This document shows positions 1 to 64,000 of a stretch of 64,000 nucleotides of DNA, one piece after another. Each line of letters begins with the position of its first letter. Positions within the stretch are counted from its first letter, which is position 1. Position numbers and translations under genes: made by a program. Source of the DNA: Patescibacteria group bacterium (GTDB lineage: Bacteria > Patescibacteriota > UBA1384 > XYA2-FULL-43-10 > 1-14-0-10-43-13). Location of the stretch: contig JBAZBD010000001.1 in the NCBI GenBank assembly GCA_041671645.1, forward strand, positions 412,890 to 476,889, given 5' to 3'. Below the pieces are notes generated by a model. The model was not told where the DNA came from. It ran no database searches and saw nothing but the letters and a program-made list of their open reading frames with translations.

Positions 1-499
1 TCTTTGATTTTTCGGGCGATAGAGCGGTCAGAAGTGAGAAGGGCGGTTTTGACATATTGCTGAGTGATGGTTGAGCCTCCACGAAGAACTGCAGTACGAC
101 CGAGCATCTTATCTACTACCGCGCTCAAGATACTGCTGAATCTGATACCATGGTGCTGATAAAAATTAGCGTCTTCTACGGATATGGTGGCGTCTTTGAG
201 ATATTGAGACATTTGGTCGCTTGGGACGATGGTTCTTTTCTGGTCGCCGGTTTCGTAAAGTAGCATTTTCCCGGTTTTGTCATAAATTTTGGTCGAGACA
301 GTTGGCTTGCGACCAGCAATTTTAGATGGAGTGGGCAAATCCTTCGAAAACCAAGCGAAAAGAAGGGCGATAACCAAAATTATGCCGAGTACAGAATAGA
401 TCGTCCACGTCCAAAAAGAATGCCAAAAATGTTTTTTCTTCTTCGGCAACTCTCTCTTTACCTTTGACTTGAACAGGCATTTGAATACGTTCTTCATTT
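1..499 (-). CDS. Penicillin-binding protein 1A-type peptidoglycan glycosyltransferase (GT51), N-terminal part; truncated by the window start
   Basis: Minus-strand translation from the ATG at 499-497 gives MKNVFKCLFKSK..., then a TM segment (WTIYSVLGIILVIALLFAW), then the GT51 motifs EDANFYQHHGI and RGGSTITQQY. It is absent from the ORF track because it runs off the edge. Confidence 0.6.
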
Positions 500-611
500 T
501 GTTGACCATTGTGCTAGCGATTGTGTTTAATTTCATATTCCTCTTTCTTTACATTATACGTCCATATTGATATTCTGTAAATGAATCGTGCTTGTAAAAT
601 AAGGAAATAAT

Positions 612-1787
612 ATGGCAGACGAAGAATTTTTTGATCGTGGCGTAACAGAGATCATTACCGAGGCGTCTTTTCGTGAGAAGCTAAAAGCGGGCAAGAAACT
701 TCGTATCAAATATGGAGTCGATCCAACCAAACCAGATATCCACCTGGGCCATGCCTCAGTGATGTGGAGACTTCGAAAGCTTCAGGATGAAGGCCATACC
801 ATTATTTTCTTGATCGGCGACTACACTACCAAGATTGGCGACCCGTCCGGTCGCAATGCTACCAGGCCGGTGTTAGATGACGCCGAGATCAAGAAGAACG
901 CCGCAACTTACTTCGATCAAGCTGGCAGGATTTTAGATATGGGCAAAACCGAGATCAGATACAATTCAGAGTGGTTTGATAAATTGTCCTTTAACGATCT
1001 TTTGCAAATAGCTGGTAAATTTACGGTGGCTCAAATCATTGAGCGCGATGACTTCGAGAAAAGATTAAAAGAAGGCCATGATATTGGACTTCATGAGACG
1101 CTCTACCCAGTGATGCAGGCGTATGATTCTGTCATACTTATGGCTGATGTCGAATTTGGCGGCGGCGATCAGAAATTTAATATGCTAGCCGGCAGGGATT
1201 TGCAGAAGAAGATGAATCAATTGCCTCAGGATGTCGTAATGTTTAAGCTTTTGGTCGGACTGGACGGCAAGATCAAGATGAGCAAATCAGCAGACAACTA
1301 CATTGGAATTACTGAGCAGCCAGATCAGATTTTTGGCAAGATAATGTCTATCCCGGATAGCGCGATTATCGAATATTTCGAATTGGCCACAAAGATATCG
1401 GAAAATGAGATCGAAAAGATCAAGGACGAGTTAAGAGAGGGCAAGAATCCTCGAGATATCAAAATCCAGTTGGCCAAAGAGATTGTCTCTATCTATTATA
1501 GCGGCAAAGATGCCGAGGCAGCTGCCTTAGAATTCGAGAAAGTATTTTCGAGGAAGGAGCTTCCGACAGATATTCCTGAGGCAAAGATTGAATATGGAAA
1601 TTATAATATTTTGACCATACTAACTTTACTCGGCAGCGTTTCATCAAACTCTGACGCTAGAAGACTGGTCGAGCAGGGCGGAGTCAGGATAGATGAGGCC
1701 AAGATTACTGATCCGACTGCACAAATTGCGATCGATAAAGGCATGATAATTCAAATCGGCAAAAAGAATTTCTTCAAGATAAAGTAA
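612..1787 (+). CDS. tyrS: Tyrosyl-tRNA synthetase
   Basis: Class I HIGH (HLGH) and KMSKS motifs; C-terminal S4-like RNA-binding domain; 391 aa. Confidence 0.9.
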   Translation: MADEEFFDRGVTEIITEASFREKLKAGKKLRIKYGVDPTKPDIHLGHASVMWRLRKLQDEGHTIIFLIGDYTTKIGDPSGRNATRPVLDDAEIKKNAATYFDQAGRILDMGKTEIRYNSEWFDKLSFNDLLQIAGKFTVAQIIERDDFEKRLKEGHDIGLHETLYPVMQAYDSVILMADVEFGGGDQKFNMLAGRDLQKKMNQLPQDVVMFKLLVGLDGKIKMSKSADNYIGITEQPDQIFGKIMSIPDSAIIEYFELATKISENEIEKIKDELREGKNPRDIKIQLAKEIVSIYYSGKDAEAAALEFEKVFSRKELPTDIPEAKIEYGNYNILTILTLLGSVSSNSDARRLVEQGGVRIDEAKITDPTAQIAIDKGMIIQIGKKNFFKIK

Positions 1788-3472
1788 TGAGAAATATTGT
1801 AAAAGCAAAAATTGATCTAGCCCTAAAATCACTTGGTTTTAATTTGCCTGGCTATTCTGTAGATGAGCCTCCAAGTCGCGAAATGGGGGACTATTCGACC
1901 AACGTCGCGATGGTTGCGTCTGGCCTCGAGAAGAAAAATCCCCGCGAAATCGCCCAAAAGATTCAGTCAGAATTATCGAAAGATCCAGAAATTGAAAGTG
2001 TTGAGATTGCTGGACCAGGCTTTATCAATATCGCCTTAAAGAGTGATCTTTATACTGAAGAGCTCTCCAAAATCTTGGAAGAGGGGAGTAAGTACGGATC
2101 GTCGGAAATTGGCAAAGGCAAAACTATCAACGTCGAATATGTTTCGGCAAACCCAACTGGCCCTTTGCATATCGGCAATGCTCGTAGCGGCCCGATTGGT
2201 GAAGCGGTGGCTAATCTTTTTGAATTTAACAGCTATGGCGTCACCAAAGAATTCTATGTAAATGATATCGGGGTGCAGATCGGACGATTTGGGAAATCAT
2301 TATTCCACTGGTGCGCCATCAAGTCTGATCCTAAAATAGAATTCCCAGAAGGTGGCTATCCTGGAGAGTATATTCAGGAGACGTCAGAGAAAATTCAAAA
2401 AGAATTTGGAGATGAAATTGCTCACCTAGATAATGATCAGGAGAAAATCGATTTTTTTGCTAGAAAAGGTCTGAATGTTATGGTCGCAAATATTAAGTCA
2501 GACTTAGAACTAGCTGGAATTAACATTCATACTTTTTCATACGAAAGCAAGATTATAAATTCTGGAAAATCAAAGATAGTGATTGATCGCCTAAAAGAAA
2601 AAGGTTTTGTTGCTGAGAAGGATGGTGCTGTCTGGTTCAAGAATCCAGAAGACCCAGACCTTATGGACAATGACGCTGTATTGGCTAAGAGCGACGAAGA
2701 GAAATCTCTCACATATTTTGCCAATGATATCGCATATCATTTGGATAAGATTGATAGGGGTGCTGACAAACTTTTTGATATCTGGGGGGCTAATCATTTC
2801 GGTCATATACCTCGGATGAAGGCTGCGCTTAGAGCTCTCGGGTGTCCTGATGAGACGCTAGAAATTGTTCTATACCAATATGTCAGATTGAAGAAATCGG
2901 GCGTGGCTTCGAGCATGGGCAAAAGATTGGGCAATTTCGTTACCTTGCGCGCTGTGATTGAGGCGGGGGTAGAGGCAGACGCCTTCAAATATTTTATTCT
3001 TTCTCAAAACGCTAATACGCCGATGGATTTCGATATTGAACTAGCAGCCGAAAAATCAGAGAAGAATCCTGTCTACTATATTAAATATGCTCACGCTCGA
3101 ATTTGTTCAATTCTCAAGAAAATTGAGGAACAGGGGACCCCACTTCGCCAAGGCTTCGCGGGGCAGGTAAGCGATCAGGAGCGAGGAGATCTTTCATTAT
3201 TAAAAGACGAAAAAGAAATCGCCCTCTATAAAGAGCTGGTAAAATTCCCAGAAATCGTCGAGGAAACTCTTGTTGATTTTCAAACTCAACGACTCCCCCA
3301 CTTCGCTTACAAAATCGCCGCTCTCTTTCATGATTTTTATAACTCATGCAGTGTAATTGATGCAGGATCAAAAGAGCTTGTATCAGCTCGCTTGTCCCTG
3401 ATAATCGCGACCAAAAATATTCTGGCCAATACTCTAAAAATCTGCGGCATCAAGGCCCCAGAGAAGATGTAG
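1787..3472 (+). CDS. argS: Arginyl-tRNA synthetase
   Basis: 561 aa; HIGN class I motif; N-terminal Arg_tRNA_synt_N-like region and C-terminal DALR anticodon-binding region; overlaps the tyrS stop by 1 nt. Confidence 0.9.
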   Translation: MRNIVKAKIDLALKSLGFNLPGYSVDEPPSREMGDYSTNVAMVASGLEKKNPREIAQKIQSELSKDPEIESVEIAGPGFINIALKSDLYTEELSKILEEGSKYGSSEIGKGKTINVEYVSANPTGPLHIGNARSGPIGEAVANLFEFNSYGVTKEFYVNDIGVQIGRFGKSLFHWCAIKSDPKIEFPEGGYPGEYIQETSEKIQKEFGDEIAHLDNDQEKIDFFARKGLNVMVANIKSDLELAGINIHTFSYESKIINSGKSKIVIDRLKEKGFVAEKDGAVWFKNPEDPDLMDNDAVLAKSDEEKSLTYFANDIAYHLDKIDRGADKLFDIWGANHFGHIPRMKAALRALGCPDETLEIVLYQYVRLKKSGVASSMGKRLGNFVTLRAVIEAGVEADAFKYFILSQNANTPMDFDIELAAEKSEKNPVYYIKYAHARICSILKKIEEQGTPLRQGFAGQVSDQERGDLSLLKDEKEIALYKELVKFPEIVEETLVDFQTQRLPHFAYKIAALFHDFYNSCSVIDAGSKELVSARLSLIIATKNILANTLKICGIKAPEKM

Positions 3473-3493
3473 AACTATAAATTTATGAAGTGG

Positions 3494-5686
3494 CTAGAGG
3501 CTACCTTCGTATATTTTGTTGTCTCCTAGTCCCCATATCTTTTGGAGTTTGGTGTTCACGACGAAATCTTGCAATTTCACGCCGTCAAAAACATATTGAT
3601 TCTGGAAGTTTCCAGCTTTGTCGAATCTGAGGATTTTGCCTGCATTTGAATCAAAGACGAAGAGGTTACTCGTCTCATCATCAGTGTATATCTTGGTCGC
3701 TAATATCTTGTCCTGATCTATCAGGCTTGGAATATCTCTCAGGGCGAAATCTTGTTCTAGGCTTCCACGGACAAACTTTGCGACGCGGTTCCCTTTCTCC
3801 AGGACGAAGATGTTGCCGTCAACTGCCATATCTTTGGCTTCAATTAGCGATATTTTTCTGGTATCGGCGTACTTCGAGCCCTTGGCAAAACCGTCGTCCT
3901 TCTTGGTGTGTTTCCAGACTTGGCCAGTCTCGGAATCGAGGAGGTAGATATTTGTAGCATACGTTGTGATCGCAGCCGACCTTTCCCACGCGCCCAGGTC
4001 ATCAGTGACTTTGAACTCTGAGATGGTATTGCTGTCTAATGTCATGGACAAGACTTTTTGTTGGTCAGTCAAGACCAGAATAGTATTTTCTTGTTTTGAA
4101 AATGTCAGATTGATCGGTTGCCCCATGCCGCTAATAGTTGCCACAGGTTTTGATGATTTGTCTCTGGCGTCGGAGAGGGAAATTATTCCCTCGTTGCTGA
4201 TGCCATAGATTTGCGATCCGACCAGAGCGATTTTTGTAATATTTTTTTCTGCAGCAAAGGGGCTCGTATAGTAACGGACTGTATTGGTCTTGTCATCGAT
4301 AAACTCGTTGATATTTTTGACCAGGATGAGAGCTTTTTCACCGTTGACGCTTGAAGATCGGGCGTTTTCGGCGGTACTCAAAATCTCGAAGATTTTCTTG
4401 TAATCGACTGATTTGTGGAGGGCTAAATCGTTCTTGAAATTTTCAAAATCTGTTTTGGCCTGGTCATATGAACCGTCAAGTCGAACCTGGGAAATCTTGG
4501 CTTCGCGCTTCTCATTGTTCTCTGAGATCTTGAAATATCCAGTCGAAAGGGCGACCAGTATCAGGAAAATATACAGGTATTTCCTATTGTTCTTCTCAAG
4601 GACGATCCCGACTTTGTCGATGTGGCCAAAGCAATTTTGGCAGAAAAAAGCGATTTGTCCAAAGAAAGATTTGCTGGGGCCATGCTTGGCGTAGGCGACA
4701 GCCTTGATTTTGATCTTCTTGTAATTCTCTGACTCTTCGAGAGACTTGAAATTTTTGCTAATTCCAGCTTTTGCCTTCATGACTTGGTCGACGGCCTTGG
4801 GCAAATTTTTCCGAACGTATTGTAATATCTTGGGCCAGACCTGCTTGCGGCATTGATGCAAAAGTTGCTTCAGGAATTTGAGCGAACTCTTCCCGGCTAC
4901 CAGGGCGCCGACCCGACTTTTTTCTCTGGCTTCTGAAAATTTCGATTTAATATTTTTCACAACTGGATCGTCGTCATCAGTAAAGACGCACTGCAAGTTT
5001 TCATCGAGATAGGCAAAACCCTCATCCTTGTTGTCTGCAAAAATGACGATGGCGCCGACCGATTTGACTCGTGATTTTCTCAGTATTCCAGAGATTCCCA
5101 TCACTTCTTTGGCGGGATCGTGGAGCTTGATGACCTCTTTGAGATTGCTAAGGGGGAGGTGACCATAGGTATCTTTGGTTGCGAAGATAAGGCGGTCGTC
5201 GCTCGAGAGATCTCCAGAAACGATGTCGGAAAATATTTTGCCTGGATGAGTTGGCGCCTCACTATCCTCTTGGTTGATCAGGGAGGAGATACGATTATTT
5301 CTGAAAATATAGCCGACTATTTTGCCAGTTTGTGAGAGTAATATGTCTCGCCCCGAGACTATCCCAATTAGCATATTGAGGGAGAAAATCGATTTTAGAT
5401 CCGTTTGCTCTGCTTCTTTGCAGATGGCGTTGTTCAAGGCTGATAAAATATCATCGAAATCTTTGGGCTGAAAACTTTCTTTGTCGGAGACCTCATCCAT
5501 GATGACCTGGTTCAGCTTCTCCAAGAAAGCCTCATCTTCTGGCTGGGAGAAAGGTAGGTCGATTAAATAAAAAAGAAAATTACCGCCATCAAAATCAGAG
5601 CCGATCTTTTCACAGATAAGCCCCCTATTCTCCGATCTATTCCTGCTGGTGATAAGGGCAGATTGAACTACCGGAAGTTTGTCCAT
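3494..5686 (-). CDS. Large membrane protein with an N-terminal PP2C-like (possibly degenerate) phosphatase-like domain, one TM helix and a C-terminal beta-propeller-like repeat domain
   Basis: 730 aa. The N-terminus has PP2C-like blocks (SDFDGGNF, LLSQTGKIVGYIF, DDRLIFATKDTYGHL, GAIVIFADN) but the canonical GDSR is not conserved. TM segment YLYIFLILVALSTGYF. The C-terminus has repeated hydrophobic beta-strand blocks (NIYLLDSETGQVWKH, NIFVLEKGNRVAKF, NLFVFDSNAGKILRFD). Confidence 0.4.
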   Translation of the reverse strand: MDKLPVVQSALITSRNRSENRGLICEKIGSDFDGGNFLFYLIDLPFSQPEDEAFLEKLNQVIMDEVSDKESFQPKDFDDILSALNNAICKEAEQTDLKSIFSLNMLIGIVSGRDILLSQTGKIVGYIFRNNRISSLINQEDSEAPTHPGKIFSDIVSGDLSSDDRLIFATKDTYGHLPLSNLKEVIKLHDPAKEVMGISGILRKSRVKSVGAIVIFADNKDEGFAYLDENLQCVFTDDDDPVVKNIKSKFSEAREKSRVGALVAGKSSLKFLKQLLHQCRKQVWPKILQYVRKNLPKAVDQVMKAKAGISKNFKSLEESENYKKIKIKAVAYAKHGPSKSFFGQIAFFCQNCFGHIDKVGIVLEKNNRKYLYIFLILVALSTGYFKISENNEKREAKISQVRLDGSYDQAKTDFENFKNDLALHKSVDYKKIFEILSTAENARSSSVNGEKALILVKNINEFIDDKTNTVRYYTSPFAAEKNITKIALVGSQIYGISNEGIISLSDARDKSSKPVATISGMGQPINLTFSKQENTILVLTDQQKVLSMTLDSNTISEFKVTDDLGAWERSAAITTYATNIYLLDSETGQVWKHTKKDDGFAKGSKYADTRKISLIEAKDMAVDGNIFVLEKGNRVAKFVRGSLEQDFALRDIPSLIDQDKILATKIYTDDETSNLFVFDSNAGKILRFDKAGNFQNQYVFDGVKLQDFVVNTKLQKIWGLGDNKIYEGSL

Positions 5687-5884
5687 TTATTCTTTTATTT
5701 TACCTTTTTCGGTGGATATCTTCAACCAAAGGGGTATTTAAAAATAATATTATTTAATGATAAAATCTAAGTGAGGTTTTGCTTAGGCGATAAATTGGCC
5801 ATCAATTAGATCGCATAGGGTTTCCAATATTTGTTCTGACCGTGGTCAGAACGTGAGGTAACCCACTTGGTTATAAAGACCAAT

Positions 5885-7084
5885 TTAAACCGAAGCAGAG
5901 CCTCTTTTTTGTTTGGATTCAATCAGCTCACGGTAAATATCAAGTAACTCATGGAAGGTCTTGGTGATCTCATGCTGTGAAGCGATTTGCATCGAGTGTC
6001 GGCCCATTACTTCAGCTTGTCTCTTGTGTCTGATGATTTCGACAAGTCCCTTGGCCAAATCTTTTGAATCGTCAGTTTTGAACAAGAAACCGTTGACTTC
6101 GTCCTTGACTAGCTCTGGGAGGGCATTGGCTTTGACGGCTACTATAGGAAGTCCTGCGGACATAGCTTCAAGGGTGACCAGACTTTGAGTTTCAATAGTT
6201 GAAGCAATAGCGAAAACCGTCGCTGACTTGTAGAGAGCGACAAAATCGTCGGAATCATGGTCGAGGCGCCCCAGCATAGTTAAGTCCTTCCTGACACTTA
6301 GATCCTCAGCCAATTTCTCCATTTCAGAGATAAGATCCCCCGTACCGGCGAAGACGAAATGAGCGGTGGTATCCTTGACGACATCAGGAATTGCCCTGAC
6401 AATAACATCGATACTTTTGTCCTGATCAATTCTGCCTGTGTAGAGTACGATTGGATTATTGGGCAAATGATATTTGATCTTGAAGTCATTAATTTTTTTC
6501 TGCGGAAATTTCCTGGCGAAACGATCGTAAAATATTCCGTTTGAAATCGCCACCACTGGAGTCTTGACTCCCCAAGAGCGGATTTGTTTGGCGATAGTCT
6601 CGGTCGGCGTGAGGACTAGATCGCAACGGTTGTGAAAAGATACTAAATACCTTGTCAGCAGAAATTTGGAAAAAGGCTTCAATATCTTGAGTTTGACATA
6701 TGCGATAGCAAATTCGAGACTAAAATGATTGGTGATGACGACAGGAATGTTCTTTTCATTTCCGACGTCTCGAAGCATTATGCCAATGGTGGCGACGTCT
6801 TGGAGATGGATCAAATCTGGCTGGATCGATTCAATTTGACGCCTAATTTCATTCTTCGAAGCAGAAGTGATGCGAAAGCCTTTGCGGAAAGGATTCACAA
6901 TCGATTTCAAGCGGATCACTTTGTATGGGAAGCTCTTGTCAACAGAGGTTTCGCCGGTGCGACTGGGGCAGAGGACTATTGGCTCATGGCCAGATTTCAG
7001 TAAATTATTAGCTAGAATTTCGGTCGCAACAGCAACACCAGAAATATTGGGAGAGAACGATTCGGTTCCTAATATTATTTTCAT
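5885..7084 (-). CDS. Glycosyltransferase family 4 (GT-B, retaining)
   Basis: 399 aa; GT4 E-x7-E region (ETQSLVTLEAMSAGLPIVA...NGFLF); typical N-terminal GT-B fold. Confidence 0.8.
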   Translation of the reverse strand: MKIILGTESFSPNISGVAVATEILANNLLKSGHEPIVLCPSRTGETSVDKSFPYKVIRLKSIVNPFRKGFRITSASKNEIRRQIESIQPDLIHLQDVATIGIMLRDVGNEKNIPVVITNHFSLEFAIAYVKLKILKPFSKFLLTRYLVSFHNRCDLVLTPTETIAKQIRSWGVKTPVVAISNGIFYDRFARKFPQKKINDFKIKYHLPNNPIVLYTGRIDQDKSIDVIVRAIPDVVKDTTAHFVFAGTGDLISEMEKLAEDLSVRKDLTMLGRLDHDSDDFVALYKSATVFAIASTIETQSLVTLEAMSAGLPIVAVKANALPELVKDEVNGFLFKTDDSKDLAKGLVEIIRHKRQAEVMGRHSMQIASQHEITKTFHELLDIYRELIESKQKRGSASV

Positions 7085-7154
7085 ACTAATATTTTAGCTG
7101 TAAACAGAAATATTATCAAACAAAAATATACTCATCCATGACGAGTATATTTTT

Positions 7155-7229
7155 GGTCAGGGAGGCGGGACTTGAACCCGCGGCCTCCGGACCCCCAGCC
7201 CGGCGCGCTACCAACTGCGCTACACCCTG
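7155..7229 (-). tRNA. tRNA-Pro (anticodon GGG)
   Basis: Cloverleaf read on the minus strand: acceptor CAGGGTG/CTCCCTG (one mismatch), D arm GCGC-AGTTGGTA-GCGC, anticodon stem CCGGG/TCCGG with loop CTGGGGG, T arm GCGGG-TTCAAGT-CCCGC, encoded CCA. Confidence 0.75.
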
Positions 7230-7270
7230 AACAATTTAAAACAATACCAGATTTGAGACATGATTTCTAG

Positions 7271-7306
7271 GCAAAATAAAAAGCGGCCGATGTGTAGCGG
7301 CCGCTT
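7271..7306 (-). terminator. Intrinsic terminator downstream of the 7320-7745 ORF
   Basis: On the minus strand: AAGCGGCCG-ctacacat-CGGCCGCTT followed by TTTTATTTT. Confidence 0.5.
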
Positions 7307-7319
7307 GGATTGGTCGGGC

Positions 7320-7745
7320 TCAAAGGGATGTGCTGCCCTTTTTCCCGAAATTGTCATTGGAGTGGGATCTCCTTTGACCGACATAGATTGTCTTCGAATA
7401 GACCGAGAGCTTAAAGCAGATGCTTGCTGATCCGTTGTTGGCAATCGTCGGCGCTATATGCTGTTTGCATATCCCGAAGACGTATCTTGCAATGTGCGTT
7501 TCTGACCATGCCTCTGATGGCCACCTCTTGGTCCAGGAGTCTGTGGGCCAAAGAAATTGGATAGATGTGCGTACCTTGTTGGCACGCTTGCGGATTACTA
7601 CTCTGAATTCGAGATGAATGTAAGCTGGCTTACCATACTCGAAAGGAAAGCTTGACCCGCTTTGGTTTAGAATTGCCAGGATGTCCTGGACGGGGGCGGG
7701 GATCGTCATTGAATTGTCCTCCAAATTTTCATTCTCATATAACAA
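7320..7745 (-). CDS. Hypothetical protein (GC-richer islet next to tRNA-Pro)
   Basis: 141-aa ORF with a terminator; no recognisable motif; the true start may be an internal Met (MTIPAPV...). Confidence 0.3.
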   Translation of the reverse strand: MLYENENLEDNSMTIPAPVQDILAILNQSGSSFPFEYGKPAYIHLEFRVVIRKRANKVRTSIQFLWPTDSWTKRWPSEAWSETHIARYVFGICKQHIAPTIANNGSASICFKLSVYSKTIYVGQRRSHSNDNFGKKGSTSL

Positions 7746-7915
7746 AAAATCACCTGCTCGTATCCGGCTGGTGATTATTCGCTATATTCTCTAGTAGTCC
7801 AAAATCACTTGCCGGAATGGGTAAGTAGTAGGACTAGTAGGTTTTGTGCGAATGTGATCATTGAGATGAATTTACGCTTTTCCGATAAAAAAGTCAAGAA
7901 ATAAAAAATGGCCGA

Positions 7916-8266
7916 CTATTCTTGGTCGGCCATGGGTTCTGGGGTCAAGAGTATTTCCGTATAAGTAAGACCGAAGTCTTGCTGCGGGATCATTTCCCAG
8001 GCGTTGTTCTTTTCTTCCAATCTGAAGCCCAGAATTGCGCCATAGGCACCGCATGTCGGCCAAAATTGGCCGATCGCCAGATAGTTCTCTGACGAGCCCA
8101 CAATATGGAAATCTCTGGAGCAGCCGCCCTGGGTGAAGACGCCCTCACCAAAGACGCGGTTTTCGATCAGTCGTATTTTACCCTTGTATTCGAAGGTTGG
8201 CGGGCTCTGGAAGGGAAGTAACGGTTTTCCCAGAGCTGAGATATGAAAGGAAAATTCGGTGGTCAT
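7916..8266 (-). CDS. Hypothetical protein
   Basis: 116-aa ORF; no recognisable motif. Confidence 0.3.
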   Translation of the reverse strand: MTTEFSFHISALGKPLLPFQSPPTFEYKGKIRLIENRVFGEGVFTQGGCSRDFHIVGSSENYLAIGQFWPTCGAYGAILGFRLEEKNNAWEMIPQQDFGLTYTEILLTPEPMADQE

Positions 8267-8390
8267 GCTTCCACCTCCTCAAAAATTCTGCTCTGTGCAG
8301 TAATCAATGGAATCTTTATAACACAAAATCGGTTGTTTTGCCAGTCAACCTTACTTTTAATATTTGAAGTTTTGATCTATCCTATGAGTT

Positions 8391-9803
8391 ATGACTATAG
8401 AAAACATCAAAGATATTGTTGACGACGAGCTTTTTAATAAACTTCTGCTTGGGACTATAGATCCAACCCAAGAAATTATTTTGAAGATTTTGAAGAAAGC
8501 TTCGAAGAAAAAGGGCTTAAGTTTGGAAGACGTTGCCGCTCTTTGCAATTGTACTGACCCGGTCTTGATCGCGAAAATCTTTGAGTTCGCCTACAAGATC
8601 AAACAGGACATCTATGGCGAGCGGATAGTCCTATTTGCTCCACTATATATATCTGATTTTTGCGTCAATGACTGCGAATATTGCAATTTCCATTGCCGGA
8701 ACAACTCGCCGAGGCGAAAATTATCTCTAGAAGAAGTGGCGTCACAGACAAAGGCCCTGGTCGATATGGGACACAAACGGCTGCTCCTCGAGTTTGGCGA
8801 ACATCCCGTCGAAAATCCAATTGACTATGTTGTTGACACCATAAATACAATTTACAAAACGAAATCGAAGAACGGCGAGATTCGGAGAGTGAATGTAAAT
8901 ATTGCCGCCACGACAGTAGAAAATTATCGCAAACTGAAGGAAGCGGGGATTGGCACCTACCAACTTTTCCAAGAAACATATCATCGGCCCACTTTCGAAA
9001 AATTACATCATGGGCCAAAAGCCAAATATGAGAGACAGCTTTTCGCTCACAACAAAGCTTTTGAGGCGGGGATAGATGACTTGGGAATTGGCGTGTTATA
9101 CGGTCTTTATGATTGGCGATACGAAGTTCTAGCTCTCGTCTCTCATGCAGCTTACATGGACAAAACTTTTGGCGTCGGCCCGCATACTATTTCAGTACCG
9201 CGTTTTCAGGAAACGCCAGGAGTAGACTTTAAGCCGCCATATCCTGTTTCGGAGGATGAATTACTGAAAATCGTCGCAATACTACGATTAGCCGTGCCAT
9301 ATACCGGGATGATTATTTCGACTCGAGAACGGCCAGAAATTCGAGAGCAGGCGTTTAAACTTGGTATTTCTCAGACTAGTGCAGGCTCCCGAGTAGAAGT
9401 GGGTGGATATGACGAAAATTCTAAACCAGTGACTAAAAGCCCAAAAGATGATGGTTGCGGCCAATTCACCACTCATGACCCGAGAACCTTGGATCAGATT
9501 GTGATAAGCCTTTGCGACCAGGGGCTTTTACCATCTTTCTGCACTGCCTGCTACCGAAGTCTTCGGACGGGAGAGAGTTTCATGGAAATCGCCAAGCCAG
9601 GCAACATCCACAATTTTTGTCGGCCAAATGGAATTTTGACCTTCAAGGAATATCTCCTGGATTATGCTTCACCTCTGGCCAAGCAAAAAGGCGAGAAATT
9701 GATTCGTGAATATTTGGACAAGATTCCGTCAAAAAAACGCAGAGAAGAAACGATGGAGCGTCTGGCTAGACTTGAAAAAGGCGAGCGGGATCTGTACTTT
9801 TAA
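8391..9803 (+). CDS. hydG: Radical SAM tyrosine-lyase family protein, HydG-like ([FeFe]-hydrogenase maturase-like)
   Basis: 470 aa. N-terminal CVNDCEYC (CX3CX2C radical SAM cluster) and C-terminal CTAC-x22-C (the CX2CX22C auxiliary cluster motif characteristic of HydG, absent from ThiH). No hydE, hydF or hydA is present in the window. Confidence 0.6.
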   Translation: MTIENIKDIVDDELFNKLLLGTIDPTQEIILKILKKASKKKGLSLEDVAALCNCTDPVLIAKIFEFAYKIKQDIYGERIVLFAPLYISDFCVNDCEYCNFHCRNNSPRRKLSLEEVASQTKALVDMGHKRLLLEFGEHPVENPIDYVVDTINTIYKTKSKNGEIRRVNVNIAATTVENYRKLKEAGIGTYQLFQETYHRPTFEKLHHGPKAKYERQLFAHNKAFEAGIDDLGIGVLYGLYDWRYEVLALVSHAAYMDKTFGVGPHTISVPRFQETPGVDFKPPYPVSEDELLKIVAILRLAVPYTGMIISTRERPEIREQAFKLGISQTSAGSRVEVGGYDENSKPVTKSPKDDGCGQFTTHDPRTLDQIVISLCDQGLLPSFCTACYRSLRTGESFMEIAKPGNIHNFCRPNGILTFKEYLLDYASPLAKQKGEKLIREYLDKIPSKKRREETMERLARLEKGERDLYF

Positions 9804-9808
9804 TATAT

Positions 9809-9884
9809 CGGAGCGTGGCCCAATTGGTAGGGCACGCGATTCGGGTTCGCGAGACTCCGGGTTCGAGTCCCGGCGCTCCGACCA
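9809..9884 (+). tRNA. tRNA-Pro (anticodon CGG)
   Basis: Acceptor CGGAGCG/CGCTCCG, D arm GCCC-AATTGGTA-GGGC, anticodon stem CGCGA/TCGCG with loop TTCGGGT, T arm CCGGG-TTCGAGT-CCCGG, encoded CCA. Confidence 0.7.
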
Positions 9885-9936
9885 TTTTACATATGAGAAG
9901 ACTGATGCTAATATATTGTCTGGAGAAAATTTTGTT

Positions 9937-10851
9937 ATGGATTCGATAGAAGTCAAAAATTTGGTGAAAAATTACGGTCGGCTAAAGGCCGTTGATGGTG
10001 TCTGCTTCGAAGTTCGACAGGGCGAAATTTTTGGGTTGCTCGGCGAAAACGGAGCGGGCAAAACTACAACGTTGGAGATGATTGAAGGTTTGCGCAAGCC
10101 GACTTCTGGATCTATCCTGATGCTTGGAACCGATCTGAGTCATGGGATGAAAGATGAAATCAAAGAAAAAATTGGTGTTCAGCTCCAATCATCCGCTTAC
10201 TACAATTTCCTAACACTCAAAGAAATACTTGAGCTTTTTGGCGGATTTTACCAAAAATCAATTCCTGCCTTGGAACTCCTGAAAATGGTAAATCTGGATG
10301 CCAAGGCAAACTCTCTGGTCAAAAATCTTTCTGGCGGGCAAAAACAGAGATTTTCTATCGTCGCTGCATTGGTCAATGATCCCGAGATTGTTTTCTTGGA
10401 CGAGCCGACCACCGGGCTTGACCCGATCGCTCGTCGACGGCTGTGGGACATTATCGTCAAAATAAAATCTCAGGGCAAGACTATCATCATCACAACTCAC
10501 TATATGGAAGAGGCGGAGGTTCTTTGCGATCGCATTGCTATTATGGACAAAGGCAAGATTCTGAAAATGGGGGAGACTCACAAATTAATTGAAGCGACCA
10601 AGACTCCTTACAAGATTAGCTTTATCTTGAGCAAGCCGGATGGCAAAGAAATAGATGAAATTGCCAAGTTTGGAAAATTAGAGAATCTGGCCGGCAAGTC
10701 GAATCACTATGAAATGCATCTCAAAACTCAAGACGCAGTCAACAAATCGATCAATATAATTCAGAAATTAAATCCAGAGTCGCTGACAGTGGGGCGTGCT
10801 TCACTTGAAGACTTATTTGTGGAGTTAACAGGTAAGAATATCGAAGAGTAA
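9937..10851 (+). CDS. ABC transporter ATP-binding protein (ABC-2/exporter type)
   Basis: Walker A GENGAGKTT, signature LSGGQKQR, Walker B IVFLDEPT. Start placed at MDSIEVKNL because the track ORF (from 9706) overlaps tRNA-Pro. Confidence 0.85.
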   Translation: MDSIEVKNLVKNYGRLKAVDGVCFEVRQGEIFGLLGENGAGKTTTLEMIEGLRKPTSGSILMLGTDLSHGMKDEIKEKIGVQLQSSAYYNFLTLKEILELFGGFYQKSIPALELLKMVNLDAKANSLVKNLSGGQKQRFSIVAALVNDPEIVFLDEPTTGLDPIARRRLWDIIVKIKSQGKTIIITTHYMEEAEVLCDRIAIMDKGKILKMGETHKLIEATKTPYKISFILSKPDGKEIDEIAKFGKLENLAGKSNHYEMHLKTQDAVNKSINIIQKLNPESLTVGRASLEDLFVELTGKNIEE

Positions 10852-10853
10852 AT

Positions 10854-11939
10854 ATGTTTAAACTTTTTCTGCCAGATTTGAAAATGTTATTTCGGAACAA
10901 GCAAGCCTCGTTCTGGGCCTTGATGTTTCCCCTCATGTTCACCTTCATCTTTGGGTTTTTCTTTGGCAAAGATTCTACTACTGGCAATATTATAGTGATT
11001 AATAATTCAAAGACGGAAATTGCTACCAATCTGGAGCAAACGCTGACCGATACAAAGTTGTTTGTCATAAACAAAGATTATACTGACATCGACAAGGCTC
11101 GCGAGCAGGTCGAAAAGGGAAAAATTGCTGCCGTTTTGGTAATCCCTGAAAATTTTGGAGCGCCAACGTCTTCTGCGCCAAAAACATTGCAGGTCATCGA
11201 TGATCCGGCCAATACAACGACCAACACCGTGCTACTTGGCTTTCTCGATAAATTTAATGTCGGCCTCACTTTCAAGATCAACAAGATCGAAGAGACTGCT
11301 TTCACCGTTATCGAGGAGAAGACAAACAAGAAGAGTTTGGGATATTTCGACTTTGTTTTGGCTGGTTTGCTTGGCCTATCTCTGATGAACGCCTCGATAA
11401 TGGGAATCGCCGTCGGTATGTCAAAGTATCGAGAAGACAAGATATTCAAAAGATTGACTACGACCCCGATGAAACCTTGGTGGTTTATCGTCAATGAAGT
11501 TCTTTCCCATTTGGTTCTCAATTTCCTGCAAATCACAATCATCCTATTTGTTGGGAAATTTGTCTTCGACGCTCATATTTATGGAAGTTTCTGGGTGATT
11601 TACCCGCTGGCACTTCTCGGAGGTGTATTGTTCCAGCTTATTGGTTTCGCTATCGCTTCTATCGTCAAAACGACCGATGCCGCTCAGGGCGCGGCCATGG
11701 CGATCACCATCCCGATGATGTTCTTGGGCGGTGTTTTCTTCCCAATCGATGGTCTGCCCAAATGGCTTTTCTCGATTGTGCAGTTTTTGCCGATTGCGCC
11801 ATTACTCCGAATGCTTCGGACAGTTGTACTCGAAGGTGGCTCAGTACTGACCAATCCAGCTAATATGATTATCGTACTATCGTGGATCGTAGTCTGTCTC
11901 TTCTTCGCTAGCTGGAAATTTCGTCTTAACGAAGAATAA
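10854..11939 (+). CDS. ABC-2 family transporter permease
   Basis: 361 aa; N-terminal TM, large periplasmic loop, then five TM helices (ABC2_membrane-like); translationally coupled to the ATPase. Confidence 0.7.
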   Translation: MFKLFLPDLKMLFRNKQASFWALMFPLMFTFIFGFFFGKDSTTGNIIVINNSKTEIATNLEQTLTDTKLFVINKDYTDIDKAREQVEKGKIAAVLVIPENFGAPTSSAPKTLQVIDDPANTTTNTVLLGFLDKFNVGLTFKINKIEETAFTVIEEKTNKKSLGYFDFVLAGLLGLSLMNASIMGIAVGMSKYREDKIFKRLTTTPMKPWWFIVNEVLSHLVLNFLQITIILFVGKFVFDAHIYGSFWVIYPLALLGGVLFQLIGFAIASIVKTTDAAQGAAMAITIPMMFLGGVFFPIDGLPKWLFSIVQFLPIAPLLRMLRTVVLEGGSVLTNPANMIIVLSWIVVCLFFASWKFRLNEE

Positions 11940-11975
11940 GATTGAAAGAGTCAAACATTTTGGATTCTCTTTTTT

Positions 11976-13457
11976 TTGAGATATAATATTGCTATGTGGA
12001 TGCGCAACAAATGGTCCGAAATCATACTCAAGCTTTCTCTGATTCCAAAAAATAAACTCTATGTACTGGTTGGTTCTGTGCTGGTCATTATAATTTTACT
12101 AGTTACAGTCGGAGTCAAAACTGTTGGGGCGATCAGAGAGAAGAATCGTTTGCGAGCGGTAGAGCAGGAACAGTCAAGCAACGACTCTATTTTCGAAGTA
12201 GAGAAAAATTCTGGAACAGAGGTCGTCCCAACCACAAATACTCCAGACGCATCTACCCAAACCACTGCTGGTGTAAATTCTGGGACTAGCTCAACCCCTT
12301 CTACGTCTAGCGGCGGCGCAACAAACAGCTCAGATTCTACGTCTAGCGGTGGCACGACAACTGTTTCGGATTCTACCTCTAGCGGCGATACTACCAATAG
12401 TAGCAGCTCTAGCAGTAGCGGAAGCTCTAGCAGCGGTACGGCGACTCTGTCTTCCTGTGGAAGTAGCTATTCCTTCTTTGATCACGATCCGACGGACATG
12501 TCAGAATTTGCCAATATCGCGCCGCTCGGCAATCTTAATCCCTCAGGTCACGTTTTCCCGACCGATCATATTTATTTTTATCATTCTAGCAATAACACTT
12601 CCACGGTCTATGCCCCAGGGAGCGCAACTGTGACTCGGATCTCGGCGAGCGAAAACCAAACTGCTGGCACGACCGATTATAGTATTTACTTCAACCCATG
12701 TAGCGAACTAGAAGTTTATTATCTGCATATTTCCACCATGTCGCAAAAATTGCTTGACGCTTTTGTTGCTCCTTTTTCCTGGGATAGTACTTATTCGACT
12801 GGCGGTAGCACTTACCGAAATTACGGTCGAAATGTCAATGTTGTTCTGGCGAGCGGGGAGACCGTCGGCACTTTCACTGGCCAATATGCCTTTGATATGG
12901 GTGCGTATGACACCAGGATCACCTTAAATTTTGTCAATCCAAATGCTCGTCTGAACAGCACCCACACTGTATGCCCGCTCGATTATTATTCTGACAGTTT
13001 GAAGGCGACGCTTTATGGCTATCTCGGGAGTAGCGCTAGCAACAAACGCACCGTTGCCCCACTTTGCGGTACTGTTGATCAAGATGTCGCAGGTACGGCT
13101 CAAGGCGTCTGGCTGCTTGCAGGAACGACGCAGGTCAATGGCGAAGACACTCATCTAGCACTGGTTCATGGCAATACTGACCCAACACAGGCAACTTTTT
13201 CCGTCGGTACTTCTGTCGGCGCAAGCGGACTCTCGAGCGGGGTCTACACTTTTACCCCCTCTGGTGGGTCATACAATAAAGACTTCAATGCTGTCACAGT
13301 AGATAGCGGACCGCAATGTTATCGGGCAGAAAGAAACGGTGCTCAAACTATTCTGATCCAATTAACTAGTGCCACAACACTTAAGATCGAGAAACTAGAC
13401 GGTGATTGCGATACTCCACGTAGTTTTACTGGCAACGAAACATCATTCCAAAGGTAA
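11976..13457 (+). CDS. Membrane-anchored extracellular protein with a Ser/Thr-rich tandem-repeat linker
   Basis: 493 aa; N-terminal TM; ~80-aa S/T/G low-complexity stretch encoded by ~36-39 nt tandem repeats (12290-12440); C-terminal globular domain without recognisable motifs. Confidence 0.45.
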   Translation: MRYNIAMWMRNKWSEIILKLSLIPKNKLYVLVGSVLVIIILLVTVGVKTVGAIREKNRLRAVEQEQSSNDSIFEVEKNSGTEVVPTTNTPDASTQTTAGVNSGTSSTPSTSSGGATNSSDSTSSGGTTTVSDSTSSGDTTNSSSSSSSGSSSSGTATLSSCGSSYSFFDHDPTDMSEFANIAPLGNLNPSGHVFPTDHIYFYHSSNNTSTVYAPGSATVTRISASENQTAGTTDYSIYFNPCSELEVYYLHISTMSQKLLDAFVAPFSWDSTYSTGGSTYRNYGRNVNVVLASGETVGTFTGQYAFDMGAYDTRITLNFVNPNARLNSTHTVCPLDYYSDSLKATLYGYLGSSASNKRTVAPLCGTVDQDVAGTAQGVWLLAGTTQVNGEDTHLALVHGNTDPTQATFSVGTSVGASGLSSGVYTFTPSGGSYNKDFNAVTVDSGPQCYRAERNGAQTILIQLTSATTLKIEKLDGDCDTPRSFTGNETSFQR

Positions 13458-13540
13458 CATTCCTCAAACAAAAAACCAGAGGAATCAATAATTTGATCGC
13501 TCTGGTTTCCTGCCCATGCTTCCTTGCATAGGGCTGGATA

Positions 13541-13570
13541 CTGCCTCGCGTGAGGCGGTTATTTTTTTGC
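13541..13570 (+). terminator. Hairpin plus T-run after the 11976-13457 gene (possibly bidirectional)
   Basis: GCCTC-GCGT-GAGGC followed by GGTTATTTTTTTGC; overlaps the stop of the convergent minus-strand ORF. Confidence 0.4.
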
Positions 13571-14092
13571 GCCAGTTTGGCGCATTTCCTGTTCGGTCAG
13601 CTCCCGAGGTGGCGCCGTAAGGCGTCTCTCATACTGGCTGAGAAGGTAGGAGATTGACAATCCGTCGACGTTGACCAACTCCTGTAGGCGAGTGCACTCC
13701 TTGCAGATTTTGACGTCATCTGGACTGCGACGCTGTTGTTTTTCGACGGTATCGAGCAGTTTGCGCTTATCTTTCTCGGACTGGCGCAATTTTTCAATAA
13801 CGCCGAAGAGGTCAGCTGGCTCTGCCCAGTATTTCTCGCTGTCGAGACAGTACTTGGCGACAAGACGGGCTGCCTGGACAGGGTCTTTGGCGATAACGGC
13901 TTTGACTTGGCTGTCGCACCAAGCTGGGTCGGCATCAGGGGAATAGAAAGATCCGAAAGTCCCAGTGCAGGCTGCAACTGTGACTGTCTGGGTCGGCTGA
14001 TCAGCAGCTTGGCAAACCTTGCCGGCTGTGACAGCGAGGAGGACTGGCAGGACAATGGCCGCTACCAGTACAAGGGCGAAGTTACGTAACAT
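13559..14092 (-). CDS. Secreted hypothetical protein (GC-rich islet)
   Basis: Start chosen at MLRNFALVLVAAIVLPVLLAVTAG (signal-peptide-like). Local GC is ~53% versus ~42% in the surroundings, so both strands carry long ORFs here. Confidence 0.4.
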   Translation of the reverse strand: MLRNFALVLVAAIVLPVLLAVTAGKVCQAADQPTQTVTVAACTGTFGSFYSPDADPAWCDSQVKAVIAKDPVQAARLVAKYCLDSEKYWAEPADLFGVIEKLRQSEKDKRKLLDTVEKQQRRSPDDVKICKECTRLQELVNVDGLSISYLLSQYERRLTAPPRELTEQEMRQTGAKK

Positions 14093-14254
14093 GTACGTTC
14101 TCCTTTTGTTGATTGGATCCGTGATCCTTAACATTATATTAACACAAAATTGATGTATGGTCAATGTAGCAGGTATCTCTGACAGATCTTGCGCCATTTT
14201 GAAATTGAGAATAAAATCTAGTTAATTAATGAGCTAGAGGGGATTGGAGAAAAA

Positions 14255-14923
14255 ATGTTTGGAATGAGCTTGTTCGCCACTAAAGTAATATTGTTGTCGC
14301 TCGGGGTTGTCGTCTTGGGCGGGGCCGGATATAGCGCCTACCATTATATAGCTACAAAAGATTCAGATAGTACTGTTGAGGCGAAGATCACTGGCGTGCA
14401 AGCAACGGCCAAAAATATCACAGTTACCGAGGCGAGGATTGATGCGGGTGCAGTAAATTATGGCACAGAAGAGAATATTGTCGCTGGCTATACGGCAACC
14501 GCTTATGTCAAATTAAATTCTACGACCAAGTTGTCAAAAGTGGCACTCGAAGAGCTCAAAGTTAACAACTTGAGCGCACTTGGCGATTGTACTACCAGCG
14601 AGAAAGATGCCAGCATCGACACCTTCATTCCTAGTATCGGACAGCGAGGTTACATAAGCTTCAAATTGAGCTGTCGGACCGGCGTCTCATACTCAGTTGA
14701 TAGCGTCCTAGCTACATCTGGCGAGTGGAGTGGTATGAAATTACTTAGTTATGCTGGCCTGACCCCTGGAGCCCTGCAGAGATCTCTGACTTTTGATGTT
14801 GCGGCCAAGTATGATGATGGGACTATTGCTCGGAAATCGTTTAATGGTACGATCAGCGGCCAGACATTGTTCAATGGTGATTTTGGCGCTGGCTCACTTT
14901 CGGGACAAGGTGACAGCTTCTAG
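14255..14923 (+). CDS. Membrane-anchored extracellular hypothetical protein
   Basis: 222 aa; N-terminal TM (VILLSLGVVVLGGAGYSAY), then a beta-rich extracellular region. Confidence 0.45.
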   Translation: MFGMSLFATKVILLSLGVVVLGGAGYSAYHYIATKDSDSTVEAKITGVQATAKNITVTEARIDAGAVNYGTEENIVAGYTATAYVKLNSTTKLSKVALEELKVNNLSALGDCTTSEKDASIDTFIPSIGQRGYISFKLSCRTGVSYSVDSVLATSGEWSGMKLLSYAGLTPGALQRSLTFDVAAKYDDGTIARKSFNGTISGQTLFNGDFGAGSLSGQGDSF

Positions 14924-14964
14924 GATTACAAGAAATAATATTTCGTAATAATATAAGGAGAGAA

Positions 14965-15249
14965 ATGAACGAAGAAAAAGAGGCGAAGGGCGAGAAGTGT
15001 TATTGTGGCTGTGGCTGTGGCAGCGACTGCAAATGTGGTTGCGGATGCGGCTGTGGAACTAGCAAGGTCAAGAAATGGCATCACGGTAGCGCAAATGGCG
15101 GTGGTATCTACTGTCTTGGTATGATCGGTGTGGCAATATATTACATCCAGCAAGTAGACGGTTTTGGACCGATTATTGTCGCTATTCTGAAAGCTATCGT
15201 CTGGCCAGCGTATTTGCTCTACAAAGTTTTCACTATGTTGCACATGTAG
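14965..15249 (+). CDS. Small Cys-rich (metallothionein-like CxC repeat) protein with a C-terminal TM helix
   Basis: 94 aa; CYCGCGCGSDCKCGCGCGCG (10 Cys in 20 residues), then the hydrophobic helix IYCLGMIGVAIYY...IVAILKAIVW. Confidence 0.5.
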   Translation: MNEEKEAKGEKCYCGCGCGSDCKCGCGCGCGTSKVKKWHHGSANGGGIYCLGMIGVAIYYIQQVDGFGPIIVAILKAIVWPAYLLYKVFTMLHM

Positions 15250-15274
15250 TTTTGCTTAGTTTTTAGGCGAATAT

Positions 15275-15321
15275 CAAACACCTTATATATGTGCCTGCCC
15301 GCCTCTGGAGGGAGGTGTTTG
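15275..15321. repeat. Degenerate member of the AAACACCT...AGGTGTTT palindrome family
   Basis: CAAACACCT-(29 nt)-AGGTGTTTG; the outer arms are identical to the perfect palindromes at 22836 and 46285. Confidence 0.4.
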
Positions 15322-15380
15322 CGTCTGCGAAGACTCTTTAACGGCTTGAATCGTTATCGAGTTTAGAATAAGATTTAAAT

Positions 15381-15935
15381 ATGTTCAAAAAGATATTGAT
15401 TGTCGACAATAATTCGAAACATACGGCCAAAATTGCCAAGCTTTTCTCTGGCGACGAGATTAGTATTTGTAAGTGTGAGGATTTCGAGTCAGATAAGGCC
15501 GAAACATTTGATTTGGTGGTTCTCTCGGGGGGAAGTCACACCTACGCCGCCGATAATGAAAAAAATGCATATTCCGCCGAAATAGAATTTATCAAACAAA
15601 CAAAGAAGCCGCTCATTGGCATATGTCTGGGCTGCCAACTGATCGCCAAGGCATTCGGTGGTAAACTCACAAAGCTCGCCGAGAAACAGAGTGGAATATT
15701 GGAGATCGCCAAAAGTGTGAAAAAGTATGAAGTTTTCGAATCACACAAATATGCCATCTCAGAGATGCCAGATGAGCTAGAAACCCTTGCCGAGTCCGAG
15801 ACCGGGCCAGAAATTATCAGACATCGGGCGAGACCAACCTTCGGCTTTCAATTCCACCCCGAAGTATTCCCGCGAAAAACCGATGGCAAGAAACTATTTG
15901 ACCAAGTCATCGCTCAAGTTATCAAGTCTGCTTGA
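15381..15935 (+). CDS. Class I glutamine amidotransferase-like protein
   Basis: 184 aa; nucleophile elbow GICLGCQL; FQFHPE near the C-terminus (catalytic His/Glu region). Confidence 0.7.
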   Translation: MFKKILIVDNNSKHTAKIAKLFSGDEISICKCEDFESDKAETFDLVVLSGGSHTYAADNEKNAYSAEIEFIKQTKKPLIGICLGCQLIAKAFGGKLTKLAEKQSGILEIAKSVKKYEVFESHKYAISEMPDELETLAESETGPEIIRHRARPTFGFQFHPEVFPRKTDGKKLFDQVIAQVIKSA

Positions 15936-15985
15936 AGCGAAATTAAATTAAGCATAATATTTAGTCAAATTTAATCAGGAGAAAG

Positions 15986-16738
15986 ATGGAGCCTACATAT
16001 AATTCAGCAGCAGAATCAGAGAATGAAGAGCAAGCCGTTGATTTTAACAAGTTATTTCTTGCTCAGCTTGGATCAATGCCGCAGAAAACTGGGGAAGACG
16101 CCGAGCACGAAGCTTACCATCTAGGAAATATTGGAATTAGCGAAATTAGGCGTGAGGCGGTTGCAATTATCTTTCTGCTGGAAGGGTCCAAGAATCTTGA
16201 GATTTGGCTACAAGACCCCGGTAATTCCGAGAGAGCATATTGGCATAATACCGCCAGGCTAGTCCTGAAAGATTTTCTGCGTAGCAAGAATCTTAAACCA
16301 GATAGGATGACAGGTGCTTCTGTTTGTCAGGATCAGAATGATCAACTTTTCATGTTACTTAACAGCGACGATGAATTATTTGATCTTTTTTCAGATGATG
16401 CGAAGGAAGGCGACATCGGCGAAGATTGGCGAGAATTGTTCAAGCGTTACCAAATCAAGAAAGTAGTGGGTAGAGTGGCAAGCAGGACAAAGGACGGCGG
16501 TATTGATATAGAGGGAGTCGAGATAATTGATGAAGACCTAATGGGCAACAGACGGGAGGAAGGCTTCCTAAGAGATTTGGCGAAAGAGTATGAAATGACT
16601 ACTACGCAGTACCTACGCTTCAGAACTATTGTAAAATCTGCGGAGGCCAAGGATTCGGATCACCCTGGCACTGCGATCCAGTATCACGATCTAGCCAAGA
16701 AAATTGTTGCAGGGGATGATAGCATTTTGGTGAAATAA
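15986..16738 (+). CDS. Hypothetical acidic protein
   Basis: 250-aa ORF; no motif recognised. Confidence 0.4.
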   Translation: MEPTYNSAAESENEEQAVDFNKLFLAQLGSMPQKTGEDAEHEAYHLGNIGISEIRREAVAIIFLLEGSKNLEIWLQDPGNSERAYWHNTARLVLKDFLRSKNLKPDRMTGASVCQDQNDQLFMLLNSDDELFDLFSDDAKEGDIGEDWRELFKRYQIKKVVGRVASRTKDGGIDIEGVEIIDEDLMGNRREEGFLRDLAKEYEMTTTQYLRFRTIVKSAEAKDSDHPGTAIQYHDLAKKIVAGDDSILVK

Positions 16739-16756
16739 CTAAAGTTAGGATCTTTC

Positions 16757-17065
16757 ATGGAAAAATTGAATAAAAATGGGTTTCTAAACGCTTTTGGTAT
16801 CCTGGTCTATGTTGTGCTGGTCGCGACGCTAATGCAAAACGGCGACCGACTCTTTGGTCAGGCAGACAATTTTGTTAGTCCGATTGCCTTTCTCCTTTTG
16901 TTTTCGCTGTCGGCCACTATTGTGGGTGGGTTAATGCTTGGTAAACCATTGATGCTGTATTTCGACGGCAAGAAGAAAGAGGCGGTTTCGTTGTTCTTGG
17001 CCACATCAGGATGGCTTGCCGGTTTTACAATATTGGCATTTTTTGTAATTTTCTTGATCAAATAA
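16757..17065 (+). CDS. Small integral membrane protein
   Basis: 102 aa; 2-3 predicted TM helices. Confidence 0.4.
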   Translation: MEKLNKNGFLNAFGILVYVVLVATLMQNGDRLFGQADNFVSPIAFLLLFSLSATIVGGLMLGKPLMLYFDGKKKEAVSLFLATSGWLAGFTILAFFVIFLIK

Positions 17066-17081
17066 TTGAAAAAATTAGAGT

Positions 17082-17663
17082 ATGAAAAAAAATTGCATTA
17101 TAATTCATGGCTGTCCATCAAACAGAGAAAAAGCGATGGATCCAGCGACCAGAACCTATGACAAACATTGGATTCCTTGGGCCAAGAACGAACTAATTAA
17201 ATCGGGTATCAGTACCCTGACGCCTTACATGCCAGATCCGTGGGAACCTGTGTATGAGAAATTCAAAAAGGAATTTGAGAAATACGAAGTGAATGAAGGC
17301 ACAATATTGATCGGTCATAGTTGCGGATGTACTTTTCTAGTACGCTGGCTGGGCGAGACAAAAAGAAAAATCCACAAATTAATTTTAGTCGTGCCATGGA
17401 AGATCGCAGAGGGATCGCCAAAATCTGAAATGGACTTTTATAAATTCCCGATTGACGGGACTATCGGCCGCAGAGTTGATCAGATTACAATATTTACATC
17501 GGACAACGACGAGGAGGGTGGCAAGAGAGGCGCGGTAATGTTTCATGAAGCCTTGGGCGGAGACATTATTAGTTTGCCGGGCCATGGCCATTATGTCTTG
17601 GACGATATGGGAACCGAAGAATTCCCAGAATTGATAGATATAATTATCAAGGATAAAATTTGA
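17082..17663 (+). CDS. Alpha/beta hydrolase, RBBP9/YdeN-like serine hydrolase
   Basis: 193 aa; IIHG...S; nucleophile motif GHSCG; C-terminal GHGHY; size and motif order as in PF06821-type hydrolases. Confidence 0.6.
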   Translation: MKKNCIIIHGCPSNREKAMDPATRTYDKHWIPWAKNELIKSGISTLTPYMPDPWEPVYEKFKKEFEKYEVNEGTILIGHSCGCTFLVRWLGETKRKIHKLILVVPWKIAEGSPKSEMDFYKFPIDGTIGRRVDQITIFTSDNDEEGGKRGAVMFHEALGGDIISLPGHGHYVLDDMGTEEFPELIDIIIKDKI

Positions 17664-18007
17664 GTATGAAAAAAAAGTTTATAATTATTTTGCATCTATT
17701 TGTCATGACTCTGGCCTACACCTCGCCATTTTGGCTAGATTGGCGTTTGATAATTGTCGGGCTCCTCTTATACTATTTGCAGATTTGGATTTTCGGCGGT
17801 TGCATCCTAACTTATGCCCAACACGGCCGATGGGACGAAACTTTTAGCGGGCAATCAATCGTATGGTTGGCTTCCAAATTCGGAATGAAATTTAGAATGA
17901 AAGCAGTCAAGAAGTTTTTGAGCGTTCTACCGCCAATATTTATAGCAATAGCCATCGTCTACCAAATACTGTTTCACGGCTCCGTTTTGGTATTATTTAA
18001 TTCTTAA
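17660..18007 (+). CDS. Small integral membrane protein
   Basis: 115 aa; three hydrophobic helices; overlaps neighbouring genes by 4 nt (operon). Confidence 0.4.
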   Translation: MSMKKKFIIILHLFVMTLAYTSPFWLDWRLIIVGLLLYYLQIWIFGGCILTYAQHGRWDETFSGQSIVWLASKFGMKFRMKAVKKFLSVLPPIFIAIAIVYQILFHGSVLVLFNS

Positions 18008-18598
18008 TTGCTGGGGGAAGGTCTAACCATGGAGAATAAATTTGAGAAAATCTGGGATTTGGCCATGCCTTACCTCAAGAAGGGCATTATGAAGGATTTT
18101 GTTTCTCACACTAAGTATGTCGTAAAGTCGATGGAGATGATTATTGACGGCGAAGGCGGGGACGAGGATATATTAATTCCCTCTGCCATACTTCATGATG
18201 TCGGCTGGTCGAAAGTTGATCCATCTCTGCAATTAAATGACGACATGGAAAAGAAGCGTGAGGGCCAGAGGCAACATATCACTTTCGCCAAGGAAATTGT
18301 CGAGGAGGTTTTGGACCAAGCAGGTTATTCCGAAGAAGATATTCAAAAAGTTGTGGGGATAGTCATGGCTCACAAATTCCAAGACCCAGAAGACAAAGAG
18401 AAGCAGATGTTGATCGATGCAGACAACCTCTCCGACACTTTCAAGGAGCAGTTTGACTCTGATGTTGTCGCTTATCATTCAACGCCTGAGCAAGTTTATG
18501 AATATAGAATGAATAATAAATATTACACGCAAACCGCCCAGCAAATCGCAGATCAACAAATGGCAAAACTAAAAGCTGAAATTAAAGATAAGATTTGA
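18008..18598 (+). CDS. HD-domain phosphohydrolase
   Basis: H...HD (AILHDVGW) and a downstream D (IDADNL) in HD superfamily spacing; start adjacent to the preceding stop. Confidence 0.6.
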   Translation: MLGEGLTMENKFEKIWDLAMPYLKKGIMKDFVSHTKYVVKSMEMIIDGEGGDEDILIPSAILHDVGWSKVDPSLQLNDDMEKKREGQRQHITFAKEIVEEVLDQAGYSEEDIQKVVGIVMAHKFQDPEDKEKQMLIDADNLSDTFKEQFDSDVVAYHSTPEQVYEYRMNNKYYTQTAQQIADQQMAKLKAEIKDKI

Positions 18599-19083
18599 GT
18601 ATGAATACAAAAAAAGAAGAAACATATTTAGACAGAAATGGTGATCCACACCAGAAGCCGACCGACATGGAGGTGTTGCATCGCGATTCTGCTTATGGGA
18701 TAGCTCTGAATGATGGTAGAGTCCTCCTCGTTAAATCACCCGACTTTGGCTTTTGGGTAATCCCTGGCGGAGGAGTCGAAGAGGGAGAGACGCTAGAAGA
18801 TGGACTGAGGAGAGAATTTTTAGAAGAAACTGGTTTTCTGATTGACGAGATTGGAGAATTGTTCTTTTCTGAGCGGCTAAGCTTTTATCATCAGAAATTG
18901 GATTCGTATTATGATTCGCACTGCAAATATTTCTTGGTTACGATGAAAAACGAGACACAAGATCTTGCTAAACTTAACCCTGAAGATGCGGGCGAAATTC
19001 GCTGGTTCGATTTATCGGGTTTTGATCTACGCATCTTGAATCACGCCAGCAGGAGAGCAGTAGAACTATTAATTAAGAATTAG
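18595..19083 (+). CDS. NUDIX hydrolase
   Basis: Nudix box GGGVEEGETLEDGLRREFLEETG. Confidence 0.8.
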   Translation: MSMNTKKEETYLDRNGDPHQKPTDMEVLHRDSAYGIALNDGRVLLVKSPDFGFWVIPGGGVEEGETLEDGLRREFLEETGFLIDEIGELFFSERLSFYHQKLDSYYDSHCKYFLVTMKNETQDLAKLNPEDAGEIRWFDLSGFDLRILNHASRRAVELLIKN

Positions 19084-19085
19084 AT

Positions 19086-19694
19086 TTGAATATGAAAATA
19101 TTTTTAACATCACATGCGGGGAGAGTGATTGATCGAATCATCCCCAAATTGCCCAAAAAACCAGAGGAACTGAAGGCACTTTTCATTACGACCGCTGGCA
19201 ATCCTTACACTGACATACATTGGATTGATGAGGACAGAGAGAATCTCACAAAAGCAGGGTTTGCGTTGACTGATTATGATTTGGTAGACAAAAACGAGGA
19301 CGAAGTCAGAAATGTTGTCGATGACAGCGATGTAATATTCGTCGAGGGTGGCAATACCTTCTTTCTGTTGAAATACGCGAGAGAAAGCGGCTTTGACAAA
19401 GTGATGAAAGAACAAAAAGACAATGACAAAGTTTTCGTCGGCGTCAGCGCAGGTGCATATATAGCGACTCCGTCAGTAGAGCCAACTGAGTGGAAAAGAG
19501 AGAAGAATCATTACGGCATTACTGATTTGTCGGGCTTCAATCTTGTGCCGTTTGTGGTTTTCGCGCACTATACGGACGAGTATCATGATATGATCGAAAT
19601 GAAGAGAAAAGAACTGACATACGATCTGGTCACGATCAGAGATGACGAAGTCATCGAGGCGACGGAAAATGGTGCAGAGAAGCTGGGATTATAA
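19086..19694 (+). CDS. Peptidase S51 (dipeptidase E/cyanophycinase-like) family protein
   Basis: 202 aa; FVEGGNTF and VGVSAG (Ser nucleophile) blocks typical of S51. Confidence 0.6.
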   Translation: MNMKIFLTSHAGRVIDRIIPKLPKKPEELKALFITTAGNPYTDIHWIDEDRENLTKAGFALTDYDLVDKNEDEVRNVVDDSDVIFVEGGNTFFLLKYARESGFDKVMKEQKDNDKVFVGVSAGAYIATPSVEPTEWKREKNHYGITDLSGFNLVPFVVFAHYTDEYHDMIEMKRKELTYDLVTIRDDEVIEATENGAEKLGL

Positions 19695-19716
19695 ATAATT
19701 AGAGTAAGATTCGATT

Positions 19717-20457
19717 ATGGAAAAAGAGCAAAAGTATCAAGATTTATTAAAAGAAGCCAAAGCCGATTCAAGCATTGTTGGTTTTATCTTGGCTGCGGGT
19801 CGAGGGAAGGGTGTTTTCACTGAAAAATCCGATTATGATGTTTTTATCATTATTCGTGACGAAGTTGCCGATGAGTACATACATAAGTTTGATCAGATTA
19901 AGGATCCAAATACTCTAGACATCAATGCCATGTCTCTATCGAGTTTTGAAAAATATGCCGAGTTGGGAACGCCCTCTGAGTGGGATAGATACAATTTTTC
20001 ACATCTCAAAGCAGAAGTTGATAAACTTGACGGCGGAATTAAAAAGCTGATTGACAGGAAAGGTTCTCTTTCGGACACAGAAATACGGGGTATCGTCAGT
20101 GCTAATTTGGACGGGTATATCAATAGCTACTATAGATCAATCAAAAATGATCGTGACGGCGATACTCTGTCTTCAAGGCTGGACGCCTCGGAGTCGGTGC
20201 CTTTGCTTTTGACCGCTCTGTTCGCATTGCACGGAAGGATAAAGCCGTATAATAAATTTCTCAAATCGGAGCTGGAAAATTTTCCGCTGGAAAAACTTCC
20301 TTGGGACAGTGGCGAGTTTATGGCGCTCGTTTTGCAAATAATTTCGACGGGAAACGTCGAGGTTCAAAAACAAGTATTTCAAAAAATCTCTGAGCTGTTT
20401 CGATCCAATGGTTACGATGGTGTAATCACTGGCTGGGACGGGTATTGGTTGGGATAA
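19717..20457 (+). CDS. Pol-beta-superfamily nucleotidyltransferase (ANT/Lnu-like fold)
   Basis: GFILAAGRGKG...SDYDVFIII (G[SG]-x9-13-DxD NTase signature); 246 aa. Confidence 0.5.
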   Translation: MEKEQKYQDLLKEAKADSSIVGFILAAGRGKGVFTEKSDYDVFIIIRDEVADEYIHKFDQIKDPNTLDINAMSLSSFEKYAELGTPSEWDRYNFSHLKAEVDKLDGGIKKLIDRKGSLSDTEIRGIVSANLDGYINSYYRSIKNDRDGDTLSSRLDASESVPLLLTALFALHGRIKPYNKFLKSELENFPLEKLPWDSGEFMALVLQIISTGNVEVQKQVFQKISELFRSNGYDGVITGWDGYWLG

Positions 20458-20467
20458 GGATTTTACT

Positions 20468-21298
20468 ATGAAACAGAAAATTTTGGTTACAGGGGCTAGC
20501 GGGTATGTCGGGGCGCGAATTTACTCTGACTTAAAGAGCGATTTTGATGTTGTCGGCGTTTACAATAGGACGAAACTATTTCCAGAATTAGAACAGCTTG
20601 ATATCACCGATCTATCGGCAACATTAGCAAAAGTTGAGCAGATCAAGCCTGATTGGATTGTGCATATCGCTGCCGATCCAAATCATACATCTTGCGAAGC
20701 TGACCCCGAAAAGGCGATCAAGCTCAACGAAGGTGGCACCAATAATATCGCCGAAGCCGCCAACAAAACTGGCGCCAAGGTAGTCTACATTTCCTCTGTT
20801 GCCGCGATGACAGGCGTCGATCTATATGGCAAGACCAAGCGTCATGGCGAGAAGTTTATCGAAGACGTGAAGGCTGGCTGGGCAATATTGCGTCCGTCTC
20901 TGATTGTCGGATTTAGCCCCAACACCACCAACGATCGGCCTTTCAATCGATTCCTCAAAGCGCTTGCGGGAGAAGCTCCGGCTGTTTATGATAATTCCTG
21001 GAAATTCCAGCCAAGCTATCTCGGACATATTTCCGAAGTGATCGCACAGATTATCAAGCGAAATATTACTGGCGAAATAATTCCGATCACTATACCGCAC
21101 CTGACTACTCGCTATGATCTGGCCAAAGATATCCTGATCCCCTTTGGCGTCGAAGTCTCGTCCAAAGACGCAGGGGATACCACGCCAGTCGTGGAGTTTG
21201 ACCAAGCAGAGCTCAAAAAGCTCGGCTTGCCAGTCTATACTTATGATGAAATGATTAGTAGAATAGTTATAGAAACAAAGAAGGGTTTGGAGATCTAG
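20468..21298 (+). CDS. NAD(P)-dependent epimerase/dehydratase (SDR Rossmann)
   Basis: ILVTGASGYVGARI glycine-rich NAD-binding motif; 276 aa. Confidence 0.65.
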   Translation: MKQKILVTGASGYVGARIYSDLKSDFDVVGVYNRTKLFPELEQLDITDLSATLAKVEQIKPDWIVHIAADPNHTSCEADPEKAIKLNEGGTNNIAEAANKTGAKVVYISSVAAMTGVDLYGKTKRHGEKFIEDVKAGWAILRPSLIVGFSPNTTNDRPFNRFLKALAGEAPAVYDNSWKFQPSYLGHISEVIAQIIKRNITGEIIPITIPHLTTRYDLAKDILIPFGVEVSSKDAGDTTPVVEFDQAELKKLGLPVYTYDEMISRIVIETKKGLEI

Positions 21299-21300
21299 GC

Positions 21301-22464
21301 TTGATCGGCATCGGAAGGGGATCCTCGCGCAACTATTTATTATTCAAGAAAGACTTTGCAATGGCGTGGACTGAAATAAAATATAGCAAAAATTTAGTAA
21401 ATCGAGCAGGAGATACTCTCATTAGCCAAGGATCTTCAACAGATGAGATTAACGAGGCGCTAATGGTTCTTGACAACTGGCGCTCTGCCCATAGCTTTCC
21501 CTTGCATATTTTTAAAAAGAGATTAAAGGTTGTTTCTAGCGCGGTTGATGACACCTCTTTAGTCGTTCAAAGGCTTAAGCGCAGCCCAGCCATCCTCAGA
21601 AAATTGCAGAGAAGATATGGAGAGCTATCTCCGACAATGAAACTATCCCAAATGCAGGATATCGGAGGATGCAGGGCCGTACTAGCGAATGTAAAACTGG
21701 TTAATAAGATTTGTAGCGAATACTATCATACTGATAAAGCAAATCGTGGCGAGCATTGTGATTTAAAGCACCAATTCAAAAATAAAAAGGATTATATCAA
21801 CAATCCTAAGGATGACGGCTACAGGGGTGTTCATCTGATTTATAAATATATAAGTGATAAGTCCAATAAATATAATGGGTTGCTTATTGAAATTCAGGTT
21901 AGGTCTAAGCTCCAGCATCTCTGGGCAACTGCAGTAGAGACAGTCGGCCATTTTACAAAGCAGGCGCTAAAGTCAAATGAGGGAGAAGAGGACTGGATTA
22001 CCTTCTTTAAACTTGTAAGTTCAGTGTTCGCTCAGAAGGAGAAAACACCCCCTGTTCCAGATACACCCATTGATGGCTCTGAATTGTTTCGACAGGTTGA
22101 GAAATTATCGAACAAACTTCAGGTTGTAGAGAAAATAAAAAGCTGGGCTGAATCGTTAAGGCAAATGGAGCAGATTGAGCAGAACGAGCCGCACAAACCA
22201 CATTTTTATCTTCTGGAATTGGATATCGATACCAGGAGATTAGCAATACGGGCGTTTGATAAGAAAGATGAGGAGACGGCAAATCAAATGTATTCTGCGG
22301 CAGAAAAAAGGGCTAGCGAAGCGAAGGCAAACAGAGATATTGTGCTAGTTGAAGCTGATACAACAAAAGAACTCCAAAGGGCCTATCCAAATTATTTTTT
22401 GGATACAAAAGAATTTATTCAAGAACTTGAGAATTATTTAAATAATGCCGAAGGTATTAAATAA
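21301..22464 (+). CDS. RelA/SpoT-domain nucleotide pyrophosphokinase (standalone synthetase domain with ~85-aa N-terminal and ~170-aa C-terminal extensions)
   Basis: Synthetase motifs in order: RLKRSPAILRKLQRR (Syn1), DIGGCRAV (Syn2 Mg-binding Asp), GYRGVHLIY (Syn3), EIQVRSKLQHLWA (Syn4 catalytic Glu). An alternative start is MAWTEIKY at 21361. Confidence 0.7.
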   Translation: MIGIGRGSSRNYLLFKKDFAMAWTEIKYSKNLVNRAGDTLISQGSSTDEINEALMVLDNWRSAHSFPLHIFKKRLKVVSSAVDDTSLVVQRLKRSPAILRKLQRRYGELSPTMKLSQMQDIGGCRAVLANVKLVNKICSEYYHTDKANRGEHCDLKHQFKNKKDYINNPKDDGYRGVHLIYKYISDKSNKYNGLLIEIQVRSKLQHLWATAVETVGHFTKQALKSNEGEEDWITFFKLVSSVFAQKEKTPPVPDTPIDGSELFRQVEKLSNKLQVVEKIKSWAESLRQMEQIEQNEPHKPHFYLLELDIDTRRLAIRAFDKKDEETANQMYSAAEKRASEAKANRDIVLVEADTTKELQRAYPNYFLDTKEFIQELENYLNNAEGIK

Positions 22465-22503
22465 GGATATACAGCTTTTTGGGAATATATAGGGAGGAGT
22501 AAT

Positions 22504-22812
22504 ATGCAACTAAATTATTTGATCGCTGGACTCGTAATTGGCCTATTGGTAGGGTGGTTCTTTCGGAAGCCCAAAGGGAAAGCTCGGGAGAACGTTAGAT
22601 TGTCGGAAGCGGAGAGGGAGAAGGCGGGGAATATTGAGAAAATTAATTCCTACATCTCTAGCCACTCCAGCGTTACCAACGCAGAAATTGCCAAGCTTCT
22701 CGGCGTTTCGGACGCGACTGTGGTCCGTTATATGGACGAACTAGAGGCGAGTGGAGCGGTCAGACAGATCGGCAAGACCGGCATCGATGCTCATTACGAA
22801 AAAGTAAATTAA
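22504..22812 (+). CDS. Membrane-anchored winged-helix DNA-binding protein
   Basis: 102 aa; N-terminal TM (LIAGLVIGLLVGWFF); C-terminal HTH TNAEIAKLLGVSDATVVRYMDELEASGAV. Confidence 0.5.
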   Translation: MQLNYLIAGLVIGLLVGWFFRKPKGKARENVRLSEAEREKAGNIEKINSYISSHSSVTNAEIAKLLGVSDATVVRYMDELEASGAVRQIGKTGIDAHYEKVN

Positions 22813-22835
22813 CATCTCTAGCACTGCATAAATCG

Positions 22836-22880
22836 AACACCTCACATATGTGAGGTGTTTGTGTCTCTTCTGATTTTTTC
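22836..22880 (+). terminator. Perfect 24-bp palindrome AACACCTCACATATGTGAGGTGTT plus T-rich tail
   Basis: Hairpin followed by TGTGTCTCTTCTGATTTTTT; the same palindrome recurs at 46285. Confidence 0.55.
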
Positions 22881-22936
22881 CAATCCTCTACGTTCTTCTC
22901 CAATCTTTTCATATTAAACTTCCGTTCTATGATCTA

Positions 22937-23047
22937 GGTAGCGGATTAGACGCTATAGCGCACAAACCGCCACCGTAACAATATTCAGTTGTAAAGTTAT
23001 TTTAAGCTTACAAAATAAAATTCCCGCCTCGGAAATCGGGGCGGGAG
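22937..23047. repeat. Copy 1 of a ~110-bp repeat unit: nested-palindrome element + 50-nt tail + hairpin
   Basis: GGTAGCGGATTAGA-CGCTATAGCG-CACAAACCGCCACC (outer inverted repeat enclosing the 10-bp perfect palindrome CGCTATAGCG), tail, then CCCGCC-N11-GGCGGG. It is 107/109 identical to 24335-24443. Confidence 0.7.
23011..23047 (-). terminator. Intrinsic terminator of the 23064-23609 gene (inside repeat copy 1)
   Basis: Minus strand: CTCCCGCC-ccgatttccga-GGCGGGAATTTTATTTTG. Confidence 0.5.
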
Positions 23048-23063
23048 TGAACTAATTTTGCCG

Positions 23064-23609
23064 CTATTCGGCTTCAGGCGGGGCTTCAAGGAGGGCAAAA
23101 ACTTGAGCAATGGCGTCGGCGTATTTGTCGTCTTTGTATTCGGCGCGTCTACGTACCTGGTAATATGTATCCGTTGATAGCCAGCCTGCTATGGAGGCAG
23201 CGAATGCGGATGCCGTAGTTTCGTTTAGGCCGGACAGTACTTCGAGCATCTCGTCGAGATTATCATCCATGACGCGACCGGCGATAATCGCTGAACAGTC
23301 TATGTTTACCAATGGGTAAATTAAACTGCCGATCTGTATAGTACTTGTAGCACTGTAAACAATGCTTGGGATGACCAGGGCTATCCCAGAAAGCAGTATT
23401 TTGCCATTTGGCAGATCATTTGCGAAAAGGTTAAAGTCCCGTAATAACGCGGGAATGAACGCGTTATTCTCATCGTTCGCAAGGGTGTCGATCCACTTCT
23501 TCGCCTCTTCAAGTGTTTGGCATGCGGGGCCTGAAATTAATAATTCCAGATCATCGATTCTCTTCATCTCACGATCCTTTTTGCTTGGCACCAGTATGGT
23601 AAGCACCAA
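23064..23609 (-). CDS. Hypothetical protein
   Basis: 181-aa ORF followed by a terminator; no motif recognised. Confidence 0.4.
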   Translation of the reverse strand: MVLTILVPSKKDREMKRIDDLELLISGPACQTLEEAKKWIDTLANDENNAFIPALLRDFNLFANDLPNGKILLSGIALVIPSIVYSATSTIQIGSLIYPLVNIDCSAIIAGRVMDDNLDEMLEVLSGLNETTASAFAASIAGWLSTDTYYQVRRRAEYKDDKYADAIAQVFALLEAPPEAE

Positions 23610-23705
23610 TGCAGAACTTATACCACAAATGGGCTGGATTAGATAGAGTGATAGTTCTCTTGCTACTTCTTCAATTAAGAAAACTGAACTCTCATTCGCA
23701 TCGCA

Positions 23706-23742
23706 GGTGGCGGATTAGACGCTATAGCGCACAAACCGCCAC
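23706..23742. promoter_or_regulatory. Copy 2 of the nested-palindrome element (core only), 18 nt upstream of the PaaX-like gene
   Basis: GGTGGCGGATTAGACGCTATAGCGCACAAACCGCCAC lies in the divergent intergenic region between the 23609 (-) and 23761 (+) starts. Confidence 0.5.
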
Positions 23743-23760
23743 TTATAGTAAAATAATCAT

Positions 23761-24288
23761 ATGAAGTTATCCAAGAATGTCAAAGCAATTTTGAGTACTA
23801 TTGGCTTGGGGCTGGCGCTTACAGTCGCGTCCACCTCGCCATATTTTTTGGTCAATTTAGTCAAATCAAAGAACAAATACGAGAAATATCGCTACAAGAA
23901 AATCATCAAAAAATTGTTTGACGACAAGATCATTTATCTTTCGGGGGAGGAAATAAAGTTGTCCGAAAATGGTCTCGAACTGCTGAGGCTTGCGCAGGTC
24001 GAGGATATCACTATCGCCAAGGGCAAAGGCGAATGGGATGGTTTTTGGCACCTGGTCTGCTATGACGTGCCGGAATCATACAAGCAGAGGAGGGATTGTT
24101 TCCGCCGAAAACTTATTGAATCAGGATTTTACCAAGTTCAGTACAGTCTGTGGGTAATTCCGTGGCCATGCAAAGAGGAGATTGCGATTATTGCGCAAAG
24201 TCTCGACATTGCGCCCTTTGTTGCCTATCTCAATACCGATTATCTGCCCCAACAACAAAAGCTCCTGAACCATTTCGATCTCGCATAA
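23761..24288 (+). CDS. PaaX-like domain protein (putative transcriptional regulator) with an N-terminal hydrophobic anchor
   Basis: WDGFWHLVCYDVPESYKQRRDCFRRKLIESGFYQVQYSLWVIPWP matches the PaaX middle-domain signature (W-x-G-x-WHLV-x-Y..P...R...R..L...GF......W). It has a preceding wHTH-like region (LSENGLELLRLAQ) and an N-terminal TM/signal. Confidence 0.5.
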   Translation: MKLSKNVKAILSTIGLGLALTVASTSPYFLVNLVKSKNKYEKYRYKKIIKKLFDDKIIYLSGEEIKLSENGLELLRLAQVEDITIAKGKGEWDGFWHLVCYDVPESYKQRRDCFRRKLIESGFYQVQYSLWVIPWPCKEEIAIIAQSLDIAPFVAYLNTDYLPQQQKLLNHFDLA

Positions 24289-24334
24289 CCAACAAAGATC
24301 TCTTTGAAAAATCAGGTTGAATCATTTTCGGTGG

Positions 24335-24443
24335 TGGCGGATTAGACGCTATAGCGTACAAACCGCCACCGTAACAATATTCAGTTGTAAAGTTATTTTA
24401 AGCTTACAAAATAAAATTCCCGCCTCGGAAATCGGGGCGGGAG
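24335..24443. repeat. Copy 3 of the ~110-bp repeat unit (nested palindrome + tail + hairpin)
   Basis: Near-identical to copy 1 (two substitutions); the direct repeats flank a 1.4 kb segment. Confidence 0.7.
24407..24443 (-). terminator. Intrinsic terminator of the 24447-24752 gene (inside repeat copy 3)
   Basis: Same hairpin + U-run as at 23011-23047. Confidence 0.5.
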
Positions 24444-24446
24444 GGA

Positions 24447-24752
24447 TTAGCTTTCGGCTATTAGGACGAGCGCTTGCTCGAGCGCTTGCTTGTGCGTGTC
24501 TTCGATTGCCTTAATGGCAGTTTCAAGGCTGGGAAAATAATTTTCATTCCCATTCTTGACGGGGAGTTGCATATCTGTGAATGCTTCGTATCGATACGAT
24601 TTGCCTGCTATGTCCGCAGGGGTGGGAATCGATTCGTACTCGCGCCGGTGCACATTACCTACGAAGTGCCCCTGACACAATTCATCCTTGTGGTGGTATA
24701 CGCGCCACCAAGTTTCACTACCAGGAAATCCTGGGCTGTTGCTATATCTCAT
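24447..24752 (-). CDS. Hypothetical protein
   Basis: Start chosen at MRYSNSPGFP, which has a strong upstream AAAGGGGGT RBS-like sequence; 101 aa. Confidence 0.4.
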   Translation of the reverse strand: MRYSNSPGFPGSETWWRVYHHKDELCQGHFVGNVHRREYESIPTPADIAGKSYRYEAFTDMQLPVKNGNENYFPSLETAIKAIEDTHKQALEQALVLIAES

Positions 24753-25049
24753 AAATACCCCCTTTGAATATTTTGATCTGAGCAATGATATCATAGCTAT
24801 AACACGTACAGCCCAAAGTAGCAAGGGTGAAGGTTGCATCATTATGATTTTTTGGTGATTGGCTGATGAACAATAATATTGCGGATATTGTCTTCGTCTT
24901 CTTAATCAGCTATTATTCACTCGATTGGTAATATATTCCTGTCCTGCCCTTGGGGTACAACAAAAGGAATCCGATCTCAAATCAAGGGCCCCAACTATCC
25001 ACTGCAGGTCGAAATGGGTAGTCTATCAACCTAATATCTTTGGAGACTT

Positions 25050-25250
25050 ATGGACAACAAAGAATTCAACAAAGCCCTAGATGAGGCTACGAAGAAGAAG
25101 ATGCTTGAGGATCCAGAAATCTGGTGGAAGCCACGAAGATCGCATTGGGATGAATGGGGTTCGCCTGTCGGGCTGACGCTCGCCTGGGCGCCAGGACTCG
25201 TATGCGTCGGAGTATTCCTCTGGTTTCTCCATCTCGCTGAGCTGATCTAA
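25050..25250 (+). CDS. Small protein with a C-terminal TM helix
   Basis: 66 aa; followed by a terminator. Confidence 0.35.
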   Translation: MDNKEFNKALDEATKKKMLEDPEIWWKPRRSHWDEWGSPVGLTLAWAPGLVCVGVFLWFLHLAELI

Positions 25251-25260
25251 TAATAAAATT

Positions 25261-25292
25261 CCCTCCGTCTAATCGGGGGGATTTTATTTTGG
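25261..25292 (+). terminator. Intrinsic terminator
   Basis: CCCTCCG-tctaat-CGGGGGG followed by ATTTTATTTTGGG. Confidence 0.5.
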
Positions 25293-25369
25293 GTAGAATT
25301 GCAGGCAGTTTTCCTATCACTCTTTTCGGAGTAAGATTAGAATATGAAAAAAGTATTGAGAAAGAGATT

Positions 25370-25834
25370 ATGAGGATCTTATTTGTGTGCACTGATAATA
25401 TTGGGCGGAGCGTGACGGCTGAGTATTGCCTCAAAGATTATCTGGCCAAACATAATATTGATGGCGTTGATGTGGCTTCTGCCGGGACTCATGCGGATAG
25501 CGACATGACCGGATTTTCGATGGCGCATTTTCCGAAACTTATGAAGCTAGGTATTGATGCTTCTGGGCATAAGAGGCGACAACTGAGTCAAGAATTAGTG
25601 GATTGCGCCGACAAAATTGTGGTTTTTGACAATTCACACCAAGGGTGGATTAGGCAAAAATTCGGCCTGAATGTGCCTCTCTATAACGAGATATATATAA
25701 ATGAATCAACTGAGATCAGGGTATCGGGACCAGAGTTGAAGGGCACCTCTGACGATCGGATGATCCAGCTCGTAGACTATATTTATAGTTCAACCCCAAC
25801 TTTTTGGGAAAATTTGAAATTGCTCTCTAAATAA
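25370..25834 (+). CDS. Low-molecular-weight phosphotyrosine phosphatase / ArsC (LMW-PTP family arsenate reductase)-like
   Basis: P-loop ILFVCTDNIGRS (C-x5-R-S); start set at MRILFV; ~154 aa. Confidence 0.7.
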   Translation: MRILFVCTDNIGRSVTAEYCLKDYLAKHNIDGVDVASAGTHADSDMTGFSMAHFPKLMKLGIDASGHKRRQLSQELVDCADKIVVFDNSHQGWIRQKFGLNVPLYNEIYINESTEIRVSGPELKGTSDDRMIQLVDYIYSSTPTFWENLKLLSK

Positions 25835-25855
25835 AATTCCCGTCTCGCTTCATAA

Positions 25856-25892
25856 GTGGCGGATTAGACGCTATAGCGGGATAACCGCCACT
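25856..25892. repeat. Copy 4 of the nested-palindrome element (with a degenerate tail up to ~26010)
   Basis: AGTGGCGGATTAGACGCTATAGCGGGATAACCGCCACT; the downstream AAAAATCCCGCTCCGAAATCGAGGAG resembles the repeat-unit hairpin. Confidence 0.5.
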
Positions 25893-26095
25893 TTTAGGCA
25901 TATTAATCTTTGAGCTGAAAGCCGGGAAGTTATCCAACTTATTTAAGCCATCTAAGTTATTCAAGTTAATGAAACAAAAATCCCGCTCCGAAATCGAGGA
26001 GTAAAGTACTAGTTTTGACCTCATATTTTGGTCGAGCGCCGATGCGGCGACCATTTGAAAGCTATTATTGATGCCACGGATAGGGGAATCTTGGC

Positions 26096-27385
26096 CTAGA
26101 ATTGACCAATGATGTTTTTGTAGCCAGCTTCGGGGTCTGAGCCGTCAACTGTTTTGGCCGTCGGGGCAGTGAAGCCTCTTGGCGTCATCATGTTCTCTTG
26201 ATTCGTAAATTCGTATCTTGTATAGAATATTTTAGCCGCTCCGAGTTCTATCGCTTTTCTGGTACTGGCCAATATTTGTGTCGCATTTATGTCTGGATCG
26301 GAAGAAATTAGTGCCTCTGCTTCAGTCACCCAAATCGGTTTATTGATGTTGAATTCTGCGAGCAATCTTTTGTATGGCTCGACATTGAAACTGTCGATCG
26401 AATCGCTGGTGATGCAGTGAACATTGGCATAATCAAAAGCGGCGATAGTGTCGGCATTTGCAAATACACTACGGTAGAAACCGATAAAATTATTATTTCC
26501 ACCGGCTGCTCCAGCGATCACCACTTTGGCTTCCGAATCGGCGGCCTTGATCGCCTCGGATGTGTTTATCAGCAGAGTACCATAAGCCTCAGGTGTGTCT
26601 TTCCAAAATTTCAGACGATCGATGCCGTCGGGCGAAGATAAATCAGGTTCGTTCATCACCTCCCAGTGCTTGATTGGCATAGTCAGACCGGCCATATCCT
26701 TGATGCCGTCTCCGTCATAACGCTCAACCATAGCGGTGATCCATTTCTTGTAAGCGATCCAGTCTGTCGGCGCGCATCTCTGAAGCGGCAGATACCCGCG
26801 TCCATAGGTTTCCTCGTCGAGACCAGGCTTGCTGCCCTTTTTGGAATCCTCGCCTCCGGGCGCAAATTCATCATTTGAGGACACAGCGCAACTACTAGCC
26901 TTTGGATTATTCATCTGATCCCAATCAGCAAAGGGCCATATGGTGGCAAGTATTGCAACATTGTCTTTTTGGTATCGTGCGACTTCTTTGTCGGAGATAG
27001 AATAATAGTATTCAGCGTCGGCGCTGGATTGGCTTCTCTCCCAGACGAAGGCTCCGGGGTGCGGCCTGACCCAACCCCCACCAACCCCAGTGATGAATTC
27101 GCCGTCTCCGGGTCCGGCCGACAAAAATCCAAATTTGTTATTCAAAATTGACTCAGGGATAGTTACTTTGGCCACAACACTATTTTCATCGGCTGGAGTG
27201 GATGTGCTCACGCCCTTATCATCCGTCGGCTCCTCTCCTTTTCGAATCACAAAGAAGGCAACACCCGCTAATATCAAAAAGGCTGCTGCTATTACGATCC
27301 AAAGTTTTTTCTTGCTAGACTTCTTCGGTGGTTCGATGCCCTGTTCGCTAGTCGCTGTGCTCTGACTGCTATCTTGAGTTTCCAT
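26096..27385 (-). CDS. Membrane-anchored glycoside hydrolase, clan GH-A (GH5-like)
   Basis: N-terminal TM; HWEVMNEP (acid/base NEP motif) and WVTEAE (nucleophile region); 429 aa. Confidence 0.55.
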   Translation of the reverse strand: METQDSSQSTATSEQGIEPPKKSSKKKLWIVIAAAFLILAGVAFFVIRKGEEPTDDKGVSTSTPADENSVVAKVTIPESILNNKFGFLSAGPGDGEFITGVGGGWVRPHPGAFVWERSQSSADAEYYYSISDKEVARYQKDNVAILATIWPFADWDQMNNPKASSCAVSSNDEFAPGGEDSKKGSKPGLDEETYGRGYLPLQRCAPTDWIAYKKWITAMVERYDGDGIKDMAGLTMPIKHWEVMNEPDLSSPDGIDRLKFWKDTPEAYGTLLINTSEAIKAADSEAKVVIAGAAGGNNNFIGFYRSVFANADTIAAFDYANVHCITSDSIDSFNVEPYKRLLAEFNINKPIWVTEAEALISSDPDINATQILASTRKAIELGAAKIFYTRYEFTNQENMMTPRGFTAPTAKTVDGSDPEAGYKNIIGQF

Positions 27386-27566
27386 ATCCCACTCCTTTTA
27401 ATTTATTGATGTATATATTATATTCCGATGTATAAAAAACTAGAAGACATCATTTGATCAATGAAGTGGCATTTATTTGCCAGCGTCTTTGGCGTAAAAT
27501 ATGGTCAGGAGCTAATATCAATTGGTCGTGGTATGATATTGGAGTAGATATTTAATTGGAGGCGAT

Positions 27567-28628
27567 ATGGACAAATTTGTGAAGAAATTAAAGCCCCTGT
27601 GCAAAAATGAATTTCTGAAAAAGTGGTGGCTGGTAATATTGCTATCAATAATTTTGGCCGGTGGTGTTCTCGTATTTTTGCGTGGAGATGAGGACGAATG
27701 GACTAAGAATAAATATGGAATTTGGGTCAAACATGGCAACCCGAGTAGCGCCGCTCCTGACGGGGCGAAAACAGCTGAGACTTGGAAGCGGGACAAGACT
27801 ATGCTGATGGGCGAGACAACATCGAGTGACACCCATAAAATTTCTGACAATCTATATCGTATGTTTGTGAATGGAAAAGGCGGAATTTCATACGCTGAAT
27901 CGACCGACGGCAAGAACTGGGGCTCCCTTGCCAACACCGGGGTGACGGAGGACGAGAATATGATGATCTCCAATCCTTCTGCACTAAAACTGGCCGATGG
28001 AAGCTGGATTATGCTCTATGAACAGACGTCAAAAACTCAGCCGGGCCAGCAAAAAGGTCCAAATGGTAAATCAAACCAGAGGAACCTTTACCTGGCTACC
28101 TCTGCAGACGGTATTACTTTTGCGAAGCAGGGGATTGCTATTGATAGTAGCAAAAGTGACAATTTCTTCGCTTCAGTCCCAGATATGGTATTGATGCCGA
28201 ACAACGATGTCCGCCTTTACTACGTTTGTGGCGGTAACGCGATCTGCTCAAGTATTTCGAAGGACAGCGGCAAAACCTGGGTCAAGGAGCCAGGTTTTCG
28301 GATGGCGAACATGGCAGTCGATCCTGATGTGGTCAAACAAACGGTCGATGGCAAGACTAGTTGGGTGATGTATTATTCAGTCTTGGAGCCAAGCGAAAAC
28401 AATCTTTTCAAGGCCATCTCGACCGACGGATATCTTTGGACGAAATTGTCTGGCCAGGTGATCAAAAAGACTGGTGAAAACGCGATTGTTGACCCTGATG
28501 TATTTGAAACTACGCCAGGGAGCTGGGTTATGAATTTTGGAGAATCAGGCGGCAATTCCTCTACTGGAGGAGACCAGATCAATCTCTACCGCGCCACATT
28601 TGAGGGCGATATCTTCGCAGAGAAATAA
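27567..28628 (+). CDS. Membrane-anchored BNR/Asp-box repeat protein (sialidase/GH-like beta-propeller)
   Basis: N-terminal TM; Asp-box-like repeats SKDSGKTW, STDGYLW, TSADGITF. Confidence 0.5.
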   Translation: MDKFVKKLKPLCKNEFLKKWWLVILLSIILAGGVLVFLRGDEDEWTKNKYGIWVKHGNPSSAAPDGAKTAETWKRDKTMLMGETTSSDTHKISDNLYRMFVNGKGGISYAESTDGKNWGSLANTGVTEDENMMISNPSALKLADGSWIMLYEQTSKTQPGQQKGPNGKSNQRNLYLATSADGITFAKQGIAIDSSKSDNFFASVPDMVLMPNNDVRLYYVCGGNAICSSISKDSGKTWVKEPGFRMANMAVDPDVVKQTVDGKTSWVMYYSVLEPSENNLFKAISTDGYLWTKLSGQVIKKTGENAIVDPDVFETTPGSWVMNFGESGGNSSTGGDQINLYRATFEGDIFAEK

Positions 28629-29594
28629 ATGGATACAATATTCTACCCTATCAAATTACTTGCCGAATGGCTTACGGGAAGCGTTTTCTCTATCTACGGC
28701 GACTCACGACTCGGTGAAGTGATCAACTTTTTCATATACGACACGATCAAGATTTTGATCCTGCTTTTCGTGATTATTTTTGTCGTCTCGATGATTCGCT
28801 CTTTTCTTCCACCGGAAAAGATTCGTCGATTGCTGTCTCACAAGAATCAATTTATCGGCAATATTTTGGCCTCACTCCTTGGAATTGTTACACCATTCTG
28901 TACTTGCAGTGCAATTCCTCTCTTCCTGGGTTTTATCGAAGCTGGTGTGCCGCTGGGCGTGACTTTTTCTTTCCTGATTGCTAGCCCGATGATCAACGAA
29001 GTTGCACTGGTGCTACTTCTGGGCATGTTTGGCTGGAAAATCGCCCTACTATATATAGTAAGCGGCCTTTTGATAGCCATAGTGTCAGGCCTGGTTATTG
29101 GCCGACTCAAGCCTGAGAAATTATTGATCGAAATTGATTATCAAAAAAATATTTTTAACGAACAGCGCAAAATTACTTGGAAATATCGGGTGAACTGGGC
29201 CAGGGAATACGCCCTCAACATTACCAAAAAAGTTTGGGTTTATGTCGTCGTCGGTATCGCACTCGGGGCGATAATCCATGGCTATGTGCCGACCGATTTC
29301 TTGGCACGATACGCTGGAAGCGACAAATGGTATGCAGTTCCGTTTGCCACGTTGCTCGGCGTCCCACTCTATTCAAATGCAGCTGGGATCGTCCCATTGA
29401 TCTCGGTATTGACGGAAAAGGGCGTAGCGATCGGGACGGTTCTCGCTTTTATGATGGCAGTGACGGGGCTATCCTTGCCAGAGTTTATGATTTTGAAGAA
29501 AGTGATGAAAACAAAATTGATCATAATCTTTGCCTCGATAGTCGCATTGGGCATTATGCTGACCGGGTATTTGTTTAATTTAGTACTAAAATAA
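28629..29594 (+). CDS. Permease of the DUF318/ArsP-like family
   Basis: 321 aa; ~8 TM helices; conserved TPFCTCSAIP motif (the TPFCSCS-like Cys pair of ArsP-type permeases). Confidence 0.6.
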   Translation: MDTIFYPIKLLAEWLTGSVFSIYGDSRLGEVINFFIYDTIKILILLFVIIFVVSMIRSFLPPEKIRRLLSHKNQFIGNILASLLGIVTPFCTCSAIPLFLGFIEAGVPLGVTFSFLIASPMINEVALVLLLGMFGWKIALLYIVSGLLIAIVSGLVIGRLKPEKLLIEIDYQKNIFNEQRKITWKYRVNWAREYALNITKKVWVYVVVGIALGAIIHGYVPTDFLARYAGSDKWYAVPFATLLGVPLYSNAAGIVPLISVLTEKGVAIGTVLAFMMAVTGLSLPEFMILKKVMKTKLIIIFASIVALGIMLTGYLFNLVLK

Positions 29595-29602
29595 GTCTTT
29601 GG

Positions 29603-30220
29603 CTATTGGTTCTTGACCACGATTGTCTCAATCGTGTTGGCGGCGTCTTCGCAACGATCTGTAATGTGTTCTAGGATTTCGTAGAGTTCCTTGATTTTCA
29701 TAATAGTGATTGGGTCGGTCTCATTTTTGAACAATTCTCCTAGTGTATGGCGGTGTAAATCATCAGCCTCGTTTTCGATGAAATTGACAAACTCGCAGTG
29801 TTTGAGAAGTTTGGCCTGATTTTTGTTTTTGCCCAATTCTCTAACTGCCGCAACGACTTGTTTGATCGCTTTCTCGGCGATGTGGATGTAGAGAAAAGCG
29901 GGTTTGGGGATGGGATCAATGTTGTAGATATATATTCTGGCAACTGCCATATCCATGACGTCTATAACATCATCGAGTTCGGAAGCTAACTCGGCAATAT
30001 CCTCGCGGTCAAGTGGGGTGATGAAGGTCTTGTTCAGTTTGTTCATGACCTCATGGATAACATCGTCGGCATCGTGCTCGATTTTTTTGATTTTGATCGA
30101 TTGCTTGTGAGCGTCGGTGTTGGTCTCGAGATCAGAAAGAACGTCGACCGCTTTTTGCATCAGGGTGGCCTGTTTTTCAAAAAGTACGAAGAAATCAGTT
30201 GACTGCGGGAAAAATCTCAT
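29603..30220 (-). CDS. DUF47 (PhoU-like) phosphate transport accessory protein
   Basis: 205 aa; helical; FITPLDREDI block typical of Pit-associated DUF47; immediately downstream of pitA. Confidence 0.7.
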   Translation of the reverse strand: MRFFPQSTDFFVLFEKQATLMQKAVDVLSDLETNTDAHKQSIKIKKIEHDADDVIHEVMNKLNKTFITPLDREDIAELASELDDVIDVMDMAVARIYIYNIDPIPKPAFLYIHIAEKAIKQVVAAVRELGKNKNQAKLLKHCEFVNFIENEADDLHRHTLGELFKNETDPITIMKIKELYEILEHITDRCEDAANTIETIVVKNQ

Positions 30221-30228
30221 AAAATCCT

Positions 30229-31239
30229 TTATTTAATAAAAAGTATGACAATTTGATAGACGACGAAGGAGAAGATGGCGGCAAGCGGGATGGTCAAAAG
30301 CCAGGCCCAAACAATATTGAAAGTCACGCCCCAACGGACGGCTGAGAGTCGTCTGGCCGATCCGACCCCAGAAATGGCTCCAGTAATGACATGAGTGGTC
30401 GAGACCGGAACGCCAAGATGGGTAGCGAAGAAGATGCTGAAGGCGCTGGCTGTCTCGGCGGCGAAGCCGTCTATCGGACGAAGCTTGGTGATCTTGCTGC
30501 CCATTGTTTTGACAATGCGCCATCCACCAAATAGGGTGCCCAGGGCGATGGCAGCCTGGCAGGAAAGCACAACCCAGAGTGGAATTGTAAATGTATGGGT
30601 GATACCGCCGGCCAAAAGGACTGTCGCTATTATACCCATAGTTTTCTGTGCATCGTTACCACCATGGCCCAAACTGTAGAGAGCGGCCGAGAATATTTGC
30701 ATTATTTTGGACCATTTTGTAACTTTGGCTGGAGTCTGCTTGCGTGCGATCCAGGTCACCAAAGTTATTAATACAAGCCCCAGGACCATCCCGATTGTGG
30801 GGGCCAGGACTATGAAAATTACTGTTTTGGTCCAGCCAGCCCAGAGAACCGCACCGAATCCCGCTTTGGCAATAGCGGCCCCAGCATAGCCTCCGATCAG
30901 GGCGTGGGAGGAACTAGTCGGGAGGCCGAAGTACCAGGTTGTCAAATTCCAGACAATGGTTCCGATTACTCCAGCCATAATGACGTAGAGATCAACCTGG
31001 TTGATATCGATCATGCCCTTTCCGATGGTCTTGGCGACGGCGGTGCCGAAGATTAGGAAGGCGATAAAATTAAAAAAGGCTGCCCATATGACAGCTTGTT
31101 TTGGCGTGAGCACTCTTGTTGACACAACGGTCGCTACAGAATTGGCGGCGTCGTGGAAACCATTGGTAAAGTCAAAAATTAGCGCCAGGGCGATAATTAC
31201 GATTATTAAGATGAGTGTGCCTGTGATCATCTTCCTCAA
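30229..31239 (-). CDS. pitA: Inorganic phosphate transporter, PiT family
   Basis: GFHDAANSVATVV and GGNDAQKTMGII PHO4 signature repeats; 336 aa; multi-TM. Confidence 0.85.
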   Translation of the reverse strand: MRKMITGTLILIIVIIALALIFDFTNGFHDAANSVATVVSTRVLTPKQAVIWAAFFNFIAFLIFGTAVAKTIGKGMIDINQVDLYVIMAGVIGTIVWNLTTWYFGLPTSSSHALIGGYAGAAIAKAGFGAVLWAGWTKTVIFIVLAPTIGMVLGLVLITLVTWIARKQTPAKVTKWSKIMQIFSAALYSLGHGGNDAQKTMGIIATVLLAGGITHTFTIPLWVVLSCQAAIALGTLFGGWRIVKTMGSKITKLRPIDGFAAETASAFSIFFATHLGVPVSTTHVITGAISGVGSARRLSAVRWGVTFNIVWAWLLTIPLAAIFSFVVYQIVILFIK

Positions 31240-31337
31240 TCTAACAGATAAAATTATTCTTTGTCTAGGGGGCGATACTGGCGAGAAGTATAATTTTGGG
31301 ATAGAATTTATTTATATTTATAAATGGAAGGAGCTCG

Positions 31338-32060
31338 ATGTCGGAAGAAAAGGGCCAGAAAAGCCGGTTGACTCTAATTATTGCTGTCCTGATGCTGATT
31401 TTTCTCTTAATTATATTTTTCCGCTTTGGGTTTGTCCTTAGTTTTTGGATTACATTGATCCTGTGGCTAGTCTATTGGTGCGTCAAATATTTCTTGAAAT
31501 TGTCGGTGATGATTTCCTGGATTATTCTGTTTTTCATTATCATTTTTAGTTTGCTTGTTTCAATTAACGTTTTTCCTGGCTTGAAAGTTGTCAAAAGCAC
31601 TAGTAAATCTACAACCTCTGCCACTTTGGTCAAATGTACTTCGACATCATCTGATCAGCCAACCACCATCCCTGGTTACAAAGCATTGATGTACGCCCAG
31701 GGCCTTAATTCAAATAGCGAGACGGATACGGGGACAAGGACATTTTCGCTCTCAGCTTTGAAAAGCAAATCAGGAGGGGACGATATTTACTTCAATTTTG
31801 CCAAAGATCCCGAGGGGAATATCAAAGGGGTCAAGGGTATGATCGAAGTTTGCGACTCAAACAATATGACTTCCCGACTTGGCACGACCAAGGACACGAC
31901 AGCTACTCCGGCTGGTGAAAACGCATGGGGCGTTATCTATTATATGCATGGTGGCAACTACCCTCATGGCACTGGCGAGTATAGAGTTGATTCATATGCC
32001 AATGTGAGCGGGACTTGGGTCTTTGTCGGGAGAGTAACAGGAATCACAATTACAGAATAG
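31338..32060 (+). CDS. Membrane protein with a C-terminal extracellular domain
   Basis: 240 aa; 3-4 N-terminal TM helices, then an S/T-rich linker and a beta-rich domain. Confidence 0.4.
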   Translation: MSEEKGQKSRLTLIIAVLMLIFLLIIFFRFGFVLSFWITLILWLVYWCVKYFLKLSVMISWIILFFIIIFSLLVSINVFPGLKVVKSTSKSTTSATLVKCTSTSSDQPTTIPGYKALMYAQGLNSNSETDTGTRTFSLSALKSKSGGDDIYFNFAKDPEGNIKGVKGMIEVCDSNNMTSRLGTTKDTTATPAGENAWGVIYYMHGGNYPHGTGEYRVDSYANVSGTWVFVGRVTGITITE

Positions 32061-32112
32061 TCCGAATGTTGTACTCAATAAAAAACCAACGCATCTATTG
32101 GTGTGTTGGCGG

Positions 32113-32592
32113 TTATTTGAATAGAGGAAAAAATTCGAGACAGGCAGGGTATAGCAAGCAAAGTCCGAGGGCGACTAGTTTGAATCCGAGCCAGCTATAA
32201 GTCTGGTGATGCGCCTCACTGCTTTTGCGAGTGAGAGTGAACATTGACATTACGGCCATGCCCCAGAAAATCGAACGGCCAACCTCGCAAGCGCCCTCTT
32301 TGTCGGCCATGACAGCGGCGAAGATAAACATTGTGGCTGCGATTGCGTGAAATACAATCCATCGATAGGACTTAGTGTAGAACCCTATGATGTATGGGAG
32401 GAAGGCAAGCAGCCATACAGTGTATGACACTGGGTGGATGACTGATATGCTCTCTGCTACGATTTTGGTACAGGGTAGTAGAAAGTAGGTAGCTGCATAA
32501 AGGACAGCGAAGACAAGAAACCACAGAAAAATTAATTTTTTCACAGACGTCACCTCTCCTACTTCTATAACATAAAACTCAATTATTAACAA
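32113..32592 (-). CDS. Integral membrane protein
   Basis: 159 aa; ~5 TM helices. Confidence 0.35.
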   Translation of the reverse strand: MLIIEFYVIEVGEVTSVKKLIFLWFLVFAVLYAATYFLLPCTKIVAESISVIHPVSYTVWLLAFLPYIIGFYTKSYRWIVFHAIAATMFIFAAVMADKEGACEVGRSIFWGMAVMSMFTLTRKSSEAHHQTYSWLGFKLVALGLCLLYPACLEFFPLFK

Positions 32593-32655
32593 TCAGATAT
32601 TCGGTGGTTACCTCTCCTCAGTTTATTTTCAGCTATTTTGGTGTATGATCTGTTT

Positions 32656-33336
32656 ATGAGAATACTTATTGTCGAAGATGATCACAAAATTGCAAATGCA
32701 GTCAAGAAGGGTTTGGAACAGGAATTGTATGCTGTAGATATTTCTTATGATGGCAAAGATGGCTTGGGTAATGCGCTTACAAATCCGTATGATTTAATCA
32801 TACTCGACCGAATGTTACCTGAAGTCGACGGTATCAAAATCTGCGAAGCAATTAGGAAAAAACAAATTCATACTCCAATAATTATATTGACCGCAAAGGA
32901 TAAAGTGGGCGACAGGGTCGAGGGGCTAAATGCCGGTGCTGATGATTATCTGGTCAAACCTTTTGCTTTTGAAGAATTATTAGCTAGGGTCCGTGCTTTA
33001 CTTAGGCGCCCCAAAAATGTAATAGCAAATGTGATTACCGTTGGTGATTTACGATTGGATACTATTACTTTTGAAGTATTTAGGGGAGACAAACCGATTG
33101 ATCTGTCATCAAAAGAATTTGCTCTTTTGGAATATATGATGAGAAACTCCGATAGGATATTGACCAAGGATAACATTATCGGGCACGTTTGGGATTATGA
33201 TGCAGATATATTGCCCAACACAGTTGAGGTGTATATCGGGTATTTGAGAAATAAAATTGACAAGCCTTTTGTTGGAAAAAAACCATTAATTCAAACCGCT
33301 CGTGGGTTTGGCTACAAAATCGGAATAGGAAAATGA
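32656..33336 (+). CDS. OmpR-family response regulator
   Basis: MRILIVEDD...DLIILDRMLP receiver domain; C-terminal winged-helix trans_reg_C (VEVYIGYLRNKID). Confidence 0.85.
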   Translation: MRILIVEDDHKIANAVKKGLEQELYAVDISYDGKDGLGNALTNPYDLIILDRMLPEVDGIKICEAIRKKQIHTPIIILTAKDKVGDRVEGLNAGADDYLVKPFAFEELLARVRALLRRPKNVIANVITVGDLRLDTITFEVFRGDKPIDLSSKEFALLEYMMRNSDRILTKDNIIGHVWDYDADILPNTVEVYIGYLRNKIDKPFVGKKPLIQTARGFGYKIGIGK

Positions 33337-34358
33337 AAATTAACAAAATCTTCAAAGATATTTTTGATCAAGCTTCACTACGTCTGTCGCTGTTTTATGT
33401 ATTGATTATTATGATGATTAGTATCGGATTTAGCGTCGGTTTATTCAATATCTCCTCAAATGAAATAGGCAGAGGTCTTGGCAAACAATCTCGCTTTCTC
33501 CAAGATATTAACATGCACGTCCTGGCTCCCAATATTGATCTTGAGCGATTGAGACAAGAGCAGATTGACGAGAGCAACGGAAATTTGCGGACCAATCTGA
33601 TTTATTTCAATCTGTTGATTCTTTTGCTCTCTTCGTGTGCCAGTTATTTCTTCGCCAGAAAAACACTGGAGCCGATTAGAGAATCTGTCGAGGCCCAAAA
33701 TCGTTTTACGGCTGACGCCTCTCACGAATTGCGTACGCCGCTGACAGCTCTTCGAACAGAAATTGAAGTCGCAATGCGCGATGATAAATTAAATCTGCAA
33801 GCGGCCAAGAAGCTTCTTGAAAGTAATCTTGAAGAAATAGCCAAACTGGAATCTCTTTCCAACGCGCTTTTGAAGCTAGCCAAAAATGAGAACTCGAAGC
33901 CAGAAATTGGGAAAGTTGATCTGAGTGAAGTTGTTATTAGCGCCTATGAGAAGGTCGAGAGTTTGGCCAACAAAAAGTCGATGATCTTTGATAATCACTT
34001 GCAGCCAGCAATTGTTCGCGGCGATAGGCATAGCTTGACCGAACTTTTCGTTATCCTTTTGGATAATGCGATCAAGTACAGCCCGAACAAATCAAAAATT
34101 AATATTGATATTCAAATTGATGGCAATTTCGTACTTGTCGGAATTAAGGATCGAGGCCTGGGAATCAAGGCTTCGGATCTTCCTTATATATTTAATCGAT
34201 TCTATCGAGCGGATAATTCTCGGAGCAAGGAAAGTGTCGCTGGCTATGGGCTTGGTTTGTCGATTGCGAAACAAATCGCTGATCTTCACGGTGGCAATTT
34301 GAGCGCTACGAGCAAGCCTGGCAAGGGCAGTGAGTTCATTGTAAAATTGCCGGCTTAA
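33333..34358 (+). CDS. Sensor histidine kinase
   Basis: Two TM helices; H-box ADASHELRTPLTAL; N box and G boxes (DRGLGI, GYGLGLSIAKQIADLHGG); overlaps the response-regulator stop. Confidence 0.85.
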   Translation: MKINKIFKDIFDQASLRLSLFYVLIIMMISIGFSVGLFNISSNEIGRGLGKQSRFLQDINMHVLAPNIDLERLRQEQIDESNGNLRTNLIYFNLLILLLSSCASYFFARKTLEPIRESVEAQNRFTADASHELRTPLTALRTEIEVAMRDDKLNLQAAKKLLESNLEEIAKLESLSNALLKLAKNENSKPEIGKVDLSEVVISAYEKVESLANKKSMIFDNHLQPAIVRGDRHSLTELFVILLDNAIKYSPNKSKINIDIQIDGNFVLVGIKDRGLGIKASDLPYIFNRFYRADNSRSKESVAGYGLGLSIAKQIADLHGGNLSATSKPGKGSEFIVKLPA

Positions 34359-34453
34359 GTTGTTGAACAATTTTGTCTTAAGGATTAAGATAAAGGTGTC
34401 CTTTTTGCGTTTGAAATAATTTTATAAAAACAAATCAAAATCATAGGAGAAAA

Positions 34454-34894
34454 ATGCCAAAAAAGAAAAACAAAAAATTCCAGCTGACCGATATCCCAGA
34501 TATCATGGTGAAATGGGTCGGGTCTACAAATTCCTTAATCGTACACACTCTAATCTTTTTGTTTTCATTTCTATCGCATTGGATTTTTGGGATATCATTA
34601 GACTTTGTCCTATTAGTTCTGACCACCGTAGTATCCCTTGAGGCTATCTATCTCGCCATATTCATTCAGCGCTCAGTAAATCAACAAGCGACACGCCTTG
34701 AAGATGTTGAGGAAGCTCTTGATGACGTTGAAGAAAGTTTGGATGACGTCGAAGAATCAATTGATGATGTTGAAGAGAGTTTATCGTCGAAAGACGGTGC
34801 GCCCCACAAGAACTCAAAAGAAATTCATCGCTCCCTGGAGGAACTAATTTCTGAAATCAAAGCATTATCAAAAGAGATCAAAAATCGTTCATAA
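34454..34894 (+). CDS. Membrane protein with a C-terminal coiled coil containing 7-aa tandem repeats (DUF1003-like architecture)
   Basis: Two TM helices, then EDVEEALDDVEESLDDVEESIDDVEESL (21-nt tandem repeats). Confidence 0.4.
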   Translation: MPKKKNKKFQLTDIPDIMVKWVGSTNSLIVHTLIFLFSFLSHWIFGISLDFVLLVLTTVVSLEAIYLAIFIQRSVNQQATRLEDVEEALDDVEESLDDVEESIDDVEESLSSKDGAPHKNSKEIHRSLEELISEIKALSKEIKNRS

Positions 34895-34920
34895 ATATAA
34901 TTTAATGCATGGAGTGAACC

Positions 34921-35544
34921 ATGGCAAAAGTTGATTATAAGAAAGAGATGAAGGAACTATATAGTCCTTCGACCAAAGAAGTGGCAGAAGTTGTCGTGCC
35001 CAAAATGAATTTCCTGATGATTGATGGCAAGGGCGACCCCAATACTTCTCAGGAATATATTGACTCGATTCAGACGCTTTATCCCGTGGCCTATACGATT
35101 AAATTTGCAATCAAGAAGTCAACCGGCCTGGACTTCGGCGTGATGCCGCTCGAGGGACTTTGGTGGTCAGATGACATGAGTGATTTTACGGCTGGTAAGA
35201 AGGACAATTGGCAGTGGACGAGCATGATCATGCAGCCAGACGTCGTGACCAGGGAAATTTTTGAAAAAGCAGTGGCGGACGTCAAAGCCAAGAATCCGCC
35301 AGCTGGCGGACCAGCATCTATCGACAAAATACGGTTTGAAAGTTACGACGAAGGCCAGGCCGCACAAATTATGTATATTGGTTCGTACTCTGAAGAGGGG
35401 CCGACGATCAAGCGGATCCATGAAAAAATATTATCTGGTGGTGGTAAGCTCTCTGGCAAACATCATGAAATTTATCTGTCGGATCCGCGTAAAGCAGACC
35501 CGAAAAAACTAAAAACCGTGATTAGACAGCCATTCAAGGAGTAG
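34921..35544 (+). CDS. GyrI-like small-molecule-binding domain protein (putative)
   Basis: 207 aa; HHEIYLSDPRK near the C-terminus and overall size resemble GyrI-like/AraC-effector-binding family proteins. Low certainty. Confidence 0.4.
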   Translation: MAKVDYKKEMKELYSPSTKEVAEVVVPKMNFLMIDGKGDPNTSQEYIDSIQTLYPVAYTIKFAIKKSTGLDFGVMPLEGLWWSDDMSDFTAGKKDNWQWTSMIMQPDVVTREIFEKAVADVKAKNPPAGGPASIDKIRFESYDEGQAAQIMYIGSYSEEGPTIKRIHEKILSGGGKLSGKHHEIYLSDPRKADPKKLKTVIRQPFKE

Positions 35545-35565
35545 AAAATAATACTTGGAGGAATC

Positions 35566-36045
35566 ATGAAGCAAGAAGGAACATGTTGTCCGAAATTTGA
35601 CCCGGCACCGTGGCAGGAAAAGGAAGTGACTTGGAGGGACAAACTTTTCGTCAAAGATAGTGTGAAAGCATTTATGCATATTCCGCTCAATATGGGTGCG
35701 GTCATGACAAAAATGGGCAAGCTGATCGATGAGACAGGCGCAAAACTGGACAACAATGATTATCTAATCTTGTCGGACGAACTATCTCCATGGAAAAGCG
35801 ACCAACTCATAGCCGTAACCAAGGAGGTCCCGGGACTTGAGAGCGTCAGACTATCGGGCACATACCTAACCAAAGTTTTCGAAGGGCCTTATCAGGAGGC
35901 GCCGAATTGGTATCGTGAAATGCAAAATTTTGTGAAGGGGAAGGGTAAAGAGGCCAAGAAAATATACATGTTCTATACCACCTGTCCAAAATGTGCAAAG
36001 AAATATGGCCATAATTACGTCGTTCTCCTGGCTCAAATAAGATAA
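35566..36045 (+). CDS. Hypothetical protein with Cys pairs (CCP...CPKC)
   Basis: 159 aa; N-terminal CC and C-terminal CPKC suggest metal binding. Confidence 0.4.
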   Translation: MKQEGTCCPKFDPAPWQEKEVTWRDKLFVKDSVKAFMHIPLNMGAVMTKMGKLIDETGAKLDNNDYLILSDELSPWKSDQLIAVTKEVPGLESVRLSGTYLTKVFEGPYQEAPNWYREMQNFVKGKGKEAKKIYMFYTTCPKCAKKYGHNYVVLLAQIR

Positions 36046-36125
36046 CGCGGCGTCTATAAGCAGATTCTCAGAAATTGCTCATACTATATATGAGTAGGTT
36101 TTATTTATAATTTTTTGGAGCAACT

Positions 36126-37487
36126 ATGGGCGTAATCATCCGTGGGTTTAAGAACGCATTTCGCAATAACGTCAGAACGGTCTCGGTCGTTTTCATCTTG
36201 GCGCTTTCTATTGCCATGTCACTAGTCATGTTGTTGTCGCTTAAGACCGTCCAGGGCAGGATCGAGTCTGTCAAAAGTTCGATTGGAAACACGATCAGCG
36301 TTTCACCGGCCGGTGCTCGCGGTTTTGAAGGAGGCGGAGAACCTTTGACTTCTGCGGATATAAGCTCGATTTCTTCTTTGTCTCATGTCACCAAGGTCAG
36401 CCAGACGGTCAACGACCACCTAACCCCAGGCACAAATACAAATCTTGTTCCCTCTCAGGAAGCTGGCACGATTGGAAATCGTCAGAGACAGCAGATGGGG
36501 GCGGATGATGGGAGCGCCACGGCGCGTAATCAACGTGTCTTCGCCATGCCTATCATGGTGACGGGCACGAACGATCTGACCAATACGGCAAGTCTCTTTG
36601 TCGATAGTTTCACAATCACAAGTGGCGAAAAGTTTGATGGTGGTTCTGACCAAAATGTCGCGTTGGTCGGAAGCGAGCTAGCCACCAAAAATAATCTTAG
36701 TGTCGGCTCCACCTTCCAGGCATATGGCAAAGATATTTCGGTTGTCGGAATATTTGATGGCGGAAGCAAATTTGCAAACGCCAACTTTGTCATGCCATTG
36801 AAATCCCTTCAAATTTTGTCTGGCCAAGCTGACCAGGTCACTTCGGCGACCGTATTAGCTGACTCGATCGACAACATTGCCGCTGTCAAAGACTCAATCA
36901 AATCAAAGCTTGGGGCGAAGGCGGATGTCACAGCTCAACAGGATAGTTCTGCAGAAGCAGTCAAGCCTCTCGAAAATATCAAAACGATTTCTCTTTACAG
37001 TCTGATCGGATCACTAGCGGCCGGAGCAATAGTAATATTCTTGACCATGCTGATGATTGTGCGCGAACGTCGTCGCGAAATTGGCGTGCTCAAGGCGATA
37101 GGATCATCAAATATCGGAATTGTGGCAATGTTTAACGTAGAGTCGCTCGTCCTGACCTTGACCAGTAGCGTAGTTGGCATATTCATGGGTCTAGTATTTA
37201 GCAATCCCATTTTGAAAGTTCTAGTCAACAATTCAGAGGCTTCGGGCAACGCCTCGGTAGCGAGTATGGGCGGTCCGAATCATGACCATGCCGCTATGAT
37301 GGCTGGTGTAGCGGCTAGAGCTCTTCCTGGAGCCAGGAATGCGCTGAATAATCTGCATGCCGTTGTCGGCTGGGATATCCTTCTCTACGGCTTGGGCGCT
37401 GCAGTCTTGATTGCGATAATTGGAAGTGCCATACCCGCCTTCTTCATTTCTAAAGTTCGCCCTGCTGAAGTGATGAGAGCGGAATAA
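36126..37487 (+). CDS. ABC transporter permease, MacB/FtsX-like
   Basis: N-terminal TM, large periplasmic domain, C-terminal FtsX 3-TM domain (IGVLKAIGSSN...). Confidence 0.75.
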   Translation: MGVIIRGFKNAFRNNVRTVSVVFILALSIAMSLVMLLSLKTVQGRIESVKSSIGNTISVSPAGARGFEGGGEPLTSADISSISSLSHVTKVSQTVNDHLTPGTNTNLVPSQEAGTIGNRQRQQMGADDGSATARNQRVFAMPIMVTGTNDLTNTASLFVDSFTITSGEKFDGGSDQNVALVGSELATKNNLSVGSTFQAYGKDISVVGIFDGGSKFANANFVMPLKSLQILSGQADQVTSATVLADSIDNIAAVKDSIKSKLGAKADVTAQQDSSAEAVKPLENIKTISLYSLIGSLAAGAIVIFLTMLMIVRERRREIGVLKAIGSSNIGIVAMFNVESLVLTLTSSVVGIFMGLVFSNPILKVLVNNSEASGNASVASMGGPNHDHAAMMAGVAARALPGARNALNNLHAVVGWDILLYGLGAAVLIAIIGSAIPAFFISKVRPAEVMRAE

Positions 37488-37551
37488 TCAGCGAAGCTGA
37501 TTATTCTAGTCGAAAGTTGAAAGAAAAAGTTTATAAAGTCAAAAGGAATAT

Positions 37552-38223
37552 ATGCTAAAAGTAACAAATCTAACCAAAAAGTTTGAATCTGGAGATAGTG
37601 ATGTTGTCGCGGTGAAGGATGTAAGTCTCGAAATCCCGACTGGTGTCTTCTCGACCATAGTTGGCAAAAGCGGAAGCGGTAAGAGCACCCTATTGTCATT
37701 GCTTGGTGCGCTGGATAAGCCGACCTCAGGATCGATCGATGTCGATGGCCAAAATATCAGCAAATTCGGCGATTCGAAATTGATCAAATACAGACGAGAA
37801 AAAATCGGTTTTATCTTCCAAAATTATAATTTAATACCCAATCTAACTGCACTTGAGAATGTGATGCTTCCGATGGAATTTGCGGGGCTCAGCGTCAAAG
37901 CGCAAAAAGATAGAGCGGCAAAACTTCTTGATCAGGTAGGAATGAATGGGGATAAACAAAGCCGCAAACCTGGTCGTCTATCTGGCGGAGAACAGCAGAG
38001 GGTGGCGATAGCGCGTTCACTGGCCAACAAGCCAAAATTAATTTTGGCTGATGAGCCAACGGGAAATCTTGATAGCGCGACAGGGAAAATTATTATAAAG
38101 CTCCTGAAAGACCTAGCAAAATCTGAAGATACTACTATTGTAGCTGTAACTCATGACGACGGTATTGCAGCCGAATCACATCTGACGTTTCGCCTAAAGG
38201 ATGGCAAGCTGGTGAAAAATTAA
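37552..38223 (+). CDS. ABC transporter ATP-binding protein (MacB/LolD-like)
   Basis: Walker [10 protein letters not shown], signature [14 protein letters not shown], Walker [12 protein letters not shown]. Confidence 0.9.
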
Positions 38224-38294
38224 TAGTGTTTGGCCTACCAATCTTCGGTATTCTTATGATAAAATATCTTTGCAATTAAAAAAGAGGTTTTGTC

Positions 38295-39587
38295 ATGGAA
38301 ATTTTGAGAAATATGTGGCGTCGAAAGTTTAGAACTTTTCTGACTATTTTTGGCATTGTGATTGGGATCTTCGCTTTCACTGTGATGGGCAGTATGGCGC
38401 TCAAATTGAACAAAATGATCGATGGCGGTAAGCGCTATATCACGGGGCAAATCTCGATTTCTCCCAAAGGCACAGATTTTACCATGGGCGGCAGCGGCAC
38501 TTCGACTTTGCCAGTGGATTTGTTGCAGAAAATTGCGGCAGTCGAAGGAGTCGAAGCAGTCGAGGGCTCAGTAAGCCTCGTGGTTGATGAGCCAAACCTT
38601 GATGATCCAGCGAGCGCATCTATGAATATGGGTCAGCCACCAACAATATATAGTATTGATCCTAGCTCAAATTTTAAAAACAAAAACTGGGCGACACTGG
38701 ATATGAAAGAGGGCGAAGAGATCGGGAAAGATACAGCTGAAAACGAGATTGCGATTGGCTATACAGTCGCCCTGGACAAGAAGTGGAAGATGGGGGATAC
38801 GGTCAAAATCCGCGGACGCGAGTTTAAAGTGGTCGGAATTCTCAATAAGACTATGACTGGACCGGATAGTTATGTTTTCATGAATATCAAACCTGCTAGG
38901 GAAATGTTTGTAGACTCAAATCCATTTTTGAAATCCTTGAAGACTCAATCTGAAAACACGGCGAATATTTCAGACACAGAGCTGGCCAAACTTTCGCCTG
39001 AGGCGCGGGCTCAAATAGTTCAGGCCCAATCATTTAAGATGGAAAACATTTCGACGGCAGCTTCGGTTTCTTGGAAAGATGGGGTTGATTCAGACAAGCT
39101 CTCGACTACGATTAAAGACCAGTTCAAAAGCGAGGTTACAGTCCTCTCGCCAAAGGCGATGGGAGAGCTGATCGACAAGGCTTCGGCCACGATGAATGCG
39201 ATTATTCTCGGTGCGGCTTTGCTCGCTTTAATCGTCGGACTCTTCTCTATAGTGAATACAATGGTGATGTCGATATCCGAGCGGACCAAGGAGATAGGAA
39301 TCAAGAAGGCTCTGGGTGCGTCAAATCGATCAATTGCTTTCGAATACACCATGGAAGCTGGACTGATCGGATTTTTGGGCGGAGTGATCGGCGCTGCTCT
39401 TGGAGGTCTATCGGCATATTTGATCAATCAGAAAATGGCCGCGAAGGGGGCAGAAATCTTCCTTCTCGATACCAGCTTCTTTGTTTATGTCCTCATATTC
39501 TCCTTTGTCGTAGGTATTATTGCGGGGGTTATCCCAGCGATGAGAGCGGCGAAGTTGAAGGTTGTCGAAGCCGTACGAGAATTATAA
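38295..39587 (+). CDS. ABC transporter permease, MacB/FtsX-like (second copy)
   Basis: Same architecture as 36126-37487; FtsX C-terminal domain (IGIKKALGASN...). Confidence 0.75.
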   Translation: MEILRNMWRRKFRTFLTIFGIVIGIFAFTVMGSMALKLNKMIDGGKRYITGQISISPKGTDFTMGGSGTSTLPVDLLQKIAAVEGVEAVEGSVSLVVDEPNLDDPASASMNMGQPPTIYSIDPSSNFKNKNWATLDMKEGEEIGKDTAENEIAIGYTVALDKKWKMGDTVKIRGREFKVVGILNKTMTGPDSYVFMNIKPAREMFVDSNPFLKSLKTQSENTANISDTELAKLSPEARAQIVQAQSFKMENISTAASVSWKDGVDSDKLSTTIKDQFKSEVTVLSPKAMGELIDKASATMNAIILGAALLALIVGLFSIVNTMVMSISERTKEIGIKKALGASNRSIAFEYTMEAGLIGFLGGVIGAALGGLSAYLINQKMAAKGAEIFLLDTSFFVYVLIFSFVVGIIAGVIPAMRAAKLKVVEAVREL

Positions 39588-39593
39588 GAATGT

Positions 39594-39656
39594 CATTCCG
39601 GACTTGATCCGGAATCTAAATAATAATGATTGGACCCCGGATCAAGTCCGGGGTGA
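39594..39656. repeat. Two palindromic hairpin units in inverted orientation between the permease and ATPase genes
   Basis: TCCGGA-cttga-TCCGGA and CCCCGGA-tcaag-TCCGGGG, reverse complements of each other and 22 nt apart. Confidence 0.5.
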
Positions 39657-39673
39657 CAAATAATAAGGAAAGT

Positions 39674-40366
39674 ATGGAATCAAAAATAATTGTAAGTGCC
39701 AAAGGACTCAAAAAAAGTTATAAGATGTCGAAGCACAATGTGGTGCAGGCGCTGGACGGCGTCGATATCGAGGTCAAGCAGGGAGACTTTACCGCGATCG
39801 TTGGTCCTTCCGGCTGTGGCAAGTCCACATTGATGCACATATTGGGGCTATTGGATCGACCCGATGAAGGAGATCTTTTTATCGATGGAGAAGATTTTAG
39901 CAAATTAAAAGACGATAAGGCTTATAAAGTAAGGGCCAAAAAGGTCGGCTTTATCTTCCAGGGATTTAATCTGATCCCTACACTGACTGCGCTAGAAAAT
40001 GTAGTTCTGGCGGGAAAATACGGCGGGATGAAACTGGCTGAGCGCAAAAAGAGAGCCATCGAGTTGCTCAATATGGTAGGTCTAGCTGAGCGCATGAATC
40101 ACAAGCCCAACGAGCTCTCTGGCGGCCAACAGCAGCGAGTAGCGATGGCCAGGGCCCTAATGAACGATCCAGCAATAATTTTGGCTGATGAGCCAACTGG
40201 TGAGCTAGATACCAAAACCTCACTTGAGATTATGGAGATGCTCAAAAAGCTAAATCGTGAGGGCAAGACTTTCCTGATAGTGACTCACAACATGGACGTT
40301 GCGGCCGAGTGCAAAAATGTTATTCGACTCAGAGACGGCAAGAACGATATATCCAAATTAAAATAA
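39674..40366 (+). CDS. ABC transporter ATP-binding protein (second copy)
   Basis: Walker [10 protein letters not shown], signature [15 protein letters not shown], Walker [12 protein letters not shown]; start at MESKIIV. Confidence 0.9.
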
Positions 40367-40374
40367 TTGTACTT

Positions 40375-41025
40375 TTATCCGACTAGCATTGTCGGGTCGA
40401 TACCGATAATTTTCGATAAAGCTAAGATTAGGGGTCGGATCAATTGCAAGAAGATCGAGCTGCCCGAGACCTGATCGTAAATGATAATCCCAAGCAGGAG
40501 GTACGGGCCAAAGTTTTGGTATGTTTCCCTCATTGGCGGCGACATAAGTGGCTCGATCAAGTGTGACCCATCGAGTGGGGGAATCGGCAAGATATTGAAG
40601 GACGCAAGGGCAATATTTAGGACAGCAGCCAAGTTCAAGATTTGGACCAGGAAGGAGTGCGTTCCGGAAATCCCAGCAGAGACAAGAACCTTGAGAATAA
40701 TTGAAATAATTAGGGCGATAATTAAGTTTGTGATAATCCCAGCAAGTGAAACCCAGATCTCTGAACTCTTGTTTCGGAAATAGGCTGGGTTGACTGGTAC
40801 TGGTTTGCCCCAGCCAAAACCAATGATTAGAAGCATAATACTACCAACCAAATCCAGATGGGCTAGAGGATTGATAGTGAGGCGCCCCTCAATTTTGGCT
40901 GTCGGATCGCCTGCCCAGTTGGCCACCAACGCGTGAGCAAATTCATGAAGGGTGAGGCTGAAAATAATAATTGCTAAAAATATTATTCCTACGACTGGGT
41001 CCTGAAAGATTGATAATAATAGCAT
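40375..41025 (-). CDS. M50-family (site-2 protease-like) zinc metalloprotease
   Basis: HEFAHAL (HExxH) within a TM helix; later LDGSH region; 216 aa; multi-TM. Confidence 0.65.
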   Translation of the reverse strand: MLLLSIFQDPVVGIIFLAIIIFSLTLHEFAHALVANWAGDPTAKIEGRLTINPLAHLDLVGSIMLLIIGFGWGKPVPVNPAYFRNKSSEIWVSLAGIITNLIIALIISIILKVLVSAGISGTHSFLVQILNLAAVLNIALASFNILPIPPLDGSHLIEPLMSPPMRETYQNFGPYLLLGIIIYDQVSGSSIFLQLIRPLILALSKIIGIDPTMLVG

Positions 41026-41131
41026 TGTTCCTCGTCTTGATAAATATCTTAGTTTTTGTTATGATATGCAGGTTCGGTATTGATTTGACTTCCTTATAAA
41101 TATTTTAACATTTCACGCGGGAGATAAAAAG

Positions 41132-41293
41132 ATGGCAAGATGCGCAATATGTGTGAAAAGTGCGACAGCGGGGAACCAAGTCTCACATTCACAGATTCAT
41201 ACAAAGAGAACCTTTAAGCCAAACCTACAAAAAGTTGGTGGTGTTATGTTATGCACTCGTTGCATGAAGACCATCAAAAAGATCACAAAATAG
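41132..41293 (+). CDS. rpmB: 50S ribosomal protein L28
   Basis: 53-aa ORF MARCAICVKSATAGNQVSHSQIHTKRTFKPNLQKV...CTRC. It is not in the ORF track, which omits ORFs below ~60 aa. Confidence 0.8.
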   Translation: MARCAICVKSATAGNQVSHSQIHTKRTFKPNLQKVGGVMLCTRCMKTIKKITK

Positions 41294-41390
41294 GGGCAGG
41301 TTATAAAGTCGAAAGTTCAAAGTCGAAAGAAACGATTCATGGTCTTGTCTTAGTCTTGTAACTTTATACTTTATACTTTATCACTTTGAA

Positions 41391-41729
41391 CTAACTTGGT
41401 AGTTTTTCGCCGCTCTCGATAATCTTCTTGTCACGTTCATCTTGGAGTTTCTTGAAACAGTCCTCGCAGAGAATATCTTCTGTAGTTGGCTGGAAGGGGA
41501 CTTCATTTTTTTTGCCACAAACTCGGCATTTGATCCACCACATTGGGTGTTTGTCTCGTAATTTGTCACGGTTTTTGGCGGTGCAAACTTTGCAACGTTT
41601 TGGCAGATTTTGCAATCCTTTCTCGAGGAAGAATTTCTGCTCTCCGGCAGTAAAAATAAATTTATCACCACAATCTTTACAAACTAATGTTTTGTCTTCT
41701 AGCTCGCTGATATCTACTTTTGGACTCAT
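41391..41729 (-). CDS. Zinc-ribbon protein (four CxxC pairs)
   Basis: CKDCGDK...CKVC...CRVCGKK...CEDC; 112 aa. Confidence 0.45.
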   Translation of the reverse strand: MSPKVDISELEDKTLVCKDCGDKFIFTAGEQKFFLEKGLQNLPKRCKVCTAKNRDKLRDKHPMWWIKCRVCGKKNEVPFQPTTEDILCEDCFKKLQDERDKKIIESGEKLPS

Positions 41730-41822
41730 ATATTCTCCTATTTAATCTTCTTCCATAATACCACTCTAAATCCGTTAAAACTAGTTTTGGCGGATTTAGT
41801 GTTTTGTGGTAATTTGAATACT

Positions 41823-42524
41823 ATGGACTCGAAAGATTTATTGAATTTACAAAATGATTGGCAGGATGGTAACTTCTATCATGCTTATCTTGTGTTGGGA
41901 AACAGGGAAGAATCAGAGAGGCTGGTGAATTTATTATGCGAGAAGTCTGGTACGTCAAGAAAATTTGTGACTGAAATCGGGGATAGCGACGCAGGCATCA
42001 AAATCGATCAAATCAGAGAGCTGATCCACTCTGCCAATCTGACGAAAGAAGGGCTTCGAATAATTGTGCTTTGGGATGCGGAAACGATGAATATTTCAGC
42101 GTCAAACGCGCTCCTCAAGATTTTGGAAGAACCACCAGCGGGGGTCGTATTCTTGCTACAGTCCAAAAATCAATCCTTGTCTCTGACGATTAAATCTCGT
42201 TGCAGGCTCGTCCGTTTGGCGAATACTGAGACAAAAAATCATACTTCATCATACCAGATCAATTTTGCAGATAACCTGCATGTATTGCTAAAACAAATAG
42301 AAAAAGTAGTCAAGGGCGAAGAGACTGAGGCGTATCTTCTGGAGTTGGTTTTTTTGGTTAGAAATGATATGATTGAGACTAAGAAATCAAGCTTGGCCGA
42401 AGCGCTGACCAGCATTGAGCGCACAAGGCAGAGAATTGGGAAAAACGCCAATCCGAGACTGGCATTAGAAAATTTAATAATAGAAATCAAAGATATATAT
42501 GAAAGAGATATTTTTCAGGGCTAG
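41823..42524 (+). CDS. holB: DNA polymerase III delta' subunit-like
   Basis: SNALLKILEEPP motif; AAA-like N-terminal region lacking an intact Walker A; start set at MDSKDLL. Confidence 0.65.
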   Translation: MDSKDLLNLQNDWQDGNFYHAYLVLGNREESERLVNLLCEKSGTSRKFVTEIGDSDAGIKIDQIRELIHSANLTKEGLRIIVLWDAETMNISASNALLKILEEPPAGVVFLLQSKNQSLSLTIKSRCRLVRLANTETKNHTSSYQINFADNLHVLLKQIEKVVKGEETEAYLLELVFLVRNDMIETKKSSLAEALTSIERTRQRIGKNANPRLALENLIIEIKDIYERDIFQG

Positions 42525-43278
42525 GAGCGACAGTAAGGTGTACCAAGTCCCAGCCAACAACCTGGAGCTAAATGACGGCGACCTCATCCTTTTTGAGTCT
42601 GAAAAGTGCCAGGAAGTGGCAACAGTGATTAAATCGAGCGAAAAAGGTGAGGGCTTGAGCGTCGAGAGCAAGGGCGAGATTATCAGGCGTTTGAACGAGA
42701 AAGATCTGAAAATTGATGCTGATCGCAAGGCCGAAGCCAAGCAAAATATCGAAAAATGTGGTCAAATAGTCCTAAAACACCAGCTCCCAATGGAAGTCCT
42801 TGATGCCGATCTATCTTTTGACGGATCAAAACTAACTTTTTACTTTTCAGCTCCAGGACGAGTTGATTTTCGCTCCCTCGTCTCTGAGCTTGCATCAACA
42901 TTCCAAAAACTGATACGTTTACAGCAGGTTGGTGCAAGGGACCGTGCCAGATGTGTCGGCGGGATTGGCCGATGTGGCCAACAGTACTGTTGCAAGAGAT
43001 TCATCAAGGGCGAGCTCGAAACAGTCTCTACAGACATGGCATATGATCAAAATTTGGGTCAAATGGGGCCGAATCGAACGACAGGGGCTTGCGGAAAACT
43101 AATGTGTTGTCTAAAATTTGAGTTACCTTTTTATCAGGAGATGAAGAAGAAGCTTCCTGCGGTTGGCACCACGATCAAGACCAAGGACGGCAAGGGCATC
43201 GTAGTTTCTCAATGCGTGGTGAAAAGTAAGGTGACTGTTCAGCTAGAAAATAAAAATTATCTGGAGGTAGAGTGTTAG
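42499..43278 (+). CDS. PSP1 C-terminal domain protein (YaaT/RicT-like)
   Basis: FSAPGRVDFRSLV...RLQQVGARD...CGQQYCC; the conserved holB-yaaT adjacency. Confidence 0.75.
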   Translation: MKEIFFRARSDSKVYQVPANNLELNDGDLILFESEKCQEVATVIKSSEKGEGLSVESKGEIIRRLNEKDLKIDADRKAEAKQNIEKCGQIVLKHQLPMEVLDADLSFDGSKLTFYFSAPGRVDFRSLVSELASTFQKLIRLQQVGARDRARCVGGIGRCGQQYCCKRFIKGELETVSTDMAYDQNLGQMGPNRTTGACGKLMCCLKFELPFYQEMKKKLPAVGTTIKTKDGKGIVVSQCVVKSKVTVQLENKNYLEVEC

Positions 43279-44021
43279 AAGTATTGATTATAATTTTCCT
43301 GGGGTTAGCTCTTTTTCTCCTATTGCGTCATTATCCTGACGCTAAAGAGGTCAAGTTTTCACTGTCAAAAATTGATTTTTCTAGATTCCAGAAGCTTTTG
43401 ACCAATCGTAGACCTCACAAGATCGATAGCATTATTGCCGCGCCGATGCAGAGAAACATGACAGCCGTAGAGTCAGAAGATGATAACTTCGCGCCTCAGC
43501 CAAAAATTGCCAAAGTTTTCAGCGAGAAGAGCCCTATGCTCTTGTCTCACCTCTACAAAGCCGAGGAAGCATATGAGGCTAATGATTTACGCGAGGCCGA
43601 AGTCCAAGCGCTCGAAGCGATCGCTAAAGACAATCGTTGCGCAGAAGCTTATGTCATGATCGGCAAAATCGCTTTCTTTCGTGGAGAATTTGCTGATTCA
43701 AGAGAAGCTTATAAAGCGGCTCTGAAATGCAACAAGAATTTGGCCGAAGCCTATTTTGGTACTGGTATGGTAGAAATGCGAGAGGACAACTTCACCAAGG
43801 CGATTGATCATATGGAGAAGGCTATCAATCTCGAGAAGGGGAACGCTGAGTGGTATTTCGAACTTGGCAAGAGCTATATCGAGATCAGACAGTACGCCAA
43901 AGCAGCAAAGGTTTTGAAGAAGGCGGCTAGCATCGATATCGATAACAAGGACTACAAATCTCTTGCCGCCGAAGCCGAAGAAAAACAGAGAACGCATTCG
44001 GTCTACTCACGATTACGCTAG
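43272..44021 (+). CDS. TPR-repeat protein with an N-terminal TM
   Basis: Three to four TPR units (AEAYVMIGKIAFFRGEF..., AEAYFGTGMV..., AEWYFELGKSY...). Confidence 0.6.
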   Translation: MLEVLIIIFLGLALFLLLRHYPDAKEVKFSLSKIDFSRFQKLLTNRRPHKIDSIIAAPMQRNMTAVESEDDNFAPQPKIAKVFSEKSPMLLSHLYKAEEAYEANDLREAEVQALEAIAKDNRCAEAYVMIGKIAFFRGEFADSREAYKAALKCNKNLAEAYFGTGMVEMREDNFTKAIDHMEKAINLEKGNAEWYFELGKSYIEIRQYAKAAKVLKKAASIDIDNKDYKSLAAEAEEKQRTHSVYSRLR

Positions 44022-44076
44022 GATTGAACAAACCAGTAGAAAATGGTATATTCTTTGTGTTAATTTTGCCGTTGTA

Positions 44077-44116
44077 CCTGCCTGCCGGTAGGCAGGGCTC
44101 AGTTGGTAGAGCAACT
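44077..44116 (+). pseudogene. tRNA fragment: hairpin + 20-nt copy of the tRNA-Thr(GGT) D-arm region
   Basis: CCTGCC-tgccggta-GGCAGG followed by GCTCAGTTGGTAGAGCAACT, identical to residues 10-29 of the tRNA-Thr 28 nt downstream. No complete cloverleaf can be drawn. Confidence 0.35.
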
Positions 44117-44143
44117 TTAATGAATTGATACTATTTGTCGGGT

Positions 44144-44219
44144 GCCGATGTAGCTCAGTTGGTAGAGCAACTCCATGGTAAGGAGTAGGTCACCGGTTCA
44201 ATTCCGGTCATCGGCTCCA
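44144..44219 (+). tRNA. tRNA-Thr (anticodon GGT)
   Basis: Acceptor GCCGATG/CATCGGC, D arm GCTC-AGTTGGTA-GAGC, anticodon stem ACTCC/GGAGT with loop ATGGTAA, T arm ACCGG-TTCAATT-CCGGT, CCA. Confidence 0.75.
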
Positions 44220-44240
44220 GACAAATAGTGGCATTAGTAA

Positions 44241-44329
44241 GCCCCGACGCCCAGGGAAACTGGGATCGGGGTCCCGATCAAAACATCGGGAGAGTAGGTC
44301 GCCCCGACAAGTCGGGGTCAACGGCTCCA
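44241..44329 (+). other. Cluster of three GC-rich hairpins after tRNA-Thr (structured RNA or terminator cluster), ending in a tRNA-3'-end-like TCAACGGCTCCA
   Basis: CCCCGA-cg-CCCAG-GGAAA-CTGGG-a-TCGGGG; TCCCGAT-caaaac-ATCGGGA; CCCCGA-caag-TCGGGG. The last 12 nt mimic the tRNA-Thr acceptor 3' end (CATCGGCTCCA). Confidence 0.3.
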
Positions 44330-44435
44330 TAAAAATATCAATAATCGAATATCATTGATCAAGTGATTGAATAATTCCTGAAAATAGGTTACAATAACTT
44401 GTGATTTGGTACTTGAAACTTGGTATTTTTTTGTT

Positions 44436-44520
44436 GCTGGGATAGCAAAGTGGTCAACTGCATCTGACTGTAAATCAGACGGCATCGCCTTCGTAGGTTC
44501 GAATCCTGCTCCCAGCACCA
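44436..44520 (+). tRNA. tRNA-Tyr (anticodon GTA), type II with a long variable arm
   Basis: Acceptor GCTGGGA/TCCCAGC, anticodon stem TCTGA/TCAGA with loop CTGTAAA, variable-arm hairpin GGC-atc-GCC, T arm GTAGG-TTCGAAT-CCTGC, CCA. Confidence 0.75.
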
Positions 44521-44574
44521 CGCTTAGCGTGGTGAAAGGGACGCCTAGCGTCCCACCTTCATCGCCTGAGCGAT
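44516..44574 (+). other. Three consecutive short hairpins between tRNA-Tyr and tRNA-Thr
   Basis: CACCACGC-tta-GCGTGGTG (uses the tRNA CCA end), GGGACGC-cta-GCGTCCC, ATCGC-ctga-GCGAT. Confidence 0.3.
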
Positions 44575-44576
44575 TC

Positions 44577-44651
44577 GCCAGCTTAGCTCAACGGTAGAGC
44601 AACTGTTTTGTAAACAGTAGGTTATGGGTTCAAATCCCTTAGCTGGCTCCA
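44577..44651 (+). tRNA. tRNA-Thr (anticodon TGT)
   Basis: Acceptor GCCAGCT/AGCTGGC, D arm GCTC-AACGGTA-GAGC, anticodon stem ACTGT/ACAGT with loop TTTGTAA, T arm ATGGG-TTCAAAT-CCCTT (one mismatch), CCA. Confidence 0.7.
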
Positions 44652-44692
44652 TTAAAAAATTAATCAGATATTTATTTCCGAAAGAAATCACT

Positions 44693-44860
44693 ATGGCAAA
44701 AGAAGCTAGAAAACTAGTCACACTTGAATGCGAGAAATGCAAATCTCGTGGTTACCACACAGACAAGAGATTGAAGGGTCAGGACGTTATCAAACGTATT
44801 GAATTGACCAAGTATTGCAAGGTCTGCAAGGTTCGCACATTGCACAAAGAAACAAAATAA
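44693..44860 (+). CDS. rpmG: 50S ribosomal protein L33
   Basis: MAKEARKLVTLECEKCKSRGYHTDKRLKGQDVIKRIELTKYCKVCKVRTLHKETK (55 aa); four-Cys zinc ribbon typical of L33. Confidence 0.8.
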   Translation: MAKEARKLVTLECEKCKSRGYHTDKRLKGQDVIKRIELTKYCKVCKVRTLHKETK

Positions 44861-44941
44861 GTTTGAGCTGGTAAGCAATAAGCCAGTAAGCGTCTAAGTT
44901 TTTACTTAATTCTTACTGCTTAAAAGCTTATTAGCTTCAAT

Positions 44942-45015
44942 AGGGGTATAGTTAAATGGTATAACGAAGGTCTCCAAAACCTTTATTAGGGGTTCGATTC
45001 CTCTTACCCCTGCCA
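44942..45015 (+). tRNA. tRNA-Trp (anticodon CCA)
   Basis: Acceptor AGGGGTA/TACCCCT, anticodon stem AAGGT/ACCTT with loop CTCCAAA, T arm AGGGG-TTCGATT-CCTCT, CCA. Confidence 0.75.
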
Positions 45016-45019
45016 AAAA

Positions 45020-45053
45020 ATATCCAGTCTAGTACTGGATATTTTTTGTTTTG
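45020..45053 (+). terminator. Intrinsic terminator after the tRNA/rpmG cluster
   Basis: ATATCCAGT-ctagt-ACTGGATAT followed by TTTTTTGTTTTG. Confidence 0.6.
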
Positions 45054-45141
45054 TTAAAAGAGAAATCGAGCTAAAGGGGGGTGTGAATTGGGGGTCCATC
45101 GTCAGAAAGGACAGGGAACCGATGGCGTTTTGATATAGAAG

Positions 45142-46086
45142 TTAGAGCCGAGAATCATTGGATTCAATTGTCACAGCAACATAGTCTGACCCTGTTACTC
45201 TTTGATCGCCAGCAAACGGACCGTCATCAGGCACAATGTAACACCCACGTTCTTTTTGGGAACTAGATAAATCCCTAGCTTTTACGCAATATGACATAGA
45301 GAAAGCAAGCCCATTTATGTTTCCGCTTGAGATTACATTTCTTATCGATGATACTGATTTGGTCTTGTCTTCTGCCAACCATGTACCAATTCTTTTGACT
45401 GGTTCGTTTTGTCCAGTCCTTTGACATGGAGCACGTTCGGCCAGATGCTTTTTGACATGACCCCTGCCGATCAGAATAATCATCTTGGCAGGATCGGCCT
45501 CTTTTATGATTGAATACATAGTTTCATCTCGTCTATTTTGGTAGTCTGCATCATTTGTCTCTTGGTTCTCAGCATCTATGCAAACAACTTTAATGCCGAT
45601 TAATTTGGCAGCGATAATTAATTTGATATTATTGTCATCCCAGCTAAATGGCATGATTTTTTTTAATTGTCCAAAAATATTTTCATTTGTAAAATCCAAA
45701 GAATCCAACATTTCTTGTCGATGAAAATCTGCTTCAACTGCAAGATGCGTCACCCCTTGGTCTTTCAGCATTCCCAGGCTTTTTATGAGTGATAGCCTCA
45801 TTTCTTTACACTCACTTAGGTGGCTCTCTCCAATTAGCGTAAAATCATTTTGAGAGGCTATTTGTATTATCGCATCGCTAAAAGGCACAGAATTATTTTC
45901 AAAATACTCCAACGTTTCATTTAGCAGCTTTTTTTCTGCAATATTTGCGTCATCTTGCACAGCATCATCAGGCACCCCTAGATTGGAATCCGCCATTCTT
46001 GTTTTATCTGGGATGTCTGTCATGCCCATGTCTCCTTTTGTCATTTTGCCACATCCGCTCGAATCTTCATTCATCTTATCTCCCAA
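45142..46086 (-). CDS. Hypothetical protein, possibly of the Tiki/TraB/ChaN/erythromycin-esterase superfamily
   Basis: 314 aa; GESH (FTLIGESHLSE) and GRGH (ILIGRGHVKK) blocks in the order of the GxxH motifs of that superfamily; ~60-aa acidic low-complexity N-terminus. Confidence 0.35.
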   Translation of the reverse strand: MGDKMNEDSSGCGKMTKGDMGMTDIPDKTRMADSNLGVPDDAVQDDANIAEKKLLNETLEYFENNSVPFSDAIIQIASQNDFTLIGESHLSECKEMRLSLIKSLGMLKDQGVTHLAVEADFHRQEMLDSLDFTNENIFGQLKKIMPFSWDDNNIKLIIAAKLIGIKVVCIDAENQETNDADYQNRRDETMYSIIKEADPAKMIILIGRGHVKKHLAERAPCQRTGQNEPVKRIGTWLAEDKTKSVSSIRNVISSGNINGLAFSMSYCVKARDLSSSQKERGCYIVPDDGPFAGDQRVTGSDYVAVTIESNDSRL

Positions 46087-46284
46087 AATTAAACTTTATA
46101 CGATTCAATAAATGCATCAATACTTAATAAATACTACTTGATGGCAAAAACAAAGTCAAAACAGGATTGGAAATTATTTTTTAATTCGGGTTTGGGTTCT
46201 CGTTGAAGAGTTTGCACTTAGGCAATAAATGCATTCTTTCGTCGTAGTATTTCGTTCTAACGCTTCAGCCAGCCACTGCCAGAT

Positions 46285-46310
46285 AAACACCTCACATATG
46301 TGAGGTGTTT
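46285..46310. terminator. Perfect 26-bp palindrome AAACACCTCACATATGTGAGGTGTTT (bidirectional terminator-like)
   Basis: Same palindrome as at 22836; lies between two minus-strand genes; flanked by T-rich sequence. Confidence 0.5.
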
Positions 46311-46362
46311 ATTTGTTGTAAAGCCAAAGCCTAGATTAAGTCGTTATGCTTCTCCGACATCA

Positions 46363-47109
46363 CTATTTTGTTGCTTCAATCTTCAAGCTCTCCAGAGGTA
46401 TGCCGCTATATTGGCGTTTGCTGATACCCTTGTCTTCAGATAAAATCTTTACTTTAAAACCTGCAGATTCAACGATTTTAATATAATCATCTCTCAAGAG
46501 CGCTCCGCCAACGCAACCACCCAATAATTCTTCGTTGTTTTTGATCTCATCGGAGATATCTTCTAGGAGCACAATATCCGAGACAAACATTTTACCGCCT
46601 TCTTTTAGAACACGATGAGACTCAGCAAATACTTTTGATTTATCAGGAGCAAGATTAATGACGCAATTGCTAATAATTATATCAATTGAATTGTCTTCAA
46701 CAGGGAGATCTTCGATATCTCCGAGTCGAAATTCAACATTTTTATAGCTCAACTTTTGGGCATTTTGCTTGGCTTTTTCAATCATCTCTTCTGAAAAATC
46801 TACGCCGATGACTTTGCCTGAATCACCGACCTTTTTCGCAGCCAGAAAACAATCAAATCCTGCGCCAGAGCCCAAGTCCAATACAGTATTTCCTTCTTTG
46901 ATGTTGGCCAAAGCTGTCGGATTGCCGCAACCAAGTCCCAGGTTGGCATTGGGTGCGGAGCTTATCTCGTCCTCAGAATAACCGATGCTTTTGGCAATTT
47001 GATCATTGGTCGAGTCGTCACAGTTGCAACTACAGCCACAAGTCGAACCATTAACGGCGATCTTCCCATAAAAATTTTTTACAATACCTTTAACCTTATC
47101 CTTTTCCAT
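46363..47109 (-). CDS. arsM: Arsenite S-adenosylmethionine methyltransferase
   Basis: SAM motif I VLDLGSGAGFD; conserved Cys-containing blocks GCGNP and ISNCVINL (the ArsM As(III)-binding cysteines); N-terminal CGCSCNC; overlaps arsR. Confidence 0.75.
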   Translation of the reverse strand: MEKDKVKGIVKNFYGKIAVNGSTCGCSCNCDDSTNDQIAKSIGYSEDEISSAPNANLGLGCGNPTALANIKEGNTVLDLGSGAGFDCFLAAKKVGDSGKVIGVDFSEEMIEKAKQNAQKLSYKNVEFRLGDIEDLPVEDNSIDIIISNCVINLAPDKSKVFAESHRVLKEGGKMFVSDIVLLEDISDEIKNNEELLGGCVGGALLRDDYIKIVESAGFKVKILSEDKGISKRQYSGIPLESLKIEATK

Positions 47110-47422
47110 GAAATTCTCCTTTACTTAAGATTTTGTTTAGAAGTTCTCTATATTTATTTAATTCTTTCTCATTGATTGAATAATAGACGTTCAGGCCCTC
47201 TTTTCTGGAATTTAGCAAATCAAAATCTTTTAACACTTTCAAATGGTGAGATGTAAGATTCTGAGGCAATTCTAAAAATTCCCAAATTTTGCAAACGCAC
47301 TGCTCATCATATTTTTGAAGAAAGCAAATAATGGCAAGGCGATTGTCTTCTGAGATTATTTTTAAGAATTCAGCTAATAAAGGCGTAGAGCTCTTGTTAT
47401 TGCGACAGTGATTTTGTATCAT
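47096..47422 (-). CDS. arsR: ArsR/SmtB-family metalloregulator
   Basis: wHTH with the metal-binding CVC (EQCVCKI) and a SHHLKVL recognition helix; 108 aa. Confidence 0.8.
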   Translation of the reverse strand: MIQNHCRNNKSSTPLLAEFLKIISEDNRLAIICFLQKYDEQCVCKIWEFLELPQNLTSHHLKVLKDFDLLNSRKEGLNVYYSINEKELNKYRELLNKILSKGEFHGKG

Positions 47423-47431
47423 ATTTTTAGT

Positions 47432-47453
47432 ATATCAACAAACATTGATATAG
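47432..47453. promoter_or_regulatory. Candidate ArsR operator: 8-bp inverted repeat with a 6-bp spacer upstream of arsR
   Basis: TATATCAA-caaaca-TTGATATA, 10 nt upstream of the arsR start, in the divergent region shared with the ferredoxin gene. Confidence 0.4.
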
Positions 47454-47480
47454 TCTATATTAATAAAAGAGGATGCAAAA

Positions 47481-47663
47481 ATGCCAATCCGTGTAGATAA
47501 GAGCAAATGCCCGCAAAATCACCCCTGTCCAGCTATCAAAGTTTGTCCGGTTGAAGCCTTGAGTCAAAGAGATTTCAACGCACCGGAGGTTGATATGGAT
47601 AAGTGCCTGGAATGTGGCGCTTGCTCTAATTTTTGTCCAATGGGTGCCTTGCGGGTGGAGTAG
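47481..47663 (+). CDS. Small 4Fe-4S ferredoxin-like protein
   Basis: 60 aa; CPQNHPCPAIKVCP and CLECGACSNFCP cysteine clusters. Confidence 0.55.
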   Translation: MPIRVDKSKCPQNHPCPAIKVCPVEALSQRDFNAPEVDMDKCLECGACSNFCPMGALRVE

Positions 47664-47717
47664 CTAGAAATAATATTTTTATTAATATATTTATTAATTA
47701 ACGGTCTGTAACAATTT

Positions 47718-48623
47718 TTATCTTCCGTATTGTTGCTGGGCGGCTTGTTCGCGGGCGGCTTGCTCCATGGCCGCGGCTTCCGATCCTCCAGCGGCTTGAC
47801 CCTGGCTGTCGCCCTGAGTTTGATTGAGAGATTTGGCTTGATCTTGATACTGCTGGATCTGCTCTGGCGTCGGTTCGCTTGACCCAGCAGGGGCTTGACC
47901 AGCTTCGGCCGCGGCTTTCATTTCGTCAGCTTTGGCTTGTGCTTGGGCCTTGGCAGCTGCTTCCGCCTGAGCGGCTTGGGATTGACCAGCGGCTTGACCA
48001 GTAGCTTGCATTTCCTTGGCCTTAGCTTCTGCCTGGATTTTTGCTTCAGTCTCTACTTTTGCTTTGACTTCAGTTTCTACTTGAGAGCGCATTTTGCCTT
48101 CGATAATACTGGTAGAGTCAATTGTGTAATTCTGCAGAAGTTCGGGATTGTCTTCTAGAATTTTCTGTATGTTTTTCGAGCTGTTGGCCTGGGCATTCTT
48201 GATCGCCGCCTTGGCCGCTTCGGGCGCCTTGTTGAGGACCTGCTTCAATATCTCCTGTTGTCTGGTGTTGGCTTCAGCGATCCTTTTGTCGACTTCAGCT
48301 TTGTTCTTGACCTCGGCCGAAACAATCTCGATTTTCTCAAAATTTTTCTGATAGCTTTCGCTGATGCTCTCTAGCTTTTTCTGATCAATCTTGTCACTAT
48401 AATTCTCGATCTCGGCAGTTCTACGGTCTGACAATTCGAGCAGATAATCAGTCTTCTTCTCTTTGTTGAAAATTAGCGCTGCCTTGGTACTCTCGCCCCA
48501 AGTTTGCAAGAAGTACATACTGGAATCTGGCTTGATAAAGCCTAAATTCTCAGATGCGGCGAGCGCGAAATTGGGCGCGGTAAGCAAGAGCGCCAAGGAT
48601 AACGTAAATAATATTCGTTTCAT
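47718..48623 (-). CDS. Secreted coiled-coil protein with an Ala/Gln/Glu-rich low-complexity C-terminus
   Basis: Signal peptide MKRILFTLSLALLLTAPNFALA; the C-terminal third is AQAEAKAKE-type repeats (GC-rich coding). Confidence 0.45.
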   Translation of the reverse strand: MKRILFTLSLALLLTAPNFALAASENLGFIKPDSSMYFLQTWGESTKAALIFNKEKKTDYLLELSDRRTAEIENYSDKIDQKKLESISESYQKNFEKIEIVSAEVKNKAEVDKRIAEANTRQQEILKQVLNKAPEAAKAAIKNAQANSSKNIQKILEDNPELLQNYTIDSTSIIEGKMRSQVETEVKAKVETEAKIQAEAKAKEMQATGQAAGQSQAAQAEAAAKAQAQAKADEMKAAAEAGQAPAGSSEPTPEQIQQYQDQAKSLNQTQGDSQGQAAGGSEAAAMEQAAREQAAQQQYGR

Positions 48624-48637
48624 ATTTCTCCCTGTAG

Positions 48638-49930
48638 TTATTTGTTAAACCAAGATTTGATAATTTCCTCAGCCGGTTTGTTGCGAAAAGTGCAGGCGAC
48701 TGAGAGCTTCGGCTTGACTTCAGGATCTAGGCTGTCGTCCCATGGATAGTTGGCGACGTCGATTCTCTCAATATTGCTCAGCCCGGCCAGGGAAGCGAAG
48801 AAAGCTTCGAACGCGCCATTTTGATATTGGTAGTCTGCACTTACATTTATAACACCTTCGCTTCGAGAGTCAAGGACTTCGAGCGCGCCTTTGTTTAACG
48901 AATTTGTATAGCTCGACGGGGCAAAGAAAATTGTGAGTTTAACTTTTTTCTCTCCTGCCTTGGAATTTAGATCTTGCAAGTAGCGATAAATACCAGTTTT
49001 CGCGTCTAGGCCGCGGTATTTTTCTGGGAGATCGTAGACTCTAATTTCGATAACATCGGCATTTGTGAAAAAATCATACTTTGTCCAATCTTCCTTGCCG
49101 TTGATGTTTTCCATAAATCCATAACGATTGACCTCTGCATAAATCTGGCCCCTGAAAACCTCTCGCACATTCCTGATTAATTCATTCTGCAGGGAATTAG
49201 CCAGCGCTTCATGGCCGGCAAAAATCGGCTCCATCCAGGTGGGGGAGATGCTCATTGTGTCGATCCCAGCGGACTGATAAAGACTACCGCGCTCGATAAG
49301 TCTGGTTTGCCATTTGGCAAAATAATCCTTGATCCACTCTTCGCTGTGGCTAGTATTGAATTTTTCATAGTCGGAGACGACGCCAGTTTGAATATCGCCA
49401 GAGAGGCCAGCCTTGATATATTTCCGCATGTCGACAAATGAAATATTGTGTTTGATGCCGATCTTGAGCCCGCGAGAGTGAGCCCCGTCTGCGAGTTTCT
49501 TCAAATCCTTGGTGCTGATTTCTTCATCACGGAAATCGTTCCAAAATGTGTCCCCGACAATTTCGTAATCCGTTGTGGTGAAGTCACTTCCTTTGCCAAA
49601 CTTCGCTAGATGAAAATCATTTACATAGACTTCCTTGGCGCCCAACTCTGCGACTCGATCGAAGGAGGAGCTAATATTTTTCTGCGTAGTTTCAAACATG
49701 CCCATATTGTAATTTCGGCCCCAGGTATCGCTCATGCTGACAGCTTTTGTTTGGCTTAATTTGACGGCGTTTGTCGAAACAGAGTAACTATTGCGAGCTG
49801 GCGAAGCGCTGCACCATGGGGGAGTTGGCCAAGGGCCCTTGGGCGGGCAGGTGTCTGTGGCGAACATCAGAGCGGAAATTATTATCATTGCGCCGATCGC
49901 AATCGATACGATTTTGAGTACTTTTTTCAT
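48638..49930 (-). CDS. Secreted/membrane-anchored hypothetical protein (possible TIM-barrel hydrolase)
   Basis: 430 aa; N-terminal TM/signal; no diagnostic motif. Confidence 0.4.
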   Translation of the reverse strand: MKKVLKIVSIAIGAMIIISALMFATDTCPPKGPWPTPPWCSASPARNSYSVSTNAVKLSQTKAVSMSDTWGRNYNMGMFETTQKNISSSFDRVAELGAKEVYVNDFHLAKFGKGSDFTTTDYEIVGDTFWNDFRDEEISTKDLKKLADGAHSRGLKIGIKHNISFVDMRKYIKAGLSGDIQTGVVSDYEKFNTSHSEEWIKDYFAKWQTRLIERGSLYQSAGIDTMSISPTWMEPIFAGHEALANSLQNELIRNVREVFRGQIYAEVNRYGFMENINGKEDWTKYDFFTNADVIEIRVYDLPEKYRGLDAKTGIYRYLQDLNSKAGEKKVKLTIFFAPSSYTNSLNKGALEVLDSRSEGVINVSADYQYQNGAFEAFFASLAGLSNIERIDVANYPWDDSLDPEVKPKLSVACTFRNKPAEEIIKSWFNK

Positions 49931-50055
49931 TTTGCCTTGCTCTTTAGCTATTATTTATTTGATTATATCTCCTATCTGCAAAATTCTTCAAGAAATTGTT
50001 GATTGGGGAAACTATTAGCTGATATAATCAGGCAAACAATAATCAAGGAGAAGAG

Positions 50056-50493
50056 ATGACGATCAACGGCGAACCGACGGGGGACGCACAAATGGATGCG
50101 ACGGATTTGATAGACGATGTGTCGGCAGGAGAGGAAACGCCAGCGGCGCCAGGAACGGTTCAGTATCTCGCAAAAGGCATTGGCGGTGGAATTGATCCGC
50201 GCGGATTGACGGCTGCAGAAGAAGCAAATAACTTAGCAGAAAATAACCTCAATAATTTGCTTGGGGAAATTGATGGATTGGTTGACGGCTGTAAGGACAA
50301 AGACATTGCGACAGAAATTTACCGCTTAGCCGAAAGACTCGAAATCGCTCCAGGCGATGAAGTGAGGGCATATATCGGGAGAGAGAAAGACGCAATCGAT
50401 ACGCTCTTGTCGGCGTCGTTATTTGCCAACAACGATGGCGATGAGAACGCCGAAGCACTCAAGGCTGCGCTTGAGGGATTGCTCAAACTATAA
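50056..50493 (+). CDS. Hypothetical acidic protein
   Basis: 145-aa ORF in a GC-richer patch; no motif. Confidence 0.3.
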   Translation: MTINGEPTGDAQMDATDLIDDVSAGEETPAAPGTVQYLAKGIGGGIDPRGLTAAEEANNLAENNLNNLLGEIDGLVDGCKDKDIATEIYRLAERLEIAPGDEVRAYIGREKDAIDTLLSASLFANNDGDENAEALKAALEGLLKL

Positions 50494-50571
50494 TTGTAAA
50501 CAATTAATTATTCTTGCGTACTAAAAATACTCGCCCAAGGACGAGTATTTTTTATAGATGATATTTCAAAT

Positions 50572-51348
50572 TTAATCGCCTAGGTCGGCTCGGTCGATGA
50601 TGAGGGAGTCGGCACTTGTCGAGTCTGTAATGGCGTCGGGATTTGTAAAATAATTGATGATGCCGTCGCTGATCGCTTTGGCCTCGCTGATAAGTCTGGA
50701 ATTATCTTTGGCCAGGGATTTTGATTCGGTCGTATTGGTGATGAAGAAGGCTTCGGCCATCACGGCTGGCATCTCGGCGACCCAGAGCTCGCTGTTGTTG
50801 AATTTCGAAATACCCTGATCCTTGATTTGCAGAGTAGAAGCGATAGAGCTTTGGACGCTACTGGCGAGCTTCTTGTCTATCTCTTTGTAATATAGTGTGG
50901 TGGCGTAGTCGACCGAACGGTCGGTTTTGTACGAGTTGTGGTGGATGGCGACCAGAATGTCGGCCTTGACTGAATTACAATACGCGGCCCGATCTCTTTT
51001 GTAGATAAATTCGTCGTCGGTGCGGGTGAAATAGACTTTGTAGCCTGCGGCAACCAAGTTTGTCGCCACTTCCTGCGCTACTATCAGATTGATCTTGCTC
51101 TCGATAATCGAATTGTAACTGGCGCCGATGTCATTGCCGCCATGGCCTGGGTCGAGGCAGACTGACTCAGTCTTGGTTGGGACGGCTTCGATCAATTCCT
51201 TGACCGTTGATTTGTGCTCTTCTTTTGGTTCGGACAGTTTTGACCTCGTATATTTGCTCCAAATTGTTGGTACCACAAATCCGGCTAGAAGTAGCAAGAC
51301 AACGGCTAGCAGGATTCGATTTTTTCGTCTTTTTTCGCTTTGGTCCAT
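50572..51348 (-). CDS. N-acetylmuramoyl-L-alanine amidase (Amidase_3)
   Basis: N-terminal TM; VCLDPGHGGND, ILVAIHHNS, EAFFITN blocks (Zn ligands His/Glu/His). Confidence 0.8.
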   Translation of the reverse strand: MDQSEKRRKNRILLAVVLLLLAGFVVPTIWSKYTRSKLSEPKEEHKSTVKELIEAVPTKTESVCLDPGHGGNDIGASYNSIIESKINLIVAQEVATNLVAAGYKVYFTRTDDEFIYKRDRAAYCNSVKADILVAIHHNSYKTDRSVDYATTLYYKEIDKKLASSVQSSIASTLQIKDQGISKFNNSELWVAEMPAVMAEAFFITNTTESKSLAKDNSRLISEAKAISDGIINYFTNPDAITDSTSADSLIIDRADLGD

Positions 51349-51475
51349 AGCAATTTCTCTCTTAGTAATTGATCTTACCGAAATAGCTTACATAAGTAAA
51401 ATGAGAAATAGCTTAAGCTTTTTCTCAGCTTTTGGGGTTTAAATTAGAATAGGGAATATTAATTTTGGAGGAGAT

Positions 51476-51850
51476 ATGTCAAATAAAAAGTATTCATACA
51501 ATGCATTAATTACGATTTTGCTGATTACCATCACTATCACTTTGGCCAACGCCGCTCCTGTTAATGCGGGCGAAAGTGGTGGCGGCAGGATCATTCTGAC
51601 AGAAATGACGAGATCTGCAGAAAATTATTCCAAGGCAACGAAGAAACAGTACAAGGATGATCTCAAGTCGGCCAATGCTGGTTATCGCTCCTCTGTCAGG
51701 GCGGCAAACTCAACTTATAATTCAATTTTGAAATCGACTACGGACAAAAATGTTCGCAAGCAAGCCAAAGCGGCTCGCGAAAAGGCGATTGATGACGCGC
51801 AAAGTAAATTTGATCAGGCCAAGAAAGATGCACTGGCGAAGACTATATAA
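51476..51850 (+). CDS. Small secreted protein
   Basis: Signal peptide ending ANA-APV; Lys/Ala-rich helical remainder. Confidence 0.4.
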   Translation: MSNKKYSYNALITILLITITITLANAAPVNAGESGGGRIILTEMTRSAENYSKATKKQYKDDLKSANAGYRSSVRAANSTYNSILKSTTDKNVRKQAKAAREKAIDDAQSKFDQAKKDALAKTI

Positions 51851-51927
51851 ACATAGGATTGAATTAAGCAAAAATACCACCTTCTCCCCCTGGGGTGGTA
51901 TTTTTTCTTATAGATGAGTCGTAGAGG

Positions 51928-54090
51928 TTATTCTTCTTCTTGTTTCAGCGACTTGGCCAACAAACTTAGCATTTTTCTAATTTTTATTTTGAGAATGGGG
52001 AAGCGCCTGAGCAAGAGAAATATAATCGTAGTTGCGAGTATCAGACTTGCTGAGACGATGGAAATTATTAAATTCCAGTTGGGTCGGCTCGGTGCGCTTG
52101 AGGTCTCTAGTATGACATCCACCGGTGCGGGTGCAACTTGGGGCGCTTCAACAACAACCGGGACAGCGGTGAAGGTTACCTTGATTGCGCCAAGCTCTAG
52201 GCCTCCAATTTTGATTTTGACAGTTTTCTCTTCAGCCGTGGTCGAATTGAATGTTGCTTTGTAATTATCACCGTCAGCAGTGATCGCGCCGAAAACATTG
52301 TTTGATCCTGTCGATTCGATCGCTAGTTTATCGCTCTTCACGACTTGATTTAGAGAATTTTTGAGGGAAATCGTGAAGGTGATATTGTCCTTGCCGTCAG
52401 CAACGGCGCTTGTCTTGTCTGGCTCAATCCTCGAATTTTCTTTGGTTGCCGGCCTGGTCGTTGTAGAGCTAGTTGTCGTGGGGCTTGATTGATCGGTCGT
52501 ACTTGCTGGCTCAGCGGCAGCTGTGACAGACCCAGAAGAGGATGGAGTATACGATGAACATTCTCCGACGGAAGTAATCTGGGGAGACTCTGTAAAATTA
52601 AGATTTTGGCCGCAGACAGATGTCTCTCTACTGCCACTGACTTTCCAATAGGCCAATCGAGATCCGAATTTGTAAGCATACAAATCAGCTGAGCCATTTA
52701 TCGCGACTAATTCGTCCAGGTAGAGGTTCCCGCTAGAAGTATTGCCTTGGCTGTCGTAAACTACGCTCTCGAATCTGATCGGATAATCGATCGAGCCATT
52801 GCCGCCCCATGAGGTTTTGGCAACGTCTAGCCCGAAATCAAATTTTAGAAAGTTCCATGAGCTTGTTACTTTGCCCATGTCAAATTGAAAAGTTTCATTG
52901 TCGGCATCTTTGACCCGTAATTTCAAAATACTTCCGCTGGTGGTTCCCTTTGCCCAGATGCCCAATCCGACTGGGCTTCCATCAAGCGCGGTTTCCTTTT
53001 CGGCAACAGTGTAGCCTTCGCCAGAGTAGAAATTATAGCTGTATTTCATAGCACCAGAGTACAAGCCATCTGCGCCTGACAGAGACAGGGAGGCGTTGCT
53101 GGATTGGTCGATCTTCCAGCCGTTGACGCCATCAAAATTATCAATATTTTTTTTGTCTAATATGTATATTTTCTCTGCTTGGCCAGCGTCAGAAAGAGGT
53201 CTCACGACACTATTGTATCTGTCGTAAACTGTCTTGTGACTTAGGTCTGCATTGACCATACCCCATTCGTCGCCGTCACGAAAACGGTACATTATGACTT
53301 TCTCAACTTCAGCAACTGACATGGCCATAATGTATGCGCGAGCGATATAGTTGGCCTGGTTCTCCGCTCCCGCAGTGCCAGTTTTGATACCAAACTCCGT
53401 GATCCAAATCTTTTTGCCACCGCCTTTGGCCCTGATTACATTTGCTGCAATATTAATAGAATTGGTGAAGTCGCCGATATTGAATTCGACTATTTCGGGT
53501 GCGGAATTACGATAAGGATGAAGGCCTAGAGCATCAAATTTGTCCCAAGCACCGGCATTGTATATTCCATTCCAAAAACTTGTTGCTTCGAGACGGGCGG
53601 TCAGGCCGGCCACTATCACCTTGGCGGAAGTGACGGCTTTGATCTTGTCGTAAGCTCGAGACAAATACGGTGCGTAGTCGTTGGCAGATACGAAATTGTC
53701 TGCTTCGTTGAATATTTCGTAGGCGCTTGCTTTGCCGTTGTAACGATTGGCGACAGTCTCGACGAAATTTCCCCAATCATCGACCGAAGGGAGCTCAGTG
53801 CCAGCAGTCAGGAGAATCAAGTTTTCAATCCCCCTGTCGCTGGCTAGGTTGATGCCAGTATCGTAAGGCGTCCAGTCGGGACTTGCGCTGTAGGCAATTT
53901 CAGTCCTAGTAACATTTGCGCCTACACTATTCAAAGAGTCTGCAATCGAACTTTTGATACTGTCTGGCTCACTACTAATATAAGCACCGACGCCAAAGGC
54001 ACCGGCAAAGGCAGTCACGGGGGAGAGCGAGACCGCGAGGAGATTTAGTACGATTATAACTTTTGTGGCGACACCAACGTTGTTCCTCAT
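51928..54090 (-). CDS. Extracellular multidomain glycoside hydrolase (clan GH-A catalytic domain + beta-sandwich/Ig-like domains) with a C-terminal TM anchor
   Basis: Signal peptide; EIFNEAD (acid/base) and KIWITEFG (nucleophile) blocks; downstream beta-sandwich regions and Big-like segment; a Pro/Ala-rich linker and a hydrophobic helix (LIISIVSASLILATTIIFLLL) at the C-terminus. Confidence 0.55.
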   Translation of the reverse strand: MRNNVGVATKVIIVLNLLAVSLSPVTAFAGAFGVGAYISSEPDSIKSSIADSLNSVGANVTRTEIAYSASPDWTPYDTGINLASDRGIENLILLTAGTELPSVDDWGNFVETVANRYNGKASAYEIFNEADNFVSANDYAPYLSRAYDKIKAVTSAKVIVAGLTARLEATSFWNGIYNAGAWDKFDALGLHPYRNSAPEIVEFNIGDFTNSINIAANVIRAKGGGKKIWITEFGIKTGTAGAENQANYIARAYIMAMSVAEVEKVIMYRFRDGDEWGMVNADLSHKTVYDRYNSVVRPLSDAGQAEKIYILDKKNIDNFDGVNGWKIDQSSNASLSLSGADGLYSGAMKYSYNFYSGEGYTVAEKETALDGSPVGLGIWAKGTTSGSILKLRVKDADNETFQFDMGKVTSSWNFLKFDFGLDVAKTSWGGNGSIDYPIRFESVVYDSQGNTSSGNLYLDELVAINGSADLYAYKFGSRLAYWKVSGSRETSVCGQNLNFTESPQITSVGECSSYTPSSSGSVTAAAEPASTTDQSSPTTTSSTTTRPATKENSRIEPDKTSAVADGKDNITFTISLKNSLNQVVKSDKLAIESTGSNNVFGAITADGDNYKATFNSTTAEEKTVKIKIGGLELGAIKVTFTAVPVVVEAPQVAPAPVDVILETSSAPSRPNWNLIISIVSASLILATTIIFLLLRRFPILKIKIRKMLSLLAKSLKQEEE

Positions 54091-54238
54091 ATCCTCATTA
54101 TATCAAATACGTGCAAGTAATTTTCCGTTTCAATGATTGTTTATAGAAATCAATCGTAATTGGGGATAAGTGTTCGTTGTTTGTTCGGTTTTGTATTATC
54201 ATAGTGGTATGAGTATTTCCTCCAGCCCAAAAGATTAT

Positions 54239-55441
54239 ATGGTACTGTTTCTCGACATGAATTCGTTTTTTGCTTCGGTCGAGCAACAGGTCCAGCCGAC
54301 TTTGCGGGGGCGACCGATCGGTGTTTCGCCTTATACAGGCGAATCTGGCTGTATTATCGCCGCTTCGTACGAAGCAAAGCAGAGGGGCGTCCGGATTTGC
54401 CGCAATGGGGAAGCCAAAAAACTTTGCCCGGAGATCAAGATTGTGGAGGCGCGGCCGGCACTATATATGCTTTATCACAAAGAAATCAGGCGCGTGATAG
54501 AAAAGTTCACACCCTTCTACGACGTCTTGAGTATTGACGAATTTGCGATCTACCTGACCCCGTTGGATCAAAACAGAGAGAAGGCGATTGCGATGGCGAT
54601 CGGGTTGAAGAAGGCGATACAGGAGGAAGTAGGGGATTATCTGCGCTGTTCGGTCGGAATAAGCTCATCTATCTTTTTGGCCAAAATGGCAGGGGAGAGA
54701 CAGAAGCCAGACGGGCTGACGACTCTCGAATTAAAAAATTTGAGGCAGTTTTATGCCGGATTAAGGTTGACTGATCTGACTGGTATAAACTGGCGTTTAG
54801 AAATACAACTCAAAAATTTCGGTATCAATTCCCCACTAGACCTTTTCGATAAGCCGGTCGGAGAATTGGCTCGAATGCTCAATCACTGGGGAAAACTCTG
54901 GTATTTTCGTCTTCGCGGTCACGAAGTTGATGATTATGCTGTAAAGAATAAAACTATTGGTCATTCCTGTGTTCTGGCACCAGAATTTCGGTCGAAACTA
55001 GGGGCGATGAACGTAATTCGCAAGTTGGTTTCCAAGGCGGGATTTCGTTTGCGTCGTCAGGGCTATCAGGCGGCTGGAGTTTCGGTCACAATTAATTTCA
55101 TGGACAGGAGCACTTTTCATATTAGCCACAAATGCGATTATTTTTCTGACAATTGGAGTTTTTTGGATCAAATCTACAGATTATTGGGCAAATGTCCCTG
55201 GCAGAGCCGGCCGATCTTGGTTGCCATTTCCTCTTTCAATCTACGGCGTGGTGAAAAGTTCGATCAGCTCTCCTTTCTTCGAGACATCGAGAAAGCAAAG
55301 AAGCTATCCGACACGATTGACGGCTTGTCTGAGCGCTACGGAGCTGATAGCATCTGCCAGGCTTCCTCCTTTGGCGCAGGGGAGAGCGCACCAGACCGAA
55401 TCCCCTTTGGTCGGCCCCGTTATGATATTAGAAATTATTGA
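54239..55441 (+). CDS. Y-family DNA polymerase (DinB/UmuC-like)
   Basis: LFLDMNSFFASVEQ (catalytic Asp), SYEAKQRGV and SIDEFAIYL (palm D-E) blocks. Start set at MVLFLDMN; the track ORF starts at 54170. Confidence 0.8.
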   Translation: MVLFLDMNSFFASVEQQVQPTLRGRPIGVSPYTGESGCIIAASYEAKQRGVRICRNGEAKKLCPEIKIVEARPALYMLYHKEIRRVIEKFTPFYDVLSIDEFAIYLTPLDQNREKAIAMAIGLKKAIQEEVGDYLRCSVGISSSIFLAKMAGERQKPDGLTTLELKNLRQFYAGLRLTDLTGINWRLEIQLKNFGINSPLDLFDKPVGELARMLNHWGKLWYFRLRGHEVDDYAVKNKTIGHSCVLAPEFRSKLGAMNVIRKLVSKAGFRLRRQGYQAAGVSVTINFMDRSTFHISHKCDYFSDNWSFLDQIYRLLGKCPWQSRPILVAISSFNLRRGEKFDQLSFLRDIEKAKKLSDTIDGLSERYGADSICQASSFGAGESAPDRIPFGRPRYDIRNY

Positions 55442-55534
55442 TGTTTTCCCACAGTTGCACTAAAATTTGGGGTAGTTTATAATGTAAATAAGGCACTTTT
55501 TGTCATTATTCTTGTATATAGGCGGAGGGAAATT

Positions 55535-58138
55535 TTGGGGAAAATCACCATCATAAAAGCTCTGAAATTAAGATTCAGGTTTCGTATCCTGACTGTTTTG
55601 GCGTGTCTGGTACTGGTGGTAGCGCTGGGTGGAATTCTGATCAGCAACAATCCTCGTTTGACACGGGCTAACGGGATTTATCTCATTTCTGAGATATGCA
55701 CAGTCGAAGGCGCTTGGGAGCTAGTTTGGAATGACCCTTATTGCGATGGTTATAATGTATCGGTCCCGGCTGGAGCTACGCTTACGATACGGGGGGGCAG
55801 AACATTCAAAGATGTGACTGTCGACGGCGGTACTTTGATCACTTATGGCGGCCCGCATAACTTTACGAATTTAACTGTGAAAAATAGCGGCACAGTGACT
55901 CACGACGCTCTTGCTCAAAACGAAACTATAATTGCTGACAACTCTAGTACCAAAATGGTCAATCTTAATGTTTCTGGCAGGCTACTACTCGAGTCAGGCG
56001 GCAAGATAAATGTGGATGGCAAAGGCTACGCGGGGGGGGTAAGAGATGATGTTAACGGCGACGGTCCTGGCGGCGGCGGCGGACATTTTGCTGGTGAGTT
56101 TACACTAGAATATGATACTTTTGGCGCTGGCGGATCAAATGCGGGCTGGGGGGGCAATGGAGCTTACGACACTTCCGACTCTGGGGGCGCGACCGGTATA
56201 ACAGGTCCCTCACCCTACCCAAGTTTTCTTTTGCCACAATATCAATATGGTTCTGGCGGCGGCTACGCCTTTGCTCATAGAACGGGTGGTTCCGCTGAAT
56301 CGTTTGGCGGAAGCGGCGGTGGCAGGATCAAAATCAATGCAGACACTATTGAGCTATCTGGGAGTTCCTTCATCTCTGCAAATGGTACTAGTAGTGTTGC
56401 TCAACAAGATCGTAATCAAAACAACAAGAAGGTCGCTGGCGGCGGCGCTGGCGGCGGCGGCTATATCTCGATAACTGTTTCGAAATATTTGGCAAGTACC
56501 CAAAGTGGTGTTGATCCTTCTGGCAATGTTAAGGCTGGCCAATTGACAAGTGGATCCAAAGGCACCGTTGGTCAAATTACTGCGGGGCTCAGTAATTATG
56601 CTTATTTATACGCAGTACATGCCTACGGCGGTGATGCATTGGACGGTACCGAGGCTACTAATAGCGGCGGAACTGGCGGAGGCGGTTATGTTTCCATTAC
56701 CACTTCTAGCTTTGCGTCTACATGTTTGCTCCAGTCGGGTGTCAACAAACCCATACCCGCTGATTGTGAAAATCGGGATGTGGTGGTTGATGGTTTGAAC
56801 CAAGATTTGCCGACCGATTATTTAACAAATACGACAACAGCAAAGGTGTACGCAGATCTCTCGGATACTTCATTGGCGAGTTCCAAACGTCATTTTTCGA
56901 GCCTGACCATTAAGAACAAAGGGGTATTAACACACCTTGGATCTAGCGATTATTCTGACCAAGCAGTTTTCAAGAAGTTGGCGGCTGTTGACATAGAGAC
57001 AAGCGGAGATATCACACTCGAAAGTGGCGGTGTGATTGATGTAACGGGTAAGGGATATGCAGGTGGAGCTGCCGGAACGGCTGATGTACTTTACGTTTAT
57101 TCACACCCAACAAATGGTATGGGACCTGGTGGTGGCAAGGCCGCAGCCTACGGAGAATGGACGCTTCCTGCCGGTTATACCAATAACTTAGTCAATAATG
57201 ATCTTGTCGGCGGCGGCGGTAGCTATGCCGGGGCCGGCGGCGGGGTAACCGGAACGAATAGTTATAGCGATGGTTCGACGTCTTGGTCTGCATCGCTCTA
57301 TTCGACCGGTACGTTTGGCCTTGGCTCTGGCGGCGGCGGAGTAAGTAATATGACTGTTACAAGCTCGGTTTTCGCTGGAGAGCCAAATTTCCGTTTTGCT
57401 AGCGGCGGTGCCGGTGGTGGACGTGTCCGTCTCGTTAGTACCGCCGGAAAAATTATTTTCCATGGCACTGCGCAGGTACTAGCCAAAGGGCTAAAGGGTT
57501 CCAATCATTGCACTTTATCTTGTGATGCTTCCGCTATCGGCGGTTCAGGATCTGGTGGTTCGATTATACTAAATGCTACAGAATTCGATTTTGATACCAG
57601 CCCAAATATTAATGCAGATAATGGTGCGAATGGCTCTGCCATTGCTCCAAACGGTCTTGTCCAGAGCGCTCCAACCCTGGTTCTCGCTCCATCCATAACA
57701 GGCAACATCAATATTTTAGCTGGTGGTGGCAATCTTAATGATTCTAATACCACCAACTTGGGCGGGTATGGCGGCGGCGGAGCGATTGTCTTTGAATTAG
57801 TTACTCGAAACGGGGTTACGATCAAGAAGACACTTACGGCGATCGAACGACCAGGTGCGTCACCGATAAATAATTTTAATCCTTACGCTTTGCGGAAGAA
57901 CGATAAGATTTTGGTTACACTTGACCTGACCAATTTGCCGACGGGTCAGTCTGTTACGGTAACGGACGATCTACTGACGACGCCTGGCGGATCAACTTCA
58001 TATGCCATTTGTGGTGGTGATATTATCGACGGCCCGACCGATCAAGGATACACTAGCAAAACTGCTTCACTGATCACATGGACATTTACACCAGCTTCTC
58101 AAAGCAAGAGATTGTCTTACCAGTGCAAAGTTCAATAG
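55535..58138 (+). CDS. Giant Gly-rich surface protein (beta-helix-like repeats), N-terminal TM
   Basis: 867 aa; recurring ...DGKGYAGG.../...TGKGYAGGAAG... and GGGxGGGG blocks; no catalytic motif; immediately upstream of the pilus genes. Confidence 0.45.
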   Translation: MGKITIIKALKLRFRFRILTVLACLVLVVALGGILISNNPRLTRANGIYLISEICTVEGAWELVWNDPYCDGYNVSVPAGATLTIRGGRTFKDVTVDGGTLITYGGPHNFTNLTVKNSGTVTHDALAQNETIIADNSSTKMVNLNVSGRLLLESGGKINVDGKGYAGGVRDDVNGDGPGGGGGHFAGEFTLEYDTFGAGGSNAGWGGNGAYDTSDSGGATGITGPSPYPSFLLPQYQYGSGGGYAFAHRTGGSAESFGGSGGGRIKINADTIELSGSSFISANGTSSVAQQDRNQNNKKVAGGGAGGGGYISITVSKYLASTQSGVDPSGNVKAGQLTSGSKGTVGQITAGLSNYAYLYAVHAYGGDALDGTEATNSGGTGGGGYVSITTSSFASTCLLQSGVNKPIPADCENRDVVVDGLNQDLPTDYLTNTTTAKVYADLSDTSLASSKRHFSSLTIKNKGVLTHLGSSDYSDQAVFKKLAAVDIETSGDITLESGGVIDVTGKGYAGGAAGTADVLYVYSHPTNGMGPGGGKAAAYGEWTLPAGYTNNLVNNDLVGGGGSYAGAGGGVTGTNSYSDGSTSWSASLYSTGTFGLGSGGGGVSNMTVTSSVFAGEPNFRFASGGAGGGRVRLVSTAGKIIFHGTAQVLAKGLKGSNHCTLSCDASAIGGSGSGGSIILNATEFDFDTSPNINADNGANGSAIAPNGLVQSAPTLVLAPSITGNINILAGGGNLNDSNTTNLGGYGGGGAIVFELVTRNGVTIKKTLTAIERPGASPINNFNPYALRKNDKILVTLDLTNLPTGQSVTVTDDLLTTPGGSTSYAICGGDIIDGPTDQGYTSKTASLITWTFTPASQSKRLSYQCKVQ

Positions 58139-58160
58139 AACAGAAATCTAATCCAACTGA

Positions 58161-59318
58161 ATGAGAAAGCATATTTACGAATTTATTTTGATCCTTGTCT
58201 TGTCTTTGTTCGCCTTGGACAAGGCTTTTGCTGACGCTGGCAGATTGCCCGAGATGATGGTGGGCCAAACTACTGTGACCAGCCCCAACAGCGTCTCTTA
58301 TGGCGGAATGACGGGCAATTATGCGGTTTACAACGAAGATGCAACTTTGAGCTATGGCTTTAATATCGGCAATTTGAAGCTGAGCAATGCGGCCGATAGC
58401 TGCCTCGCTATATCCAACCCGATTTGTTTTGTCCTCGGCAAAGGCTTGATTGGCGCTGATTCAGTCGGTAACGCGGGCAAATTAATGACGAGCCGCACTT
58501 ACGTCGATGTCGGTGATGGCCAAGGACCGATCACAAGGCATGAGCTACCGGCGCTTTTCCTCGGCACCAATACAATAATGGGTGATACCTTTGGACTTAG
58601 CTCTAGTCTTTTCGACTACTGGGGCAAGAACACTGTAGGGAGTGGTGGGGACATCCATAGCACTGGCGCGACCTGGGAAATGCAAAATTACACTCTGAAT
58701 CCAAATTCACAGATGGCTTGGGACGGGACAAGCAACAATTATCAATTTGGAAAGTTCGATGACAAATTGCAAAATATGGCAGAGTCAGCTGTTTCGATTG
58801 GTTCGACTGCTCTAAACGGCAATAACCTTTGGAATCTGTGCGGCGAGAATCTAACTGATTCTTATGACGCGGCCACCTCATGCTCTGGCTATCCAGAAGG
58901 GAAGACTTGGGTTGTCGACGGAGATCTAGATTTGACGGCTTCCAGTGCTAGGACGATTCAATTCCAGGGAGTTGGTACAATTATTGTAAACGGGGACATT
59001 AAAATTGGTGCGAATATTAATATCCAGTCTATGGATAACAAGATGTTAGACAAAATCGGTTTCATCGCCAATGGCGGCGTATCTAGCAATGGAGACTGTT
59101 CTTATGGTGGCGGTGGATCGATTAATGCGATGCTCTTTTGCAAAGAAACAATGACGATTGGTCCTAATTCAGAAATGACTGGATCTTTCGTGGCTAAGAA
59201 TTTCAGCGACCCAACCAATGTAAGCTTCTTCTTTGACTACAATCTAGATGGCAAAGTGCCCCCTGGATTCCGGACTCTGATAGTGCCAAAGTCAAATGAG
59301 GTGGGGAACAAACCATAA
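58161..59318 (+). CDS. Secreted hypothetical protein (pilus-locus associated)
   Basis: Signal peptide MRKHIYEFILILVLSLFALDKAFA; 385 aa. Confidence 0.4.
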   Translation: MRKHIYEFILILVLSLFALDKAFADAGRLPEMMVGQTTVTSPNSVSYGGMTGNYAVYNEDATLSYGFNIGNLKLSNAADSCLAISNPICFVLGKGLIGADSVGNAGKLMTSRTYVDVGDGQGPITRHELPALFLGTNTIMGDTFGLSSSLFDYWGKNTVGSGGDIHSTGATWEMQNYTLNPNSQMAWDGTSNNYQFGKFDDKLQNMAESAVSIGSTALNGNNLWNLCGENLTDSYDAATSCSGYPEGKTWVVDGDLDLTASSARTIQFQGVGTIIVNGDIKIGANINIQSMDNKMLDKIGFIANGGVSSNGDCSYGGGGSINAMLFCKETMTIGPNSEMTGSFVAKNFSDPTNVSFFFDYNLDGKVPPGFRTLIVPKSNEVGNKP

Positions 59319-59520
59319 GTGCCAAAAAATTTCTAATTACTAATTTTTAATTTCTAAACAAATCCGAAATCTAAAAATTTCAATTCAAAATATTTAGGTC
59401 AATTAAGCCAAAGGCTCCCCTTTGGGGGAGCAATTAGATTAATTAGAAATTGATTTAATTTATTGTAAATAAATTAAATTCATATATAATATAGTTAAGC
59501 ATTCTAACGGAGGGGTTCAG

Positions 59521-60141
59521 ATGGACTTATCAAATATTTTAGGCAAGGGCTCAGGGAAGCCCTCTCGTGCCGACTCCAATGGTCAATTCAAGATCATGTC
59601 GGATTCTGGCTCGAATCCCTCAATCATCATACTCTGGGTTGGGGTCGCAATTTCTGTTTTAGCGAGCGGATTTTTGATGTATCAAAATTTCAGCATGAAG
59701 AGCCGTGTAGCAGACAAGAAGGTTGAACGCGATACGACTGTGGCCAAGCTTGATTCATCCAATTACAGACAGATTAGAGCGGAGGCAACCGAGATTCAGG
59801 CAAAAATAGCTCAAATCGAAGCTGCTCTCGACAGGAGATATCCTATGGCTGATTTCATGCCTCAGATTTTCCAACGGATCAACTCCAACGTCACGGTCAC
59901 CAGTATTTCTCTGACGAATGAGGGCAAGTTTGCCATGACTGGCAAAACTGACAGCTACCGTGGTGCCGCTGACCAGGTTATGACTTTTGAGGCTTGGAAA
60001 TCGAAGGATATAGCGGTTATGAACAATATCGAATTAGGGTCTATCGCTATCTCGGCCGCCAACAACAATACTGGCAGTGTTCCAGTCACTATCACTGCCG
60101 CTATCCCGACGATTCCTAGCACAGTGGAAGGAGCACAATGA
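59521..60141 (+). CDS. PilN-like type IV pilus assembly protein
   Basis: Short cytoplasmic N-terminus, single TM, coiled coil, then periplasmic domain; gene order ahead of the PilO-like gene and PilB. Confidence 0.5.
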   Translation: MDLSNILGKGSGKPSRADSNGQFKIMSDSGSNPSIIILWVGVAISVLASGFLMYQNFSMKSRVADKKVERDTTVAKLDSSNYRQIRAEATEIQAKIAQIEAALDRRYPMADFMPQIFQRINSNVTVTSISLTNEGKFAMTGKTDSYRGAADQVMTFEAWKSKDIAVMNNIELGSIAISAANNNTGSVPVTITAAIPTIPSTVEGAQ

Positions 60142-60701
60142 ACAGCAAAAATTTGATGAAATTTGTCCTTCCAATCGTTTTGATCCTTTTGTTTCTCGCC
60201 GTCAGCTATTTTTATACTTTCGCACAGCTTTCATCGAAATATTCTGATATCAAAAAATATGATGACGAGACAATCTCGGCTCAGTCCAATCTAACGGCTC
60301 TCGAGAAGACAAAGACATTACTAGACAAATCCAAATCAACATTGGCTGACGCCAAGGTGGCGGTAGCTGATGACAAAGATTCGCCCAATATTATTGCTGA
60401 GCTTGAGAGACTAGCGGCTCGCTACGGAGCAATCATTCCAAGCGTTCAGATCAGCGATGTCGCCACTTCTGCTTCGAAGTCAAAGAGTCTCGCCAGTGTA
60501 GGGAATGGACTGATTACTCCGGTAACAGTTTCCTTCATGATTTCTGGATCTGCCGACAATATGAAGGCTTTCGTCGAGACTTTAGAAAATGATCTCAAGA
60601 TATTTAATATCAAAAGCATGGTCGTATCAAGCTCGACTAGCGGATTGACGCTCTCGATCCAGGCAGAAATTTACAAGAGCGCGTCTACAGCAACTAAATA
60701 A
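60138..60701 (+). CDS. PilO-like type IV pilus assembly protein
   Basis: N-terminal TM, coiled coil, ferredoxin-like periplasmic region; 4-nt overlap with the preceding gene. Confidence 0.5.
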   Translation: MNSKNLMKFVLPIVLILLFLAVSYFYTFAQLSSKYSDIKKYDDETISAQSNLTALEKTKTLLDKSKSTLADAKVAVADDKDSPNIIAELERLAARYGAIIPSVQISDVATSASKSKSLASVGNGLITPVTVSFMISGSADNMKAFVETLENDLKIFNIKSMVVSSSTSGLTLSIQAEIYKSASTATK

Positions 60702-60708
60702 GTGAGGG

Positions 60709-60966
60709 ATGATGAATACTGACAAAACAAACAATTTAGTTCTCTGGGGCAGTATCGCATTTGTCCTGCTCGTCCTTTTGGGATTTGGCTCACTTTGGTA
60801 TACCTCACGAAACGCGAACGTGGTTGCTTCTAGCACTGCCAATGTTGATGTCGTTCAGACAGAAGCAAAGGCCGAGAAACTCTTGACTGGCCGAGACAAT
60901 CTATCCGGGATGCCAGTCTCTGGCCCAACCAGCGATTCTGTCGGAAAAACTAATCCTTTCCAATAA
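60709..60966 (+). CDS. Small TM protein in the pilus operon (PilP-like?)
   Basis: 85 aa; one TM helix. Confidence 0.3.
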   Translation: MMNTDKTNNLVLWGSIAFVLLVLLGFGSLWYTSRNANVVASSTANVDVVQTEAKAEKLLTGRDNLSGMPVSGPTSDSVGKTNPFQ

Positions 60967-60971
60967 AATAG

Positions 60972-63479
60972 ATGGACAAGAAGGCAGCCTACCAAAATTA
61001 TTATCCCGTGACGGAGGATATATTAGCCACCCAGTCTATTCTGGATGTTTTTGTTTTACAAAATATTCTCGATCCGGAGGATGCCGATAAGCTCAAAGCG
61101 AAACTCAAGACCAATCGTGAGGTTGAGGATTTCTTGCTTAGAAACAGAATCGTCTCCAGGGATACGATCAACAAGGCCTACAGCATTATCTTCAAATTGC
61201 CATATATCGAGCTCAAAAACGTCGAAATTAGTGAAGAATTACGCAAGGCAGTGCCAGAGAAACTGGTCCGGAAATACGGCATTATTCCTTTCGGGATCAC
61301 CGAAGGGATTCTCCGACTGGCTATGTATTTACCAGCTGACTTGTTGGTTAACTACCAGACAGGCCTAATCCAGCTTTTCGCCGATAGGGACTTGAAAATC
61401 GAGCTCTATATTACGGGACAAAGCGATTTCAACGAATGCTTGAAACAGTACCAGGGCAAGGCCAACCAACTTTTGATCAAGAAGGGGAGCCTGCCGGTAG
61501 TTTTCTTACGCAATCAAAATATTTCACAGAAGTTTTTGACCAAAATCCCGCTCGAATTTATCCAGAAATACAGAATCGCAGTTTTTGGCCAAAATGCCAA
61601 CAATTACTTCCTGGTCGCCTGCGAGCAGCCAGATTCTCCAGTTGTAATTCGCATTCTGGAGTTTATTGAGAAGGAAAACAATATTAAGGTTGAGAGATTT
61701 GCTACTTCGAGAGAGGATATTGACTATATTATTGGGCTCCTCGACAAGAAAGCTCAGCCTGCTAAGACTGCGGATAACTCTAAAGAAGCCGAAACAAAAA
61801 CAGCGGCAATATCCTCAAATCCGAAGATAAAGGATAAGGATTCGCTCGCCTCGATGCTGGATAATTTCCTGGGCTCAAACGATCCGAAGTTGACAGTTGA
61901 CGAAATACCAAACGCAGATCTAGTTTCTAGGCCTGATCCCGCCGAGAAACCGAAGGTTGGCAGGGATGCGATCGCCGAAATGACTGCTGTCAGCGCTACA
62001 CCTTCCTCAGATACTACAACTACACAGAATAATACTTCGGAAACCGATCAGGCAAAAAAGGCTGACGCTACCGCTGAACAAATTGCCCCCTCCAACGAGA
62101 TCAAAGCCCCCGAGGGCGCAGGCGGCGAATTTACAGTCACTGCTGAAGCGAAGAAGCAAAAAGTAGCTGCCGACAATTCTGAAGCTGAAGGTGCGGAGAA
62201 AAGCAGCCTTGATTCCAACGATATCGGAGCTCTGATTCGGGAGGAAGTTAAGACTTTGGCTCAGCTTGAATCGATCGCTAAGGAAGGGTTTATCCCCAAA
62301 ATTGTTGCGGCGGTCATCGACTTTGCCTTGAACCAGCGAAGTAGTGATATCCATGTCGAACCAAATGTCAAAGATATGCGGATTCGCTGTAGAATTGATG
62401 GAATTTTGACTGATGTCCTCAAGATGCCGCCCAAAATGCAGCCGCCTTTCGTTAGCCGTATCAAGATTATGTCGCGTCTCAAAATTGATGAGACTAGAGT
62501 ACCACAGGACGGTCGATTTGACGTGAAATTCATGGATCATGAAGTTGATGTCCGTGTCTCGACTTTGCCGACAGTTCATGGCGAGAAGATCGTGATGAGA
62601 GTTCTGGACAAGAGCAAAAGCATGCTTTCGCTTGAGGATTTGGGCGTGACTGGCAGTGCTTCGGAGAAAACGATCGATGCGATGAAAAAACCCTATGGCA
62701 TTATCCTGGTAACCGGCCCTACGGGGTCAGGAAAGTCCACTACATTATATGCAATACTTAGCCGTTTATCCGTTCCTGGAGTGAATATTGTGACACTTGA
62801 AGATCCAGTTGAATATGAGATCCCTGGCATCAATCAGTGCCAGGTCAAGCCAGAAATCGGCTTTACTTTCGCTTCGGGTCTCCGAAGTATCTTGCGTCAA
62901 GACCCAAATATTATTATGGTTGGTGAAATTCGTGATGCTGAGACCGCCTCGATGGCTACCCACGCCGCTCTCACTGGTCATTTGGTTCTCTCTACTCTTC
63001 ATACCAACGACACCGCCGGAGCATTGCCTAGACTGATCAACATGGGTGTAGAGCCATTTCTGATCACTTCCTCCATCAATCTAGTGGTCGCCCAGCGTCT
63101 TGTTCGCCGTATTTGTCCCAAGTGCAAGGAAGAGATGAAAATTCCACCAAAATTGATGGATGAGCTAAAAGCCGAAGTTGCCAAAATTCCGCAAAGCAAT
63201 CAGAAAGATTTTGCTCGTATACCGGCAGATCCGAAGGTTTTTTATGGCAAAGGCTGCTCTGATTGTAATCACGGTTACAAGGGCCGCATAGGAATTTTCG
63301 AAGTTATGTCGATAACTCCTAGCATCGAGGAGTTGGCGGTGACCAAGAGGCCGGCCAATGAGATCAAGGAGGTTTCAATCAAAGAGGGCATGATTACGAT
63401 GAAACAGGATGGAATACTCAAGGCCTTTGAGGGTCAGACAACGATAGACGAAGTTTTCCAGGCAGTGATCAACAGTTAA
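60972..63479 (+). CDS. pilB: Type IV pilus assembly ATPase PilB/GspE with an extended N-terminal region
   Basis: Walker A GPTGSGKSTT, Asp box, Walker B DPVEYE, His box LTGHLVLSTLHTND, tetracysteine CPKC...CSDC; 835 aa with two N-terminal GSPII_E_N-like segments and a ~130-aa low-complexity acidic linker. Confidence 0.85.
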   Translation: MDKKAAYQNYYPVTEDILATQSILDVFVLQNILDPEDADKLKAKLKTNREVEDFLLRNRIVSRDTINKAYSIIFKLPYIELKNVEISEELRKAVPEKLVRKYGIIPFGITEGILRLAMYLPADLLVNYQTGLIQLFADRDLKIELYITGQSDFNECLKQYQGKANQLLIKKGSLPVVFLRNQNISQKFLTKIPLEFIQKYRIAVFGQNANNYFLVACEQPDSPVVIRILEFIEKENNIKVERFATSREDIDYIIGLLDKKAQPAKTADNSKEAETKTAAISSNPKIKDKDSLASMLDNFLGSNDPKLTVDEIPNADLVSRPDPAEKPKVGRDAIAEMTAVSATPSSDTTTTQNNTSETDQAKKADATAEQIAPSNEIKAPEGAGGEFTVTAEAKKQKVAADNSEAEGAEKSSLDSNDIGALIREEVKTLAQLESIAKEGFIPKIVAAVIDFALNQRSSDIHVEPNVKDMRIRCRIDGILTDVLKMPPKMQPPFVSRIKIMSRLKIDETRVPQDGRFDVKFMDHEVDVRVSTLPTVHGEKIVMRVLDKSKSMLSLEDLGVTGSASEKTIDAMKKPYGIILVTGPTGSGKSTTLYAILSRLSVPGVNIVTLEDPVEYEIPGINQCQVKPEIGFTFASGLRSILRQDPNIIMVGEIRDAETASMATHAALTGHLVLSTLHTNDTAGALPRLINMGVEPFLITSSINLVVAQRLVRRICPKCKEEMKIPPKLMDELKAEVAKIPQSNQKDFARIPADPKVFYGKGCSDCNHGYKGRIGIFEVMSITPSIEELAVTKRPANEIKEVSIKEGMITMKQDGILKAFEGQTTIDEVFQAVINS

Positions 63480-63545
63480 TTTCCTTGCTTTGGCTCCTTA
63501 TTTACATTAAAATAAACATAACATAATAAAAGTCCTGGGAGGGGC

Positions 63546-64000
63546 ATGGGTGACGGAAGCTCGATAACTAAGTACTTGGATTTTGCGATTGCACAGAACG
63601 CTTCGGATGTTCATTTTTCTGTTGGCGTACCTGCGATGATCCGAGTAGACGGACGGCTTGCCGCTATCCCTGATGCGCCTATAATTTCCGATGCTGTGGC
63701 CCAAACTTTGATCACATCTTTCGTGCCCAAAGATCTATTGTTGACTCTCCGCCAGAAGAGAGAGCTCGACTTCTCCTTTGGCTACAAAAATATGCGTTTT
63801 CGTGTAAATGTATACTTCCAGAAAGGCTCAGTATCTGCCTCTCTCCGCTCGATACCGAAGGAAATCCGAGGTTTCAAGGAGCTTGGCCTTCCTCCAATTT
63901 TGGAGAAATTTACAGAGCACAGCCAAGGCTTTGTCGTGATTACCGGGCCTACTGGTTCGGGCAAGTCGACAACTTTGGCAGCGATGGTCAACAAAATCAA
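63546..64000 (+). CDS. pilT: Twitching-motility ATPase PilT (5' part; truncated by the window end)
   Basis: MGDGSSITKYLDFAIAQNASDVHFSVGVPAMIRVDGRL...ITGPTGSGKSTT; runs off the window end. Confidence 0.8.
   Translation, partial: MGDGSSITKYLDFAIAQNASDVHFSVGVPAMIRVDGRLAAIPDAPIISDAVAQTLITSFVPKDLLLTLRQKRELDFSFGYKNMRFRVNVYFQKGSVSASLRSIPKEIRGFKELGLPPILEKFTEHSQGFVVITGPTGSGKSTTLAAMVNKI

Follow-up and report, generated by a model that had tools for sequence, protein, structure and literature searches.

The window analysed here, that is, the whole stretch of 64 kb, contains one hydG gene situated between two genes for tRNA-Pro and preceded by a block of housekeeping genes. The 42 ORFs of the window examined with Pfam represent a set typical of CPR bacteria, with many proteins that match no family, and include, besides the genes listed below, ABC and FtsX transporters, a histidine kinase and a type IV pilus ATPase. 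The features of the locus and its surroundings are the following.

612..1787, plus strand: TyrRS (Pfam; syntenic anchor block 612..7084)
1787..3472, plus strand: ArgRS (Pfam; same anchor block)
3494..5686, minus strand: 730-aa protein (same anchor block)
5885..7084, minus strand: GT4 glycosyltransferase (Pfam; same anchor block)
7154..7229, minus strand: tRNA-Pro(GGG) (ARAGORN; Rfam RF00005, 64 bits), found at the equivalent position in the related loci L119 and L121
7320..7745, minus strand: conserved hypothetical gene, listed with 141 aa (probable start ATG at 7709, about 129 aa; GGAGG upstream)
7916..8266, minus strand: conserved hypothetical gene of 116 aa, divergent from hydG (GGAGG 7 nt before the ATG)
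8391..9803, plus strand: hydG coding sequence (470 aa, ATG start), predicted radical-SAM tyrosine lyase and Fe(CO)2(CN) synthon synthase
8661..8684, plus strand: CX3CX2C (CVNDCEYC; C91, C95, C98), predicted ligands of the radical-SAM [4Fe-4S] cluster, read from the sequence
9183..9185, plus strand: codon of His265 (GPHT), in the same column as the GPHT of 4WCX
9540..9620, plus strand: CX2CX22C (CTAC-22 aa-C; C384, C387, C410), predicted to bind the auxiliary cluster of the C-terminal domain, from alignment to 4WCX and 4RTB
9809..9884, plus strand: tRNA-Pro(CGG) (ARAGORN; Rfam, 65 bits), 5 bases past the hydG stop codon
9934..10851, plus strand: ABC-2 transporter ATPase (Pfam), downstream of tRNA-Pro(CGG)
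10854..11939, plus strand: ABC-2 transporter permease (Pfam), likewise downstream of tRNA-Pro(CGG)

Judged from its sequence, the product of the ORF at 8391–9803 is close to certain to be a genuine and intact HydG and not an enzyme of the ThiH or NosL type, in agreement with a previous sequence-only reading of this DNA. The protein scores 560.5 bits against the HydG equivalog model TIGR03955 (cutoff 312.15), residues 26–470 matching positions 30–470 of the 470 in the model, and 270.9 bits against the ThiH model TIGR02351, which is below the cutoff of 380 and spans residues 35–381 only. Pfam places Radical_SAM at 86–239 and BATS at 268–379. The HydG of Thermoanaerobacter italicus (4WCX) aligns with residues 7–470 (E 7.5e-164, 549 bits; about 60% identical as estimated by eye), that of Carboxydothermus hydrogenoformans (4RTB) aligns with an E value of 1.6e-106 (360 bits), and NCBI already lists an identical protein, encoded in a "Patescibacteria group bacterium" MAG, under the annotation HydG (MFA6963493.1). 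The N-terminal CX3CX2C and the C-terminal CX2CX22C on which the sequence-only reading was founded are both located (C91/C95/C98 and C384/C387/C410), and the comparison with characterised HydGs that it proposed places the C-terminal cysteines in positions equivalent to the auxiliary cluster of 4WCX and 4RTB. CVNDCEYC, GPHT and C384-X2-C387-X22-C410 are all in register with the solved HydG structures, and these six cysteines together with His265, whose equivalent in the HydG structures is the ligand of the dangler iron, are invariant in 118 of the 118 HydGs aligned. A divergent HydG paralog was also considered and is ruled out, as none of the catalytic residues has been lost and conservation is as high in the auxiliary domain as in the radical-SAM barrel.

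It is highly improbable that the enzyme has a ThiH-like role in which it would yield only dehydroglycine (2-iminoacetate) for the thiazole of thiamine. ThiH catalyses what is the first half of the HydG reaction, many relatives of the window protein are labelled "2-iminoacetate synthase" by JGI, and the ThiH structure 7PD1 matches residues 43–383 with an E value of 2.5e-49; however, the ThiH model gives only 271 bits of the 380 required, the C-terminal auxiliary-cluster domain of about 90 residues, which is absent in ThiH, is the best-conserved part of the protein within its clade, and no thiamine biosynthesis gene was found among the window ORFs scanned with Pfam.

Both tRNA-Pro genes recognised earlier at either side of hydG are real, although the start of the GGG gene had been placed at 7155, one base off, and its strand had not been given. 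They correspond to different isoacceptors and are only 71% identical, and thus they are not attachment-site repeats. The two ORFs located in the gap of 1.16 kb between tRNA-Pro(GGG) and hydG (7230–8390) had been regarded as orphans; instead, they are conserved genes with their own ribosome-binding site and hairpin, and have homologues in the same order in L119, the only locus in which their conservation was found. The 116-aa protein shares 41% identity (E 1e-27) with the ORF that occupies this position in L119, and a terminator-like hairpin at 7908–7933 overlaps the stop codon of its gene. AlphaFold predicts for this protein an all-beta barrel of eight strands (pLDDT 76), which has no significant match in the PDB and only weak, lipocalin-like ones (E >0.08, TM about 0.4). 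The 141-aa ORF, associated with a terminator-like hairpin at 7281–7306, is 47% identical (E 3e-48) to its counterpart in L119, and its structural model is of low confidence (pLDDT 55) and too poor for use. Neither ORF matches a Pfam or NCBIfam family. The possibility that a small upstream protein acts as a hidden partner of HydG was examined and rejected, the small ORFs of L001, L002 and the window not being mutually alignable. With regard to Rfam-type ncRNAs, the gap showed only a sub-threshold match to SdsR (22 vs 38 bits), which is taken as chance.

In this Saccharibacteria-like lineage of the Patescibacteria, hydG is a solitary gene of vertical inheritance that occupies the fixed position TyrRS-ArgRS-GT4-tRNA-Pro-hydG-tRNA-Pro. 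The nearest relative, L001 (GCA_964526355.1, a MAG labelled Candidatus Saccharibacteria), encodes a HydG 86% identical to that of the window and has tRNA-Pro(CGG) directly 3′ of hydG, as in the window. The order in L119 (HydG 80% identical) is GT4, tRNA-Pro(GGG), small ORFs, hydG and tRNA-Pro(CGG), and in L121 (71% identical) hydG adjoins tRNA-Pro(GGG), GT4, a 731-aa protein, ArgRS and TyrRS, the same genes that occupy 612–7084 in the window. No anomaly in GC, GC3 or codon usage is evident at the hydG locus. The gap has 45.5% GC and hydG 44.2%, with a window mean of 44.35%, and they fall at the 65th and 46th percentiles, respectively, among windows of the same size, values that do not sustain the GC-richer islet and GC-shifted setting described earlier. 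Between the window and L001, hydG shows a pN of 0.088 and a pS of 0.77, which is saturated. Taken together, the conserved synteny, the unshifted GC and the low pN against a saturated pS indicate that hydG is old in the lineage and subject to strong purifying selection.

The horizontal acquisition that had been suggested for the gene is contradicted by the lack of a compositional shift and by the conservation of the tRNA bracket and neighbours in relatives with HydGs 71–86% identical. That the region is an island of recent acquisition, integrated at a tRNA-Pro gene, is, on this evidence, very unlikely. Such an island would be in accordance with the tRNA genes on either side of hydG, with the variable content between tRNA-Pro(GGG) and hydG (two ORFs in the window, four in L119 including a cupredoxin-like protein, and one in L121), and with the slot after tRNA-Pro(CGG), which differs between relatives, being occupied by the ABC-2 pair in the window and by a PGM/PMM gene in L001; past the ABC-2 pair, the genes at 11976–13457 and 13559–14197 are again common to both. 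However, of the signs of a genomic island at a tRNA (composition shift, integrase or direct repeats, absence in relatives) none is present, GC and GC3 are unremarkable, and hydG, both tRNAs and the housekeeping flanks are kept across species with saturated synonymous sites, a conserved synteny that refutes a recent insertion event. At a deeper level, bacterial and DPANN archaeal HydGs that are 62–66% identical appear intermixed, so that ancient transfer of the HydG family is likely.

A reduced genome and the lack of local partners could also be expected if hydG were a decaying leftover of a hydrogenase system since lost. This is hardly credible, considering that the frame of 470 codons is intact, that nonsynonymous divergence is as low as stated above while synonymous sites are saturated, and that the cluster ligands are invariant in every member of the clade.

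The absence of hydE, hydF and hydrogenase genes from the 64 kb, already remarked in the sequence-only reading, is confirmed by two approaches. A six-frame tblastn with proteins from related loci as probes found no HydA, HydF, HydE, HypC::HydE, [NiFe] large or small subunit, endopeptidase, HypA or HypB in the window, the sole match being hydG itself, and Pfam revealed no hydE, hydF, hydA, [NiFe] subunit, hypA/B or endopeptidase gene among the 42 ORFs. The partner-free span extends 8.4 kb upstream and 54 kb downstream of hydG. No gene combining a HypC domain with a HydE-like part adjoins it, and nothing in the window besides hydG shows similarity to HydE or HypC. The genes hydE, hydF and hydG are dispersed in certain model genomes (Clostridium acetobutylicum, Thermotoga maritima), and for this reason a stretch of 64 kb in which partners are lacking is no proof of their absence. 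Profile searches gave two further negatives, both weak: a search for CPR-type HydF returned about 105 close clusters followed by a gap in score, none of them from the contig of the window, and in a search for HypC::HydE this contig was not among the best 120 of more than 3,000 matches.

The gene context of related HydGs was examined in a sample of 118 non-redundant hydG loci obtained from genome and metagenome scans and look-ups, the neighbours of which were classed by means of clustering, NCBIfam and probes. The genes found beside hydG are distributed as follows.

HypC::HydE fusion gene (about 390–435 aa): 61 of 118 loci
[NiFe]-related genes (group 3b/3c large and small subunits, endopeptidase, HypA, HypB, Mrp/Mbh-like): 41 of 118 loci, 31 of these also with the fusion
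HydF: 5 of 118 loci
HydA: 5 of 118 loci
HydF or HydA: 9 of 118 loci, none of them together with the fusion

Fisher p values are about 0.001 for HydF/HydA versus the fusion and about 0.0002 for the association with [NiFe] genes, both being rough since the hydG loci are related to each other. The N-terminus of the fusion (about 70 residues) is a HypC domain with the canonical MCxxxPxKV, which passes TIGR00074 and matches Thermococcus kodakarensis HypC (2Z1C) with an E value of 1e-12, and the remainder is HydE-like (T. maritima HydE, E 1e-74). Database matches to this family exceed 3,000 at E ≤1e-30 and bear the PGAP label "[FeFe] hydrogenase maturase HydE". HypD, HypE and HypF motifs were found in none of the flanks of the hydG loci, nor do these proteins occur among the Pfam families matched by at least two of 123 representative neighbour ORFs. 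The module formed by hydG and hypC::hydE, next to [NiFe] hydrogenase genes, was seen in genomes of CPR bacteria, DPANN archaea, Omnitrophota, Planctomycetota, Elusimicrobiota and WOR-3. In a Peregrinibacteria MAG the fusion and hydG lie 6 kb away from [NiFe] subunits, and in a Nanoarchaeota MAG they adjoin a NikR-like gene and a Zip transporter. [quoted passage not shown] Members of this clade share a loop insertion of 4–10 aa with an extra cysteine (GCGQF) as well as Y202F and T335V. Pairwise identity within it reaches 86% in the auxiliary-cluster domain vs 82% in the radical-SAM barrel, and the same pattern, in which the auxiliary domain is conserved no less than the barrel, occurs likewise in HydGs that have partners. 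No residue was found to be diagnostic in separating HydF-linked from fusion-linked HydGs. Neighbours of the hyd or hyp type are absent at all seven loci whose HydG is at least 70% identical to that of the window (the window itself, L001, L119, L121, L123, and L124 and L125 with 73% and 71% identity). Considering the 46 related loci that are well flanked (3 kb or more of sequence on each side of hydG), a HydE-type gene stands beside hydG in 41 (36 HypC::HydE fusions and 5 plain HydE), and no partner of any kind in four, namely the window, L121, L002 and L116. L002, L116 and L005 represent a second Patescibacteria lineage without any partner.

By analogy with characterised HydGs, the N-terminal [4Fe-4S] cluster bound by C91/C95/C98 would cleave SAM, and the resulting 5′-deoxyadenosyl radical would break the C-alpha/C-beta bond of tyrosine to give p-cresol and dehydroglycine. 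The auxiliary cluster (C384/C387/C410) would then split dehydroglycine into CO and CN−, and at this cluster a dangler iron, chelated by cysteine and kept in place by His265, would give rise to the [Fe(Cys)(CO)2(CN)] unit. The most likely destination of this Fe-carbonyl-cyanide unit would be a partner in hydrogenase-cofactor assembly encoded elsewhere on the 868-kb chromosome, either the HypC::HydE fusion, which travels with [NiFe] hydrogenases, or the classical set of HydE, HydF and [FeFe]-HydA. A partner is to be expected because 41 of the 46 related loci have a HydE-type neighbour, and we consider it somewhat probable that the window encodes a functional HydG, inherited vertically as a solitary gene, which works with an assembly partner located elsewhere on the chromosome. 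If such a partner exists, then, judging from the gene context of the radiation, a route through HypC::HydE and [NiFe] hydrogenases is no less likely than the classical one for [FeFe] hydrogenases. Counted against a partner elsewhere are the local absence, the seven of seven clade loci in which hydG is solo, and the negative searches for HydF and for the fusion, each of them weak on its own and yet all pointing to real solitude.

In its full form such solitude would mean a genome that lacks HydE, HydF, HypC::HydE and hydrogenase alike, and a HydG with a role outside the maturation pathways, which would provide CO, CN−, Fe-carbonyl-cyanide or p-cresol to another acceptor or for the interaction with the host bacterium. 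This is a possibility to be taken seriously but on balance doubtful. It would account for the seven clade loci and for L002, L116 and L005, all without a partner where 41 of 46 well-flanked loci have one, for the monophyly of the clade with its shared insertion and substitutions, and for the fact that no CPR-type HydF from the contig of the window is among the matches listed; strong purifying selection, furthermore, implies that hydG is in use. Against it, the evidence covers only the 8% of the chromosome represented by the window, the HydF and fusion negatives rest on the best 120 matches listed, and the catalytic positions are all unchanged and the auxiliary domain is not relaxed, which is the pattern of an ordinary maturase. 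We know of no acceptor of a HydG product outside hydrogenase maturation.

Returning to the preferred reading of a functional HydG with a partner encoded elsewhere, the window gene alone is a correctly annotated HydG and adds little; its interest rests on the solitude of hydG throughout the clade and on the [NiFe]-linked module present among the relatives. Most HydGs of this type adjoin HypC::HydE and [NiFe] genes, not HydF or an [FeFe] hydrogenase, and the automatic label "[FeFe] hydrogenase maturase" may therefore mislead metabolic reconstructions of CPR and DPANN genomes. Tentatively, and with less confidence than doubt, it can be proposed that [FeFe] maturation is not the function, or not the sole function, of HydG in this radiation, that together with HypC::HydE this enzyme serves [NiFe] hydrogenases, and that the window clade keeps HydG in a hydrogenase-free condition. 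If this were true, in the majority of CPR, DPANN and further uncultivated lineages the Fe-CO/CN unit of [NiFe] hydrogenases would come from HydG and HypC::HydE in place of HypD/E/F, which would provide anaerobes with their CO ligand, and the Saccharibacteria-like clade of the window would keep HydG for an additional process that employs CO, cyanide or iron carbonyl derived from tyrosine. Where anaerobes obtain the CO ligand of their [NiFe] hydrogenases is, to our knowledge, a question still to be answered, and the hydG and hypC::hydE pair is a concrete and testable candidate for this source. Strong selection maintains HydG in a whole clade of reduced and probably epibiotic bacteria where no partner is visible, and if full genomes confirm this solitude, HydG chemistry would be used outside the known maturation pathways.

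Compared with known systems, the window protein is closest to the HydG of T. italicus (4WCX), with which it shares the radical-SAM motif, the GPHT histidine, CX2CX22C and the C-terminal end GERDLYF. That enzyme is a characterised maturase of the [FeFe]-hydrogenase H-cluster and groups in the tree with HydF-linked loci, whereas the window hydG has no HydF-type neighbours and carries the clade-specific loop insertion with its extra cysteine at about residues 346–357. The HydG of C. hydrogenoformans (4RTB) has the same architecture and cluster ligands but is further from the window protein (360 vs 549 bits). ThiH (7PD1) has in common the radical-SAM tyrosine lyase core and BATS, aligned over the residues given above, but is devoid of the C-terminal auxiliary-cluster domain that makes up the additional 90 residues or so of the window protein. 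Finally, although hydG in the window and its clade is without an adjoining fusion gene or [NiFe] gene, the HydGs of the hydG and hypC::hydE module are 55–65% identical to that of the window.

Among 118 non-redundant loci related to the window hydG, 61 have hydG adjoined by a fusion gene encoding an N-terminal HypC domain followed by a HydE-like radical-SAM region (HypC::HydE), represented by the following examples (locus:coordinates).

L006:11386-12564, fusion gene
L009:1740-3032, fusion gene
L036:8699-9994, fusion gene
L043:8638-9933, fusion gene
L114:8717-9973, fusion gene
L118:8722-9993, fusion gene

[NiFe]-hydrogenase genes (3b, 3c or Mbh-like types, HypA/B, endopeptidase) are present in 31 of the 61 fusion loci; HydF and HydA occur in none of the 61, and no HypD, HypE or HypF was found near them. 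PGAP labels hydG and the fusion gene alike as [FeFe] maturase. The association of hydG with the HypC::HydE fusion may represent an as yet undescribed pathway that supplies [NiFe] hydrogenases with their Fe-CO/CN unit. Genes for cysteine synthase, a class-V aminotransferase (cysteine-desulfurase-like) and an Rrf2/IscR-type regulator lie repeatedly near these modules (members of the set include L069:14927-15862 and L069:1119-1559, with others in further fusion loci), and such cysteine-related neighbours would be consistent with HydG drawing on free cysteine.

The window HydG belongs to a clade of five members with solitary hydG genes, distinguished by a loop insertion of 4–10 residues ending in GCGQF (window 9420-9470, HydG residues about 346-357), which contains an extra cysteine in four of the five, and by Y202F and T335V at positions at least 85% conserved among other HydGs. 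Two small genes precede hydG in the window, and both have their own Shine-Dalgarno site and terminator-like hairpin.

7320-7745, minus strand, first small gene between tRNA-Pro(GGG) and hydG
7916-8266, minus strand, second small gene in this interval (116 aa)

Both are kept in unchanged order in the clade member L119 (47 and 41% identity, respectively). The 116-aa protein is predicted by modeling to form an eight-stranded beta barrel, for which fold comparison gave no significant match.

The tRNA-Pro(GGG)-to-hydG interval varies among relatives (2, 4 or 1 ORFs), as does the slot directly 3' of tRNA-Pro(CGG), which holds an ABC-2 transporter pair in the window (9885-11939) versus a PGM/PMM gene in the close relative L001 (L001:2160-4259); the following two genes are common to both. 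There is local gene flux near the tRNA-Pro genes, of which hydG is not part. Elsewhere, the window encodes a PaaX_M/Cas2-like domain protein (23761-24288, plus strand) and four clustered tRNA genes (Thr, Tyr, Thr, Trp; 44144-45015).

Solitary hydG also occurs in a second lineage, labelled Patescibacteria/Saccharibacteria.

L002:10001-11377, solitary hydG
L116:10001-11377, solitary hydG
L005:1768-3177, solitary hydG

Its neighborhood is its own and conserved (SpaA-like, N_methyl pilin-like, CsrA, D-Ala-D-Ala ligase), and the 10 kb flanks on either side hold no hyd or hyp genes.

In three further loci (L041, L042, L044) hydG is adjoined by HydE and HydF, and L102:2596-7493 is a compact operon in the order hydG-hydE-hydF-hydA with a minimal [FeFe] hydrogenase of 383 aa, showing that classical [FeFe] systems also exist within the same HydG radiation.

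Follow-up and report, generated by a model that had tools for sequence, protein, structure and literature searches.

The 64-kb stretch of DNA analysed here (the window) holds, on its plus strand, a small gene at 14965-15249 whose translation from an ATG start, MNEEKEAKGEKCYCGCGCGSDCKCGCGCGCGTSKVKKWHHGSANGGGIYCLGMIGVAIYYIQQVDGFGPIIVAILKAIVWPAYLLYKVFTMLHM (94 aa), is identical to a protein labelled at NCBI as hypothetical protein WC227_02175 from a Patescibacteria MAG, where it is encoded on a contig of 868 kb. The features of the gene and of its surroundings are collected in Table 1. The candidate promoter-like site overlaps the 3' end of the upstream gene. No convincing terminator was found 3' of the gene, the fold of 15245-15345 having a z-score of -0.30, and the sole match of a consensus terminator scan falls within the coding sequence. 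The gene looks monocistronic and free-standing. Beyond the glutamine amidotransferase gene that follows it, unrelated enzymes are encoded, namely a serine hydrolase, an HD-domain protein, a NUDIX hydrolase, a peptidase S51, an RmlD-like reductase and a RelA/SpoT-domain protein. Within this same-strand string, the genes at 18008-19083 and 21301-22464 (+), which encode the HD-domain, NUDIX and RelA/SpoT-domain proteins (the last small alarmone synthetase-like), may be a cluster for nucleotide-alarmone metabolism.

Table 1 Features of the gene for the Cys-tailed small membrane protein and of its surroundings in the window.
Feature	Position	Strand	Basis or remark
Upstream gene, 222-aa membrane-anchored protein	14255-14923	+	no Pfam match
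Candidate promoter-like site, GTGACA-18 nt-AATAAT, 10/12 matches	14910-14939	+	consensus scan
Shine-Dalgarno-like AGGAG	14956-14960	+	4 nt 5' of the ATG; read from the sequence
CDS of the Cys-tailed small membrane protein, 94 codons plus stop	14965-15249	+	ORF list, homologues
Internal duplication, copy 1; unit K-C-x-C-G-C-G-C-G, holds three TGTGGC	14995-15020	+	repeat search
Cys tract, residues 12-31, CYCGCGCGSDCKCGCGCGCG, 9 Cys; proposed metal-ligand tail	14998-15057	+	sequence
Internal duplication, copy 2; diverged, 77% identical to copy 1	15031-15056	+	repeat search
KKWHH linker, residues 36-40; Trp-His-His motif of the closest subfamily	15070-15084	+	alignment
Predicted hairpin helix 1, residues 46-63; invariant G55, Y59; also C50	15100-15153	+	AlphaFold2, conservation
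Predicted hairpin helix 2, residues 68-91; invariant K76-A77-x-x-W80-P81	15166-15237	+	AlphaFold2 (pLDDT 87-93), conservation
Class I glutamine amidotransferase gene	15381-15935		downstream after a 131-nt gap
Gene for a 175-aa protein, PaaX central Cas2-like domain (E=7e-22), weak CRISPR_Cas2 match	23761-24288	+	
LMWPc (ArsC-like or low-molecular-weight phosphatase) gene	25289-25834	+	10 kb downstream
Methyltransf_31 methyltransferase gene	46363-47109	-	arsR-arsM-type pair in appearance; 31 kb away
ArsR-family HTH gene	47096-47422	-	overlaps the start of the Methyltransf_31 gene

The codon positions were compared over the last 54 codons (the core) of seven homologous genes, i.e. the window gene and those of six other loci. 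Pairwise differences at positions 1, 2 and 3 of the plus frame amounted to 345, 236 and 676, respectively, and this excess at the third position is the pattern of a protein-coding frame under purifying selection. The chosen ATG is supported by the alignment, in which the M-x-E-E-K N-terminus is kept among the homologues. The first-pass annotation, which had taken this ORF for a gene, had also named a 105-aa ORF on the minus strand (14926-15243) as a possible true gene, and a region that is not translated at all as another possibility. The minus-strand frame is indeed open throughout the region in the window, and likewise in one other locus (L005), but five of the seven homologous genes interrupt it with 1-3 stop codons, the substitutions pile up at third positions of the plus frame, and homologues in the plus frame number in the thousands. 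With purifying selection acting in the plus frame, both a minus-strand gene and a non-coding region are next to impossible, and the plus-strand ORF is, by the evidence of these comparisons, a real and translated gene.

The membrane part of the protein had been described as a single hydrophobic helix of about 35 residues. A membrane segment is indeed present, but AlphaFold2, run with two different alignments that yielded the same model, predicts helices at residues 46-62/63 and 68-91 joined by a loop of 4-5 residues, with pLDDT values of up to 93, so that the supposed transmembrane helix would be a helical hairpin; residues 1-45 are predicted to be disordered. A first search retrieved 29 homologues of 51-106 aa, the named ones coming from Patescibacteria, Berkelbacteria and Woesebacteria MAGs. 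In their alignment, the C-terminal 50 or so residues are conserved with the consensus GG-x-IY-x-LG-x-IGVAVYYIQQV-x-GFWP-x-VLAILKAIVWPAFLLYKVFTMLHM, and G55, Y59, F67, K76, A77, W80 and P81 are invariant. The hairpin core holds no conserved Cys in the alignments. In the close subfamily, the residue equivalent to position 50 is often Cys, as opposed to the Gly of the Y-G-L-G motif that is typical of the family (IYCLG vs VYGLG), so that a thiol would lie within the membrane, close to the end of helix 1 that is predicted to face the cytoplasm.

The orientation of the hairpin was assessed from the charges of 256 members of the family. Positively charged segments of membrane proteins face the cytoplasm (the positive-inside rule), and the number of Lys plus Arg per residue is 0.19 in the N-terminal and 0.13 in the C-terminal tails, compared to 2 Lys/Arg and 53 Asp/Glu in the 1215 residues of the inter-helix loops. 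This distribution, read by the rule, strongly favours a topology in which the N- and the C-terminus face the cytoplasm and the short acidic loop lies on the outer side. In a tail with this predicted location, thiols would be kept reduced, next to the inner membrane face.

Against 1.84 billion representative proteins, a core profile built from the close subfamily matched 921 clusters of 50% identity at E<=1e-3, of which 474 reached E<=1e-10; the listed matches, 150 in number, are 48-109 aa long. A broader profile recovered at least 7991 clusters of 90% identity; among 120 listed matches of this profile, none had a precomputed Pfam domain and all source names read 'hypothetical protein'. The family members listed are 48-111 aa in length and stand alone, with the core at the C-terminus. 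The window protein, with 94 aa and a C-terminal hairpin, fits this size and architecture and bears the full signature of invariant or near-invariant residues (G55, Y59, F67, L75-K76-A77, W80-P81). In GTDB species genomes, at least 580 stretches match, both in bacteria (Patescibacteria, Saccharibacteria, Bacteroidales, Spirochaetes, Actinomycetes, Deltaproteobacteria and Gammaproteobacteria) and in archaea (Woesearchaeota, Pacearchaeota and Methanosarcinales). The window holds no second copy of the core, no phage copies of the family were found, and the only plasmids with a member are three near-identical ones of Rhodococcus. Scans of the window protein and five typical members against Pfam and NCBIfam at E<=10 gave spurious matches only (DUF7248, SecE, TraB), a sequence-profile search of the PDB gave nothing below E=0.6, and a Foldseek search with the model found no match in the PDB. 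These results identify the hairpin core as a very large, widespread and unannotated family of small membrane proteins of bacteria and archaea. By the same comparisons, the membrane part is the conserved core of the family and more than a mere tether, and the Cys tract is a variable accessory.

The sequence reported for residues 12-31 in the first-pass annotation is correct, but the tract contains nine Cys (positions 12, 14, 16, 18, 22, 24, 26, 28 and 30) and not ten; the one remaining Cys of the protein, C50, lies inside helix 1 and outside the tract. No other 20-residue stretch in the six frames of the window has as many as nine Cys, the runner-up having six, and in 20 shuffled windows the highest counts per 20 residues were 5-6. 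The Cys tract is thus far beyond chance, and it is also kept in relatives. AlphaFold2 predicts it to be disordered, with a pLDDT of about 50 or less, and in the alignment it is hypervariable among homologues, with Cys positions that shift even between close relatives. The linker behind it had been noted for its His residues, and this observation gains weight from conservation: KKWHH is kept in 20 of the 29 homologues and replaced by HWHH, NWHH or KHHH in four more.

At the DNA level, the tract had been taken for a microsatellite-like repeat that might undergo slippage. Its microsatellite character is weak. Tandem Repeats Finder detected three perfect TGTGGC units (15004-15021), the tract holds a diverged duplication at 77% identity, and its second half has mixed codons. 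The two direct-repeat copies, 14995-15020 and 15031-15056, are set 36 nt apart, which indicates that the tract is a tandem duplication of the 12-residue unit (E/C)-K-C-x-C-G-C-G-C-G-x-x. The second copy uses mixed codons (TGT/TGC, GGC/GGT/GGA) and retains every Cys; that it has drifted at synonymous sites while its Cys were all kept indicates selection on the Cys residues. Aligned as DNA with its three nearest Cys-rich relatives, the gene shows in-frame indels (6, 18 and 30 nt) that are confined to the tract. Together with the internal duplication, these indels lend partial support to slippage on an evolutionary scale; the 90% cluster of the window protein consists of one member on one contig.

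Across the family, the tails differ widely in their Cys content. Among the 150 best representatives, 77 have no tail Cys, 29 have one, 21 two, 16 three, three have four, two have five and two have six or more. In a sample of 256 non-identical members, which is enriched for close relatives of the window protein, 116 tails are free of Cys, yet the N-tails consist of 15% Lys, 5.7% Cys and 4.6% His, and 97 of them have at least two Cys compared to 8.7 expected at a typical Cys content of 1%. A vicinal CC pair is present in 42 of these 256 tails, and Cys are found across the whole 25 residues preceding helix 1, the last few included. The tails range from 0 to 60 residues in length and are unalignable, in contrast to the strongly conserved core. 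With nine Cys, the tail of the window protein is near the extreme of the family; sequence-divergent members have tails with 16 (P0022), 13 (P0041), 10 (P0002) and 7-8 Cys (P0027 and P0028).

In the subfamily of 21 tails with a KKWHH-type motif (WHH subfamily), Cys and His add up to four or more in every tail, and the two are inversely related (Spearman -0.61, p=0.003, a value that ignores shared ancestry); members with one or two Cys bear runs of His such as WHHRHHHHGH. Two other close relatives, P0007 and P0013, encoded in loci L005, L006 and L010, carry tandem GKDWKY-type repeats (CECEGKDWKYECDGKDWKYKKWHH) in place of the CxC tract, so that this position of the tail has seen two kinds of repeat expansion. 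These replacements and the indels described above suggest that the tail is a fast-remodelled, repeat-driven module that is still rich in metal-ligand residues.

The genomic context was compared over about 90 homologous loci, and the flanking ORFs of 86 of them were clustered all-against-all. No conserved neighbour emerged, as no neighbour family occurred in more than six of the 86 loci, and the recurring ones were generic (class I SAM methyltransferases, DEAD-box helicases, short-chain dehydrogenases and response regulators). A functional link to the downstream gene string, whose proximity had been noted in the first-pass annotation, therefore finds no support in the roughly 90 homologous loci, which have no common neighbour. 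The same annotation had drawn attention to arsenic-related genes. The LMWPc gene and the arsR-Methyltransf_31 pair (46363-47422) do exist, but a link to them is not supported, in view of their distance of 10 kb and 31 kb, respectively, and of the lack of conservation. An LMWPc gene also lies 650 bp downstream of the gene for Cys-rich P0004 (L092, 2721-3200); this recurrence, at two loci including the window, may be a coincidence. Near five other Cys-rich members (L001, L009, L093, L095 and L097), no metal genes were found. The sole clear metal-transport neighbourhood in the 90 or so loci is that of L006, where a DsbD_2/cupredoxin gene and a gene for an HMA-domain P-type ATPase (1-3150) lie about 2 kb upstream of the P0013 gene. 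The hints from L092 and L006 stand alone.

The 222-aa protein encoded upstream of the window gene is 64% identical (E=5e-100) to the product of a gene about 400 nt downstream of the P0013 gene on a Berkelbacteria contig. This match places the two genes next to each other in two lineages, in reversed order; the counterparts of the upstream gene are at 5684-6340 in L006 and at 5684-6340 in L005. In six of the 86 loci (L001, L008, L009, L040, L053 and L083), a DEAD-box helicase gene is found no more than 3 kb from the family gene, and the copy on Rhodococcus plasmid pDK1 (L090) adjoins genes for a universal stress protein, a cold-shock protein and a magnesium transporter. The helicase and pDK1 neighbours are a weak hint that the core family may be regulated by stress or cold.

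Based on these data, we tentatively favour a protein made of two parts, in which the hairpin has a role independent of thiols and the tail is a membrane-tethered, metallothionein-like add-on that would couple metal or thiol chemistry to it. With its nine Cys in CxC spacing and its Trp-His-His motif, the disordered, Lys-rich tail would act as a metallothionein domain held at the membrane. The beta-domain of mammalian metallothionein also offers nine thiolates, which hold three divalent metal ions or about six Cu(I). The tail would chelate soft or borderline metal ions, e.g. Zn(II), Cd(II), Cu(I) or As(III), at the point where they enter or leave the cell, and would either buffer them or exchange them with whatever the hairpin does or contacts. 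The dosage of ligands would have been tuned over evolution as Cys-x codon pairs underwent in-frame duplication, slippage or loss, and in Cys-poor relatives the extra His would substitute for Cys. As about half of the tails in the family are without Cys, the conserved function of the hairpin cannot depend on thiols; the hairpin could be an oligomeric membrane element built around Y59, K76 and W80-P81, or could belong, as a subunit, to a universal membrane machine. The predicted cytoplasmic location and the trade-off between Cys and His in the subfamily both help the metal-binding reading of the tail. At E<=10, the window protein matches neither a metallothionein nor a Mer-family profile. Low-complexity repeat tracts can also expand neutrally, which counts against a metal-binding tail.

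The main rival is that the Cys tract is a low-complexity spacer that expands neutrally and that function resides wholly in the conserved hairpin. The hairpin could, for example, be a membrane-stress protein, or serve a membrane complex as a modulator or small subunit; the tail would then need only be hydrophilic and positive to remain cytoplasmic. The strong conservation of the core next to unalignable tails of 0 to 60 residues would fit such a spacer, as would the 116 Cys-free tails among 256, the marks of repeat expansion in the tract, the unrelated GKDWKY repeats of P0007 and P0013, and the absence of a metal-related gene context at about 90 loci. Yet Cys is costly and reactive, and a mere spacer hardly accounts for its share of 5.7% of tail residues, for 97 tails with two or more Cys where 8.7 are expected, or for the recurrence of Cys-rich tails in unrelated branches (P0022, P0041, P0027 and P0028). 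In addition, Cys plus His never falls below four in the WHH subfamily, where Cys trades against His, and the second repeat copy in the window gene has diverged synonymously with all of its Cys retained. We therefore consider a pure spacer doubtful, albeit a reading to be taken seriously.

Less probable still is that the tail serves as a thiol redox element, in which reversible disulfides, or thiols sacrificed as a buffer, would detect or quench oxidants or electrophiles at the membrane surface, perhaps switching the oligomeric state of the hairpin. A thiol-dense tail with a predicted cytoplasmic location is compatible with this role, and so are the frequent occurrence of the family in lineages from anoxic habitats (sediments, groundwater and digesters, according to record titles) and the position of the Rhodococcus plasmid copy near genes for universal stress and cold-shock proteins. 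The enrichment of His and its compensation for Cys, however, suit metal ligation better, thioredoxin or peroxiredoxin neighbours do not recur in the 86 clustered loci, and the CxC spacing is atypical of redox-active pairs; these are usually CxxC, and CxC is typical of metal-thiolate clusters. It is highly improbable that the Cys cluster is S-acylated and pins the tail to the membrane as in the eukaryotic CYSTM/CYSPD proteins. DHHC-type palmitoyltransferases are not known to occur in bacteria, which speaks against such a modification, and the window protein already has a two-helix anchor, from whose first helix the tract is parted by a 14-residue polar linker. What can be said for S-acylation is that Cys of the family occur throughout the 25 residues before helix 1, the nearest ones included, and that there is a precedent in the CYSTM proteins of yeast (PMC10840359).

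If the tail is a metal-binding domain, as we tentatively favour, a more general picture can be drawn, which we regard as a speculation unlikely to hold in full. The two-helix family would repeatedly have gained cytoplasmic Cys/His tails and would comprise a natural class of prokaryotic membrane-tethered metallothioneins, enriched in the reduced-genome CPR and DPANN lineages and in anaerobes, with the number of ligands set by in-frame gain and loss of repeats; the hairpin, with its invariant intramembrane Lys and its Trp-Pro, may itself be an oligomer that handles metals or other ions.

What is new here, at the level of the predicted protein, is a Cys-rich candidate metal-ligand peptide joined to a conserved membrane hairpin. 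Should the tail bind metals, it would be, as far as we found, the first natural membrane-anchored metallothionein-like domain of a prokaryote, a first lead to the function of a family whose thousands of small membrane proteins have been missed or labelled hypothetical, and a clear example of ligand dosage evolving by the dynamics of in-frame codon repeats. Should it be filler, the lasting result would be a large and well-defined family of small membrane proteins for which there is no Pfam or NCBIfam model. The family spans minimal-genome organisms (Patescibacteria and DPANN archaea), in which every gene that is kept is informative.

Among known systems, the bacterial metallothioneins (SmtA/BmtA, PF02069, and MymT of Mycobacterium) resemble the window protein in having a short, Cys-dense CxC segment with His nearby, and its tail is likewise predicted to be cytoplasmic and unstructured without metal. 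The nine Cys of the tract equal the ligand count of the metallothionein beta-domain. In a broad sense, metallothioneins are defined by a low molecular weight, more than about 15% Cys in CxC, CC or CxxC motifs, and few aromatic residues. Residues 1-45 of the window protein contain 20% Cys in CxC motifs; the whole protein contains 10.6% Cys and is rich in aromatic residues because of its membrane core. Unlike SmtA and BmtA, the window protein matches no corresponding profile (at E<=10, Pfam gave a spurious DUF7248 and NCBIfam nothing relevant), and thus it is not a member of their family. Known bacterial metallothioneins are soluble, whereas the tract in the window is fused to a conserved two-helix membrane hairpin. 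To our knowledge, none of the known bacterial metallothioneins is an integral membrane protein, and a search of open-access papers and bioRxiv preprints found no natural membrane-anchored one.

MerF and MerE are two-helix mercury transport proteins of about 80 aa with both termini in the cytoplasm and with conserved, essential Cys pairs. In the MerF/MerE/MerT group, the pair lies in or next to the first transmembrane helix, and the genes belong to mer operons. MerF and MerE resemble the window protein in size, in the two-helix hairpin and in having Cys motifs on what is, for the window protein, the predicted cytoplasmic side, and CC pairs occur in 42 of the 256 tails of the family. In contrast to MerF, MerE and MerT, however, the window protein matches no Mer profile, lacks conserved Cys in its core and has CxC instead of CC motifs; no mer genes were found within 10 kb of the window gene.

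The CYSTM/CYSPD proteins (PF12734) are likewise small, membrane-associated proteins with a Cys cluster. They are stress proteins of eukaryotes, and some members have been implicated in tolerance to Cd, Cu or Mn (PMC2804304). Yeast CYSTM proteins were once credited with a Cys-rich transmembrane helix and are actually palmitoylated on those Cys (PMC10840359). They differ from the window protein in that they are confined to eukaryotes and their C-terminal Cys cluster is itself the palmitoylated, membrane-binding element; the Cys tract of the window protein is N-terminal and apart from the helices, and without Pfam homology the resemblance amounts to an analogy. The closest relatives are the members of the unnamed two-helix family itself, with which the window protein shares signature, size and architecture, and among whose tails its own is one of the richest in Cys.

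Follow-up and report, generated by a model that had tools for sequence, protein, structure and literature searches.

The locus considered here lies in a 64,000-nucleotide stretch of Patescibacteria DNA (the window) and encodes a RelA/SpoT-type synthetase core that makes up only part of a much longer protein, and the question it raises is what kind of enzyme this is and what the remainder of the polypeptide does. The relevant comparator is CapRelSJ46, a fused toxSAS toxin-antitoxin and antiphage sensor from the Salmonella temperate phage SJ46 with structures 7ZTB and 9ERV in the PDB (Zhang et al., Nature 2022, PMC9712102; Nature 2024, PMC11578894), which pyrophosphorylates the 3'-CCA ends of tRNAs (PMC9712102). 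Our analysis makes it probable that the window gene likewise encodes a CapRel-type fused toxin-antitoxin, an autoinhibited tRNA 3'-CCA pyrophosphokinase that would be released by a viral protein.

The reading frame and its domain layout

The forward-strand ORF at 21301..22464 is intact and uninterrupted, and it encodes 387 aa if read from a TTG at 21301. It had been described from the sequence as a synthetase with its RelA/SpoT motifs intact and a core of about 130 of the 387 residues between long flanks, and this description holds: the window protein contains both 'MQDIGGCRAV' (D100, G103, and R105; residues are numbered on the 367-aa protein unless the 387-aa ORF is named) and LIEIQVRSKLQH (E177, Q179, and R181), and the Pfam RelA_SpoT domain (PF04607) spans residues 90-210 of the 387-aa ORF with an E-value of 1.8e-14, above the gathering score, giving a core of approximately 120-130 residues. 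The length of 387 aa needs correction, because the TTG is merely the first possible start, whereas the public protein P0001, which has 367 aa and is 100% identical to the window gene product, starts with 'MAWTEIKYSK' at the ATG at 21361, and the N-termini of the homologs coincide with this start (consensus MxWTKxKYSK). The true CDS is therefore most likely 21361..22464 on the forward strand, 367 aa plus stop, and the segment before it, which falls inside a 62-nt gap downstream of an upstream epimerase gene, is probably an untranslated 5' region. The features of the locus are as follows.

21301..21360, forward strand: in-frame upstream extension from the TTG, absent from P0001 and from the N-termini of all homologs
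21361..22464, forward strand: probable fused CapRel-type toxSAS-antitoxin CDS (identity to P0001, PADLOC PDC-S33, full-length 7ZTB match)
21361..21960, forward strand: toxSYNTH (toxin) domain, aa 1-200 (PF04607; AF2; aligns with CapRelSJ46 residues 11-203)
21571..21573, forward strand: R71, equivalent of CapRelSJ46 R79 (alignment mapping; conserved in 160/160 homologs)
21658..21675, forward strand: DIGGCR motif, D100 to R105, with R105 equivalent to CapRelSJ46 R116 (sequence, alignment, conservation)
21820..21822, forward strand: Y154, equivalent of the CapRelSJ46 G-loop catalytic Tyr155 (alignment mapping; conserved in 160/160)
21889..21903, forward strand: EIQVR motif (E177, Q179, R181), the RSH-synthetase catalytic Glu block (conserved in 160/160)
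21961..22185, forward strand: linker/anchor helices, aa 201-275, joining the toxin domain to the pseudo-ZFD (AF2; CapRelSJ46 ~204-280)
22186..22356, forward strand: putative pseudo-zinc-finger-like sensor/antitoxin domain (pseudo-ZFD), aa 276-332, acidic (AF2 topology; 0 Cys)
22342..22347, forward strand: V328-L329, equivalents of CapRelSJ46 V338/L339 (conserved in 160/160 and 159/160)
22381..22395, forward strand: A341-Y342-P343-N344-Y345, the YXXY neutralization motif, equivalent to CapRelSJ46 A351 and Y352..Y355 (identical 'AYPNYF' alignment)
22396..22461, forward strand: C-terminal helix (anchor-2 equivalent), aa 346-367 (AF2 helix 350-365, pLDDT ~90; CapRelSJ46 356-370)

In the AF2 model of the protein (pLDDT 85.2, pTM 0.79), the toxSYNTH domain consists of three N-terminal helices followed by the RelA/SpoT nucleotidyltransferase core, and the linker/anchor region forms helices at 210-226, 239-253, 255-267, and 270-275. 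The pseudo-ZFD is modeled as strand-strand-helix-strand (strands 282-288 and 293-299, helix 301-320, strand 325-331) flanked by the helices of 210-275 and 335-365, and there is no cysteine in aa 201-367; the corresponding domain of CapRelSJ46 is described as an antiparallel sheet of three strands in which a helix separates the second from the third, with no zinc-binding cysteines (PMC9712102). The YXXY region forms a short helix (343-346) of low pLDDT (64). The two halves of the protein also differ in charge, with a pI of 9.66 for the basic N-domain and of 4.97 for the acidic C-domain.

Relationship to CapRelSJ46 and conservation of functional residues

The fused toxSAS/CapRel-like architecture put forward in the original prediction is borne out by full-length homology to CapRelSJ46, by a shared defense HMM, and by structural comparison. 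A phmmer comparison with the CapRelSJ46 chains 7ztb_A and 9erv_A gave an E-value of 1.6e-37, with residues 24-380 of the 387-aa ORF aligned to residues 11-370 of the chain at approximately 32% identity. The PADLOC model PDC-S33 matches with an E-value of 2.8e-119 over 343 of 349 model positions, and CapRelSJ46 itself matches the same single PADLOC model (E 9e-87); the PHROG family phrog_4773 matches the window protein over its full length (E 8.5e-98). Because both profiles match end to end and CapRelSJ46 matches PDC-S33, they can be taken to describe the CapRel family, although, being computationally defined and without a name (PHROGs gives "unknown function"), they contribute only a link to defense and phage and no mechanism. 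The relationship goes far past what chance would give, and the family is large, with 1407 cluster representatives at E ≤ 1e-30, and among the 150 listed nearly all are full-length at approximately 340-375 aa. Relatives are encoded on 132 IMG/VR contigs, and matches in IMG/VR and PHROG are expected because the family is often prophage-carried.

The suggestion that the C-terminal region acts in cis as an antitoxin or sensor is likewise supported, in that the C-terminal 166 residues searched alone still have 7ZTB as best match (E 1.2e-4), the pseudo-ZFD topology is present, and the autoinhibition residues are conserved. It was in calling the flanks motif-free that the earlier description went astray, since N- and C-terminal flanks both align with CapRelSJ46 and the C-terminus contains the invariant 'AYPNYF' with its YXXY motif; the extensions are thus explained by the full-length relationship. 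The two proteins resemble each other in length (367 aa in the window, 373 aa in CapRelSJ46), in a colinear domain order of toxSYNTH, anchor helices, pseudo-ZFD, YXXY, and C-terminal helix, in the PADLOC HMM, and in the absence of a partner gene. The window protein is a full-length relative of CapRel, and thus a new addition to a known family whose architecture was already solved in 2022.

Structure prediction, which had been proposed as a check, gave the same answer. The best PDB matches to the AF2 model in Foldseek are 7ztb and 9erv, with E-values of 1.9e-23 to 3.6e-22 and TM-scores of 0.64-0.69 over approximately 370 columns, and the model has an rmsd of ~10 Å to the open CapRelSJ46 crystal form; a search of BFVD with the model returned no full-length match. 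The outcome that had been named as counting against this architecture, an ordinary RelQ/RelP-like small alarmone synthetase, was not seen. A housekeeping enzyme of this kind, making (p)ppGpp in a reduced genome and carrying an ordinary regulatory domain at its C-terminus, would carry a RelA_SpoT domain complete with every catalytic motif, as is found here, and weak matches to YjbM/YwaC (RelQ/RelP) do occur in NCBIfam and in the PDB. However, the NCBIfam model NF053588 (YjbM) gives 46.5 bits, far short of its cutoff of 320, the PDB sequence matches have E-values of 1e-6 to 1e-8 over approximately 125 residues compared with 1e-37 over the full length for CapRel, and RelQ/RelP structures match only the toxSYNTH part of the model, in the N-terminal half (E ~1e-8, TM to target 0.6-0.76, ~190-220 columns). 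RelQ and RelP share the catalytic fold and motifs with the window protein, but they are single-domain proteins of approximately 210-230 aa and do not have the 170-aa C-terminal module of the 367-aa protein, whose autoinhibitory YXXY element is specific to CapRel.

The residues on which CapRelSJ46 depends are retained. In that protein R79 and R116 coordinate adenine/ATP, the Y155A substitution abolishes defense, and V338 and L339 are interface residues whose mutation produces constitutive toxicity (PMC9712102). Their equivalents R71, R105, Y154, V328, and L329, together with A341, Y342, and Y345 (A351, Y352, and Y355 in CapRelSJ46), are 96-100% conserved across 160 homologs; D100, G103, R105, Y154, E177, Q179, and R181 are all present and 97-100% conserved in the same set, and D100 would, by homology with RSH synthetases, be the Mg2+-binding aspartate. 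The YXXY motif is invariant in the homolog alignment A1 and at least 96% conserved in the 160 sequences. Two interface positions differ, A77 of CapRelSJ46 being V69 and its A341 being E331 in the window protein, and both columns are variable in the family. L280 and L307, which contact the trigger in CapRelSJ46, are not retained either, a divergence that is expected if the trigger differs.

By analogy with CapRelSJ46, the basic toxSYNTH domain (aa 1-200) would function as a RelA/SpoT-fold pyrophosphokinase, and at rest the acidic C-terminal region (aa 201-367), comprising the anchor helices, the cysteine-free pseudo-ZFD, and the YXXY hinge, would fold back and place YPNY between R71 and R105, so closing off the site for ATP, the pyrophosphate donor. 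The ~10 Å rmsd to the open crystal form and the short helix at 343-346 are indirect hints of such a closed state. A virus-encoded protein that bound the pseudo-ZFD and anchor region would then hold the protein open, and the opened toxin domain may move pyrophosphate from ATP onto tRNA 3'-CCA ends, stopping translation and aborting the infection. One alternative retains the fused toxSAS but replaces tRNA modification with (pp)pApp synthesis and ATP depletion, as in FaRel or Tas1. ToxSAS enzymes use either mechanism (PMC9712102; PMC11782079), and the acceptor substrate is not fixed by sequence alone. Nevertheless, we give this alternative little credence, as the closest characterized full-length relative is the tRNA pyrophosphokinase CapRelSJ46, with which the window protein has in common the G-loop tyrosine and the basic N-domain, whereas FaRel2 (8pu3) is a far weaker structural match (E 6.9e-4, TM 0.27/0.44) and is absent from the phmmer sequence matches.

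Gene neighborhood and candidate partners

Within ±4 genes, every neighboring gene family is confined to at most 4 of the 80 homologous loci, and the gene is therefore regarded as a single-gene fused toxin-antitoxin without a separate antitoxin. In this it differs from the bicistronic FaRel/FaRel2 toxSAS systems, since with no conserved neighbor it has no adjacent antitoxin of the SAH or Panacea type. Each half of fused CapRel, toxin as well as antitoxin, has relatives in the two-gene PhRel/ATphRel and the bicistronic CapRel/ATcapRel systems (PMC9712102). The window protein, compared with PhRel/ATphRel (mycobacteriophage Phrann gp29/gp30) and CapRel/ATcapRel by their descriptions, would share their toxSAS chemistry, but it has toxin and antitoxin in one ORF, with no adjacent or conserved stand-alone antitoxin gene.

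Several candidate partners were considered and set aside. The downstream wHTH/TM gene (22504..22812), considered as an antitoxin or regulator, lies beside no homolog outside the same genome; it may be co-transcribed with the CapRel-type gene, because the sole strong terminator-like hairpin, at 22834-22861, lies beyond it. A promoter scan found 7 sites compared with 4.8 ± 2.3 expected, an excess too small to be informative. The upstream HD (18008..18598) and NUDIX (18595..19083) genes, considered as alarmone hydrolase antitoxins, give generic matches, are 3 kb distant, and do not accompany the homologs; the HD protein matches the generic PF01966 HD family and carries 'LHDVGW' without the SpoT-type HDxxED motif. 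A search for stand-alone antitoxin homologs of the C-domain gave mostly fragments. The only split toxin/antitoxin version found, at the homologous locus L163, was also rejected as a bicistronic system, being a pseudogene whose frameshift falls within the EIQxR/WATAVE block and in which tyrosine replaces R105, and another locus, L162, is an orphan C-domain. These decayed copies raise the thought that the window gene too might be an inactive relic, a pseudogene or a degenerate enzyme, but this is scarcely credible given that the window copy is uninterrupted with every catalytic and regulatory residue intact.

Approximately 25 ORFs between 8 and 34 kb were scanned with Pfam, PADLOC, and PHROG, and no defense island or prophage was found among them, nor any integrase or phage structural gene; the ORFs encode transporters, a two-component system, small enzymes, and a protein with a PaaX/Cas2-like domain. 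Such chromosomal surroundings, small metabolic and accessory genes with no sign of mobile elements, would suit the RelQ/RelP-like housekeeping enzyme discussed above, as would the comparatively good conservation of the clade. However, neighborhoods are not conserved even among the closest homologs, and the GC3 of the gene is approximately 2 SD below that of the neighboring genes, both of which fit an accessory gene that moves horizontally and not a core regulator, and taken with the sequence and structure matches they leave the housekeeping reading very improbable.

Distribution of the clade and its implications

CapRelSJ46 is phage-encoded, whereas the window gene is chromosomal in a Patescibacteria genome without prophage context and falls in a separate clade in which DPANN and CPR sequences predominate. 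In a neighbor-joining tree of the homologs without support values, 62 of the 80 leaves of the closest clade are DPANN-archaeal. The members of the window clade, found among Patescibacteria/CPR, DPANN, and some Methanosarcinales- or Methanoperedens-labeled archaea, show 46-66% identity, and three of the clade loci adjoin archaeal-type ribosomal protein genes. CapRel has been listed in Cyanobacteria, Actinobacteria, Proteobacteria, Spirochaetes, Bacteroidetes, and Firmicutes (PMC9712102), and RSH enzymes in archaea have been called rare and sporadic (PMC3153485). In the literature searched, we found no description of the mostly DPANN-archaeal range of this clade and no mention of CapRel together with Patescibacteria, and CapRel and DPANN appeared in the same text only in one generic survey. 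We tentatively propose, with somewhat more doubt than conviction, that the gene represents a distinct and apparently undescribed fused-CapRel clade common to CPR and DPANN, which, if active, would imply tRNA-pyrophosphorylating toxSAS immunity in Archaea and cross-domain exchange.

The sensor domain in this clade is less variable than elsewhere in the family. Family-wide, the pseudo-ZFD is the most variable region (entropy 2.22 compared with 1.45 for the core), and among IMG/VR sequences, the prophage-type CapRels, the values are 2.26 and 1.38; within the CPR/DPANN clade the difference is modest, at 1.53 and 1.01, and the N-terminal helices vary just as much (1.59), suggesting that the arms-race signal is weaker there than in the prophage-type CapRels. 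This relative conservation of the sensor, together with the absence of a defense-island or prophage context in the window and the concentration of the clade in ultra-small episymbiotic lineages of both domains, is what might be expected if the same autoinhibited CapRel-type enzyme were not antiviral at all, and instead served as a selfish addiction cassette, or put the episymbiont into dormancy on sensing a non-viral cue such as a protein of host or symbiosis origin. We consider this unlikely. The family HMM was drawn from a set of phage-defense candidates and also covers CapRelSJ46, whose antiviral action is shown by experiment, relatives turn up frequently on contigs of viruses and prophages, the neighbors of some homologs are of defense or mobile type (Fic, C5 methylase, KilA-N, IS transposase), and there is nothing positive for any non-viral ligand.

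For the window gene itself, the CapRel reading replaces the annotation "RelA/SpoT domain-containing protein" with a specific assignment as a probable CapRel-type single-protein abortive-infection switch, and it leaves the known CapRel mechanism unchanged. Defense systems are considered sparse in Patescibacteria, and a sub-megabase genome is a fitting place for a compact sensor-effector made of one gene; the contig that carries it has 867,751 bp. If the clade proteins are active, their comparatively conserved sensor might recognize a conserved viral component or a non-viral cue, and toxSAS innate immunity would operate in Archaea and would have crossed the domain boundary among ultra-small episymbionts. 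Experimental confirmation would thus extend toxSAS immunity to Archaea and document its exchange between CPR and DPANN across domains.

Gene model and assignment to the CapRel family

The six-frame listing contains an ORF at 21301..22464 (+) that begins with TTG and encodes 387 aa, in which the synthetase blocks RLKRSPAILRKLQR, MQDIGGCR, DDGYRGVHL, and IEIQVRSKLQHLWAT are present and Pfam RelA_SpoT (PF04607) matches residues 90-210 above its gathering score (E 1.8e-14), so the original prediction of a RelA/SpoT synthetase with these motifs rested on a real observation. The ORF stands, but its start moves to an ATG (context gca ATG gcg tgg), based on an identical public protein, 'MAG: RelA/SpoT domain-containing protein [Patescibacteria group bacterium]' (367 aa, 100% identity, encoded on an 867,751-bp contig), and on the N-termini of homologues, which coincide with this start (consensus MxWTKxKYSK):

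21361..22464 (+): CapRel-like gene, 367 aa (residue numbering used below unless stated)

Among PDB sequences, phmmer matches the window protein to 7ztb_A/9erv_A (E 1.6e-37), chains of CapRelSJ46, the fused toxSAS toxin-antitoxin of Salmonella phage SJ46, whose entries are titled 'Salmonella tRNA pyrophosphokinase CapRel' and 'CapRel bound to Bas11 Gp54' in Foldseek. The match is a single colinear alignment of query 24-380 (387-aa numbering) with chain 11-370, and both flanks of the synthetase core, initially described as lacking any recognisable motif, are included in it. With the C-terminal 166 residues as sole query the top match is still 7ztb (E 1.2e-4). The PADLOC model PDC-S33 matches the window protein end to end (343/349 positions, E 2.8e-119) and is also the single model matched by CapRelSJ46, as rebuilt from the phmmer alignment (E 9e-87), and therefore PDC-S33 represents the CapRel family; phrog_4773 of PHROG likewise covers the full length (E 8.5e-98). 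A housekeeping small alarmone synthetase making (p)ppGpp is disfavored, since the window protein reaches just 46.5 bits with the NCBIfam YjbM equivalog, whose cutoff is 320 bits, which argues against a RelQ-type enzyme, and every other solved RSH enzyme (RelQ/RelP, YjbM/YwaC) aligns over only ~125 residues (E 1e-6 to 1e-8). By all the sequence and structural comparisons open to us the window gene is assigned to the fused CapRel family, whose architecture and mechanism were already solved in 2022 (PMC9712102).

Predicted structure and functional residues

The AlphaFold2 model, built on a 57-sequence alignment (mean pLDDT 85.2, pTM 0.79), has three helices followed by a mixed alpha/beta synthetase core in the N-terminal half, long helices within 210-275, and then strands 282-288 and 293-299, helix 301-320, strand 325-331, and terminal helices 335-341, 343-346, and 350-365. 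This predicted C-terminal topology is that of the CapRelSJ46 antitoxin, a pseudo-zinc-finger domain (pseudo-ZFD) in which three antiparallel strands form a sheet, a helix lies between the second and third of them, anchor helices flank the sheet, and the zinc-finger cysteines are absent (PMC9712102); residues 201-367 of the window protein contain no cysteine. The window protein combines a basic N-domain (pI 9.66) with an acidic C-domain (pI 4.97). The top Foldseek matches in the PDB are 7ztb_B, 9erv_A, and 7ztb_A (E 1.9e-23 to 3.6e-22; TM 0.64-0.69 over ~370 aligned columns), whereas RelQ/RelP structures align over only ~190-220 columns, a further point against the housekeeping enzyme. The CapRel crystals are in the open state, and the rmsd of ~10 Å between them and the model would fit a model whose domains are arranged differently, in a closed form.

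In CapRelSJ46, R79 and R116 coordinate adenine/ATP, Y155 is a G-loop residue, Y352 and Y355 form the YXXY motif, and mutation of the interface residues A77, V338, L339, A341, or A351 causes constitutive toxicity (PMC9712102).

CapRelSJ46 residues and their window counterparts (MAFFT alignment)
CapRelSJ46; window; status
R79; R71; conserved
R116; R105; conserved
Y155; Y154; conserved
V338; V328; conserved
L339; L329; conserved
A351; A341; conserved
Y352; Y342; conserved
Y355; Y345; conserved
A77; V69; differs
A341; E331; differs
L280 (trigger contact); P277; differs
L307 (trigger contact); R293; differs

Across 160 homologues (79 genome-derived, including the window protein, 80 from IMG/VR, and CapRelSJ46), R71, R105, Y154, E177, Q179, R181, and V328 are invariant and L329, A341, Y342, P343, N344, and Y345 are conserved in 96-99% of them. 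Over the whole family, variability peaks in the pseudo-ZFD region (entropy 2.22, vs 1.45 for the core); within the CPR/DPANN clade it exceeds that of the core by a modest amount (1.53 vs 1.01). Decayed family copies lend the idea of a pseudogene some substance, one (L163:2427-3501) being split by a frameshift within the EIQxR/WATAVE block into 187-aa and 166-aa ORFs, with R105 replaced by Y, and another (L162:3001-3507) being an orphan C-terminal domain gene that adjoins a DUF87/HerA-like ATPase gene; for the window copy it is excluded.

By homology with CapRelSJ46, the resting protein would be closed: the YPNY hinge would insert between R71 and R105, so that the ATP donor site is blocked. A viral protein that binds the pseudo-ZFD and anchor region would keep it open, and the toxSYNTH domain would pyrophosphorylate tRNA 3'-CCA ends, halting translation and leading to abortive infection. 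For the closed state as for substrate, toxicity, trigger, and phenotype, this is what homology predicts. A toxSAS that makes (pp)pApp would be consistent with sequence alone, but the closest characterized relative modifies tRNA, and we consider this product very improbable.

Gene neighbourhood and composition

No neighbour family recurs within ±4 genes in more than 4 of 80 homologue loci from species-representative genomes, which also speaks against the housekeeping synthetase; the CapRel-like system consists of one gene standing alone, which fits a fused toxin-antitoxin. Full-length homology, fold, residue conservation, and this organization together support the fused toxSAS/CapRel-like architecture first proposed. 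The features nearby are as follows:

14965..15249 (+): 94-aa ORF with an N-terminus strikingly rich in Cys and Gly (CYCGCGCGSDCKCGCGCGCG) ahead of a hydrophobic, membrane-like stretch; overlapped by an antisense minus-strand ORF; could be a metal-binding membrane protein
15381..21298 (+): ten small same-strand genes upstream of the CapRel-like gene (GATase, three unknowns of 250, 102, and 115 aa, Ser hydrolase, HD, NUDIX, peptidase S51, unknown 246-aa protein, epimerase); GC skew raised to 0.13-0.18, two proteins without a Pfam match; looks like an accessory gene block
22504..22812 (+): 102-aa protein, N-terminal transmembrane helix and winged-helix HTH (HTH_11/HTH_24), 39 nt past the end of the CapRel-like gene; weak PHROG match to 'Ren-like exclusion protein'
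22834-22861: sole strong terminator-like hairpin, 12-bp stem
23761..24288 (+): 175 aa, N-terminal hydrophobic segment, PaaX central Cas2-like domain (PF20803, E 6.8e-22); weak PADLOC Cas2 matches, no CRISPR array or cas genes seen nearby

Because the only strong hairpin follows it, the transmembrane winged-helix gene may be co-transcribed with the CapRel-like gene; the 80 loci show no conserved placement of it next to homologues. The surrounding 8-34 kb of the window encodes an ABC transporter, radical-SAM enzyme, GATase, HD, NUDIX, peptidase S51, and epimerase proteins, the PaaX/Cas2-like-domain protein, LMW phosphatase, glycosyl hydrolase, permeases, and a two-component system, and no integrase, phage structural genes, or recognized defence systems were found there. 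With no defence context here and a sensor domain that is rather conserved, a switch that is not antiviral, or an addiction cassette, is conceivable, if improbable. Neighbours of homologues now and then include Fic, C5 DNA methylase, KilA-N, and IS transposase. The low GC3 (38.3% vs 48.1 ± 4.5% in 18 other window genes, ~2 SD lower) and GC (39.7% vs 44.6 ± 2.6%) of the CapRel-like gene are compatible with horizontal acquisition.

Distribution in CPR bacteria and archaea

An exhaustive phmmer search of 1.84 billion 50%-cluster representatives returned 1407 at E<=1e-30, and nearly all of the 150 listed are ~340-375 aa, full-length matches; relatives also occur on 132 IMG/VR contigs (34-50% identity) and in at least 577 genome stretches. 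The best 80 of the latter encode full-length proteins 46-66% identical to the window protein, 17 with bacterial labels, mostly Patescibacteria, and 63 from archaeal MAGs, comprising DPANN lineages and Methanoperedens/Methanosarcinales (labels: Woese-, Nano-, Micr-, Pace-, and Aenigmatarchaeota, Nanohaloarchaea, Methanoperedens, Methanosarcinales). The archaeal setting is directly supported by archaeal/eukaryotic-type ribosomal protein genes no more than 2-3 genes from the homologue, namely L18e and L13 (L077:2661-3507), P0 with the RL10P insertion (L081:851-1717), and P1 (L030:6875-7162).

In a neighbour-joining tree without support values, CapRelSJ46 and the IMG/VR (prophage-type) sequences fall outside an 80-leaf clade (62 leaves archaeal), within which the window protein belongs to an 11-leaf, mostly CPR subclade. 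The sole IMG/VR sequence inside this CPR/DPANN clade (IMGVR_UViG_GVMAG-S-1041346-124_000001:4508-5554, 50% identity) comes from a contig assigned to a giant-virus MAG; the contig could belong to a DPANN/CPR genome and be mis-binned, or a virus could truly carry the gene. The clade is the one mildly surprising element, because the published range of CapRel is Cyanobacteria, Actinobacteria, Proteobacteria, Spirochaetes, Bacteroidetes, and Firmicutes (PMC9712102), archaeal RSHs are described as few and sporadic (PMC3153485), and our literature search found no paper pairing CapRel with Patescibacteria and only one generic survey naming it together with DPANN. The nesting of a CPR subclade within an archaea-dominated clade suggests that the gene has been transferred between domains.

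Follow-up and report, generated by a model that had tools for sequence, protein, structure and literature searches.

The 64-kb stretch of patescibacterial DNA analysed here (the window) holds a gene for a small PaaX-like protein, hereafter mini-PaaX, set among copies of a nested palindrome, and the question raised by this locus is what function the palindromes serve. The original prediction had placed four core copies at 22937, 23706, 24333 and 25856, with the second 18 nt before the ATG (23761) of the PaaX-like gene, and had offered an operator defining a small regulon, a ~120-nt small RNA and a MITE-like or recombination repeat as explanations. Both placements were borne out: a pattern search with the 37-mer matched 22937 (1 mismatch), 23706 and 24333 (0 mismatches each), and none of 100 shuffled sequences gave any match; the 20-mer GCGGATTAGACGCTATAGCG additionally matched 25859, i.e. 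within copy 4; and a covariance model (R1), derived from 59 sites and applied without filters to the whole window, returned the four known copies only (37–45 bits), the next match (16.9 bits, E 0.22) being an ordinary terminator. The elements, ~37–40 bp long, all lie on the plus strand in the same orientation, with start-to-start distances of 769, 627 and 1522 nt and genes within the intervals, and convergent 3′–3′ intergenic gaps, not promoters, house three of the four. The sites nearest to site 4 in sequence were the downstream one of locus L004 and the upstream one of L025; the tail of site 4, formerly taken as a degenerate version of that of copies 1 and 3, was not homologous to theirs and resembled it only in terminator type, and the 'GH5' gene assigned as its neighbour gave only a weak Glyco_hydro_cc match (E 0.002).

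Table. Features of the mini-PaaX locus, in coordinates of the window
Feature	Coordinates	Strand	Description
114-nt repeat copy A	22937..23050	+	site 1, 53-nt AT-rich tail and hairpin CCCGCCTCGGAAATCGGGGCGGG (23023-23045)
Site 1	22937..22973	+	GGTAGCGG-ATTAGA-CGCTATAGCG-CACAA-ACCGCCAC; 40.8 bits; in convergent gap between HTH gene and 181-aa minus-strand ORF
ORF, 181 aa from TTG start	23064..23609	-	no family match; divergent from mini-PaaX gene; ended by copy-A hairpin; alternative ATG at 23567 gives ~167 aa
Site 2, promoter-proximal candidate operator	23706..23742	+	44.8 bits; centre 36 nt 5′ of mini-PaaX ATG; right edge 6 nt from -10 box
-10-like hexamer TAAAAT	23749..23754	+	ends 6 nt before mini-PaaX ATG
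Promoter-like TTGACA-16-TATGAT	23756..23783	-	11/12, consensus match only
Mini-PaaX gene, 175 aa	23761..24288	+	winged helix and Cas2-like PaaX_M; no C-terminal effector domain
114-nt repeat copy B	24333..24446	+	site 3, tail and hairpin (24419-24441)
Site 3, downstream bracket	24333..24370	+	44.6 bits; centre 63 nt 3′ of mini-PaaX stop codon
ORF, 131 aa, function unknown	24447..24842	-	ended by copy-B hairpin; probable start at ATG 24752 after GGGGG Shine-Dalgarno, giving ~101 aa
Site 4, diverged copy	25856..25892	+	right spacer GGGATA; 37.3 bits; in convergent gap 3′ of LMW-phosphatase gene

The protein affiliates with PaaX by its PaaX_M domain (PF20803, E 6.8e-22, residues 90-165), which in the AF2 model (pLDDT 81.7, residues 16-28 of low confidence) forms a β-α-β-β-α-β domain preceded by a predicted winged helix (helices 5-15, 29-33 and 39-54, wing 58-67). 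Since the Pfam N-terminal PaaX model found no match in the sequence, the winged helix rests on structure prediction; the Sso10a winged-helix profile matched weakly. A full-length Foldseek search against the PDB ranked E. coli PaaX (8a39, E 8e-4) at the top, with Rv0674 next and Cas2 chains behind it, and with several Lrp/AsnC regulators among the lower-ranking matches. PaaX_C, the phenylacetyl-CoA effector domain, was not matched, the protein ending at residue 175, and the TIGR02277 score (30.9) was far under the cutoff of 264. Homologs are of 170–200 aa, the family comprises ~2,300 clusters (50% identity, E≤1e-10), and in this analysis it was seen only in Patescibacteria MAGs. The protein is named Cas2 at NCBI, but its predicted fold is nearer to PaaX than to Cas2. 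The automatic annotation of these genes as 'CRISPR-associated Cas2' is corrected here.

By comparing distinct homologous loci of uncultured Patescibacteria (the window, L002, L004, L006, L008-L019, L021, L022 and L024-L028; 45–82% protein identity), we found the mini-PaaX gene to be bracketed in 23 of 23, with one or more palindromes on its upstream and on its downstream side. The upstream site centres lie 37 to 177 nt ahead of the start codon (mode 37–38), and the downstream ones 14 to 109 nt past the stop codon in loci with downstream flank available. When run on 246 kb of these loci, R1 found sites only within ~4.5 kb of the gene, the largest set being the seven of L016 at a 96-nt period, whose intervals are 68–72% similar to one another and so mark a tandem duplication. 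In three MAGs the gene occurs as a pair of paralogs (L011/L013, L015/L016 and L014/L017), and the sites that bracket a paralog have a version of arm, spacer or centre particular to it, as expected if protein–site pairs avoid cross-talk. In the window, the gene lies among unknown ORFs, PDC-S33 and genes for an HTH protein, an LMW phosphatase and a glycosidase-like protein; no paa gene occurs among them or among the called genes of L002, L004, L019, L021, L022, L024, L025 and L027, and no consistently linked target gene was found across the loci. Our search found no published description of a mini-PaaX gene bracketed by its own 40-bp palindromes.

Alignment of the 59 sites resolved a palindrome of ~38–40 bp with two 6-bp arms (d14-19 on either side) 26 bp apart (6+26+6), an arm consensus T-R-T-N-N-C read inwards, of which the RTNNC pattern is conserved, AT-rich spacers with a frequent ATTAG-type motif, and a central octamer that is GCTATAGC in most loci and of GCGATCGC type in some. 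G17, C18, A20, G23 and C24 are invariant, and T is present at d17 in 54/59 and at d10 in 50/59 sites and C at d14 in 44/59, while the intergenic DNA flanking the sites could not be aligned between loci; judged from the alignment, it is sequence, not symmetry alone, that is conserved. The two halves also match each other far beyond shuffled expectation, with 317 of 413 arm cells complementary between left and right versus a mean of 186 in across-genome shuffles (0/2000 reaching 317) and a covariation score of 0.49 versus 0.19.

The reading that we favour, with moderate confidence, takes the four elements as operators, namely duplex DNA binding sites, of mini-PaaX that serve autoregulation and the control or insulation of immediate neighbours. 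In E. coli, the PaaX operator is TGATTC(N27)GAATCA, and PaaX represses its own promoter Px by RNA polymerase exclusion (PMC9493321). Both proteins have a winged helix followed by a Cas2-like PaaX_M domain, in both the operators or candidate operators consist of two 6-bp inverted arms ~26–27 bp apart with a span of ~38–39 bp, and in both a site overlaps the promoter of the regulator itself. The upstream mini-PaaX site adjoins the -10 box and spans about -56 to -17 of a mini-PaaX promoter in which no -35 element is recognisable. This placement recurs, most homologous loci having a -10 box at the equivalent position. In 11 of the 22 loci 6 nt separate the end of the hexamer from the start codon, which as in the window implies a leaderless mRNA, and in 9–10 loci the hexamer starts 24–26 nt from the palindrome centre. 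In contrast to PaaX (316 aa, with a phenylacetyl-CoA C-terminal domain), mini-PaaX lacks that domain and any nearby paa genes, its sites differ in arm sequence and contain a nearly invariant central octamer with no counterpart reported for PaaX, and a second site always lies past the stop codon, with arrays of up to seven sites.

We infer that mini-PaaX, a winged-helix protein that presumably dimerises via its Cas2-like domain, binds these sites. Given the span of the upstream site, protein bound there would occlude the -35 region of the promoter, so that the gene would be autoregulated, most likely by repression as for PaaX at Px; the post-stop site and the additional nearby ones might work together with the promoter site, by looping or by oligomerisation, or might instead be protein roadblocks in convergent gaps. 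Of the predicted operator defining a small regulon, the operator part is supported by the 23/23 bracket, the PaaX-like geometry and the fixed promoter-adjacent position, but the regulon part calls for revision, since no site lies more than a few kb from the gene and convergent gaps hold three of the four in the window. These promoterless gaps, which hold many of the downstream sites in other loci as well, also count against the operator reading itself, as does the lack of an obvious purpose for a regulator that has neither a ligand domain nor an evident target except itself. Together, the bracket, the convergent-gap sites and the defence genes nearby hint at a role that goes further than simple autoregulation.

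Other autoregulators share part of this arrangement. The controller (C) proteins of restriction-modification systems, like other paired-operator autoregulators, are small HTH proteins that have no ligand and whose palindromic operators lie directly 5′ of their own gene; they often reside in defence or accessory regions and are orthogonal in specificity where systems coexist. However, they have an Xre-type HTH instead of a winged helix with a Cas2-like domain, their C-boxes are two adjacent sites, upstream only, instead of a bracket, and mini-PaaX is without a consistently linked target gene. Lrp/AsnC regulators combine a winged helix with a ferredoxin-like β-α-β-β-α-β oligomerisation domain and have multiple clustered sites around their own gene, but they form octamers through an amino-acid-binding RAM domain, their sites are of ~15 bp, and they have no sequence relationship to mini-PaaX.

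A simple operator read by one protein does not need the compensated changes of arm and spacer that we observed inside single genomes (GG/CC versus AA/TT in L026, GTGGC/GCCAC versus GTAAC/GTTAC in L024, GGAACA versus GGTACA in L018, and also in L025); these fit either a hairpin or cruciform constraint or the template-switch correction of quasi-palindromes. The palindromes might accordingly act in extruded form, as DNA cruciform, single-stranded DNA or RNA hairpins at transcript ends, with the Cas2-fold protein recognising structure, e.g. to stabilise or process mRNA or to bind DNA in a structure-specific way, and with pairing mattering more than duplex sequence. Besides a within-genome shuffle (p ~0.004), such a role is in line with the perfect palindromes of 36–40 bp at several sites (L008, L015, L019 and L026), the strong folding of the isolated element as RNA from either strand (-21 to -23 kcal/mol, z ~-5.6), the location of sites at gene 3′ ends and the nucleic-acid-binding and nuclease nature of the Cas2/VapD fold. 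We nevertheless hold it unlikely, as spacer complementarity within genomes was no better than shuffled (289 versus 286), wobble pairs showed no strand bias (G-T and A-C counts being similar at every arm position), and uncompensated asymmetries are kept in every copy of a genome (a C/T mismatch in 7/7 L016 sites, the L013 spacers and the 6x5 internal loop of the window). Moreover, the sites have no constant orientation towards adjacent transcripts, the upstream one lies 5′ of the inferred transcription start and hence outside the gene's own mRNA, and template switching at quasi-palindromes, an established mutational mechanism, can give compensated changes without selection. The same compensated arm changes leave some room for a recombination-site role, in which the palindromes would bound exchangeable accessory cassettes as attC or pdif sites do, mini-PaaX would be a site-binding accessory factor and the 114-nt duplication a footprint of exchange. 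Small islands in the window and L018 do have a site in nearly every intergenic gap, the copies of any one locus are all directly oriented, and relatives differ in the genes adjoining the downstream site but share those that follow: compared with L004 and L026 the window has an additional 101-aa gene, and a DNA_alkylation gene in L002 corresponds to a 75-aa ORF in L024, both before PadR-HAAS-DUF4097. Defence, toxin-antitoxin and transposase neighbours are frequent too (PDC-S33 in the window; type I R-M, SduA_C, GmrSD, ThsB-TIR and Panacea elsewhere). Yet no integrase or recombinase gene adjoins the module in any scanned locus, the window-specific insertion is bordered by a site on one side only, no viral contig matched, and the downstream neighbour is unchanged across 76–82% identical homologs, so that the module is not very mobile; we regard this role as rather improbable. 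An integron proper, in which a tyrosine integrase acts on R″/R′ cores (RYYYAAC/GTTRRRY) bounding single-gene cassettes, was rejected on the lack of an integrase among the scanned neighbours, the absence of attC R′/R″ cores from the site consensus and the one-sided insertion. Similarly doubtful is a combination of both ideas, that mini-PaaX and its direct 40-bp palindromes form a self-contained locus-marking system in CPR, where extruded sites would separate accessory or defence cassettes and the protein would insulate them transcriptionally or promote their gain and loss, i.e. a cassette platform without integrase.

The near-identical extension of copies 1 and 3, earlier put at 107/109 positions, now measures 114 nt at 97.4% identity. 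As also predicted, it stands 3′ of two minus-strand ORFs (stops at 23064 and 24447) that proved unrelated to each other, and its hairpin has a T run on the minus strand only, making it the terminator of these ORFs. A duplicated small-RNA gene of this ~114-nt size has in its favour the two copies at 97% identity, a structured 118-nt fold (z -6.7) and a weak promoter-like match (22906-22933, 9/12) just 5′ of copy 1, but is very unlikely: the T run serves the opposite strand, copy 3 is without a matching promoter and none is common to both, the RNA-family check returned no Rfam match even at E≤5, and tail and hairpin occur in no related locus, including the 76–82% identical relatives, the palindrome alone being conserved. 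Copy B is missing from L004, L025 and L026. The 24447..24842 ORF is likewise absent at the equivalent position in L004 and L026. In the duplication, which is recent and lineage-specific, one site was copied together with its adjacent terminator, and the result is not a functional unit by itself; of the predicted MITE-like or recombination repeat, the duplication is real and recent, but dispersed copies, terminal inverted repeats and a transposase are all missing, so that it is not MITE-like. Extremely improbable, finally, is a dispersed selfish repeat (REP/MITE) or a degenerate CRISPR array tied to a Cas2-like gene, despite the CRISPR-like 37-nt length, the NCBI name and the regular L016 array. 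CRISPR arrays have regular repeats, unique 25–50 bp spacers and an adjacent cas1, whereas here the 627–1522-nt spacings enclose genes, the L016 intervals resemble one another, no Cas1 domain was found among the neighbours and the protein is of the nearer-PaaX fold, on which grounds a CRISPR array with Cas2 was rejected. REPs in RAYT systems are likewise ~35–40-bp palindromes bracketing the gene of a presumed recognising protein, but a genome has tens to hundreds of dispersed REPs, and RAYT belongs to the HUH transposases, whereas the mini-PaaX sites are strictly local, with no distant copies in the 64-kb window or the 246 kb of loci and no RAYT gene nearby, and belong to a winged-helix regulator.

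To our knowledge, almost nothing has been established experimentally on transcription control in Patescibacteria (CPR), for which mini-PaaX and its candidate site offer a concrete, widespread and testable protein–DNA pairing. A 40-bp site with clear specificity positions, a conserved promoter geometry and natural orthogonal paralog pairs in single MAGs make EMSA or DAP-seq and heterologous reporters feasible without culturing the organisms. On the minus strand, site 2 occupies about +7 to +43 of the predicted promoter overlapping the mini-PaaX start, and transcription from this promoter would cross the site toward the divergent 181-aa ORF.

The four copies of the palindromic element that the original prediction had described were borne out by 37-mer and 20-mer searches, shuffling and a covariance-model scan. 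The 37-mer was found with one mismatch at the first site and none at the second and third, with 0 matches in 100 shuffles, and the fourth copy was recovered by the 20-mer GCGGATTAGACGCTATAGCG; scanning the 64 kb, filters off, with R1 (a covariance model from 59 palindrome sites) returned exactly these four sites at 37–45 bits, the next-best match (16.9 bits) being an ordinary terminator. A 114-nt repeat of 97.4% identity includes copies 1 and 3; its hairpin, CCCGCCTCGGAAATCGGGGCGGG, is followed by a T run on the minus strand only and so acts as terminator of the minus-strand 181-aa and 131-aa ORFs, which are mutually unrelated, as had been claimed. An exact 20-mer scan of genome contigs gave no match, and the single exact match among metagenome contigs was a chance one, lying within an archaeal dehydrogenase-like ORF and coding for GAIGGLDAIA there.

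The 175-aa protein encoded between sites 2 and 3, here mini-PaaX, matches the Pfam family PaaX_M ('PaaX central Cas2-like domain', E 6.8e-22) and, weakly, Cas2; an identical protein from an 867-kb Patescibacteria contig (P0001) carries the NCBI label Cas2. Its AlphaFold2 model (pLDDT 81.7) comprises a three-helix winged helix with a β-hairpin wing, followed by a β-α-β-β-α-β domain, and in a full-length comparison with the PDB the model comes closest to E. coli PaaX (8a39, E 8e-4), with Rv0674 second and Cas2 chains, which cover the C-terminal half only, third. By fold and PaaX_M domain mini-PaaX is a member of the PaaX superfamily, but the lack of a C-terminal effector domain and of any link to paa genes means that it is no orthologue of PaaX; its TIGR02277 score falls far under the cutoff. 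The family comprises 2,321 clusters (50% identity, E ≤1e-10), nearly all of 170–200 aa, and no relatives were found among viral contigs.

By comparing the DNA around homologs of 45–82% identity, we found that palindromes of the same design bracket the gene in all 23 distinct loci. At least one lies upstream, at a centre-to-start distance of 37 to 177 nt (mode 37–38), and at least one downstream, centred 14 to 109 nt past the stop, wherever the downstream flank was available. Even between the closest relatives the surrounding intergenic DNA is unalignable, in contrast to the site and a −10 box, which are conserved. Most loci have GCTATAGC as the central octamer, and six (L006, L010, L014, L015, L018 and L028) have GCGATCGC, GCGACCGC, GCGATAGC or GCTATCGC; the half-site reads, outward from the centre, A1 T2 C3 G4 ... 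T10 ... A12 ... C14 N15 N16 T17 R18 T19. Extra copies are restricted to the vicinity of the gene, R1 detecting none beyond ∼4.5 kb from it in 246 kb of loci: L009 and L022 have four sites apiece, L016 has seven in a tandem array of 96-nt period directly downstream of the gene, with G-rich intervals 68–72% alike, and L018 has seven, at least one per intergenic gap of a 4.3-kb island. Three MAGs carry paralog pairs on different contigs (L011/L013, L015/L016 and L014/L017), every paralog having its own version of arm, spacer or centre.

Some of these loci showed further peculiarities. L016 has an eighth site 2.4 kb past its array, and in L011 a fragmented DDE transposase (DUF772 and DDE_Tnp_1) lies immediately past the downstream sites. 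The L018 island contains an Xre-HTH/Panacea antitoxin and unknown genes, and two site subtypes, one with GGWACA arms and a TATA centre and the other with ATGACA arms and a GATC centre; this locus has one mini-PaaX gene only, so no gene cognate to the first subtype was identified in it. No recognition-helix residues obviously tracked the TATA versus GATC centre class.

Coordinates of features in the window and in homologous loci (L numbers)
Feature	Position	Strand	Remark
Site 1	22937	+	37-mer match
Site 2	23706	+	37-mer match
Site 3	24333	+	37-mer match
Site 4	25859	+	20-mer match
114-nt repeat	22937–23050; 24333–24446		copies 1 and 3
Mini-PaaX ORF	23761–24288		175 aa
−10 hexamer	23749–23754		TAAAAT
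Promoter-like match	23783..23756	−	TTGACA-16-TATGAT, strong
181-aa ORF	23064–23609	−	stop at 23064
131-aa ORF	24447–24842	−	stop at 24447; 101 aa from probable start
RelA/SpoT-domain gene	21301–22464		387 aa
HTH gene	22504–22812		102 aa
Conserved leader	24920–25049; L004 5410–5560; L026 840–970		∼130 nt
66-aa gene	25050–25250		membrane protein
Palindromic terminator	22836–22860; 46285–46310		25 nt
Look-alike terminators	23009–23045; 24405–24441; 25250–25281; 25970–26000		AAAATTCCCnCC...GGGG
Tandem array	L016 629–1251		seven sites
Eighth site	L016 3585–3624
Site-rich island	L018 5547–9844		seven sites
DDE transposase	L011 11009–11993		fragmented
Defence islands	L019 11021–18951; L021 11955–17042; L022 11250–19585

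We consider it fairly probable that the sites are operators of mini-PaaX, a mechanism predicted from several lines. In every locus the sites enclose a gene for a winged-helix protein; the geometry, with 6-bp arms 26 bp apart, agrees with the published PaaX operator TGATTC(N27)GAATCA (PMC9493321); specific bases, and not symmetry alone, are conserved family-wide; and paralogs each have their own site version, the pattern expected of cognate protein–site pairs avoiding cross-talk. Moreover, the promoter-proximal site stands in constant register with a hexamer (TATAAT, TAAAAT or TAGAAT), which starts 24–26 nt from the palindrome centre in 9–10 loci and, in 11 of 22, has its end 6 nt upstream of the start codon. 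Transcripts from such a promoter would be leaderless, with the site spanning roughly −56 to −17 and covering the −35 region, which shows no −35 consensus. PaaX itself represses its own gene by excluding RNA polymerase from the promoter (PMC9493321), and the mini-PaaX system would function alike, while the near-invariant central octamer, the two-sided gene bracket and the site arrays are features unreported for PaaX. On the minus strand, transcription from a promoter-like match would cross site 2 in the direction of the divergent 181-aa ORF, so site 2 may control both directions. The operator reading of the original prediction is thus retained, but not the small regulon attached to it, since sites only near the gene point to a local function. 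In a limited literature collection, no paper tied Patescibacteria PaaX-like or Cas2-like proteins to such repeats, and nothing relevant was retrieved on the octamer, or on PaaX with Cas2 or Patescibacteria.

A simple operator sits less well with the remaining sites. Window sites 1, 3 and 4 occupy convergent gaps without promoters, as do the downstream sites in L009, L019, L021 and L022, and a search past the downstream sites yielded no consistent −10 box; hence a cooperative or roadblock role is proposed, in which downstream and extra sites would cooperate with the promoter site via looping or oligomerisation, or alternatively would serve as roadblocks. Besides, two sites of one genome can differ with both halves altered together, as in the two perfect palindromes of L026 (GG/CC versus AA/TT), in L024 (upstream GTGGC/GCCAC, downstream GTAAC/GTTAC) and similarly in L025 and L018. 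Such compensation, significant for the arms (within-genome shuffle, p ∼0.004) and without signal for the spacers, could reflect selection for a hairpin or cruciform; however, quasi-palindrome template-switch correction, gene conversion or sites inherited from different paralogs (L018) could equally give the same signal, and subfamily history could likewise yield the shuffle result. An RNA or single-strand role is opposed by the lack of strand bias in wobble mismatches (G-T versus A-C), by uncompensated asymmetries that every copy in a genome shares (L016, L013 and the window) and by the upstream site lying outside the inferred transcript.

The proposal of a ∼120-nt small RNA present in two copies largely fails, because tail and hairpin are confined to the two copies of this genome, the terminator is oriented for the other strand, and the copies have neither a common promoter nor an Rfam match; only tRNAs exceeded the Rfam gathering thresholds, with nothing credible in 22400–26200 at E ≤5. 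MITE/REP and CRISPR readings are made very improbable by spacing and by copy distribution in the 64-kb window and 246 kb of loci, leaving of the repeat proposal a recombination or cassette role with some support. Beside site 3 the window carries a tail, a terminator and a 101-aa gene that are missing from L004 and L026, where the site is followed at once by the leader conserved ahead of the 66-aa gene; the gene beside the downstream site is not the same in L002 and L024, which share PadR-HAAS-DUF4097 beyond it; and the neighbourhoods are rich in defence, toxin–antitoxin and transposase genes. Nevertheless, the module has no linked recombinase gene, only one side of the insertion is bounded by a site, and gene order is maintained across homologs of 76–82% identity.

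Regarding the neighbouring genes, the module lies at the edge of a defence island in three unrelated loci (L019, L021 and L022), with type I R-M carrying an SduA_C or ThsB-TIR insert, GmrSD, RhuM, AAA_15 and an EcoRI methylase. It adjoins a putative defence gene in the window too, as the RelA/SpoT-domain protein, followed by the HTH gene, matches the PADLOC candidate family PDC-S33 (E 2.8e-119); PADLOC and NCBIfam gave no matches for the window's 181-aa, 131-aa and 66-aa ORFs. The non-coding leader upstream of the 66-aa gene had no Rfam match at E ≤5. Its blocks CTCCTGyCCTrCCCTTGGGG...AAAAGGAGTCC and AAATCAAGGGCCCCAA may pair in alternative ways or adopt a pseudoknot, with three compensatory pairs among three sequences; the leader is a candidate riboswitch or leader RNA. 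Finally, the palindromic terminator AACACCTCACATATGTGAGGTGTT recurs identically at two distant places in the window, where four look-alike terminators were also observed.
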